NCBI RefSeq assembly: GCF_000002865.3
Contig: NW_001865087.1
Coordinates: 26,269 to 90,268, forward strand
DNA from: Monosiga brevicollis MX1
Lineage: Eukaryota
Length of the DNA stretch: 64,000 bases
Reading direction: 5' to 3'
Positions 1 to 64,000 of this stretch are shown piece by piece (position 1 is the stretch's first letter; each line of letters begins with the position of its first letter). A program made the position numbers and the translations under genes. A model generated the notes under the pieces. That model made no database searches. It saw only the letters and a program-made list of their open reading frames with translations, and was not told the DNA's origin.

Positions 1-760
1 CCCCCATTTGGTGACATATTCAAAGTGTTACCCATATCACACAACATCATATCAAACTGCATACGTACCTTATCTTTGTATTGGGCAGCATCTCGAATGC
101 GTTGTTGGTCCCAACTGGTCAACAGCTGCAGCGCCTCTTGTGGATCTGATGAATCACACGCACTGTACAACTGCTCTCCATCATCACTCATAATAACGGT
201 ATCTCTCTCTCTATTCACCATCCGCTTCAAACCGCTTTGCTTGCTTCTCTAGCCACCACCAATTTCATGAGCCCCCTCCAAGTACAACTCGTCTGACAAC
301 CTAGAATTCGACAGGCGCGCGCCGTTTCCAAAACGGCAGCCGGTCACCGGGCTCTTTGCTCTTCTCTGTCTGATGCACCAAACGACTCACCTTTGGCCAG
401 TAGTTCTCGATGACAGTTGCGAGGACGGGTGGACTTGATTGCCCAAGCGCACGTTGTCGACTGCGAGGCGAGATCAGTGGCCTCACAGGCAGCAGTGCTT
501 TCAATCAAAACGTTCCGGCGTCGCCGCAAGACCCCGATCAGGTAAGTCCCAAACCAAGCACAAACGATCAGTCACCACGCACACACAAAGCAAGACACGT
601 CAAGCAGCCCGCCGATGCCGATATCGAGACCGAGACCGCTGCCAAAAGAGAGCAAAAGAAGAAGAAGTCAAAGGCAAAGGGCAAAAAGGCAAAGAGGGAA
701 CAAGAAAAATGCCAACACACACACACACGTTTACTCTTATTCTTCTTTTTTAATTTTTTA
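1..760. repeat. Segmental duplication unit (ankyrin gene intron 1 + exon 1 + upstream region), homologous to ~6510-7230
   Basis: Shared blocks include tctcatgagccccctccaa-tacaactcgtctgacaacc, gcccaagcgcacgttg, gcgagatcagtggcctcac and cgcc(g/a)caag(a/g)ccccga. Confidence 0.85.
69..191 (-). CDS. First (N-cap) exon of ankyrin-repeat family paralogue A; gene continues off the left edge of the window
   Basis: ATG at 191, 123 nt, MSDDGEQLYSACDSSDPQEALQLLTSWDQQRIRDAAQYKDK followed by a GTACGT donor. Same length as, and clearly homologous to, exon 6580-6702, and homologous to the N-terminus of the gene at 24014. Confidence 0.85.
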
Positions 761-1237
761 CTTTCGAGAAAAGTTAAATTCCAAAGCGCCCGTTAAGCTT
801 GTTCGGATGGCGATTTCTTTGCGAGCATTGTCTCAAAGGCTCGCTGTGTAGGTCACAATCAGCTCATTGCCGTCAATGTCACAAGACCTTACGCGACCAC
901 ACTTTGTGCAAAGCAAAGCCGACTGGAAAAAAAAAAAAAAACTTACAGTGTAGTAAAGAACAAACTCACACCACAACCCGCCTTTTTTTTTCGCGGCGAC
1001 CCGCAGCTCGGCACGCAGCGATCAAGCCCCGAGTTTCTCTGCCACAGGGGAAGCTGGAAAAAAAGGGGGTGTGGACATCCAGCTGCTCATCCAGGAGCCA
1101 GCTTTGTGTGTTTTTGATATGGGACTGGCAGCCCTTACCTATCAGACCCCGAAGCACCGAGAGATACTCCTGATAAATTCGATCACAAGCGCACAACGCT
1201 TCCCAAACAAACGCACAAAGAGAAAACAAAAACCACG

Positions 1238-1560
1238 CTAGACGGTTGTATCTCGCTCCAGCATGGGACCGAGATTGTACGCCAAGCCGCCCGTGGCGCC
1301 GGCTTGCTGAAGGCGAGCTATGAGTTGGTCGAGTCTGGCGCAGGGCGCGACTAGAGTGTCGTTCACGAACCAGCCTTGATCGTCCGGGCTCCACCGAAGC
1401 AGATGGTGGCGAGGGCGCCCGGCATGTGCCACGGTCATGGCAAGGGAGCCGTCCGGCCGCCGTCGTAGCAAGAAGGCATGTCCATCCGGGCGTACCTCTT
1501 GCACCAGCAAAGACTCGGCTTCCTGCCGACCCATGTCGCCGTGCACCACAACGTGGGGGC
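1238..1560 (-). CDS. SH2 domain (C-terminal part of a gene)
   Basis: HGDMGRQEAESLL...PDGHAFLLRRR...LAMTV...RHHLL...WFVN...LDQLIARL matches the SH2 consensus and keeps the FLxR arginine. A YEAM tyrosine motif lies just upstream; the stop is at 1238. Confidence 0.8.
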
Positions 1561-1625
1561 TCGCGGCGGAACCGGGGCCGATCGTGTCGTGGGTTGCAAA
1601 GGCAGGACCGTCGCAGGGCATGGCT

Positions 1626-1633
1626 TCATAGTT

Positions 1634-1677
<44 letters not shown>

Positions 1678-2495
1678 TTTGTTGAGCGTAGAAAGCTCAT
1701 GAGAGGGGAAAGGGGCGGACCTTTGTCGGCGTTGAAGCAGCCGTACAAGCGAAGGTTGCCCATGGCGATGGAGCTGTTTTCCGCAAGTGTGACGGAGCCG
1801 CCGATGCGAAAGTCGAGGGTTGAGAGGTCGGTTAGATCGAGGGCCCAGTGCAGGGTCAAAGCCATTTCCGTGGTGTTGGGGGCGGCGAGGGGGCGGGTGC
1901 TAACGGCGAGGGCCACGTCGGAGCCAAAACCGGAGCTTGCGATTTTGTCCCAGCAGGCGCCATCACCCGACACCACGAGGCCGGCTTGTTTGTCGCGGAG
2001 GGAATCACGACCAACGGTGAGGAGGGCTCGAATGTTTTGATCACACGAACCACCGAGGCTCATCCAGTTGGTGCTATCCATGCGCAGGATGATGTCGAGG
2101 GATACGACGCCGGCGGCAAGATCGGGAGGGAGGGTCACCGAGCGCTTGTTGCTTTCACGAGAGCGGCCAGCAAAGAAGAGAAAGTTTGCTGGATCGTCAA
2201 AGTAGGGGACGGGGTCAAGAAGGGCGGGGGCCAGCATACCGCAAGGTTCGGTCGGGGGCAAAGCGGGGGAGTCGTTGTAAGAGGTGAAGGTGTCAAGCTG
2301 AGGCTGGCAGCCGATGGGGTCGTCCTTGGCGTTCGACAGAAAAAAGCTGGCGCCACCACCCACACTGTCGTCGCGGCTGTCCCACAGGAGGACGGTCTCT
2401 GTTGAAGCGCCATGGTGGGCACCCAGGACGAGGGCAACCAAGGCGATGGTCCAGAATGGTGCCAGGCGATTGCCTTGTTTCCGAGATCGGCGCAT
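1626..2495 (-). CDS. Signal-peptide-bearing extracellular region, probably the 5' part of the SH2-containing gene
   Basis: 289-aa ORF with a basic N-terminus plus hydrophobic signal (FWTIALVALVLGAHHGAS) and a globular, Cys-containing body; it runs into the (TG)20 tract. Confidence 0.65.
1635..1675. repeat. (CA)20 microsatellite
   Basis: Direct reading. Confidence 0.97.
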
Positions 2496-2624
2496 TTGTC
2501 AGGCTCCAGCACGTCTGGAGGCCGTTTTTGGGTTGCGAGGAAGCGCGTAGGTTTGAGGAAGCGTTTTGAGAGAGGTTTCAGAGACGTCCGGCGGAACGGA
2601 GCGAAAGCTTTGGTGGTGTCTTGA

Positions 2625-2954
2625 NNNNNNNNNNNNNNNNNNNNNNNNNNNNNNNNNNNNNNNNNNNNNNNNNNNNNNNNNNNNNNNNNNNNNNNNNNNN
2701 NNNNNNNNNNNNNNNNNNNNNNNNNNNNNNNNNNNNNNNNNNNNNNNNNNNNNNNNNNNNNNNNNNNNNNNNNNNNNNNNNNNNNNNNNNNNNNNNNNNN
2801 NNNNNNNNNNNNNNNNNNNNNNNNNNNNNNNNNNNNNNNNNNNNNNNNNNNNNNNNNNNNNNNNNNNNNNNNNNNNNNNNNNNNNNNNNNNNNNNNNNNN
2901 NNNNNNNNNNNNNNNNNNNNNNNNNNNNNNNNNNNNNNNNNNNNNNNNNNNNNN
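2625..2954. other. Assembly gap
   Basis: Run of N. Confidence 1.
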
Positions 2955-3209
2955 TCCCCCCCCCCCCCCCCTCGCCAGCCGGAGCCCCGATCCGGCGAGG
3001 ATGGTTCAAAGACAAACGGAAGAAATGGCGAAGGCACGCTGAGAACAAAAAGGGAAACAAGGATGAGAGAAAAAAAAAAATGCAAGTTTCATGATTCATG
3101 CAAGCACGCAAAATGGGGTACACTTGACCGTTCCCAGGTCGCCTCCTCCTTCGAGTAACCCATCCACTTGACGAGGTACTCGATACGAGGACGGCCCGCA
3201 CGGCCCTTG

Positions 3210-3430
3210 GGCCGCCGCAAGGCCCCGACCAGGAGAATCCCGTACCAAGCACAAGCAATCAGTCACCACACACACACAAAGCCAGACACGTCAAGCCGCC
3301 CGCCGATATGCCGATATCGATACGGAGACCGCTGCCAAAGAGGACAGAAAAAAAAACTAAAAAGCCAAAGAGAGAGAAAAGCTTTGAAAGGAAGGAAAAT
3401 GTCGACACACAACATTTTCTTTTCTTTTTT
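3210..3430. repeat. Third copy of a dispersed ~220-bp element also at ~520-760 and ~7040-7230
   Basis: cgccgcaaggccccgaccagg...atcagtcaccac.cacacacaaagc.agacacgtcaagc.gcccgccgat...gagaccgctgccaaaagag is shared with 520-650, and partly with 7040-7130. Confidence 0.8.
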
Positions 3431-4618
3431 TGTTCTGAAGCGTCAAAAACGTCATGCAAGCAAGCAAATTCCGATCTGCTGTCAAAGCGCCACAAAAACT
3501 GGGGCTTGTACGCACACATGCAATGCCTCTTGGCCAGCCGTGGCCGTCGGTCAACATTCCAAGCCCGTGGGCGAGCCGCTTGAACGCTGCCGGCCAGATC
3601 AAACATCTCCCCAGCCAGATGCGAGGGACGACGAGCGAGCCAACTTGATTTCTGGGGCGATATTTCATGTCCAAAGGAAACAAGCAGTGAGCCATTGACG
3701 TTTCTTGGCACTACAAACGACTATCAACGGGGTTCTTGTGTCTATGTCCCCTCTGTAGTGTTGGAAGCTCGGGTGGAGGCTCAGGTTTTGGCAGAGCGCC
3801 CAATCCAATCATTTCCACTCGACCAGAAGCAACCAAAGGAGGATTACATCAAATTTTATTTTTGTTATCGGCATCCGGACGGCTGCTGCTTGAACCAGCA
3901 ATTGAGCCACGTGATCGCACTCATCACAGTTGGGCATTCCAGAGCAGAAGGGGGCAAGCGCGCCTAGTATTCACGATGCTGATGCCCCCTGTGCTTCTTC
4001 TTGTTTTTCGAAGTTTGAGCTTTGCTCCGTTTCTCCTCGGGCGAGCCGGAACAAGTTTGATGTGACTCCACGTCCTCGTGATAGCGCTGACTGTCTTGCC
4101 TTGCGGTGGCTTTGATCACTGAGCCCTTCGAACACTTTCAATGAAGGGGATGAGGATGTGTAGGAGCGACCAGACACGCATCTACTGCATTCACTTGCCA
4201 AAGTACCCAAGTTCAACCGGGACCGATCGCTCGCAAAACAAAAGCTCCCGCTCAACGCCCTCGGCAGCAGCTCGCCCAGCGCCACAGTCGCCATTACCGA
4301 GACACTGCTGTTTTCATTTGATGTCATGGTGCATGGAGACGAACGGTGTTTTGCCCTTCTCAGGTGGTCATGGGACTGGCCTGCTTCAGACGCTCGGCAA
4401 AGCCCGCCCTGCCCGTTGACTTTTTTCTGTTTGCACAGCGATCGACAAGGCAAGCACAAGCTTCAAGCATTTCAATTCGTAGGTGCAGCTTCAGCGGCGG
4501 CCGTTAGAGCGGCCACGCGGTCACCAAGGGTTTGTAGATCTTGAATGTTAAACAATTGAGGATCCACGCGCCAGCCGACGCTACAGAAGACAGCAGCAGC
4601 GCACCGCCAGCGTCTGAC

Positions 4619-6702
4619 CTGCTCCGCATGAATCAAGCCTTGGACTGGCGCCACGTTGAAAACTTCAATGAGAACAAGGCAATGCGAACAATGACATGGG
4701 GATCAGGTTCGCACCTTTGGAATTCGAAGTTTGGTAGGAGCAAAGGGCTTGTGAAGCGCCCAGAAGCTCTGCAACCAGCTGCAACGTCAAACAGATTCAT
4801 CGGTAAGCAAGCTTGCCTCTGCAATTAGTACCGAAAATAAACAAAGGCCCACCTCCAGCTTGATGGGATTCCTGCGAAGGAGCAGATTCAAGGGCCATGC
4901 ACCGCTCTGCCACAGCAAGTCATCAAATATCAGTCGCAGGTGCAGCTAAACAGTGGAAAGTACAGCATCGCGGTGAACAGCTTACACGATCTCTCACATC
5001 CGGGTCAGCACCGTGCCGCAAGAGTTGGCGGATGCCCTTGCGGCTGGCAGAGAGGGAAGCGCAAGCTAGATGAAGTGGCGTTCGGCCGCGCTAATTATGA
5101 TCGATATTTGAAAACATGAGGCATGTTTTCGTTTTTTGTTTGAAAGGGGGCGTGCGTGGGTGGGAGTGAGCGTCAAATGTGCCGGGGTAAAGCTGAAGAA
5201 ACGCCCACTGAAAGCTGCTTGAGCGCATAAGGGAGGCAGAGGTGCGATGGCAAGGGACGGTGTAGTGCTTGGTTTGAAATCACAACATCAAGAAAAGGAG
5301 AGAGCGAGAACGGCGGGCGGAAGAGCCCAGCGGAACAAAGCGGGGGCATGGAGCACCCACAAAGCGCGGACGCAAATTGGGGGAAGAAGAGGGATAGCGG
5401 GAAAGCAGAAAAGGGGCCAGAGGCAGAACGGACGTGCACGGGTGGGCAGGTGTAGCCGAGCAAGGAACGGGGCAAAAGCGACGGGCAGCGGGAGCAGGAG
5501 CAGCAGCCAGAGGGGGGCAAAGGGGGAAGAGGGAGGCACTGTACTGACGTTGGCCTTGGCTTTAGCATTAGCGCCGTGCTCCAGCAGCATCTCCATCACC
5601 TTGACATGACCGTTTTGGCAGGCCATGTGCAGTGGCGTTTGGCGATTCTGTGGGATGATGCATCAGCATGATGTACAGGTACAGCAGCATTGTCATGTGG
5701 TACAGGTGTAATATCATAGGGGGTTAATGGGAGGAAGAGGGAGGTACTGTACTGACGCCGTCCTTAGCTTCAGCATCAACGCCGTGCTTCAACAGCATCT
5801 CCACCACCTTGACATGACCGCGACCACAGGCAGTGTGCAGTACTGTATCGTTACGCTGTGGGATGATGCATCGGCATGATGTACAGGTACAGCAGCATCA
5901 TCATGTGGTCCAGGTGTACCATCATAGGGGGCTCAAGGGGGTAAGGGGAGGTACTGTACTGACTTTGGTCTTGGCTTCAGCATCAGCACCTTGCTTCAAC
6001 AGCATCTCCACCACCTTGACATGACCGTTATTGCAGGCAAAGTGCAGTGGTGTAGAGCCACCCTGTGGGATGATGCATCAGCATGACGTACATCATCATC
6101 ATCATCATCGTGTATACCATCAGAGGGGAATCAAAGGGGGGAAAAGGGGTACCGTACTGACCCTTTCCTTGGCTTCAGTATCAGCACCATGCTCCAACAG
6201 CATCTCCACCACCTTGTCATTAATGCAGGCAAAGTGCAGGGGTGTCCAGCCATTCTGTAGGATGATGCATCAGCATGACGTACAGGCACAGCATCACCAT
6301 CATCATCATGGGGTCCAGGTCCACCATCAAGGGGGGGGGGGGTCAAGGAGGGAAGAGGGTGGTACTACACTGACCTCGTCCTTGGCTTGAGCATCAGCAC
6401 CGTGCTTCAAGAGCATCTCCACCACCTTGACAAGACCGTTATCGCAGGCACAGTGCAGTGGTGTTTGGTCACGCTGTGGGGGATGATGCAAACATAAGTG
6501 TTATACCATAACGTCACCCCATTCAGACATATTCTCAGCAGCCAATATCACACAACAACATACCAAACAGCTTACGTACCACACCTTTGTATTGGGCAGC
6601 ACGTTGTATACGTGCTTGGTCCCAACTGGTCACCAGCTGCAGCGCCTCTTGTGGATCGAATGACCGACACGCATCCCACAGCTGGTCTCCATCATCACTC
6701 AT
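4619..6702 (-). CDS. Ankyrin-repeat protein paralogue B: N-cap exon, five cassette ankyrin exons, C-cap ankyrin exon, short C-terminal exons; 3' end unresolved
   Basis: Exons with canonical AG/GT boundaries: 6580-6702, 6375-6473, 6162-6254, 5964-6062, 5757-5855, 5549-5647 and 4986-5090 (RGRTPLHLACASLSASRKGIRQLLRHGADPDVRDR). Probable further exons: 4853-4906, 4715-4778, 4619-4662. Repeats follow the TPLHxAC..GH...V..LL..GAD consensus. Confidence 0.88.
5520..6490. repeat. Tandem array of five ~200-bp exon+intron units
   Basis: The intron motif ctgtgggatgatgcatcagcatga...ggtactgtactgac and the exon motif cagcatctccaccaccttgacatgaccg recur with a period of 198-213 bp. Confidence 0.95.
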
Positions 6703-8087
6703 AGCAACGGTGTCTCTCTATTCTCCATTCGCTTCAAATCCGCTTTCTTGCTTTTCTATCCAAAATCAATCTCATGAGCCCCCTCCAAATACAACTCGTC
6801 TGACAACCCAAAAATCGGGCTGGGCGGATCCAAGACGGCAGCCGGTCAGCGGATCTTGCTCTTCCCCCCCTGAAAGTGCCGAGCGCCTCACCTCTGGCCA
6901 ACAGTTCTGGGTGAAAGTTGCAAGTACAGGTCTACTCGGTGGCCCAAGCGCACGTTGCCGACTGCGAGATCAGTGGCCTCACTCCAAAAAAAAAAAAAAA
7001 AGGGTGGTGGCAGTGCTTTTTCAATCAAACGATCTGGCATCGCCACAAGGCCCCGACCAGAAGAGTCCCGTACAAAGGGCAAGCGATCAAGCACAATCAG
7101 CCACGACAGACAGGCAAGCCACGTCGATCAGGTCGCCTTTGTCGATGTTGAAGAAGGGAAAAAGAGGCAAGAAGGCACAAGTCAAGAAGGCAAAATGCAA
7201 AGTGCAAACATATGTTTACGCCTTCTTCTTCAAACGAGTCATGACAGCAAGACTCCAAAGGACTCCAAAACGTACAACGCGGACTGCCCCCATGGCAGCT
7301 GGAACGCATTCCAAGACCCGTTATGAGCAGATTTCAAAGAGCCACAAAGCTTGGGGTTTTATGTGAATGCGTACTGCCACTTTGCCAGCCATGGCGTTGG
7401 CTACCCGACACCCCGGATGTGAGCGATCATTCCTGACGGCGAGTGCCAGCTCAAGTTCATGGCAACTCGCAACCAAAGGAATCAAGCAGTAGAACATGAA
7501 CGTTTCTAGGCATTGTAAATGACTGTCAGGGGGTTCAAGCTCATGAACTCTTATGTCGTGTTGGAAAGCGCAAGCGGTGGGGCCCAGATCCCCACAGAGC
7601 GCCCAAATCAATTCATCACTGCCAGCAGTAAAAAAAGAGAAAAGAAAAAAGGAGCAAAGGGGTTCTCCACAGCGCCTTGCTATAATGCTTGTCAAGAAGA
7701 TACTCCTGCCAACCCTCAACACTGCCCCCTCTTGATGTTCTAATCCCCATGTCTGACTTACACCAATGGCTTGATGCAGAGCACGATGCGATCAACTTTC
7801 TCTAGCCAGCATCAGCAATTCAATTCTAGCAGCAGACATGGCAATGCCATCCGCCAAGACAAGGACACACATGCACGAGCCAGCTCGTCGTTCAACACGG
7901 CACGACATGTATTCAGGATCTATTCAACACAAGTCCTCTCTCTATGCACAAAGTCAGGTAACATTGGCGATTCGCCAATGTTTTGGGTAGTTTTCGTTTT
8001 GTTGCCCCCAGTGCAAGTATACCAAGCGATGCCTTTTGCATGCGTCGCCATGATACCTTACGCTTGATCAAATTGGGCTTTCAGGGA

Positions 8088-11000
8088 TTATACAGACGGC
8101 ATTTGAATGCCATCGGCCTCAGCGGTGGCGTCCAAATCCATCACAATGTCCTCACTCGCTTCCTCGGCAGATGGCGCCGGGGCCTCGTCGCCCGGAGCCG
8201 TAAACCAGGTTGAAATGACGCTTTCCTTTGCTTGCGGTGCAGGGACGATGGGTGCGGGATCAAAGTAGCCAGCCTGCTGAGGCTCGGCACCACTGCTTGA
8301 TTCGTCTGCATCCTCACCAACTTGGAGGTAATTGCCATCCTCGTCAAAGATCTGAAAGTCCACGTCCTCGTCCCAGGCGGCATCGGCGGCAGAAACTTGG
8401 CCGTACAGGCCAATGGAAGGATTGGGCTCCTCCTGTGCACCTCCAAAATACAAGGGATTGAACAAGGTGCGATTGTCCTCAAGCATGGCTTGACTTTGTT
8501 TGTCCGCAGCCACGCGTCGAGCATTGTCCTTGCGGCGGCGATACCAACACACTGCCACAAGACAACAGATCAAGACGGCCAAGGGTATGGCAATTGCCAG
8601 AGCAACGATCAACGCATCGCCACTGGCCGAGCCGTTCTGGCTCGCTGCTTCCGTGTTCTCCCGTTCGCGCGCCACCGAAAATAGCGTCTCCATGTCAAAC
8701 TCGACGCCCCCCTCTCGGTTTTCGCCGCCTGTATTGGCAGGGTAGATGCCGACAAGACGGACGTCGCCTTGCATGTCGAGAGTGTAGCTCTCAGTCGAGT
8801 TGCTCAACTCGGCAACCAAAGTACCATTCTCCTGGCCGTCGCGACGACGCCGCGCCGAGTTGGTCCGAAACACGTACACGTTTTGGGATTCGACGTCACC
8901 GGAGCTAACCCCCAGTGACCACGTCAAGCGACAATTAGTCGCCAGCGCTCCAGTGACCCGCTCACAGGATACTTGACCGCCCTCCAAAGTCGTTGAAGGC
9001 ACTTGGAAACGGCAGCTTCCATCAACCGCGCGCTCTTGCAGATATGGACAAGGCTCGGTGGCCACACACAACTCAGCAGCATGATCCAGCTGATACACAG
9101 AGTCGCAAGCCATGGGTACGCAGGCTGCGCTTCCAGGGGAACTGAGGCTGCGGTCGGTCATGTTGGCCGGACACACAGTAGGAACCGCGGCCGTGGGCGT
9201 AGAGTCAACAAAATGACCACACACGCGCAACGTGGGTAACCAGGACAAGGTGCCCGGACAGAGCGAGCTGTCCTCTTCGGCAGCACGAGTTTCAAATTCG
9301 GACAGCAGGCTCGTGCACAAGGCGCTTGTCGGCGTCAGTGCACATGCCCCGGGCAGGGTGACACAGCCCAAGTCGCTGTCTTTGAAGACAGTGAGATTAC
9401 TCTCGGGGCACGTGGCCACCGTCCCATCAAATGTGAACGTGAGATCCAGGCTGGCGCCTGACGTGGTAAAGCGCCACAACGGTCCAGCCTGATTGCCCTC
9501 GACGCGAACGCTGATGACTGCGTGGGTACTGGTGAGGGTCACCGCGAAAACACGGTAGGAGAGCGCGGCTCCGGCAGGATTGGATACAATCACGTAGGCC
9601 GGAACATCATCAAGCGCGGCATTCACCGCCTCGAGGGCCCGAACTACCTCCAGCCCAGAAGCGTCAATCAGGGCGACGCCCAGTTCAGAAGTCTCTTCGA
9701 TGCGCGCCGCGTTTGCGCGCACCACTCCATCATCGAATAAAAAGGAAGTGGCTTCATCAAAGGACCAGGTGGCTGTCCAGGTGTCCAGTAAACGCACGGT
9801 AGTGCCACTGCGGTACACGAGGCTATCGTCGTCCGCCAGTGGGATGAACCACAGGTGGGTGAGGTCAGGAGCGTAGGCCAAGCGTGCACCCAATTCAAAG
9901 TAGGGACCCAACGTGAAAGTGGCCAGGCGCACGAAGGGCCGGGCTGCCGTGCCAATGTAGACGGCGCCACGCGTCTGTCCATCCGGATTGACGAGTTGCA
10001 GAGAAAAGCCGGCCAAAACTGAGAACATGGCTCCACTAGCATCGCGCTCCATCTGCACGTCAAAGATCACGGGAACAGCCTGACAGACACCGGAGACGTT
10101 GACAGTAAAGCCAGGGCAAGGGAGGGCTTCAGTACACGTTTCGGTTGCCTCGCACGTGCCAGTTTCGATGGACGACAAGCAGGTGCCCTCACTGGTCAGC
10201 AAGGTGCCGACAGGACAGCGCTGCTCCCCAGCATCGTCGGCTTGCGAGCCCGTGTCAGTTGCGTTGTTGCCGGTCGAGGCATCGTTGGTTTCGTCGATGC
10301 TCAGACTGACTGTCGTCCCAACAGGAAAGAAGTCCACCGAAGATGAAACGTTCTGAAGTGGTCGAAGCGCCACCAAGTAGTTGATCAGGCCATTCTCAGC
10401 CGCGGGCGTGCCCGCCGCAACCGTGCTGAGGTTGACAAGACGGAAGGTCCAGTAGCGTAAAGTCGATTCCAAGACCAAGCGTGGCAACGGCGCGTCACCG
10501 GCCAACTGCGCCTCTAGAATCCGAGCTGGGAGATAATCCGTCAGGAAGGGTACCGAAATGGTGCTTGGCACACTGATGTTCAGGACGTGGGCCGTGTATC
10601 CCATGGTCACAGACGAGGCCCGCCATTGAGCCAAGTCCATTGGGTCCACCGTTGCCTGGCTGAGTGCATTGCCAATGTAGATGCCGGTGACGGCTGCCTC
10701 CTGTGGGCTAGCAGGCACCTGCACGCCTACATCACCGCCGCCACTACCACCACTACCGTTGCCTTCACCACCAGAGCCCGTGGAGCCCTGACCAGAACCC
10801 CCAATGGAGCCGGGCACTCCGTTGACGGTACTTGCGGGGGCATATACCTGCACGGCCCAAGGTCCCGGAGTCACGACTTCTGGTCCGTCCACAATGGCGC
10901 CAAGCTCAAAGACCAGCCATGTCGCGGCGGCTTGACGGGCTGTCGTCGTGTCGCTTGCCACACCCGCCAACTGGGCCGTAACAGTGACATTTGTTGCACG

Positions 11001-14000
11001 GTTGGTGATGGTCACGAGTGGCGGATGGCGACCCGTCAAGTAGAGCTGAATAATTTCCACCAGAGCGTCGAGCCTCGAGCTTGAGTTGGTTCGCAGTACC
11101 ACTGCTGACAGATTAGCGAGCGCCCACGAGTCAATCCACAAAGTCTCAGAGGCGTTTCCCTCGTTGGCCGCTGTCATGTTGTGAAGGACTTCGACACCAT
11201 CGCCATGCACGTCGTCGCTGCGCTGCACGACGCTCCCCGTCAGCACCTGACCCAAAGGATCACCCAACAGACTCGTGATGTCGCCGGTGTTGCTGACCAG
11301 GCCCACACCACGCAAGTTGAGAACGACAACCACCCGGCGCGTGCCCAGTGGAAGCACCAAACTCGATCCGCGAATAATGTGACGATGCAAGAAGAGGCGA
11401 GCCACATCCCACGCTGGTGGCACACTTTGAGTTGTCGTGGGCCCGCCCACCAAGGAAGAGTAAAACGCAAGCTCAAGTGTTGCACCGAGCGTTGAGCGGT
11501 GCTGCTGCGCTGATACCAATGCCACGAGACCTTCAATCAGTACTGAAGCCTGATAGACCTTGACGTCGCAGGCCATGAAGGCGTCACACGCATAGACCTC
11601 AAAAGCGCCGTCTTCAGCAGCCAAGCTGGCAGCCAACGGATTGTCGCTACCCCACGTCACAAGCATGTCCGTGGTATTACCGCGCAGCGTGGTACTACTT
11701 GTGCTGACGGCCCGAATGGCCACAAGCGGTGGACGGCAAACACCGGCGCTATCAATTCCCCACAGGCCCTCGCACAGTCGCTGCTTCACGCACACCCCGT
11801 TGACCTGTACACCTTGCCCTGCACAGGCATCAACCGAGTCCATGAGGTGCTGCAAGGCTCGGGCCAAGCTGCTGCGAGCCCCGGTCAGTGCTTGCCAGAC
11901 ACCAGGCACGAGCGTCGTGAACTGCTGCATCGAGGCGACCAGCGCCCTCAACGATGCCGTCGAGAAGGTGGCGGTGCTGTTGGCAGTCGGTGTCCAAGCG
12001 GCCGCACCGGCCAATGATACACGATACTCCGCAAATTGAAGCGAGTTCAGACGACCCGTGTGCACAAATTCCGAGGCGGTACCGTCGATAGGAGCCACAG
12101 CGCGCAGAGCAGGAAGCCCAGGAGCCCAAGGCGTGGGCGAGACCGCGCAGCCACCAAATGTGGGCGTTTCACAGCCTGCCGGCCCTGACTGGCCAGAGCT
12201 GGCCGAATGAAAGGAGAACCGCACAGTTCCACTGATGGCCAAGAAGCGAGTCAGATCACCCACAAACTCCGAGGCACGTTGGACGTGTAACACCAAAACG
12301 TTGCCCTCTGCAGAGGACACGACGGCTGTAATCATGAACACAAAATGTTGCAGCGTCGTGGGATGATGAAGGTACAGGCGGCCCAAAGTTGAGGAAGCGT
12401 TGTGGCTCGGCTGCATCGCACTGGCAGCTGCGTCCAGCAGCCGCGTACTTTGATTGTGTCCGTCCATGTCGAGTACCGAAAGGTAAATGATCGAGAGATT
12501 GGCCAGCAGCGTGCTATCGCAAGCCCATGACCCAGGACGCATCGATGGGGGCGTCCATGACGCATCGTTGTCGGGCGGCAAAGCCGTACCGACCCAAGTG
12601 GCCACTGCCTGCACGGGGCCGGCGGCTCTCGCCGCTTCCTGTAAGGTTGTAGGAAGGCGAGCACGGCGAGCACGGCTCCAAGCCTCGATGCCCTGACCAT
12701 TGACTGGGACCACAACCAGGTACGGCAGCAGATCAATCTGCCAGTCAGTGAGCTGGACGGACACGGTAATCAGTGTCGTGTTGATCAGCTGACCGGGCGA
12801 CATGGAAACCATGGGTCCATGGGCTCGAGAAGTGTTGGTCAGAAGCTGGCCGGCCACATCCAGTGTGAGGGCCAGCTGGGGCCCTACAGCCCCCGCGTTT
12901 ACTTCTCCTGCTTGCAGGTATAGATGGTAGAAGCGCACACCAGCATCGAGTGCAACGCGAGGCGCGACAACTGTAAAAGACACAGACGCCCTGGCTTCAG
13001 AGGCCACGGTCACTGTTGTGTGGCTCACGTCAAGGTCCAGGGCACCAATACCAGGTGCAGCGTCCAAACCAGGCACTGATCCGGCCGAGAAGACCGGCAC
13101 TGCCGTCAGAAGGCAACCCAAACCGCCATCGGCTCGGGCAATTGGCCGCCAGCCCACAGCACAGCTAGTCTGCTCACTCGCGCCGACGTGGGCGGGAGCA
13201 TCAACACAGCCACCGTGATGAGCAGACCATTGCGCACCGGTACAACCGCAGGCACCATCAACGCTAAAATCGACCTGCCAGCTGCGTTCGCGAGTCCAAC
13301 CGAGCGCGCTCGGCGACAATGAGCCCAAGGTAGAGTCGGCCAGGCGAACGGCAAGCTCAAACTGCGAGGGCGTATCGCTGTTGATGCTCACGGCCAGCAC
13401 GCGCAATTGCACAACAGCACCATGACCCTGCAGCGACACCAGGGGAAAGCGAGGCCGCCATGTGCTAGCCAAGGTTGCGAGCTCCTGCTCAACAACAACT
13501 TGCACGGGACCAGCCAGGGCAGTGAGGGGTCCGAGCGCCTCAACATGAGCAGATCCAGCCAACATTTCATATGCCGCACTTGACAACTCAGCAAGAGTCA
13601 AATCGTATGCCGAGCCCAGCATGTCAAACAGAGCGGCGTGTAACGCCACCAAATCGCGGCCTTCAAGTTCGGCCCATACTTGTGCCACAGCCAGACGCAG
13701 CTCGGCCACCAGCGGGGCAAGCTCATCGTGCCAACCCTGCAGTGAGCGCAGGGCAGCCAGATTAGACGACCGGTCGTTGGCAAAGGTTGGCACCAGTTGG
13801 CCATGGTCTGGAGCAGCCAAAGTGAATGGCACGACGGAGACGAGCACGCTGGGTTGACGGTCTCGGACGGGCCAGACGAGCAGATTTGCCTCTACAGCCA
13901 CAGCCCCCGTATAAGGCAGGACACAGATGGCCACGGCGCCCGATGGGATGGCGGCTGCGACTGAAACAAGAATGTTGACGTCTTCAAGTTGATCGGCCGG

Positions 14001-17000
14001 CACAGTTTGAATGGGCACCAATAGGCTAGCCCAGGTGGCAGCGGACGCGCCACTCTCAGCGAGGGCCAAGACGTCGGCTGTAGCCCAGCCCAAGACCAGG
14101 GCAGTCATGTTGCGCGCGTCGCCCCGGCGCTCAATGGTTAGTGTGGAGTTGAAATGGCCAGCAAGCTCATCGTGGTCGAGGGTGCCCGAGTTCGGGCGGG
14201 CGCTCAGCGAAAACGCAGGCTGACCGACCAACGCAGGCACGCAGCGTCGGGTTGAAGGGTCGCGGCGATAAAAGCCCGGACAGCGGGTTGCTGCATAGCA
14301 ATCATTGCCAACACGCAGCGCTCCCGATGCACAGGCAACACCCACGGCAACAGCTGTCCGGCAGCCAAATGGAGTCAAGGTAGCGCCCTCAGGACAGCCC
14401 AAATTGGATGCCCAACCAAAAGACAGGTGCACAGGCATTCCAGGGAGGAAAATGAGAGAGAAAAGGTCATCATAGGCCACGAGTGATGTCACATTCAGAA
14501 CGCAGGATTCCAGCCCGCATGAGATGCTCTCCAGGTTGTACAAAAGCGCCTCGCCGCGCTCGTTGCTGAGCCGCAAGGTACTGTTGTCCAGCACGAGCAG
14601 CCGGGCCAAGTGAACAAGTGGATCTGCAGGATCCCCCAGTCCAACCGTGAGCGTGCTCACATTGGCGGCCGTGGCAGCATCCGCGAGTAAAGCACCCGGC
14701 TGAAAAGGTCCGTGAGCATTGGCTGGGGCCAATGCAGGATCCCAAAATACTCGAAATTCACCGTGTGCCGTGGGATTCACCTGGTCAACCGCAACCTCTT
14801 CGACACCCGCCGACAGATTTGAGGGAACAAGAACGAGCTGCCCATCATACGACTCCAAAAGCAAAACCACATGCAAGCCCAGAGCGACACGCATCGAAGG
14901 TAGCGACAGGTTTGTGAGACCACCCGTGTATGGCAGCCGCACAGAGACCGTGGTGTTGGCCAGATATACTTGCATGGCGGCTGCCTCGCTGGAGCTTTGG
15001 ACCAGGATAATCCAGGCGACATTGGTTGCCTGGACCGCAACGGCCACATCAATCCCGCACCAGCCGGGCCGAGCGTCACGGTCGGGCCCCAAAGTCAACT
15101 GAGCTCGAGCAACGGCTGGCTCCGCCAGCTGGCACACGCCAGCCTCCGAAGTGAGAGTTCCCGCAGGGCATGGCAGGTCGGTCAAGAGGCCTAGATTGGG
15201 CTGATCAAGCGTAACCGGAGGCGGGGCCAAAACACACTGCAGGCTGCCCTCGCCCTGAACGACGGTCATGAAGCCGGCAGCCGCACAGCTGGTACGGACG
15301 GCCCCCTGGGCTGGCAGCTGCACCACAATGACTGCGCTGTCCGCCAGGACGACATCCGAGGACATGTCCAGATTCTCGTCGGCGAGGAGCACGGGCTGAA
15401 ACAAGGTATCGCTCCCGTTGGAGATGACCCGCCCGACCACTTGCTGCCAGGCGAACGAGGCATTGGCCCTGGGTCGAGTGAGGGAACGATTAAAGCCTAG
15501 AACCACCAAGCCCTGATGCTCGGCACGCAGCGCGTGGCAAGGCACAGCGCTACAGTTGATGGGCCAGCTGATGGCAGGCGACAGCACGCGTGTATCTGGG
15601 AACAGGTGGCGCAGGGAACTGCTCTCGGCGCTGCTGTCAAGCAAGACATCGTCCAGGCGCATGAAGAGGGCAAATTCAGGGAAGATGCGGCTCCAGGTGG
15701 CAGGAACGGCCACGAGACCCGATATACCCGTTGTATTGATGGCCACGTCAGGAAAGAGAGCAACCGCACGACCTTCGGCATTGAGATGAGTGGTGGTTTC
15801 CAGCAAGAACTGGGCCGTCCTGAGCCAGGTGGGGCTCGACAGCAGCTCGGTGGCCCTATACAAGATGACGCGCGTGGTGGCAGCCTCCGAGGCTTCAATG
15901 CGAATTGAGGTGCGCACTTGCGCAAGTGCATCGTTCATATCAGGCGCCATAACGGCGACTTGCAAAGCCTGGGTTGGAATGTGCGCCTCCTCGCACGTCC
16001 AAAGGCGGGTGCGCCTCATGGTCCCTGGACAACGGGGGAGCGTGTAGCACTGATCTGCCTCGTTGCGTAGAGCGCAATCGGCAGCCTGATTGGCCGCACA
16101 ATGGCCCGTCGAGCGGGCCGAGGGAGAGCCATCCGCACAGGGGGCAGTGGCTTGAGAGTCCAGAAAGAGTGTGAAGGTGTTGTTGTTCTCAAAAACCTGG
16201 TCGACTGGGCCGGCAAACACGGTGCGCGGCTCCACAGAAAGCAAGAGACCGTCTGCCTCGCTATAAGTGGCATTTGTGACTGATACAACCACAAAGGCAC
16301 CATCGGAGGGTCGCTGCAGCCGACATAGCAGGTCGAGGCCACCTGCGAGCAACGAAGGGACCGCGGGCAAGTAGGCTGCGGCGGGAGAGTTGTCTGCAGG
16401 GCCGCGAATGCGTACGCGGCGGACCAACGGCATGGTGTCGGCGTCCAAGGTGAACGAGGCCGGCTCCAGAGTCTCGTTGACATGATAAGACAGATTGAAG
16501 AGTGCACACGGGGGCTCTAGACAATTCACGAGCTCGTAGCGGAGCTCTTGTGCCACGGAACTGAAGCGTGCGCCATCATTGCTGACGGTCACATTGAGGG
16601 TCATGGGTCGGGTGATGCCGTCTGGAAGCAGGCATTGCACCAGATTGCCAGAGTCGAAAATGGCCATCGTGGTGAAGGCCACGCGAGCGGCGTGGCTGGC
16701 TGTCTCTTCAAAGTGGCAAGTGAGATTGGCAGTGTTGGCAAAGTCCACGCCGGCCACATCGATGAGCATGACACCACTGCCCAGCGTAACAACGATGGGG
16801 TCGACGGTTCCATGAACTTCAGGCACTGGATTATTACAAAGGGCCCCATAAAAGCCTAAGACAGCAGCAAGCAAGGCCAGGATGAGGCGCGGCACGAGAG
16901 ACTCGGCAAACAATTGCTGAAGAAGATGGGAGAAGAGGAAGCGGCGCGATGATACGACATGGGCCGGCGCGGCGTCAATGGTCAACAGGGGTCTCGAAGA

Positions 17001-20000
17001 CTGTCATGGAAGGGGTCAACCACTCTGAACCAACCCGTGAAACAAGAGCAGAGGCCTGATAGGGCGGAGCAGATGCCGTGACCGTGGCACTTGTCTGGGG
17101 GACAGTAGAAGGCGCATTGATTGTCGCCCGTTCCCACGTAGTGGTCGTCACAACCACACGTTGCATTCTGTCGATAGCATTGGCCGTGCTCGTTGCAAAA
17201 GTCGGCCCGCGTGCATTCATGTTGGCAGAGAGTGCCCACAAAGTTGCTTCCGGGATCACAGTTGCAGACACCGGTGATGCTGTTGCAAGAGCCGCCGTTC
17301 TGTCACGTGCAAGAACCCAAGCGGATGGATGAGGCTAGAAGCAAGGCGGCGCAGGTTGTCTGAGCACCGGTCAGGGGGGCTGGGCTTACCTGGCAGGCAC
17401 AATTCTCGCAGGTGGGACCGTAAAAGTTGCCGATACAGGCACACTCCATATCTCCAGAAGTGGCATTGCAAGCGCAACGACCGTAGTTTTGGCAGGGACC
17501 GGCACACGTCTTGGCAACGCACACGCCGTTTGCGTCGGGCTCGTAGCAGGGCTCGCAGGCACATTGTCCCGTGAAGACATTGCATGTTCCATGACCTCCG
17601 CAAACCTACTCAGCAAACACCGCGTTTCGCAGCGCGAATGTTGGTCAGTTTCTTCCCAGCGCTCTACCAGAATAGGTTCTGGCTCCAATGTTTGCCCCAG
17701 TCACGCTGCTTGGCCCATGCCGGCTGGACAATGACGAAACTTGCCTCGCCATCGCCCGTGGCAGCATCAATGCCGGGACAAGTCTGGTCGCATGTTTCAC
17801 CCCACCAACCGGCAGCGCATTCACAGATGCCATTGCTGGTGACACGGGCTGTTGTGGGGAGCACGAGCGTGAGCAACGATGACAATGGCGGCCAAGCCAA
17901 GCAGGTCACGGCGCGATGAAGACGCTGAATCAGAGAAAGCCACGTACTCGAGGCGAGACTGGCTCGGGACGCGGTGCAGACGCCATCAAGAAAGATGCCA
18001 CAGGCCACATCGCAGTCTTCATCACTTTGGCCCACGAAGCAAGCTGTGTTGGCACCCTCGGCTTCACAGGGGCAGCCGGCAGTGCTGCAGTTGGCCCCCT
18101 TGAAGCCACACTCGCAAAAGCACTGCCCTGTGCCTGCGTCGCAAGTTCCGTGGTTATTGCAAGGAGATGCGGCGCCTCCGGGGCACTGCGATGGGAAAAC
18201 GACAACAAGCAAACGAAAAGGAACAGTGAGCCTTCTTGTTGCCTTCTTTTTTTTTTTTTTTTCCTCCTCAAATCTTGCCGTCCAGGGAAAGGAGGTGCAA
18301 CACGTACCTCGTTGCTACAGTCACTGCCCCAGTAACCAGTGTCACAGGTACACGTGGATCGGGCAAAGTTTGGCGTCCCGTGGCCAGAGCACCAGGCTAA
18401 CACACGCCTACGATTGTGCGAAAACAATGAGGTTGAAGGTCAGAAATGAAGCTGGTCTTCAGAGAAGACTTGAGGTTGGTCGAATCGGATGGCGGCTGGA
18501 GAACGCACGTGTTGTCCGCAGACGGCACGGCCTGGTTGGCAGCATCAACGGGATCGAGAACGGCTCCCGGAGGACGAGAACAGGTGGGTGTCGAGCCCGT
18601 ATTGATGGCAATGGCCCAGTTGGTGGCCTTGCAGTAGCCAGAATCGGTCCAACCAGAGAGGCACTCGCCCAGATCATAGGACCAACCACACCCCTCAACC
18701 TAAGATTCACAACAATCAGCAAAACAAATGCGCGGGGGGGATGCGAAAGGGGAGGAGAAAATGGTGGCGTCGACGCGACATCGAAGCGCGTTTCATTGCC
18801 CAGAAACAACATGACGAACACAAGCACACAAACATACTTGTCGACAGGAAGTGCAGGAGCTGAAGGTGCTGCAAATGGGGCAGCATTCGTTATTGGAGAG
18901 CGCCTCTGTTGCACATCCGTTGACCTGTAGGCAAACAAACGGAAACGGGTGAGCTCTGGGTATGGGCAGGGGTTGTGTGGTTTGACAGACGCCAGAGCTC
19001 GGATGACAAGAATTGTGTTGAGAAGTGCCGCCGTCTGATCCCAAGGAATTCCCACCAAATTGTCGTCCATGACACAGGTTGAAGATGAAGCACACCAGCC
19101 ACAGCCGTCAACGTTGGCGCACTCGCCACATGTCGCCTGAGTAGCACAAGACAAGCCCCGGATTTGAGAAATGATGGCATGTGGAACCCACAAAGAGGAA
19201 CGAGGGGTGGGAAACAGGACGGCATCAAAGAAAAGGCGGGCATACGTGTTGCGAGCAGTAGTCATTGCAAGAAAAAGCGGAAATTTCGAACCCGCTGTCC
19301 AAAACGGTCGTCTGCGGCCAGGAGAGTTTTCAGAAGTCAAGGCAATCAGGCACACTGCGACGGTCGGGCAGATGATCGGAAGGGGTTGGTGTTCCACGGG
19401 GCTGCAAGCGCACCGTATCGAATTCAACAAATTCCAGGGTGCTATCAGCGGCCAGAGAGCCAAAGCGGTAGCTGTCAAGCCCAGTGACCCCACTGATTTT
19501 CATGTTGAAAGTAAAGTCCTTGTTGGGAAGATTTGAAAGCACCATGCCGTCCGTGCTGGGAGGTATCAGAAAATTGGAAGGCAGTGACGGGCAGGTATGA
19601 ACTTGCTCCTGCTTTATCTTTGAGAAATGGTTTCAGAGGGGCGGGTGGAAGCGATTGGTGCTTACCAGCAGGTGGCCCAAGCCCATTGCATGAGGCCGGT
19701 GGCAGAGACCGGGTCCCATTGATAGCAATCATTGGTAGCCTCGGAGCAATCGCTGGACATGCCAGTATCATCATCACGCACGGATACCGTGCCGCCGGGG
19801 CCTCCATTGGCGGTTCCCAGGTCTGGGCTCTCGATGGCGAGGCGCAGGCGTCCGCCATCTGAGCAAAGCAGAGCGTAAGAGGGGTGAGCAAGTGATGATG
19901 ATTATAAATGGCCACTTGGCAAGCTGGCTAGCTGTGCGCGTTGCTTGATGGTGGCGGCGTCGGGGTTGTTGTGTGCGCGATGGCAGGCGGACCTTCGTTG

Positions 20001-20861
20001 CCGGGGCGATCGAGATTGACGATGAAGGAGAGCTTGTTGTTGGTGTCAATGATGAAATAAAGGGTTGTCGTCTCATATCGTTCGTAGCCCACATTTGAGG
20101 AGGAGCCAAAAGGGTAGTTATAGGCTGGGGCGGGAGCAAGGACAGCAGCGAAGAATGGTGTGAGAAGAGACGGCGATTCAACTCTGCTGCACTGTGATGA
20201 ATCCCGTGCAAGGAGAGCGGGAAGGCTGTTTTGACCTTGCGTTGGTGAGGAGAAGAGACGTACCATACCAAATACCGCCCGACTCAACGTCGTAGCAGTT
20301 TCCGCCTGGACCGGTGCGAGACCATTGCCCCGTTGGAGGGATGGGGTCCCCTAAAAACGGCCAGGGTCGGTGCAGCACAAAAAGTTGAGATGAACACGGC
20401 ATGGCTACGGCCTGCCAAGAAGAAGGCGACGCAAGCACAGACACACACAGACACGCACGCACGCACGCACACACGCAAGAGTCGTGCATCCGGGGAGCGA
20501 GCAGGCACGTACCGACGTCAAACTGGAGGCCACAAATTTCCTCGTTGACCATGGCGTGGCCTGGGGGCATTGAAATGATGGGGCGAACGAGGCGGGTTCG
20601 TGCGCCTTCTTCACGGGCAAAGTCCCATCGCACCTACAAAAACGTCACAGCGCCCCGGCATAGCATTCACATGAGCACACAGGGCGCGGGTGCAGAAGCG
20701 AGCAGGACAAGGAGGGGCCCACGAACCCGATAACAGAGAGCCTCGCTGGTCTGAGCTGAGGTGGGATGGAGCAGAGCAGCGAGCGCAAAGCCGAGCAGTA
20801 ACAGCCGACCGGAGAGTCCGAGCCAACAGCTCTGCGGCCGCGTCATGGCGGCCGCTGTCAT
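8088..20861 (-). CDS. Giant multi-exon type I membrane protein: signal peptide, N-terminal beta-rich domain, PSI domains, several EGF-like repeats, IPT/TIG domain, Cys-rich/FN3-like repeats, TM helix, Tyr-motif tail
   Basis: Signal MTRPQSCWLGLSGRLLLLGFALAALLHPTSA near 20846. PSI: CATQATCGECANVDGCGWCASSSTCV (~19075-19150). EGF: CPGGAASPCNNHGTCDAGTGQCFCECGFKGANCS and others (17000-18400). IPT: PVPEV...DVAGVDF...LTCHF...VQCLLP...VTVSNDGARFS. The terminal exon 8088-16855 has TM ALIVALAIAIPLAVLICCLVAVCWY-RRRK and an NPLY tail. Internal exon boundaries are only partly resolved. Confidence 0.85.
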
Positions 20862-21029
20862 GCCGAGGCGCGTCAAAGGTCGCCCCTCCAGAACCTAGTC
20901 AGCCGGGTCAATGTCGGTGCGCAAAGTGGTGGGACGGGGAGCAATGGCAGTCACGGCCCTCTCTACACAAAAGGAACCAAGGAACCCCGGGCACAGAGAT
21001 TGAGACGAGCGGTGCCAAGCAGCAGTCCG

Positions 21030-21345
21030 ACGAGAGCGAGCGCGCACAAAACGAGAACGAGAGACGGAACGAGAACGAGAGAGAGACAGAGAGAGACGGA
21101 GAAACGCGCACACACGCGCATGCAAACATACGAAACAAACACAGAGACAGAGAGAGGGAGAGAGAACGAGAGAGAGCGCGCGACGGAGAGAGAATCAGAG
21201 CGAGAGCGACGGAGAGAGAGAGAGAGGGAGAACCAGAGAGAGAGAGAGAGAACCAGAGAGAAAGAGAGAGAGAACCAGAGAGAGAGCGCGCGCGTGACGG
21301 AGAGAGCGCGCGCGTGACGGAGAGAGCGCGACGGAGAGAGAGGCG
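21030..21345. repeat. GA-rich degenerate microsatellite upstream of the giant receptor
   Basis: Interrupted (GA)n with gaaccagagag and gcgcgtgacggagagag subrepeats. Confidence 0.9.
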
Positions 21346-22764
21346 AGGTGCAGACGCACAGCTCCGACGGGGCGCCAAAAAAACGTTTTGCGTACACACA
21401 CCTTGAGAATAGAGAGTAAAATGAAGAAGAACAGAGAGAGGGATAACGGCGAGTGAGATGGAGCAGAGATGGGAATGAAAGAGGTGATGGGAGGCAGAGA
21501 GATGGATTGGATGAGACTTTGGCAAGTGGTAATTTGAGAGGTCAATCCAGAGATGTTCACAGAAGATAAGTTATAACCAGAGTTTGATTTGGCAAGAGGA
21601 CGCGTAGCAGAGGTACGAAGCTGTGGCGAGAGGCGCAAAAGTCACAAAACTTTGAGTGGGACACGAGGATGCTGCACAAAGAGGTGGGGGGTGTGCGGGA
21701 GAGAAAACCAGAGGATGGTACGAAATGCCAGCTGAAAGTAGAGATTTGTACGGGGTCATGACAACGGATACTCTGCAATAGCAAGCCAGGGCAGAGGTTC
21801 AATTACACTGAATCACGTCAGCAGAGATGTGAACGATTTCAGTCGTCCCAATAGAGAAAGCAAGCTTCCACCCCAAGCACTTGATTTCTTCAAACACAAC
21901 ACCAAAGGCGGCGACATTCCCAAATGTTGCGCACAAGGCTGTAATAGACTTTTTGCATCAACATGGCCAATTTATGCAGAAACCAATGTAGACGCCTACG
22001 TAGTAAATGAATCATATTGACAGGTTGCTTCATGGTCAAGAACCATCCACTTCTGCGTTTGTAGATGCTGTGGGATACATTCAACTTTATGTAGTTTTCA
22101 ACACTTACCAAAGGTTATTTTATGCAGAAGAATAACAAGTTGTTGAAGGACAAGGCTATCACTTGTTCGGTCATACTTGAAGGTGGGACAAAACAAGCAC
22201 GTGCAATCAAGTTCAAGGCCAACTCACTACATGTAAGGCTTTGCTGCCGCTGCCTGCCAAATGTCCCGACCTGCCGGCCGCACCGCACACACAGGGCCGT
22301 GAAGGAACACGGAACGCGGTGGGCGTCCATCATCAGGAATGGCCTGGACCGACCCCCAGCCAGCAGGACCGGGTCGCGAATAAAATAAAAGAGCAAAATT
22401 GCAAAGGCAAAGACCAATGGCCACGATCTTTTAAAAGCGCCCCTGAATTTGAAGCGCTTATATCAACGATGCGGCACGAGTACGTGGTCGAGGGCGACGT
22501 CCATTGTTGCAAGTGTGTGGTGTGCTTGGACGTGCATGGGTGTGCTTCTTGCTTCTCGGTGCCAAGTTGTGGACGCACGCGGTGGCGTCTGTTGTTGTTT
22601 TTAAAGGATCCTTTTTGCAGGCCCTCTTTCACGCGAAGCGATTGTGCTTCAGGTTGCACAGACGCTGCTTTGTTGCCCTCTTACTACTTTGATGGCCTCT
22701 GGTATTTTGAATGAACTGTGGACTGCACCTAAGCCAATGCGACCAGCTGCCAGCGAACCAAGGT

Positions 22765-24014
22765 TCATGACGTGAATGGAAGCTGCGCCGGGGGCTGCGG
22801 CAGGCCAGCTTGATGGGCAGCAAACACGGGCGTCATTCGAAAACTGAACCCACGATGGCAGGCCACTTCGAGTGGCGTCCGGCCGTCCTGCGTATGCATC
22901 GCATCCGACCATGAGGACAAGAACCATAAGGCGCAGAGAGAATCGGGGAGCGGCACTGACGCTGTTCTTGTCCTGGGCGTCGGCCCCATGCTTCAATAGG
23001 AGTTCCGCGACCTCGGCATAACCAACTTCAGCGGCCAAGTGCAATGGTGTCTGGCCTTCCTGCGCCATGTTCGGAGCGAACGCGCACCGAATATGAGAAC
23101 GAAATACACGGCACCAACAAGCAAAAACAAAAAAGCCGGCACGGGCAAGGGGGAGGGATACACAAACCGTATTTTTGGCTGCAACATCAGCGCCGTGGCT
23201 CAGCAAAAGGCTTACGAGCCCCACGTGTCCGATATCAGAAGCATTGTGTAGCGGGGTCCACCCATCCTGCAGAGTCACGTGCCATAGCCATCGGCGCGCG
23301 TACACACAAACCATCAGAAAAAAAAAATCAGCTCAAGCGTCTCATGAGGGTCGATTTCTTGTTTGTGCGAGGCCATTCTGCACGCTTGAAAGGGGCGACA
23401 CGCGCTGTGGCAACTCACATCGGGGGTGGCTCGAGCATCAGCGCCAAGCCCCAATAGGATCTTGGCCGCTTCCAGGTGACCGTTGTAGCAGGCACAATGC
23501 AGTGGCGTCAAGCCATTCTGTGGATTCATATCCCAGGTCGTCACTGCACCGCGACAAGACTCGAGAGCTCCGGACAGGTGGGTGAGACCAACCTTGCTCT
23601 TGGCTTTGGCGTCGGCGCCGCACGTCAACAGGATCCCCACCATCTCCACATGACCATTGTCACAGGCACAATGCATCGATGTCCAGCCGTTCTATGGAAT
23701 TCGATCCAGTCAGCCGCGCACATCTGCAGCAGGGCGGGGCGGGGCGGGGGCGCTGAGGCGTCAAGGCGCGGGGACAACGGAGATGTGCACCTGACCTTGT
23801 TTCTACGTTCAGGATCGGCATCGTGCTTCAGCAAAACCTGCACGGCCTCAACATGCCCGTGCTGGCAGGCCAAATGCAGTGGTGTCCATCCCTCTTTGCT
23901 GTACAAAGCAGCACTTGAGATCCGTTCTGGATCCCAGCTGCTCAGCAACTGCAGCGCCACATGTGACTCTGAGGCCAGACAGGCCTTGAACAGCTGCTCT
24001 CCATCTGTGCTCAT
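22765..24014 (-). CDS. Ankyrin-repeat protein paralogue C (six exons, about 6 repeats)
   Basis: Exons 23796-24014 (MSTDGEQLFKAC...GWTPLHLACQHGH...), 23593-23691, 23419-23517, 23168-23266 and 22961-23059 (each 99 nt, phase 0), and 22765-22887 (DGRTPLEVAC...FTS*). Confidence 0.92.
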
Positions 24015-24114
24015 CTTGATCCGACCCGCCGCACCACCTTTGCCCTAACCCAAAGCACCCGTCCAACGCTGCAACGCATTGACAATGAGGCAATGTTGTG
24101 AATCAGAGCCAGCG

Positions 24115-24202
24115 GCACGGACACGGACATGGATACAGTCACAGACACGGACACGGATACAGACACGGACACGGACACGGACACGGACACGGGCACGGGC
24201 AC
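24115..24202. repeat. Hexamer tandem repeat (CACGGA)n
   Basis: Direct reading; lies between the divergent ankyrin and FG-GAP genes. Confidence 0.9.
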
Positions 24203-24454
24203 TACCTGCGCAACAAGCAACAACCGCTAAAAATCTTTCTCTTTCTCTCTCTCTCTTCTTCTCTTGTTTCCCACACGTGGTAGTTGTGCTTTTCCTTTGT
24301 GTCTTTGCTCTTTATTTCTCTCTTTCTCAAACCGACCAAACCAATTCATTCTCTCTCTCTCTTCTCTCTCTTCTCTCAGCGCAAATTATCTGACAACAAA
24401 AATACAACTTTTAAAGGTTAAAGGGCGTATTTTCACTTTACACGCCCATCGATC

Positions 24455-25789
24455 ATGAACGGGATCAGGCGGGCCGGGCCGCTGCCGCTGCCACTGCCGC
24501 TGCTGCTGCTGCTGCTGCTGCTGTGGGTCGTGGGGCTTGGTTCGGCGTTGGATGCGGATGTGGAGGAGCCGTTTATTGACGTTGACGAGGATGGTACGCT
24601 GATCATCAATGGTAGCAACCATATTATTGTCAATGGGGTCGACGTGCTGGAGCGTATCACATCGCTGTCTTCCGCCATCGAGACCCTTCTCGAGTTGCAG
24701 ATTGAGCTTTATCCGCCGGGGTTTGAAAAGCATGTCATCACCGCGGCCATCGATGGTGCCATTTCCGTGTATGGGGCCGACTTGGATAACGATGGCTACA
24801 TTGATGTTCTCAGCGCGGGCTTTGGCGACGGCACAATTGCGTGGTATCACAACCACGGCAACGGCACCTTTTCGGCCCCGCTCATCGTGGCTGCCAACCT
24901 TACTACCGCACGCTCCGTGTACGCAGCAGACCTGGATCACGATAATTACATTGACATTCTCAGTGCCAGCGAAGGGGATGATACAGTGGCCTGGTACCGC
25001 AACTACGGCAATGGCACCTTCTCCAATCAGATTATTATCAACCAGACCTTGGATGGGCCCCGCTCAGTCTACGCAGCAGACCTGGACAACGACGGCAACA
25101 TGGATGTCCTAAGTGCCAGCGTCAACGACAACACGATTGCTTGGTATCAAAACAACGGCGCTGGCGTCTTTTCTGCCCCAAAACCCATTACCACCGCTGC
25201 CAATGGCTCCCTCGCAGTGTACGCGGCCGACCTGGACAACGACGGGCACCTTGATGTCCTCAGCGCCAGCTACTACGACAACAAGATTGCCTGGTATCAC
25301 AACAATGGCAACGGCACTTTTGCACCCCAAGATGTCATCACATCGGCCATTGACGGAGCGTGGACGGTGTACGCGGCCGACCTCGACAACGACGGCCACA
25401 CGGACGTCGTCAGCGCCAGCGAACTTGACCACATGATCGCGTGGTACCGCAACAGGGGCAATGGCACCTTCTCAGCCCCAATCACCATTACCACCGCTGC
25501 CGAGGGCGCGCAATCCGTGTATGCAGCGGACCTGGACGGTGACGGTGATCTCGACGTTTTAAGCGCCGCCTACACCAACGGCAAGATTACCTGGTATCGT
25601 AACAACGGGGATGGCACCTTTGCCGCTCCCAGCGACATTGACACGACTGCCAAATATGCACGGTGCGTCTATGCTGCAGACCTCGACGGCGATGGCGACC
25701 TCGACGTCCTCAGCGCCAGCGCCGACGACAACATGATTGCGTGGTACCGCAACGACAGCCCGTTTACCCCCATCCTCAATCAAACCTGA
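24455..25789 (+). CDS. Secreted FG-GAP/VCBS-repeat seven-bladed beta-propeller protein 1 (intronless)
   Basis: Leu-rich signal peptide and seven ~50-aa repeats of the form SVYAADLDNDGxxDVLSASxxDxxIAWYRNxGNGTF. Confidence 0.95.
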   Translation: MNGIRRAGPLPLPLPLLLLLLLLWVVGLGSALDADVEEPFIDVDEDGTLIINGSNHIIVNGVDVLERITSLSSAIETLLELQIELYPPGFEKHVITAAIDGAISVYGADLDNDGYIDVLSAGFGDGTIAWYHNHGNGTFSAPLIVAANLTTARSVYAADLDHDNYIDILSASEGDDTVAWYRNYGNGTFSNQIIINQTLDGPRSVYAADLDNDGNMDVLSASVNDNTIAWYQNNGAGVFSAPKPITTAANGSLAVYAADLDNDGHLDVLSASYYDNKIAWYHNNGNGTFAPQDVITSAIDGAWTVYAADLDNDGHTDVVSASELDHMIAWYRNRGNGTFSAPITITTAAEGAQSVYAADLDGDGDLDVLSAAYTNGKITWYRNNGDGTFAAPSDIDTTAKYARCVYAADLDGDGDLDVLSASADDNMIAWYRNDSPFTPILNQT

Positions 25790-26274
25790 GCCGTACAGCG
25801 CCTTGTCTTTGTTTGACATGTCATTCTTACATGTTAGTGGTGTTTTGAGTATCATGGTTATTATTCCCAAGCTTTAACCCCCTTTACATCCCGCGAGCAT
25901 GCTGTCCATGCCGTTCACCTGGATGCGAGGTGTGAGCGTGCCGTGTCGTCTTGTGTTTTTTGAAAATTTAATAATGAAACTTACCACATGTGTTTCTCTT
26001 CTTGCTCCCTCTCTCTCCCCCCTAACAGGGACATGTTGGTGCGCCACTTTGGGCAGGGGCTTTGGGTGTCGAGTCCTTTCAGCCAGTAAATTACCGTTAT
26101 TTATGAGATCCATGAGCCACCCTTAGGGGTGGACTTCCTTCTTGGTGCGCGTGGTGGGCATGGGTGTTCTGTTGGTTGTTGTTTTTCAGTGGTGTTTGAT
26201 CCTTTTGCTCCTTGTTATTACATGTGGTAGTTATGCGATTCGTCTTTGCTGTTTATACCTTTCTCTTTCTTAAA

Positions 26275-26321
26275 CCTCTGTCTCTCTTAGACTGTCTCTC
26301 TCTCTCTCTTAACATCCATGT

Positions 26322-26356
<35 letters not shown>

Positions 26357-26472
26357 CTCTCTCTCTCAAACTCTCTCTCTCTCTCTCTCAAACTCTCCCC
26401 TCTCTCTCTCTCTCTCAAACTCTCCCTCTCTCTCTCTCTCAAACTCTCTCTCTCTCTCTCTCTTCAATCTCT

Positions 26473-26510
<38 letters not shown>

Positions 26511-26514
26511 CTCT

Positions 26515-26558
<44 letters not shown>

Positions 26559-26700
26559 CTCTCTCTCTCTCTCTCAAACTCTCTCTCTCTCTCTCTCTCT
26601 CAAACTCTCTCTCAAACTCTCTCTCAAACTCTCTCTCAAACTCTCTCTCAAACTCTCTCTCAAACTCTCTCTCAAACTCTCTCTCAAACTCTCTCTTTCG
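26275..26700. repeat. (CT)n / (CTCTCTCAAA)n compound microsatellite
   Basis: Direct reading. Confidence 0.95.
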
Positions 26701-26777
26701 CGATCATCAACGGCAGCCTTGGCTGGTCTGATTCAACTGCCGTGTCCTTGCCGTTGCCTTGCTGCTAAACGTTGATC

Positions 26778-28091
26778 ATGGGGGGCGTGGGGGGTTTGAG
26801 GACTGGCGTTGTTGGGGTGCTGGCATGCTTGGCATGCTTGGCCGCCGGGGTGGCTGGTGAGGGAGACGAGTCTTCGCTCATTTCCGTGGATAACAATGGC
26901 ACGCTCTTCATCAATGGCACCAACCGCGTCGTCTTTAATGGCGTCGACGTTCTGGAGCGCTTGGAGTCCCTCACGACAACGCTTGAGGCGCTGGTCGGTT
27001 TGCAGCATGCGCTCAACCCGCCGCAGTTTGAGGAGCGTACCATTTCCATGGCCGCTCTTTCAGCAGAATCAGTGTACGCGGCAGATCTGGACAATGACGG
27101 CAACCTCGATGTCCTCAGCGCCAGCCAACAGCAGAAAAAGATTGCATGGTACCGCAACAACGGCAACGGCACCTTTTCAGACGAAAACATCATTTCCATG
27201 CAAGTGGCGGGCGCTCGCTTTGTGTATGCAGCGGACTTGGACAACGACAACTTTGTTGACGTCCTCTGCGCCGGCATATCACAAAACGAAATCTCATGGT
27301 ATCGCAACGACCACAATGGCACCTTTACCCCGGTACTCTTGACAACAGCGGTCAAGGGTCCAACCTCGGTCTATGTCGCAGATTTGGACAACGACGGCCA
27401 CGGGGACGTCCTCAGCTCTAGCGCAATGGACAACAAGATTGCATGGTACCGCAATAACGGCAATGGAACCTTTGCAGATCAAGCGGTCATCACCACTGCT
27501 TTTATGGCCCCATATTATGTGTTCGCGGCAGATCTGGACAACGACGGATACACTGACGTTCTCAGCTCCAGTGTGGAGGATAACAAAGTGTTATGGTATC
27601 GCAACCAGGGCAATGGTACCTTCTCAGACTTCAGGATCATCACCTCGAAGGTCGATTATGCGGTGGCCGTGTACGCCGCCGATCTGGACGAGGATGGCCT
27701 TCTTGATGTCATCAGCGCCAGTCGGGACGATGACAAAGTTGCTTGGTACCGCAACAATGGCAACGGCACCTTCTCGGACCAGATCATCATCTCCACAGAC
27801 ACCGACGGCGCGCACTCGGTATACGCGGCCGATCTGGATCAAGACGGGCATCTCGACATACTCAGCGCCAGCATCGAGGACAGCAAAATTGCTTGGTTTC
27901 GCAACCACGGCGATGGTATTTTTTCAGACCAGATCATCATCACCACATCGGCTGACTTTGCCTTGTCGGTGTATGCTGCAGACTTGAATAACGACGGCAG
28001 CATTGACGTCCTCAGCGCAAGCTTTGATGACCACAAGATCGCATGGTACCCCAACACCAATCCGCTAGCAGATTTCGCTCCTCGCGTTTGA
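26778..28091 (+). CDS. Secreted FG-GAP/VCBS-repeat seven-bladed beta-propeller protein 2 (tandem paralogue, intronless)
   Basis: ATG at 26778, signal peptide, the same N-terminal module (ISVDNNGTLFINGTNRVVFNGVDVLERLESL) and seven DLDNDG repeats. Confidence 0.95.
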   Translation: MGGVGGLRTGVVGVLACLACLAAGVAGEGDESSLISVDNNGTLFINGTNRVVFNGVDVLERLESLTTTLEALVGLQHALNPPQFEERTISMAALSAESVYAADLDNDGNLDVLSASQQQKKIAWYRNNGNGTFSDENIISMQVAGARFVYAADLDNDNFVDVLCAGISQNEISWYRNDHNGTFTPVLLTTAVKGPTSVYVADLDNDGHGDVLSSSAMDNKIAWYRNNGNGTFADQAVITTAFMAPYYVFAADLDNDGYTDVLSSSVEDNKVLWYRNQGNGTFSDFRIITSKVDYAVAVYAADLDEDGLLDVISASRDDDKVAWYRNNGNGTFSDQIIISTDTDGAHSVYAADLDQDGHLDILSASIEDSKIAWFRNHGDGIFSDQIIITTSADFALSVYAADLNNDGSIDVLSASFDDHKIAWYPNTNPLADFAPRV

Positions 28092-30090
28092 TGTCTTCCC
28101 CCGCACACTATTGACTCGAGTAGAGTCTGCCCCTGGACCTCTGACTGCAACCGGGCTGCGCTGCCTGTGCCTGAGCTTTCCGTGCCCGTGTCTGCGTCTT
28201 GAGCTTGTGGCTGTCCCTGTCTCTTTCCCCGTGCTCCTGCCCCTGGCCCTGCACTCGTCCTGTCCCTTTGTGTGTTGTGTACTTTGCGTCTGGTGCTTTC
28301 AACCCGCTCAAATAGTTTTGGTACGTGACTCGATTTTTCCAAACAAGTTGGCCGTTGTCCAGCATGGGGGTCATTGCTTTGCTGTCTTCCACGATGCGTG
28401 CACGCGCGCTCATGTCTTTATATGTTGTAACTATGAGCTCTGCCATCTGGCGTGTAAATGTGAATTGACATCACTTGGCAAGGCAGAAATGTTAGCGTCA
28501 AAGCCGCTGCGTCGTGGAGCCTGACAAGCGGTTTCCAATTTTTGGCGAGTTTTCCAGTTTTTTTTTTTGCTTTTTTTCTCTTCTTGGCAACTGTTTGATA
28601 TTTCCTCTCTCTCCTGTAAGCTTGTTCCTGTGGTGTGTCATTGGGACTGCTGGCAGCTCCGCGGGTTACACGAGAGCCATGGAGGTAGTGCCGTCGTCGA
28701 GATTGAAGCAGTGCCATCGCGAAAACTACATGGCCAGATGCTCAAAATCTCCCCTATGTGCCGATGAATGATTACACAGCTACCTTCATCTTCTTGAGAG
28801 TCGTGGGTTGTCTGTCGTGAGGAGCCTGGGGCAGGTACCCCCGGGGGGGGAAAAAAAAAGCTTTTTTTTTGGGGCGGCGAGAGCCGCTCCAAAAAGAAGC
28901 TTAAATCAATGAAAATCAGGAGAAAATCAGGATAAAACAAACAAAAGAATCATAGTTCGTGCAGATTTCTGCCTCGATCGTTACAAATTGGAATTGCTTT
29001 GATGAAGTTGAGAAATGGCGGCAGATGCGGCAGAGGCAACAGAGGCAGCAGAGGCAGCAGAGGCAGCAGAGGCAGCAGAGAGGTGTCGAGCCAGGGATTT
29101 GAAACCAATGAGACAGGTTCAGACGCGCGAGTCACGGAAGGTTGTGCTCGGCTCGAAGGAGGGGACAATGTTCCTCTGTTCCAGTGTTGAATCGAATGGG
29201 CGGCCAAGCTACGCTACTCTAAGATCTACGCTTCCAAGCACATCATCCCGCATCCTGCGAGCTTGTCATAAAGTCAATCCATTTCCCCCCACTCTGCACC
29301 TCGTTCAGCTCATCCCTCAGCGGCGAGATACCCCGCAACAGCAGCATTCATGCTGTCCATCTCGGCAACCATGGCAGAGATGCTGGCATCCGCCCTCGCC
29401 CGCCCGTCTCTCTCAAATCCCTAAGCAGCCATTTGCACAGTGTTTCAAACAGCAGTTTTCTCCAACGTAAGAAGATTGTAAGAGAAAACGTTGAAGAACG
29501 GTTACCAACGGTGTCACCGTTTCAAAAGGGCGTCACACACGTCAAGGAATAAATCCTATACTTGTCTGTTACATTGACCACACTTGCAGTACCTGTGTTA
29601 ATACAAAATACCGCTAAAATACTATACACATGCAGTAGTATCGTCACACGTATAGTGCACTTGAACTATACTCATACACACTACAACGTTACTACATGTA
29701 TCTCTGTCCCTGTCTGACTAAATCGACGTCTAGTTCTCTCTCTCACTTTCTGACGTTATCCAGCTCTCTCTCTATTTTGGCTTGCTGTTTATTTGTGCAC
29801 GTCTCTCTGCCTGACCTCTCTCTCTGACTGTTTCTCTGAATCTCTCTCTCTCTCTCTCTCTGACTGTTTCTCTCTCGCTCTGTCTCTCTCTCTGTCATTT
29901 GGCAGCGCCACTGGATAGCGGTGCCGTTGTTACTACTGTTATTCCCCGCGCTCGCCGTGGCTTTGACAACTGCGTCAACGAGCGGCGGACGGGGGAAGGG
30001 GGAGGGGGTTTGTGGCTTGCACTTTGTGTCTTGGTGCTGCTGCTGAGAGTGGCCAACAATCAAAGAGTTGCAAGTGGCAACGCCGCCAAC

Positions 30091-31927
30091 ATGGCTGCTG
30101 GTGCAGGCGTTTCCGGCCGTGAGGGGAGCGTGCCTTTGGGTAATGCTACCAACGTCAACTGGGACTCGACGCCGCGCAAGTTGATGCAGAGCAAGTTCGA
30201 GGAGGAAGTGGCCTCGGAAGTCACCTCCCCGCAGACGCCCGTCGGGTTGACGACACCGACGACGACTACTCCCATCGTGCGGCGCACGCCCGGTACCACT
30301 CCCAGTTCGAGTAGCCGAAAACGGCGTGCCAACTCCGCGGTCAAGAAAGAGCGGCTGCGCGCCATCTGCCCAGAGTGTAAATCCAGTCTCGTGGACGCTC
30401 GCGCGCTGCGACGCCATCAACGCAAGCAGCACGGTGCGCCAAAGGTACGTCACGCGCAATGGGAGGGTTGGACGTTCAGATCGGCAAGCGTGACAAGCCC
30501 CCCCCCCCCCCCTCTCTCTCCAGGCCTCGCCGTGGCTTTTCGTTTTTTGTGCTTCCACATCAAACATCGCTTCGAGCGCTGACCTTTGCATCAAACTTGT
30601 TTTGCATGATTCTTCCATTTTTTTTTTTTTTTTGTTTTTTTCCTGTTCAACCTTGTAGGGCAAGACGAGTTTTGTGCGGTGCCAAAAGCTGAGCAACGGT
30701 GTCGAGTCACAGTTTGATCCTGGCGCCTGCGACTGTACCTTTCGCTCTCGTGAGCAGTGGGCCGAGCATGCTCGAGAGGTGCATGGGTTTCATGTCAAGC
30801 TTCAAAAGCTTCATTTCAAAACGCGGCCCGAGTTTGAGCATTGGCGTGAGCAGCTCCGGCTCCATGAACACTATGCCTTTTTTCGCCGCCCCAACGACCG
30901 TTTTGTCTGCAGCCTGCACGGCAATCGCCGGCGCCCCATTCTGAAGAATCCCGATGGCACCGATGCCAAAATTACCTGCTACGCCTTTATCAACCTTGAC
31001 CAGTTGCCTGACGGGACTTTTGAGGTAGGATGATGCCACAGTCGTTCACCCATGCCCCAAGCGCACGCGGTGGCCGCTTATTTTTTTTCTGCTCTTGCTT
31101 TTGGCAGGCTACGTTCTGGAACCAGCATTCCCACACCCCCATGAAAAAGTATGAACCGTTGTCGCGATGGGCGCGCCGCGAGATCTTTCGATTGGCCGCC
31201 CTGCGTTGGGCTCCACAGTCGATTCAGTGCGTGATTCAGGCCATGTCCGAGCCAAACACACGCAACTACGCCGTTTCTTTCCGAGACATCAAAGCCCACG
31301 GGTTTAACAAGCTGCAGAAAAACTGGACCATGGAAGACCTGGCATCAGATCCTGAACACCCCGAAGAGTGCGAAGAAGATCCCGTCGAGGTGGACGAGCC
31401 AACTCCCCAAAATCGTGGCGCAGCGTCTGCTCCGGACCAGGAAGCTTCGGCTTCCCTCGACAGCACGGACGAGGAGCTGACGCCGCTCAAGCTACACGAG
31501 TCGGTGACCCAAACGACACAATTCTATCCCGGCCCTACCGCGGGCATCGACTTGGTGCGTGCATGCTTGCTTCCTGGCAGGCGACTCAAAACGAGCGGCC
31601 GCCGTCCCTTGATGCACCTTCTTCAATTCACATGCTTGCCTGCTTGCGATGCGCGTGCCCGAACAACCCTCCATGTAGCCCATGGCCCAGCCATCGCCCG
31701 CCATGCTGTTCACACTGCCCATGAGGCAAATGTGGGCCTCACACAACATGCTGCCCATCCCGCACTTGCATCGTCTGCCCCTGCCCTTTGTGCACCCCGG
31801 CCAACAGATGGCAATGCCGGGAGCGATGCAGCCGGTCAAGGCTGGTCCTGATCCTCTGCCCAAACGGGCCAAGCGAGCGTTGATGGATTCTACCCAATAT
31901 CAAGTTTCCTCGACCGAGACTCCATAG
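30091..31927 (+). CDS. C2H2 zinc-finger plus MULE-type WRKY/GCM1-like DNA-binding protein; no transposase catalytic domain seen
   Basis: Exons 30091-30444, 30659-31024, 31108-31554 and 31679-31927 splice in frame. Motifs: CPECKSSLVDARALRRHQRKQH; C..CTFRSREQWAEHAREVH; F.TRPEFEHWREQ...FVCSLHG...KITCYAFI...GTFEATFWNQHSH...LSRWARREI...VSFRDI. Confidence 0.75.
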
Positions 31928-33128
31928 TTGCACCGCGCCACGTGTGTCGTGGCCCGCAACTACTACCTTCTGCCTGTTCCGTGTTGTCCGAGGGGCTGTT
32001 CACTCCTTTGTATCATCGAGTTACGTCCTTATCCTTGTGAATGCGCCTGCATTTTGCACCTCGAGTTGCTTGTCAAGAGCCCACCCCGCTCTTCATCGTC
32101 GGTCCTCTGGCCACCTCAATGTGTTAGTCCTTACCAGTGTGTCTTCTCCCTCCTGCCTTTGAGGCCCTTTCGAATTGATCAGTTCTCTGTTCCGTGACAG
32201 CAAAACTTCAAAGTGCACAACAGCAACAATTCATGTCGCATGCCGCAGCAAATCAGCAGCCGCCTTCCCGGCGCAGACGACTATTGCTGCCCCCTGCACT
32301 TGACCAGACGGTACTATGGGACAAAGAGAAACTTCATGAACGGCATCAAAACATGTGTCACGGGTTTTGATATCCAGTCTCTGGTTGTGGGCTTGAGTAT
32401 GACTTCACCTCTTAGAGTTGACATTGGCTGCAATCCTATCTCTGACTCATCATGTATTTTCACGTGGATCGCAAGAACCAAACGGAGCATCCCTCTAAAA
32501 TCAAATCATCGGGACGCAACATCTCTGGTGTTGTGGGTGCTTTAGAACGTTTCTCTCAATGATCTTGCAGCGCCATTTTTTTTTTTTTTTTTTTTTTGGT
32601 GTGTTGGGTCGCTTCCGTCGGTCGGTCGGTCGTGAGCGGTGGCGGCGTCGTTGGCTCCTTGACTGCGATACCTGGCATCCAGAGGCGAGGTCCTTGCTTG
32701 AATTTGGCAGTCTCGGTTCTGGCTCTTGCCCCAGTGTGGAGGTGGCGCCGGTGCATTTACTACACAGCCACGGTCACGTGGTGTCAAAGCCAGCCGGCCC
32801 GGGATGGGCCGCATGTCAGCTGGCACTACCACGAATGATCGAGAGGCCCTCCTCCGCCTCCCGTCACCCCGCCTCTACGTGTCTACGTGTCTCCGTCTCT
32901 CCGTGTTTGGGACGGGTTGCGCACACGCATTAGCTTCCTGGTCCCCTTGATGACACCGATATCTGTGACGGCGACCCTACCTGCTCGAAACCCGAATATT
33001 GCAACGAAAAAGGAGAACAGCCCCCGCTCATTCGTAGCTCTTTGTCGGTGGTCCCGCCTCCTTCTCCTCCTGCTCATTTTCACAAGCGGCCCGGCATTTG
33101 TTCTCCTCGTGCCTGGCCACTCAGCACG

Positions 33129-36066
33129 ATGAGCAGTGGCGGCGGCGGCGGCGGTGGCTCACCACCCAGCAAGCGGTGTGCCCTCAAACCGGTCGCGCAA
33201 CTCATTGGCACCAGCTCCTCCGCGACCGACGAGTCCTCCGCCAGCGTTCCTATGGCTAGCACGAACCCCGCGCCGTCTGCAGACACGCCGCGCGACTGTC
33301 ATCCAGGATTGGCCACTCACGAGCTAGCCTCGTCCCAGGAAGCTGCTCGTGTCACCTCCCCTCCCCAGCTACCCAAGCCCGTACCCAAGCCGGGGCCCAA
33401 ACCGATGCCCAAGACCGTTGCAGCAACGACTGCCAACAGCTCGGCGTCCCGCTCCCAAAGTCTGCTGCGCGCTCACATTCCTCCCCCACTACAGACACAA
33501 CTCGGTCAGCGTCCTCCGACCCCTGTGGACCGCTCCTCCAATACCAGCAGCTCAGCCAGCAGCTCGGCCCAATCACCCACCCTCAACGGTGACGTACGCG
33601 GTGATATTGCCGCCCTCGCCGCCTCCTCGGCCGCCACCACCGCTGCCAACCTGACCACTTCCATCATTAACAACTTTCGGCAAGAGATGCAACAGCTGCT
33701 CTTCCGCATGCAGCACCAGCAACAACACCCTCTGCCGCCGCAACAACAGGCCCAGCAGACGTCGCAGCCACAGCAGCAATCACACTCGCAACAACAGCCC
33801 CAGCAGCAGCAGCCCCAGCAGCAGCAACAACAGCAACAACAACAACCATCACAACAGCAGTCGCAGCAGCAGCAATCGCAATCGCAGTTGCAGCCACAGC
33901 CACAGCCACATTCACAGCCACAGCAGCAGCAACAGCAACAGCTCCCACTCCTGCATTTGCCTCCGCATGCCCAACCTTTTGTGTCCGGCGCTCCCTCTGT
34001 CTCACTCGGGCCTACTGCTTCAAGCATCGGGCCCAGTTCATGTGCGCCCACAAACAACATACTTGGCAATCCTTTTATGCCGCACCACAATCACTTTCCC
34101 ACTGCCAATGCGCAGTCTGACATTGCCGCTCTTTCCCGGCGACACACACTGGCCGGCCAGCCTCAACTCGTGCATCCCGCATTCAACGCCATCGAGGTGG
34201 GTTTTTTCTACGCATCATATCGATACAGCGCACTTCGCCTGCCTGCCCTCACGGATGCTCATCTGTCACTCAGGTGAATGTTGGCGGTGAAATCTTTACC
34301 ACCTCACGAAACACGCTCTGCCGTGTTCCTGGAAGCTTCCTCGCCAAGCTCTTTTCTGGACGTTCCCAGGTCAGTGCGCACACCACCCCCTTGCCCGACT
34401 TATGCCGCCGTTCTTGCCTATTTTTATTTATATATTAATGATTATTGTTTTTCTATGTTTTTTTTTTTTTTTCCTTTTAATTTGGCCTCGATTCACGCAC
34501 ACACACACACACGGGGTTGCCGTCTCCTTCACATGGCAGGCAACGCTCGATCATGAAGGTCGCATCTTCATCGATAGATCGCCGACGCAGTTTCGGGCCA
34601 TTCTTGAGGCCCTCCGTGAACCTGCCGCTATTAGCCTGCTCGACCTCACTTGCCCCGTTACCTGTCGTGAACTTGAATTTTACGGGCTGCTTCAAACCTT
34701 TGCGACCCCTCAACTTGGCGGGCCACCGGCCTTGATGGCTTCCCCCCACGCCTCGGCCTCACGCTCCAGCACACCGCTGGCCGCGCCTCCCAGCGCCAGC
34801 GTTAGTAAGGCGCTGGGCGATCCCGCCCAGCTGGACTCGACTCACCCGCGGCATACCACCGAGTCAACTTCCGCGGCTGCTGAACCGGGCAGCCCGACCC
34901 TGTCGCGACCGCTTGCCCTCGAACAGCAACCGGCTCTCGCAGCCCCACCAGCCAAAACCATCTCCCCCCTGGCCATGGGCGAGGACGAGCCACCGGGCAC
35001 CCCCAGCCTTCTGGCCGTGGGTGGCTTAAACGAAGGCGTACCGTACAAATATTTGCGTGTGGCTGAACGCTACGACGCGGCCACGGATACGTGGCATCGC
35101 ATTTCCGACATGTTCTGGGACCGTGCCCTCAGCGGCGTGGCCAGCACTGGCAGCAACCTCTACGTTTTGGGCGGGCGCAACGACAATTTGGACGGCATTG
35201 TTGGCAACTTTAACGCACCCTCTGGCCAATGGCAGGAAGCGCGTGACATGACCTTGCCCGATGCTTTGTACGGTGCAGGCTACGCCATTCTATTTCAACA
35301 ACTGGTCGTTGCCGGGGGTTGTCGCCAGCGCCCGCGGGCCGGTCGGCCCGAGGTGGTGACTGCGACAGTCATGAGCTACCCTCTCGAGGCTGATGGTCGC
35401 CTGGGCGCCACTGACACGCCTCAACGCCGACAATGGCTGGCATTGCCCTCCCTGGGCACCCCGCGGGGTCGCCACGGATGTGTGGCTGATCAAGGCCATA
35501 TTTTCGTCCTGGGCGGCGTCGACGTGCAGGGACATCCCATTGCGTCTGTAGAGCGGTTTTCACCCACACGCAACCAGTGGGAGGTGGCTGCCCCGATGCC
35601 GGCGCCTCGAAGAGATTTTGGCTGCGTTGCGTTGGAAGGCTACATCTACGTGGTTGGTGGAGCAGATGGGCCGGTAGGCACGAGTCGCAAACTGACGTCC
35701 TGTGTTGCTTCTGTATTTGTGTACGACATGCGTGCCAACACGTGGAGTACGGGGCCTTCCTTGCCCGAGCCTCGACAAGGCTTGGCCTGCGCCGTACTTG
35801 AGAACCACCTCTATGCCGTGGGTGGCAGCCGCGACGACGACGTTTTCAGTAGCAAACCCGCCAAGCGCATGCGCCGCGTGGACAAGCTTCGGCTGGGCGC
35901 CGACCGCTGGACCTCGGCCGCGCCACTCACTTTTGCCCGCAGCCACTTGGGCATGGGCATGGTCTCTGCCGTCTGGAACCGCGACGCCACCACCCTAACC
36001 AAAACCCCTACTCGCGTCAAAAAGCCCAGTCGGCCGCGCCGAACCTCGGCTTTGGCCTCGCACTGA
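33129..36066 (+). CDS. Poly-Q / KCTD-type BTB / Kelch-repeat protein
   Basis: Exons 33129-34196, 34274-34369 and 34540-36066. IEVNVGGEIFTTSRNTL...SFLAKLFSG...GRIFIDRSPTQFRAILEALR is a T1-type BTB. About six Kelch repeats follow (YVxGG...ERY/F...W...PR). Confidence 0.92.
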
Positions 36067-36414
36067 TTCCACCGCTTTCTCCCGTCCCGCTCCCTCTCGC
36101 CCCCGCTGCATACTGCGTATGTGTATGTGGGTGTCTCTCTGTGTATCCCAGTGCATGGCAATGCAGGTCATGCCCCCAAGAGCGTTTCAAAATCGAATCC
36201 AAATCCAAGTGCCCCTCCTTCCACGCAGCGTCCCTAAGAGTAGTCTTGTCGTTACACACACACACTCCCTCTCTCTCCTCTCACTCTCTCACTCACACTC
36301 TCACAGTGAAAATCTGACATTCTGACATCACCCCCATTTCTTTGTCAGACGACATTGACCAAATGTCATTCACGTGAGCTGAGGTTTGAACCCTGCGCAA
36401 GGTTTTTTCAAGCG

Positions 36415-48200: not shown

Positions 48201-51200
48201 AATATGCCAGGAGCTTGTCGAAGTTGCAGAACGCTTGGTTCATTTTCACATTGTCTGCAACGCCTATCCCAAGGCCGTCGACATCTTGGATCGCATCGTC
48301 ACCGTTTTACGCCCCTCAATCCAGGAAAGTCAGCGCACACTGCAGAGTCACTCGCGCCGGCACCGCAGCAGCCATTCTTCTAGCAAGCGCTTTGGCCGCT
48401 CAGCCTCCTCCGCCTCCAATGAGAGCGATGGCGCAACACCTATCGAAGCTAGTCGTAGCCCCGAGCCGTTGGGAACCCCCCGTTCTCAATCACAGGGCGC
48501 GTTGCCTGCAATGAGCGAGGGCGCGGCAGCCGGTCCGGGCGGTCCCGCGCCTCTGCGCAAAGGCGGATCATCCAATTCTCTTTTTGACGACCGACCCACC
48601 ATGCGCCTCCTCAAACGCGCCAGCAAGCCGCTCATGCGCTTGGTGGATCATGCCGACTCGGGCAACGAAGACGTTCAAGTCGCAGTGTCTGCAGCCCGAA
48701 GCCACTATGAACTCTTGGCAGACGTTCTCAGCAATCTCGGTGCCCTTCACGTGATGCTTCAGGACGTAAGTTTGAATCTCAGACCGCCCCTGCCGACCCC
48801 GTGACGCTCGCTTTGACTCATTCCCCTTGCCACAAACCTTTTTTTTGTTTTTCGACACAGTGGGACAAGGCCATGGAGGCCTACATGGAACGGCGGGCTC
48901 TGTTAACCGCCCTCTGTGACCACGGTCCCGAGTCACTGGAAGACCAAGCCGACGTTAACATGCGTCTGGGCCTCATTGCTTTGGCTAAATTCGACTACGT
49001 GGTGCGTTTGATGGCATGAACCTTGTTGCACTTCGCCACGAGGTCGTTTCAGGAAACTGTAACTGGTTCGCATGCACCCAAGCGTTTTCGTGCCTGCAAA
49101 ATCTGACCATGCTTGCCATGTTGCAGCACGCCACCACCTTCTTCAAGAATGAAATGGAGATCCGCAATCTCGCGCGCGATTCCGCAGGCCACGCCGTCGC
49201 CATGACCAACTTGGGCCACGCCTTGGTGCGCAGCGGCAATGTCGTGGGTGGGGCTCGCGTTCAAGAAAAGGCTTTCCAACTCTTTAGCAACTACTTGAAC
49301 GACCCCATCGGCAAAGCCCGTGCTCATCGAGAGCTTGCTGCTGCTTTTACGGCGGCCGACTCTCCTGACATGGCCATCGAACACTACGAGGCGGTGCGTG
49401 CGGGTCGCCATGTTGACATGATCTCCTGCTCAACGCTTCTTTCAGTTTTTGTGAAATGACGTATTCTCACATCCAACGCGTTTGATTGTTGGCAGATGCT
49501 AAGTATCTTGAGTTGTGAGTCTGCTCCATTGATGGAAGGTGATGCGCACTTGGAGCTAGGTGCCATCTATCTCTCCCTAGGCAACCCGGATGCCGCCACG
49601 CACCATTTTAGGTATGTTCGCGTCGACTTGCTATCTGCCCGATTGGCTCGCGAGCTATCCCACTCATTTTACATGGATTGCCCATCTGCCTTCAGCACGT
49701 GCATCGAGTTGGCTGTCGACAATCATCTCCCACGTCTCGAGAGTGAAGCATTCCGGTAGGTGGCGCAGCCAAACAATCATCCCGTACAGGACGCTTTGAA
49801 TTGTTGCAAGCCATGCCTGGGACAGGCTTTTGTCTGCCTTTGGGTGTGAGTCTCTCTTCCTCTTTGACTAATCGGTGGCCTCGTGTGCCCGTGCCTGGCC
49901 TTTTGGGGTTGCACAGTCAATTTGGTATGGGCTGTGAGCTGATGAACAAGCTGGAGGCAGCCATCGAGGCTTATCGCACCTCCCTCTACGTGTGTCGCGA
50001 GAATGGCTGTGACGCCACGCAACATGTGCGTTACCTGATCAGGGTTACTTTGTTGAAATGTCTTTTTTCTCTCTCTCTCTCTCTCTCCTCCAGATCGAGC
50101 ATTGCATTGAGCTTCTGACGCGCACACGCACGCAATATTTGCCTGGATGTCACGTCATAGGTTGTCTGCTACTTGTCTCTCGGGAATGCGTTACTGGACC
50201 AGTACAACTACATGACCGCGCGCACGTGTTTTGAGCAGGCTTTGAGCATCATCCGACAGGGTGTAAGCAGTTCTGTCGTTTCTGAGTTGATCTGTGACCC
50301 GGGTTGTCCAAGCCTTGTTTTAGTCTCACAAAAAAAAAAAAAACGTTCCGCCCATGTGATCTTTCTCGCGCGCCTGTCATTTTGCGTCAACAGATGGAAG
50401 CCGACATCTTATCCAAAGCCGAGGCCCTTTGTGGTGCCGCAGAGGCCAGCTTTCATTGTCTTGAGCTCGACGAAGCCATCGCCTACTATGAAGAATACCT
50501 CACGGCCTTTGAGTATCTTCCATTCGAAGGTAAGCTTGATTTTCCCCTTCCTTATTTATTTACTTTTTTTTTTTTCTGTTTTCGTCACTCGCTCTCCCAT
50601 ACGCTTTTTGGTCGTTGCGTGTTGATCCACCTCGCTCGCCACGGCTTTGTGAAAAATATCTCACCCTTGAAACATTTATTCAAATGCAGAAAATGTGGCT
50701 TTGTTGGTGGCTTTGACCAACGTGGCGACGGCCTGCGCGCAAAGTGGTCGCCTCACTGAAGCTGCCAACTACCTGCAACGCGCCTTTGAGATGGAACAGG
50801 CACAGAGCAGCGACCCAAGTGGAATCTTGTGCGTAGCCATCTATGTGGACAGGGCGTTCGTGTGTAATTGCCGCTTCATGTCCATGTCGCCACCGCTCTC
50901 ATGTGCGTTACAAAACCAATGACCAATGTTCCAGGGATGATTGGCAGCACGGATTCCGCCTTTCTCTCTATGGAGACATACTTCTCAACCTTGGTGATAC
51001 ACAGGCAGCCGCCGAGCCTCTGACTCGGGCTAGGTATCATCTGCAGGTGGTACGTATCCTCGACTTTTTCCCCCCACGGCCAAATACGCAAGCTCGTTAT
51101 GCGAATGGCCCTAACTTTGGGCCAATCATCACGGGTAATTGCGTTCTTTAGGCCTACAGTCGTGATCCCGAGGCACGCATGGATTACGCCATGAATCTGA

Positions 51201-51440
51201 CCCGAATTTCCAAGGTGGGGGCTAGAGTTGACCCACGTCCGATGGTCGGTCGACAAGCCGTTTGCACTGTGGCCTGCCCTGACTCATTCTCTCTTGTGTG
51301 GTCTCATGGAACAGATGCACTCCATCCTGCACAATCATGAACGGGCAGACCAATACACTCATCTAACTGAAGAATGTATTTTTGAGGACGAGCAATTTGT
51401 TCATATCCCAGATCGCAAGCCCGAGGTCATGCCGATCTAG
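45231..51440 (+). CDS. Large multi-exon TPR-repeat protein with a long Ser/Pro-rich disordered N-terminus
   Basis: Many short exons with TPR helices (AQLNLGLCFEAIG, HLGIALEAL, VLSNLGALHVML, AMTNLGHALVRSG, AHLELGAIYLSLG, NLGMGCELM, SLGNALLDQY, ALTNVATAC). Stop at 51438-40; apparent frameshift near 46865. Confidence 0.85.
47231..47322. repeat. Intronic heptamer tandem repeat (CCTCGCC)n
   Basis: Direct reading. Confidence 0.95.
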
Positions 51441-51899
51441 CCAAACCCAATCCCCGATGCATCATCTTTCTTTACGCCGTGACAGTCTATATGCCCTGAT
51501 GCACCACGGACGTTGCACAACGCTCCACAACTGGTCCACACTAGCATGTGACCTTTGTGGAGTAGTCGCAATCTTCATTTTAGACGTATCTGATCATGGT
51601 ACCTCTCCCGCTTTTTACGGGCAGGCTGGTTCCATAAGCGCTTTGTGTTTCATTTCTCTTCTTGACGTGAATTTTCTGTTTCATGGCTGTCATCGAGTCT
51701 GTCTGTGTCTGCGTGTGCATGTGCGTGTTCGTTTGTTTGCTCGTGTTTTCATGTTCCCACTGTGAATGCGTGTTCTGTTCACATGCCAATTGGCTTGGTC
51801 CGTTTGAATGCAATTAAAGAAAGACCGATTACCTCACCTGCAACGACCTATGGCTCTGGCTCATAAAGCGGGCACGGCATACGGGCCTAAACATTCAGG

Positions 51900-55237
<3,338 letters not shown>

Positions 55238-55329
55238 CTTGTACGGGCTGAATTCGAGTTGGGGTGCCAGATCCAAGCCCGCCAGGCTAAGAACATGAGC
55301 GAAGCGCCCGCCGGGGTGAGTGAGGCGAA

Positions 55330-55785
55330 GGAGCACAGCCGAGAGGGGAGGAGGGGAGATTGAGCACACAGCACACCGCAGAGTAGAGACCTCAGCAGAG
55401 GGACAGGGACACATTGAGCACAAAAGCACAAAGCGCAGAACGCAGAGAAGCGGGGACAGAGGTGCAGGAGCACCGAGCACCGAGCACAGAGGGTACAGAA
55501 GCATAGAGCACAGAGGATAGAGCGTATAGACAGGGGCACAGCGCACAGAGGGTACAGAGCACCGAGCATACAGAGAGGCACGGCGCACCGAGGGCATACA
55601 GCGAGAGGGAGCACGGCACACCGAGGGCATACAGCAAAAGGAAGCACGGCGCACCGAGGGCGCACCGAGGGCACACAGAGAGAGGGAGCACGGCGCACCG
55701 AGGGCACAGCGAGGGCGCGCCGAGGGCACACCGCGAGGGCGCACCGCGAGGGGTTCAGGAGCACCGAGCACAGGGCTCACCGAGA
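55330..55785. repeat. Degenerate minisatellite (gcaccgagggca / gcacagag units) upstream of the VPS9 gene
   Basis: Recurrent gcaccgag, gcacagag and cggcgcaccgagggca motifs. Confidence 0.75.
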
Positions 55786-56520
55786 TCTGAGAAATGAGTG
55801 CAGAGATGGAGGTTGAGGTTGAGGCGAAAGCAGAGGGACGAGGCGAGTCTTGGGGTGTGTCCAGAGGTACAGAAGATTGGAGAGTCGACTTACGTTTGTG
55901 AGTAAGGCAAAATCAGAGATTTGTGCGTGGCGTTGAGACGTTTTAGAGAGTTTTTGTGGATATCAGAGACACTCAGAGAGGGGATAGAGACAAGATTCGG
56001 AGGACGAGCCAGAGGTGGAGACTGTGTCAGTGACCTTTTCCAGAGAAGCATGCTTCTCACACAGAGCTTCTGGTTATATTTTCGTGCAGAATGAGAGATT
56101 CGGTTGAAAATGGTTCATATATCAGAGAGACGCGACGTTCACTGACCTCCAACTGTCTGACAATTACAAGCTTGCTGTTGTACCTTTGATACCATATGTG
56201 CAAGCGAAATCAGTGAGATTCGCGCTTTTTTTTTACGAGCACTTCATCTGTTACATCCGATGTATACATTAAACGTCGTTCAAGTGTGACACTACAGTAA
56301 CCTTATACACGATATACCACTCAACGTGTATACCAAAGTCTGACTCGATGTATAATTTTAAATGGGTTTCCTAGTTTAAAAGAAACAAGCAGCGGCGCCG
56401 GCGCTCAACGACACAACACACTGACACCGCCACCGCCGACGAGGAGGACGTTCAAGACGGCATCGGACCACCATCGTATCACCGTTTGCACCCGTATGCA
56501 GGTGAGAGGGGACATGCTGC

Positions 56521-56574
<54 letters not shown>

Positions 56575-57251
56575 CACGCACACGCACACTTAAAAATTAA
56601 AACATGCCCAGATGACTGAACTGCTGCTGCTCCTCCTCCTCCAACTGCTGCTGCTGCTGCTGCTTGGGGGTGACCTCCTTTGCTGTTTGCGTGTTGTGCT
56701 TGCTTGTTTTGCTTTACCGCTATGATCCACCCCCACCCCCTCTCCTATCGCCGGTTGACCTAGCTGGTGCCACCGCCATGCTCCCGCTTGTTCTCGTTGT
56801 TGGCCTGGATCGGACTGACCGATACCAGTGTGCCGCTCCCCTCCGTCCTGAAGCATTGGCACTGTCAAAGACGCCCTTTCCTCTCATCTATCACTCATCA
56901 CTCGTCCACCTTTTGCTGCGCTAAACAAGAACTGGCAGCAATCTCACTGCGCTCTCTCCATCTCTCCCTCTCTCCCTTCTCCGCTCACTCTCTCGCTCAC
57001 TCTCCCCCTCCCCCACCACCACCACCACCATTAGCCTGCTTTTACTCCCCCGATGAACCTTTCTTGCCCTCACCACGCTGAACAACCCTGCCATTCTGCT
57101 GTCACTTCAACACAGAGCATTGCTCGTTGTAGAGCCAAACTCGCTGGCAACTAGAGCCAATTTCTTCAAGTACTCCGCCTCACCCGCCATCCCCACGACC
57201 AACCAAGAATAACCCTAGTCTTGCGTTACACCTCCGCGTTGGTGCACAAGG

Positions 57252-60200
57252 ATGGCATCGCTCGAGGCGTTGTGTCTACAGACCCTGGCCCGGGCCTGGT
57301 TGGCCCATCAACGCCAGATTGAACGCGACGGCCGACCTTGCTCCGCCTCTGACCGTCCCCACCAGAGTCACACTGAGGATATTGCTGCCCACCACGGCTA
57401 CGCGGAACACACAGACGACAATGATGGCATCGAAGATGAGAATCTCGACAGCAAACGCCTGGAAGACCCCGACCATGACCCTGACCCGCTCTCCGTCTCC
57501 GTTAAAACTTGGCTCGAGGCTGGAGAACAGCCCAGCATCCTCCGCAGCTTTCACGACCACTGGCTGAAAATCAGCACTCCCGACTCGGCCACGGCCCGCG
57601 CTGGCCAAGCTCTTGATCAAATCGCCCTTGCCCCTGCCTGGCTCCAACCCACCCTCGCCATGTATGCCGAAGCCATCGAGGTAACCTTCGTTTTCCCTCC
57701 CATATCGCCTTGCTTGGAAATGACAAGCAGAACGCGGCTATTTTTCAACCTCGCCCTGCTTCTCCTGCTCGCGTCTCCGCTTTGGCCTCACGCACATCTG
57801 CCCCTCTCTGCTCCAACCAATTACACTCGCAGCGCGAAGAGCTCTATCTTGGAGGACGCATCAGCCGACCACCCTTTCCCACCTTTGTGCGCTCTCAAAA
57901 CGACGACGGCTCAGCCCGCTGCCAACTTCATGGTGTACGTTCGTCACGTCACCCACCAAGCGCACTCGTGACCCTTTTCTGCTGTACACTCACCGCTGCC
58001 CCAACCACCCTGTCTCCTTTGACATCCTAGTTTCTCTGGCAATACGACCTCAGACCTCAAGATTTGGAATTGTTGGTGCAGCATCCCCTCTCCACCTTTA
58101 TCTGGCGACCTTTGGACACGTGGAGCGAGCCCTTTGAATCGGGCGCCCTGGCTGCCATGCTGTACGACCAGACCACATCGATCCCACCCCGGGCCTCGCC
58201 CTTTGTTCTTCGTTTTCTGGACACCACTGTAAACCACACAGCAACCTCTCCCGAACCCGCCCACTCAATGAAGCCCCCTCCCAACTTGGTCGTTCCCATA
58301 GGCTGCTCCCCTCGCTTCGTGTCTGCGATATTCGTTGCTACAGCCAGAACCTGCTTTATTCCAATCTACTCCTCTCCCAGGCGTCCCCTTCCATCGAGCA
58401 GCTAACGCTCCATGGCCTTCGCTTTGTAAGCCGAGACCCCACGCCACCCCTTGACTCGCCACCCTTTCTGCGTTTTGCCCTTACTTGCCCATCATCATAT
58501 GGTTTGCTTTGATCCTCGAGCGCCTCTCAGACCGTCGACTTTTTGCCTTCGCTGGTCAATTTAACATCCCTGGATGTGTCTGGCACCAAATTTGGCAACG
58601 AGCATGTATGTGGCCCTCTGCCAACACCGTTTTTCGAGCGTCTTCTGCTTTTATACAGCGCAAACTGACGGGGCATATTTTGCCTCGATCCCCTGACACC
58701 TATAGCTGAAACTGCTCACCCAAAGTCCGGTGGCCGCGACGCTACGAGAATTTTACGCCGCCGACACACCTCTATCTTTGCCCCTCAGCGCTTTATTTGG
58801 CAAGCTTACCAACCTTCGCAAGCTTTCACTGGCCGAAGTGGCCAGCCTCAAGTCTCACTTTGGCGTAAGTCCTCACGTACTCGAGACAACAAACAACAGC
58901 CTACTGCACTTTGTCATATGTCCTTGGGATCGCCTCCTTGTTTGACTGTTCCTCTGTCGCCTGCCCATTCTCGTAAGCCTCGTACTCATTGGCCCATTGT
59001 GTTCTCTTTAGTCCAATGAAGCTGTTCTACAGGACCTGGAGGCGTTGGCTCGTCACTGCCCAAAGGTGGAATTTGCTCCCTGTTCACCCCATCCCCAACC
59101 CCCTTCTTTATCCCTATCCCTCCCAGACCGTGCCATGAATTTGCCATCATCTTATTTCGGCCTGCTTCGACCCCACAGCTTGAATGGTTGGACCTGACCG
59201 GATTGCACGTGGACCTCGACGTTCTCACCGTACGTCGTGTCCGCATTTGCCGACACACACGCACGTGACCTCTTCGCCTTTGAACCCGGGATCGGTGAAA
59301 TTTGCTCTTTCACCCTGACCTTTGCATCAACCGCACTCGCATCAACCGCAGTGGCTTGGACGGTACTGTCCTCACCTTCAGTACCTAGGGCTAGTTAATA
59401 CGACCTTCGATGCACCAGATGTGCTGGCCAGATTCCCTACTACACGTCCCAACGATGGCGCAAATAGAACACCACCCTCCGATGACCCTTTTGGCAGTAC
59501 TGATCTGCCGGATGAACGCCCAACTGAAGCTGATCTCGCACCCCTGCGCCCCATCATGGCCATCGCCAATGGTGAACTTGAACATATTGCGCGAGGCCTC
59601 ATGGAGCTCTCGCCCCTGCTCGAGTCTGCCATCGGCTCCGTCTGCTCGGCTCTCTTCTCCACGTTGACGAGAAATCCACAGCCCATGCCCGTAGAGCTTT
59701 TCGAGCGTTGCATCACCCTGATTCGTTGGCGACGCCACATAGCTACCTCGCAACCCGAGCCCACGGCGGCCCCCGTCATCACAGGCTTGACCGCGGTCAT
59801 GTTTGCTCTCCTTGATCGTCAAGTTTGTTCCGACATTCCCGTTCTGTTGCGCCACAAGGCTGTGACCGAACTATGCTTGTGTTTACAGCAACTGGTCTGC
59901 GCGACGAGCGTTGTCCGAAACATGTGTCTTGTTTTGGAACGCTTTGACCCATTCTCAGACCTCGCCCCTATCAGCGTCCCGCTCTTTGGCGCCCTCATGC
60001 GCTATCTTGGGCATGACCAACTGATGCAACTCGACGCCCGCACCCTACGCGCCATCGTGAGCCTCTTGGCCCACTACCTCGGCATTTTGCATCCTCCTCT
60101 GAAAGCAGCCATGCTTGACTACACCCCGGACTTTGGCAGCCGGGTTGGTCTGCCGTGACCTCGTTTGCTGGTGCTGTTGCATGATGCAAGACGCGTTTGG

Positions 60201-61576
60201 TGATGTGCTTCGTCCCTCACCAACCTCGCCTGTCTCGCCAATTCGCGTAGCTGCGCCATTTGCTCGAACTCCTCTGGAGTACCGGAGTGGATCAAGCCGA
60301 GAACCATGACATCAACTTCATCTTGGAAGCCATCTTCTCGCTGCTGTGGAACATCACGGATGAGTGTCCTATCAATTCGCGACGCGTGTTGAGCACAGAT
60401 CTTTTCGACTATGCCTTTCGAATCAAGCTTCCGGTACGTCCTCATGGCTTGTGCCCGCCGCTACTGTCAATGGCGCCACCACTCATCCCTCACCCTGTTC
60501 TCTTCAACAGACCATTATTCAAGCCAAACAATACAACATCTTGCGTGCCATGATGGGCCTACTTGCCAATATGAGCGAGGTTCACACCTTGACGCACAAG
60601 TTGGTCCAGCACCCTGTCCTTTTGCGCAGCCTATTGATGCTGTTGCAGGATGAATATCGTCAGCGCCCGTCACCAGCAGCTGGACAGCACGACCCTCACG
60701 CTTATTCCTCGGTGCGTGTGCCTTCTTTTCAACTCCCAACCCCCAACAAACACACACACGCACTTTTTCCGTTTATTCTTTGTCGACACTATGAGCCAAA
60801 GAAAGCATGCTGGGATGCAGGTGCAGCAGTGTTAGACCCATGACAGCTGACCGCATCTGTATCGTTGCTGCTCGATCCTATGTTAGTCGGACCTCGAGTT
60901 GACCTACAACGTCGTGGGAATTTTGTGCAACATCATGTCAGTGTGCGACCATAAGGGGCTGCGTCTTACTCCGAACATCAAGAGTCGATACGACTCTATT
61001 CCGTTCCACGTGGTACGTTTCTCAACGCCCAGCCGACCTTCCCCTTGGCCTTGACCCGCAACCACTCTCACTGCGCCTTGCGTCCTCGCAACAACGATAG
61101 ATTGCCGCAGTTGAATCGTGGCCCAAGGCCAATTTGGACCGCTGCTGGATCAACTACCGGACCTTGCGGCCGCTTCAGGAGCATCTGCGTTGTCGGCGCC
61201 ACCACATTCAAGAACCTATCCTCATTTGGGCCACCTGGGCCATCTGGCAGCTTTGCCGAACCTTGCGTGCGTCCATCTTTATGCTCTGCTCCCTCCTTGA
61301 CGGTCATCAAACGCCCATGCTTTTTATCAAGCACGACTGTCTGCGGCCTGATCCATGTTGTACGCTGGCTCACCACCGCCTGCTTTTGTTTTCTGTGCAG
61401 CGGATACCTTCATTCCCATGACAGTGCATGAGGGTGTTTTCTTCGATCTGCGAGCCGTCGCAAGTTTACCGACCGTGCCCGCCACCGTCACAAACTACTC
61501 CCGCCTGGCTTTGGATCTGTATGTTGACACGTATCCTGCATATTGTTTCAGTCAGCAGTCGCGACCGAGCTTCTAA
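57252..61576 (+). CDS. ZER1: ZER1/ZYG11-family CRL2 substrate receptor (BC-box, LRR, ARM repeats), multi-exon
   Basis: N-terminal SLEALCLQTL (BC/VHL-box-like), LRR-like exons, then the family motifs FSLLWNITDECP, LRAMMGLLANMSEV, LELTYNVVGILCNIM, INYRTLRPL and WATWAIWQL. Confidence 0.88.
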
Positions 61577-62404
61577 AAGATGGACCGTATTTTAACCTGC
61601 ACTGACCTCATTCTTGTTGCACACGCTTCAACCCACGTTGTGTAGATGTCGTGCAAAAGCACCGCGACTGGGCTTGCAAGACCTCATCCGCTTTTGGGAC
61701 GACCAACCGCTACTGACATGAATTGGGCGCAAAGCGCCAAACGCCGCGCAACATCACTTTGACGTGACAGCCAAGCATCGCATGACTGATCATTCTTACT
61801 TGCCAAACAAACAAAACCACGCAAGAGGAATTTGTGCATAGCACTATGCTGCGGATGTAGCATTATCCCTTCTGGCTTGAGTCTCGGTCTGCTTCATTGA
61901 TGCTGTGGAGTCGCACTGAATTTGTAATCCGCTTGAGAAGTTATTATCAAATGCAATCAGCACATTTATTTGTTCTGAATTGGTTGTTGGCCTGAGGTTG
62001 CGCGAGCCAAGTTCTTGTCGTAACCGCGCGGCGAAATACGACGAGAAAGGGCTTCGGCTTCATACATATTATTTGTACACTACAAGCACTCACGAACACC
62101 AAACATGTTTACACACTCGGCCCACTCGCACCCCAAATCAAAACTCTTCAACTACAAACCCAGAGATCGTGAGCACTGGCAACGGCGACCGCCAGGAATT
62201 TTGACATCATCCTACAAAATCGCGCAAATAGGCCGCACTTGACCACGAGGTCTCTCTGGCCAGAGCTCACGAAACAAGCACCGAGTCGCTCAAAAGACTT
62301 TATCGGGCTAAAAAGAAAAAAAAGAAAAAAACACATGGAAAGACATGACACTGCGAAACATCGCAACGATCGAACTGAAGACACGGCGCATCCGGCCCGC
62401 CAAC

Positions 62405-64000
62405 TCAGGCGTTGGTGTCACCAGACGTTACATCAACGCCCTGCTTGATGGCCATACGAACCGCCGCGATGTCATCAAGCGAGAGCTGCAGGTTGAACAG
62501 TGCGTCGCCGGAATGAGTGAGCGGGCCATGCATCTAGAACAGAGCGATAGGAAATCATCCATGCATCACAAAAAGGCGCGTACACACCTGTTTAACGGCG
62601 AGGCGGATGGGCTCGGTGCCAAAACTGACAAATTTGGTCACAATTTCCTTTTGAGACAGACCATACACCGACTCGCCCATCATGCTCACAATCACATCGC
62701 CCACGACCAAACCGGCGGCCTCGGCTGCACCACCGGCATCCAACTGTGTAACAGCGACTGGGGCACTTCCTGCTCATGCATGAGTTTCACACATTCAGCA
62801 TACATGAGCAAACAGTGCGAATTCCCGGTCATGAGGTCGGCATGGGTCGGCGCACTAATGATATCGAAGCCACCAGGAATGGTTAGGAAGAGCGGTCCGC
62901 ACAGACATACCTTTGATCACAAAGCCAAACCCTGAAGGGCCCTTTTTGAGAGTGATTTGGCGCAAGTCGGTATGCAAATCCGGAGTCTAAGGCGATTCAA
63001 TCAAAGAAGCAATTCAGGACACCATGGGACAGGGGTGAGCAGGCCACAAGGGCTGGCAGTTGGTAATTGGATGCAACCCACACACGCCTAAACACATACC
63101 TGCAGGGTCTTCATGGCTGCCTGTGCCTGGCGCTTGGCGACGGAAATCTCGTCCTCACCAGACGCAGCAGCGGCGCCCGTGGCTGGGACGTTGTCACCCC
63201 ATACTTGACGTTGTCGCTCCACGGGAGCCCCTGGACTTGACAACGCCTGCTCAATGGCTTCTCCTCGCATGTAGCCATTGCTCTTCACGCCGCCGTGCAG
63301 CGCATTAGCCCCTTCGCTGCCCAGGAGATTTTTGCGCTGCTGCCGCTGCGCCTCGATGCGACGAATCTCCTCTAGCTCCCGCTGCTGCTGCATCGAAAGT
63401 TGGCCGGGTGGGGCGCCCGGTCCACCCTGTGGGGCTGGCGCACCACGACCGAGATGCCCGTACATGCCTTGCGGTGGTGGATGCATGGGTGGGCCTTGCC
63501 TCAGGTTGGGAAAGGATCCCGGTGGCGGTTGATAGTGATAACGACCACGGCCACCGTGAGGAGGGTACTGCGCACCGTACATCCCTGGTGGCGGTCCATA
63601 ACCCGGACCGCCACCATACATCTGCTGCTGCTGTTGCAGATAGGCAGCGTAGTAGGGGTCGTAGCCAGCGGGCCCATACTGCCCATACCCGCCCGGTGGT
63701 GGTCCATAGCCTTGAGGGCCATAGCCCGGGGGCGGTGGGCCATAGCCCTGGTAAGGCGCCCCGCCCGGATAGCCACCAAGTCCGCGACCGCGAGCCATGC
63801 CAGGTGGGATAGCGCGTACTTGTGGCCCGACACCACGCCCAGCCATCATGTGTTGTGGATGGTGTGGTTGCTGCTGCTGTTGTTGTTGCGTGTACGGGGG
63901 TGGGCCTCCTTGCTGCTGTGGGAACCCATACTGTTGTTGCTGTGGATGTGGCTGTGGCTGTTGTTGCTGCCAAAAAGGAGATGCACAGGTGAGCGGCAGT
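62405..64000 (-). CDS. PDZ-domain protein with a Gln- and Gly/Pro/Tyr-rich low-complexity region; 5' end outside the window
   Basis: Spliced PDZ: RQITLKKGPSGFGFVIK|GSAPVAVTQLDAGGAAEAAGLVVGDVIVSMMGESV...IRLAVKQ. The last exon ends ...SGDTNA* at 62405. Confidence 0.88.

What the first reader, a model, noticed from the sequence alone, without database searches (positions are those of the whole stretch)
5549..6473. Exon-cassette ankyrin array with hypervariable binding-surface codons (natural DARPin-like diversification system)
Seen: five tandem exon+intron units, each exon one phase-0 ankyrin repeat: RDQTPLHCACDNGLVKVVEMLLKHGADAQAKDE, NGWTPLHFACIND--KVVEMLLEHGADTEAKER, GGSTPLHFACNNGHVKVVEMLLKQGADAEAKTK, RNDTVLHTACGRGHVKVVEMLLKHGVDAEAKDG, NRQTPLHMACQNGHVKVMEMLLEHGANAKAKAN. 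Introns and scaffold codons (CTG CAC, GCC TGY, AAG GTG RTG GAG ATG) are near-identical. Codons 1-3, 8, 11-12 and 32-33 differ radically, often at two or three bases. Established: these are the beta-turn and first-helix positions that form the ankyrin binding face, largely those randomised in DARPin libraries. Analogous repeat-level diversification is known for one-repeat-per-exon LRR/TPR genes of brown algae and for WD40/ANK/TPR repeats of fungal NLRs. Inference: a recently homogenised, recombining cassette array under diversifying selection, i.e. a candidate variable cytosolic recognition (innate-immune-like) receptor system in a unicellular holozoan.
Basis: partly seen in the sequence, partly recalled or inferred. 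Interest (0 to 1): 0.92.

Follow-up and report, generated by a model that had tools for sequence, protein, structure and literature searches.

The report
Choanoflagellate natural ankyrin binder library
A spliced gene of the choanoflagellate Monosiga brevicollis builds an ankyrin protein from five look-alike exon cassettes whose predicted binding-face codons change far faster than silent sites; it belongs to a multi-gene family that likely swaps these cassettes and may serve to recognise foreign proteins, a role not yet tested.

Summary
The five exon+intron units belong to an intact 10-exon, 335-aa gene on the minus strand (6702-4472): N-cap, five ankyrin cassettes, a capping repeat and a constant tail, with no enzyme domain. 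RNA contigs show 3 of the 7 introns tested spliced out. Relatives are Monosiga brevicollis gene models: 10 with the same N-cap or tail on 9 scaffolds, 3 more with the same cassettes and other ends. All 35 cassettes compared differ. They vary at codons 1, 3, 8, 11, 12, 32 and 33 and do not group by gene. At those codons dN/dS is 13-16, and selection fits better than a neutral hot spot. Corrections: the introns are 76-90% alike, not near-identical; codon 2 is mostly Gly family-wide; similarity is family-wide, not local. Cassette exchange is inferred; strain variation and an immune role are untested. It works like fungal NLR ankyrin arrays and brown-algal one-repeat-per-exon receptors but lacks their signalling domain. 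The scan noted the same cassette pattern before, on other DNA of this genome (e1-8068253). New variant of a known kind.

The parts
6580..6702 (-). Exon 1: start codon and 41-codon N-terminal capping region, phase 0
   Evidence: 73-78% identical to N-termini of M. brevicollis models
6375..6473 (-). Ankyrin cassette exon 1 (99 nt)
   Evidence: exact RNA contig 6381-6441 in X5
6162..6254 (-). Ankyrin cassette exon 2 (93 nt; two codons missing in the helix1-helix2 turn)
   Evidence: exact DNA contig 6070-6286
5964..6062 (-). Ankyrin cassette exon 3 (99 nt)
5757..5855 (-). Ankyrin cassette exon 4 (99 nt)
   Evidence: splice joint to next exon in X3
5549..5647 (-). Ankyrin cassette exon 5 (99 nt)
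   Evidence: splice joints on both sides
5648..6374 (-). Four related cassette introns (99-120 nt; 6374-6255, 6161-6063, 5963-5856, 5756-5648), 76-90% alike
5091..5548 (-). Long intron (458 nt) that starts like a cassette intron; read-through of a similar intron stands in paralog models P0016 and P0017
4986..5090 (-). Exon 7: divergent 35-codon ankyrin repeat (start of the C-terminal cap)
   Evidence: both splice joints in X3 and X5
4853..4906 (-). Exon 8: 18 codons, partial capping repeat
4715..4778 (-). Exon 9: end of cap and start of the constant tail
   Evidence: model matched to the spliced relative P0005
4472..4644 (-). Exon 10: constant tail, predicted helical hairpin, and stop codon
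6703..7146 (-). Upstream region shared (73-75%) with the paralog at the window's left end
69..191 (-). N-cap exon of a second family member; the rest runs off the window
22770..24014 (-). Diverged relative: same N-cap type and 99-nt ankyrin exons, but introns unrelated to each other; end coordinate approximate

Best explanation
This is a spliced Monosiga brevicollis gene for a predicted cytosolic ankyrin binder, one of a multi-gene family whose one-repeat exon cassettes are under diversifying selection on the predicted binding face and are likely exchanged between genes, most likely to recognise fast-changing foreign proteins. How it would work: (1) shown: each repeat is a symmetric phase-0 exon, so cassettes can be added, lost or swapped without breaking the frame; (2) shown: cassettes and their introns stay alike across genes while seven codons diverge; (3) inferred: ordinary unequal crossing-over and gene conversion between the roughly 200-bp exon+intron units move cassettes within and between loci, and selection keeps new binding-face variants; (4) inferred: each gene gives a rigid ankyrin stack with a different aromatic-rich surface between constant caps; (5) inferred, weakest: the constant C-terminal helical tail couples any bound target to one shared partner, so the family acts as a set of variable adaptors against viral, bacterial or mobile-element proteins.
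For: Intact 10-exon model, all introns GT-AG, 335 aa, no stop, C-terminal 130 aa 93 identical to the spliced relative P0005. Exact intron-skipping joints in RNA contigs and not in the two DNA-like runs. Ten M. brevicollis models with this N-cap or tail on 9 scaffolds, and 3 more with the same cassettes. Entropy peaks at positions 8, 11, 3, 1, 12, 33, 32 in 32 cassettes of 11 other proteins. With those sites fixed in advance, dN/dS in the window's five exons is 12.9-16.5, 2dlnL 36-43 against 1; allowing the sites their own mutation rate still needs dN/dS above 1 (2dlnL 11.9). First and second codon positions differ more than third (0.65, 0.64, 0.42). W/Y/F fill 44 of 140 residues at positions 3, 8, 11, 12 against 3 of 910 in the scaffold. 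The sites fall in helix 1 and the hairpin loop of the AlphaFold model of P0005, and DARPin binders differ at aligned positions 3, 8, 11, 12. Cassettes do not group by gene: 0 of 35 have their nearest neighbour in the same gene; scaffold identity 0.785 within and 0.794 between genes. A diverged relative in the window keeps the exon plan but its introns have decayed to background, so the likeness in the array needs recent copying. No hydrophobic N-terminus or membrane segment.
Against: No recombination tract was mapped; four units give only 6 informative sites. Lack of grouping by gene could also come from whole-gene duplication of an array whose cassettes were already different; the best-supported cross-gene pairs are often last cassettes (P0005/P0009, P0004/P0006), and the 33-column tree is poorly resolved (4 of 32 branches supported). 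The selection test rests on five exons, a single-base codon model and a fixed tree; conversion and multi-base changes can inflate dN/dS. The scaffold codons are only weakly constrained (dN/dS 0.70-0.84 by likelihood, about 0.36 by counting). With the recalled DARPin positions alone the margin over a neutral hot spot is thin (2dlnL 4.4). Most family proteins are faulty gene models with intron read-through. No ligand, induction or strain data; the tail matches no known effector or adaptor.
Confidence: 0.6

Rival explanations
1. The family is diversified by selection but its targets are the cell's own proteins or genomic parasites: a set of substrate or cargo adaptors (for example for protein degradation) in a conflict inside the genome, not defence against outside microbes.
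For: Variable binder plus constant tail is the layout of ankyrin substrate receptors of ubiquitin ligases (recalled); FEM1-type entries are among the fold matches. A chromodomain fragment of a high-depth element sits on a family-type upstream sequence at 3370-3131.
Against: The FEM1 match is to the ankyrin part only. No SOCS, VHL or F-box motif was found in the tail by Pfam. Such strong diversification usually tracks foreign ligands in the fungal and algal cases (PMC4986451, PMC3341825).
Confidence: 0.2
2. The effector-less genes are mainly a reservoir or decoy set: they store and test cassettes that are copied into ankyrin receptors fused to kinase or PARP effectors elsewhere in the genome.
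For: The same cassettes and intron read-through occur in models with other ends (P0015, P0019, kinase-bearing P0017), and these mix with the stand-alone cassettes in the tree.
Against: This gene is intact and spliced, and its tail is conserved across paralogs, which argues for a protein function of its own. P0017 is a partial model on a 13-kb scaffold and may be a false fusion. I could not compare DNA with the kinase-PARP genes.
Confidence: 0.12
3. A recently amplified repeat family drifting near neutrality, with the variable codons being mutation or conversion hot spots rather than selected sites.
For: Scaffold dN/dS of 0.7-0.8; third positions of the variable codons are also raised (0.42 against 0.13); one cassette carries a two-codon deletion.
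Against: A neutral rate-multiplier model fits worse than selection (lnL -340.6 against -335.4 and -334.6). No stop codon in five exons; variation sits on one predicted face and is rich in aromatic residues; the same positions vary in other genes.
Confidence: 0.05
4. A programmed system that reshuffles cassettes or skips exons in each cell generation, as proposed for brown algae.
For: Symmetric phase-0 exons allow in-frame skipping. Both DNA-like runs carry one changed letter at 5624, a Met/Ile change at hypervariable codon 8, where RNA contigs of X3 carry the window's letter.
Against: DNA contigs match the array's order exactly wherever they are listed. Only consecutive exon joints were seen at 99% identity. 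No inverted or orphan cassette in the window. The 5624 difference is equally explained by a near-identical sister copy.
Confidence: 0.05

Closest known systems
Fungal NLRs with internally conserved ANK/TPR/WD40 repeats (Podospora HNWD, Pa_3_8560; PMC4986451 and PMC13449251, passages read)
   Same: Conserved repeat scaffold, a few positively selected positions on the inner helix and hairpin of the ankyrin binding face, repeat exchange within and between genes.
   Different: No NACHT or NB-ARC domain and no death effector; repeats are separate exons with related introns; repeat identity is about 65% overall, below the 85% used there; host is a single-celled holozoan.
Ectocarpus ROCO-LRR and NB-ARC-TPR candidate immune receptors (PMC3341825, abstract and section 15 read; PMC11378527, passages)
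   Same: One repeat per symmetric exon, variable repeat number among paralogs, diversifying selection on the ligand face, lineage-restricted gene family.
   Different: Ankyrin instead of LRR or TPR; phase 0 instead of phase 2 (ROCO); no ROC-COR or NB-ARC domain; no spare cassettes on the non-coding strand in this window; short introns that are themselves copies.
Designed ankyrin repeat proteins (DARPins; PMC8683736, passages; PDB matches)
   Same: N-cap, self-compatible 33-residue internal repeats, C-cap; variation on the same surface; best fold matches are DARPins (TM 0.92 to 6moi over the target).
   Different: Natural; extra variable positions (8 and 32); position 31 is a nearly fixed Lys although its DARPin counterpart is randomised (recalled); carries a constant C-terminal tail.
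Ankyrin substrate receptors of cullin ligases (ASB, FEM1, poxviral ANK-PRANC; recalled)
   Same: Ankyrin stack followed by a short constant helical C-terminal module.
   Different: No SOCS, VHL or F-box match found for the tail; those families are not known to me to be cassette-shuffled.

Membership tests
Ankyrin repeat proteins (Pfam PF00023, PF12796) | 33-residue helix-turn-helix-hairpin repeats above Pfam cut-off | tested here: met
   Spliced relative P0005: Ank_2 220 bits, Ank 158 bits; model pLDDT 86.5 matches ankyrin structures; a window exon alone matches 416 PDB sequences
Fungal NLRs with conserved ANK repeats | Central NACHT or NB-ARC domain and N-terminal effector | tested here: not met
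   Complete 335-aa model has no room for one; Pfam finds only ankyrin families above cut-off in P0005, P0008, P0021
Fungal NLRs with conserved ANK repeats | Repeats over 85% identical over 100 aa | tested here: not met
   Within-gene identity 0.785 at 26 scaffold positions and 0.158 at 7 variable ones, about 65% overall
Fungal NLRs with conserved ANK repeats | Positive selection on inner helix and hairpin positions | tested here: met
   positions placed on the model's secondary structure
Fungal NLRs with conserved ANK repeats | Repeat exchange within and between genes | tested here: inconclusive
   No grouping by gene, but no tract mapped; only protein sequences for other loci
Fungal NLRs with conserved ANK repeats | Repeat-number polymorphism between strains | not testable with these tools
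   No whole genome held; no genomic relatives found in contig collections
Ectocarpus exon-shuffling receptors (ROCO-LRR, NB-ARC-TPR) | One repeat per symmetric exon | tested here: met
   All cassette introns phase 0; joints confirmed for 2 cassette-flanking introns
Ectocarpus exon-shuffling receptors (ROCO-LRR, NB-ARC-TPR) | ROC-COR or NB-ARC signalling domain | tested here: not met
Ectocarpus exon-shuffling receptors (ROCO-LRR, NB-ARC-TPR) | Spare or inverted repeat exons inside introns | tested here: not met
   5 of 5 motif matches in the window are the coding exons; other loci not seen
Ectocarpus exon-shuffling receptors (ROCO-LRR, NB-ARC-TPR) | Alternative splicing of repeat exons | tested here: inconclusive
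   Only consecutive joints listed at 99% identity; 4 of 7 introns in the laid stretch had no listed joint
Ankyrin cullin-ligase substrate receptors (ASB, FEM1, PRANC) | C-terminal SOCS, VHL or F-box motif | tested here: inconclusive
   No Pfam hit above cut-off in the tail; tail model is low confidence (pTM 0.45) and gave no significant fold match

The most novel reading that the evidence does not exclude
M. brevicollis keeps a natural DARPin library: a genome-wide pool of ankyrin exon cassettes with a common intron handle, reshuffled among stand-alone binders and effector-fused receptors fast enough to differ between isolates. It would be a diversified intracellular recognition repertoire in the closest single-celled relatives of animals, with a constant tail that plays the part of an antibody constant region.
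Probability: 0.3. Interest if true: 0.85.

Novelty: new variant of a known kind. Interest (0 to 1): 0.63.

Why it matters
Repeat-level diversification of candidate immune receptors is described in fungi and brown algae. My searches found no description of it in a choanoflagellate or of an effector-less ankyrin version (open-licence papers only). M. brevicollis has genetic tools and a known STING response to bacteria (PMC8592570, passages), so the long-open question whether such shuffled repeats are true recognition repertoires, and how they recombine, can be tested in a clonal single cell. The cassettes are also a naturally selected counterpart of DARPin libraries and show which positions and residues evolution varies.

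Tried and rejected
No whole genome is held for this window, so genome-wide cassette DNA could not be collected. Exact-pattern scans found nothing in metagenome contigs, viral contigs or prokaryote genomes. The search for longer, fused relatives was crowded out by animal ankyrins (best 120 of 5144 listed), so it says nothing about fused forms. The tail gave no informative match in Pfam, the ESM Atlas (ankyrin clusters only), Foldseek PDB and viral libraries or VIA-align (best Z 6.9, generic helical hairpins). One search listed no holder on record as RNA; X3 and X5 are taken as RNA only because they show exact intron-skipping joints. Parts without cover at 99%, not used as evidence: the deletion-bearing cassette (6254-6162) had no contig in X3 or X5, and 6492-6615 had none in any run; contigs drop variants and a filter removes some. 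Summed depth over the array was not used as a copy number. Mosaic test among four units had only 6 informative sites. The supplements of PMC8592570 that could be read hold no family gene id; one archive was too large to read and may hold expression tables that bear on induction. Look-ups of earlier findings by sequence were empty. Assembly artefact, prokaryotic or viral origin, and a membrane or secreted product were considered and rejected.

Full report
Observation. The unit repeats at period 208 for 4.8 copies, and an 18-nt scaffold motif occurs 5 times in the window, all here, against 0.12 expected. Two details need correction. The four internal introns differ at 10-24% of aligned bases, so they are related copies but not near-identical. 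Codon 2 is Gly in 26 of 32 cassettes from other family proteins.

The gene. The array is the middle of a 10-exon gene from 6702 to 4472. All nine introns are GT-AG, the first eight are phase 0, and the frame is open for 335 residues. The layout is a 41-residue N-cap, five cassettes, a divergent 35-residue repeat, a partial repeat and a constant tail. It matches P0005, a 305-residue relative from a 1093-base JGI/IMG contig that is evidently spliced: 93 of the last 130 residues are identical. The product has no hydrophobic N-terminus or membrane segment (highest 19-residue hydropathy 0.94), so it is predicted cytosolic. Laid at 99% identity on 4880-6720, contigs of runs X3 and X5 skip the introns 4907-4985 and 5091-5548 exactly, X3 also 5648-5756; runs X1 and X2 show none of these joints. 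That is 3 of the 7 introns in the stretch; the other four had no listed joint. Unspliced intron 6 is also present in X3 and X5, at depth about 20 against 68-79 for the spliced joint. Contigs of X1 and X2 match the array without difference over 5693-5796, 5793-6016, 6070-6286 and 6260-6408, so the order of those parts and the 6-nt deletion are real. These runs may be the same strain as the window and do not test strain variation.

The family. The N-cap finds two Monosiga brevicollis models (2 of 3 candidates); a search with one of them finds more, and a profile of the tail finds 11 proteins at E up to 0.001 among 1.84 billion representatives. Of those 11, six are M. brevicollis models, three come from short unnamed ENA contigs and two are unrelated repetitive proteins. 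No other choanoflagellate is named among them. Many models read through the same intron motif, which shows that the intron is shared between loci. The window holds a second N-cap exon at 191-69 with 75% identical upstream DNA. At 85% identity, X3 and X5 hold joints from N-cap exons to cassette exons of paralogs. One 44-base N-cap contig in X2 has depth 99 against about 10 for single-copy contigs, in rough keeping with ten or so loci.

Selection. In 11 other proteins I anchored 35 repeats and kept 32 in register (3 dropped; one kept unit begins with intron read-through). Entropy is highest at positions 8, 11, 3, 1, 12, 33 and 32. These seven sites were then fixed and tested on the window's five exons, with four codons of the deleted exon masked. 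A codon model with one shared synonymous rate gives dN/dS 12.9-16.5 at these sites and 0.70-0.84 elsewhere, 2dlnL 36-43 against a value of 1, over two frequency models and the best and worst of 8 of the 15 trees. A neutral hot-spot model (own rate, dN/dS 1) reaches lnL -340.6, the selection model -335.4, both together -334.6; so dN/dS above 1 is still needed when the rate is free (2dlnL 11.9, one degree of freedom). With six recalled DARPin positions instead, the margin is 4.4. The limits are five sequences, a single-base model and possible recombination, all of which can inflate the estimate; the weak constraint on the scaffold is a result against a tidy picture. W, Y and F fill 44 of 140 residues at positions 3, 8, 11, 12 and 3 of 910 scaffold residues. 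In the AlphaFold model of P0005 (mean pLDDT 86.5) positions 8, 11 and 12 lie in the first helix and 32, 33, 1 and 3 in the loop between repeats; the best fold matches are DARPins, and DARPin binders differ at the positions aligned to 3, 8, 11, 12 and 24.

Exchange. With a stricter filter, 31 cassettes from 11 of 12 proteins plus 4 of the 5 window cassettes give 35 different sequences and 34 different seven-residue surfaces. Scaffold identity is 0.785 within genes and 0.794 between (p 0.86 for within above between); 0 of 35 have their nearest neighbour in the same gene; the tree needs 28 gene-label changes against 27.3 for shuffled labels. So the array was not made by recent local duplication of one cassette. 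A family-wide pool mixed by unequal crossing-over and gene conversion is the simplest reading, but duplication of whole genes with already different cassettes also removes grouping by gene, and the tree is mostly unresolved. The window offers a control. The relative at 24014 to about 22770 has the same N-cap type and 99-nt exons, but its introns are 0.32-0.59 alike (shuffled background 0.48-0.55) and its scaffold codons 0.53-0.68, against 0.70-0.89 and 0.85-0.95 in the array. The exon plan is old; the likeness of the array needs recent copying. One hint of a very recent event: both DNA-like runs carry a different letter at 5624, a Met/Ile change at codon 8, on contigs of 118 and 149 bases with depth 15 and 22, while RNA contigs of X3 carry the window's letter. 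A near-identical sister cassette or a culture variant would both explain it.

The tail. It is conserved among paralogs, predicted as two long helices with modest confidence, and matches nothing informative. Its role as a handle for a shared partner is inference from the variable-plus-constant layout.

Comparison. Podospora NLRs show conserved ankyrin repeats with five positively selected positions on the inner helices and hairpin, and repeat exchange between genes (PMC4986451, PMC13449251; passages). [quoted passage not shown] This gene works like those repeat domains but is a member of neither family: it has no NACHT, NB-ARC or ROC-COR domain. One ankyrin repeat per exon is by itself known from animal ankyrin genes (recalled, not found in my searches). 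Searches for a description of this family gave none (listings only). PMC5100051, PMC6040629 and PMC8683736 were read as passages and the passages do not mention it. One supplement archive of PMC8592570 could not be read and may bear on induction.

Verdict. A real, spliced, lineage-restricted ankyrin family with strong site-specific diversifying selection and probable cassette exchange. I put the evolutionary reading at about 0.85, exchange between genes at about 0.7, and a defence role at about 0.5-0.6. New variant of a known kind; interest 0.63.

Noticed in passing
window 3370-3131 (-): A copy of the family's upstream sequence (82% to 522-673) runs at about 3215 into the second half of a chromodomain (Pfam PF00385, E 5e-8). 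High-depth contigs leave the window's sequence at 3215. It may be a retrotransposon fragment (chromovirus type, recalled) joined to a third, lost family promoter next to the assembly gap at 2625-2954.
   Followed up: partly
window 24014-22770 (-): Diverged, apparently intact stand-alone ankyrin gene with the family N-cap fused to the first repeat, four 99-nt exons, unrelated introns and a C-terminus like that of P0015 and P0019.
   Followed up: yes
window 191-69 (-) and upstream to 622: Second family member; only the upstream region, N-cap exon and start of intron 1 are in the window.
   Followed up: partly
window 5624: Both DNA-like runs read another letter here, a Met/Ile change at hypervariable codon 8 of the last cassette; RNA contigs of X3 agree with the window.
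   Followed up: partly
window 8088-17003 (-): A 2971-codon open frame without introns, with a hydrophobic segment near the end and a tyrosine-bearing tail; no Pfam family above cut-off. Looks like a large single-pass surface protein.
   Followed up: partly
   Followed up: no
window 985-2477: DNA-like runs show about three times single-copy depth here and a few fixed letter differences, which suggests a multi-copy gene next to the ankyrin loci.
   Followed up: no
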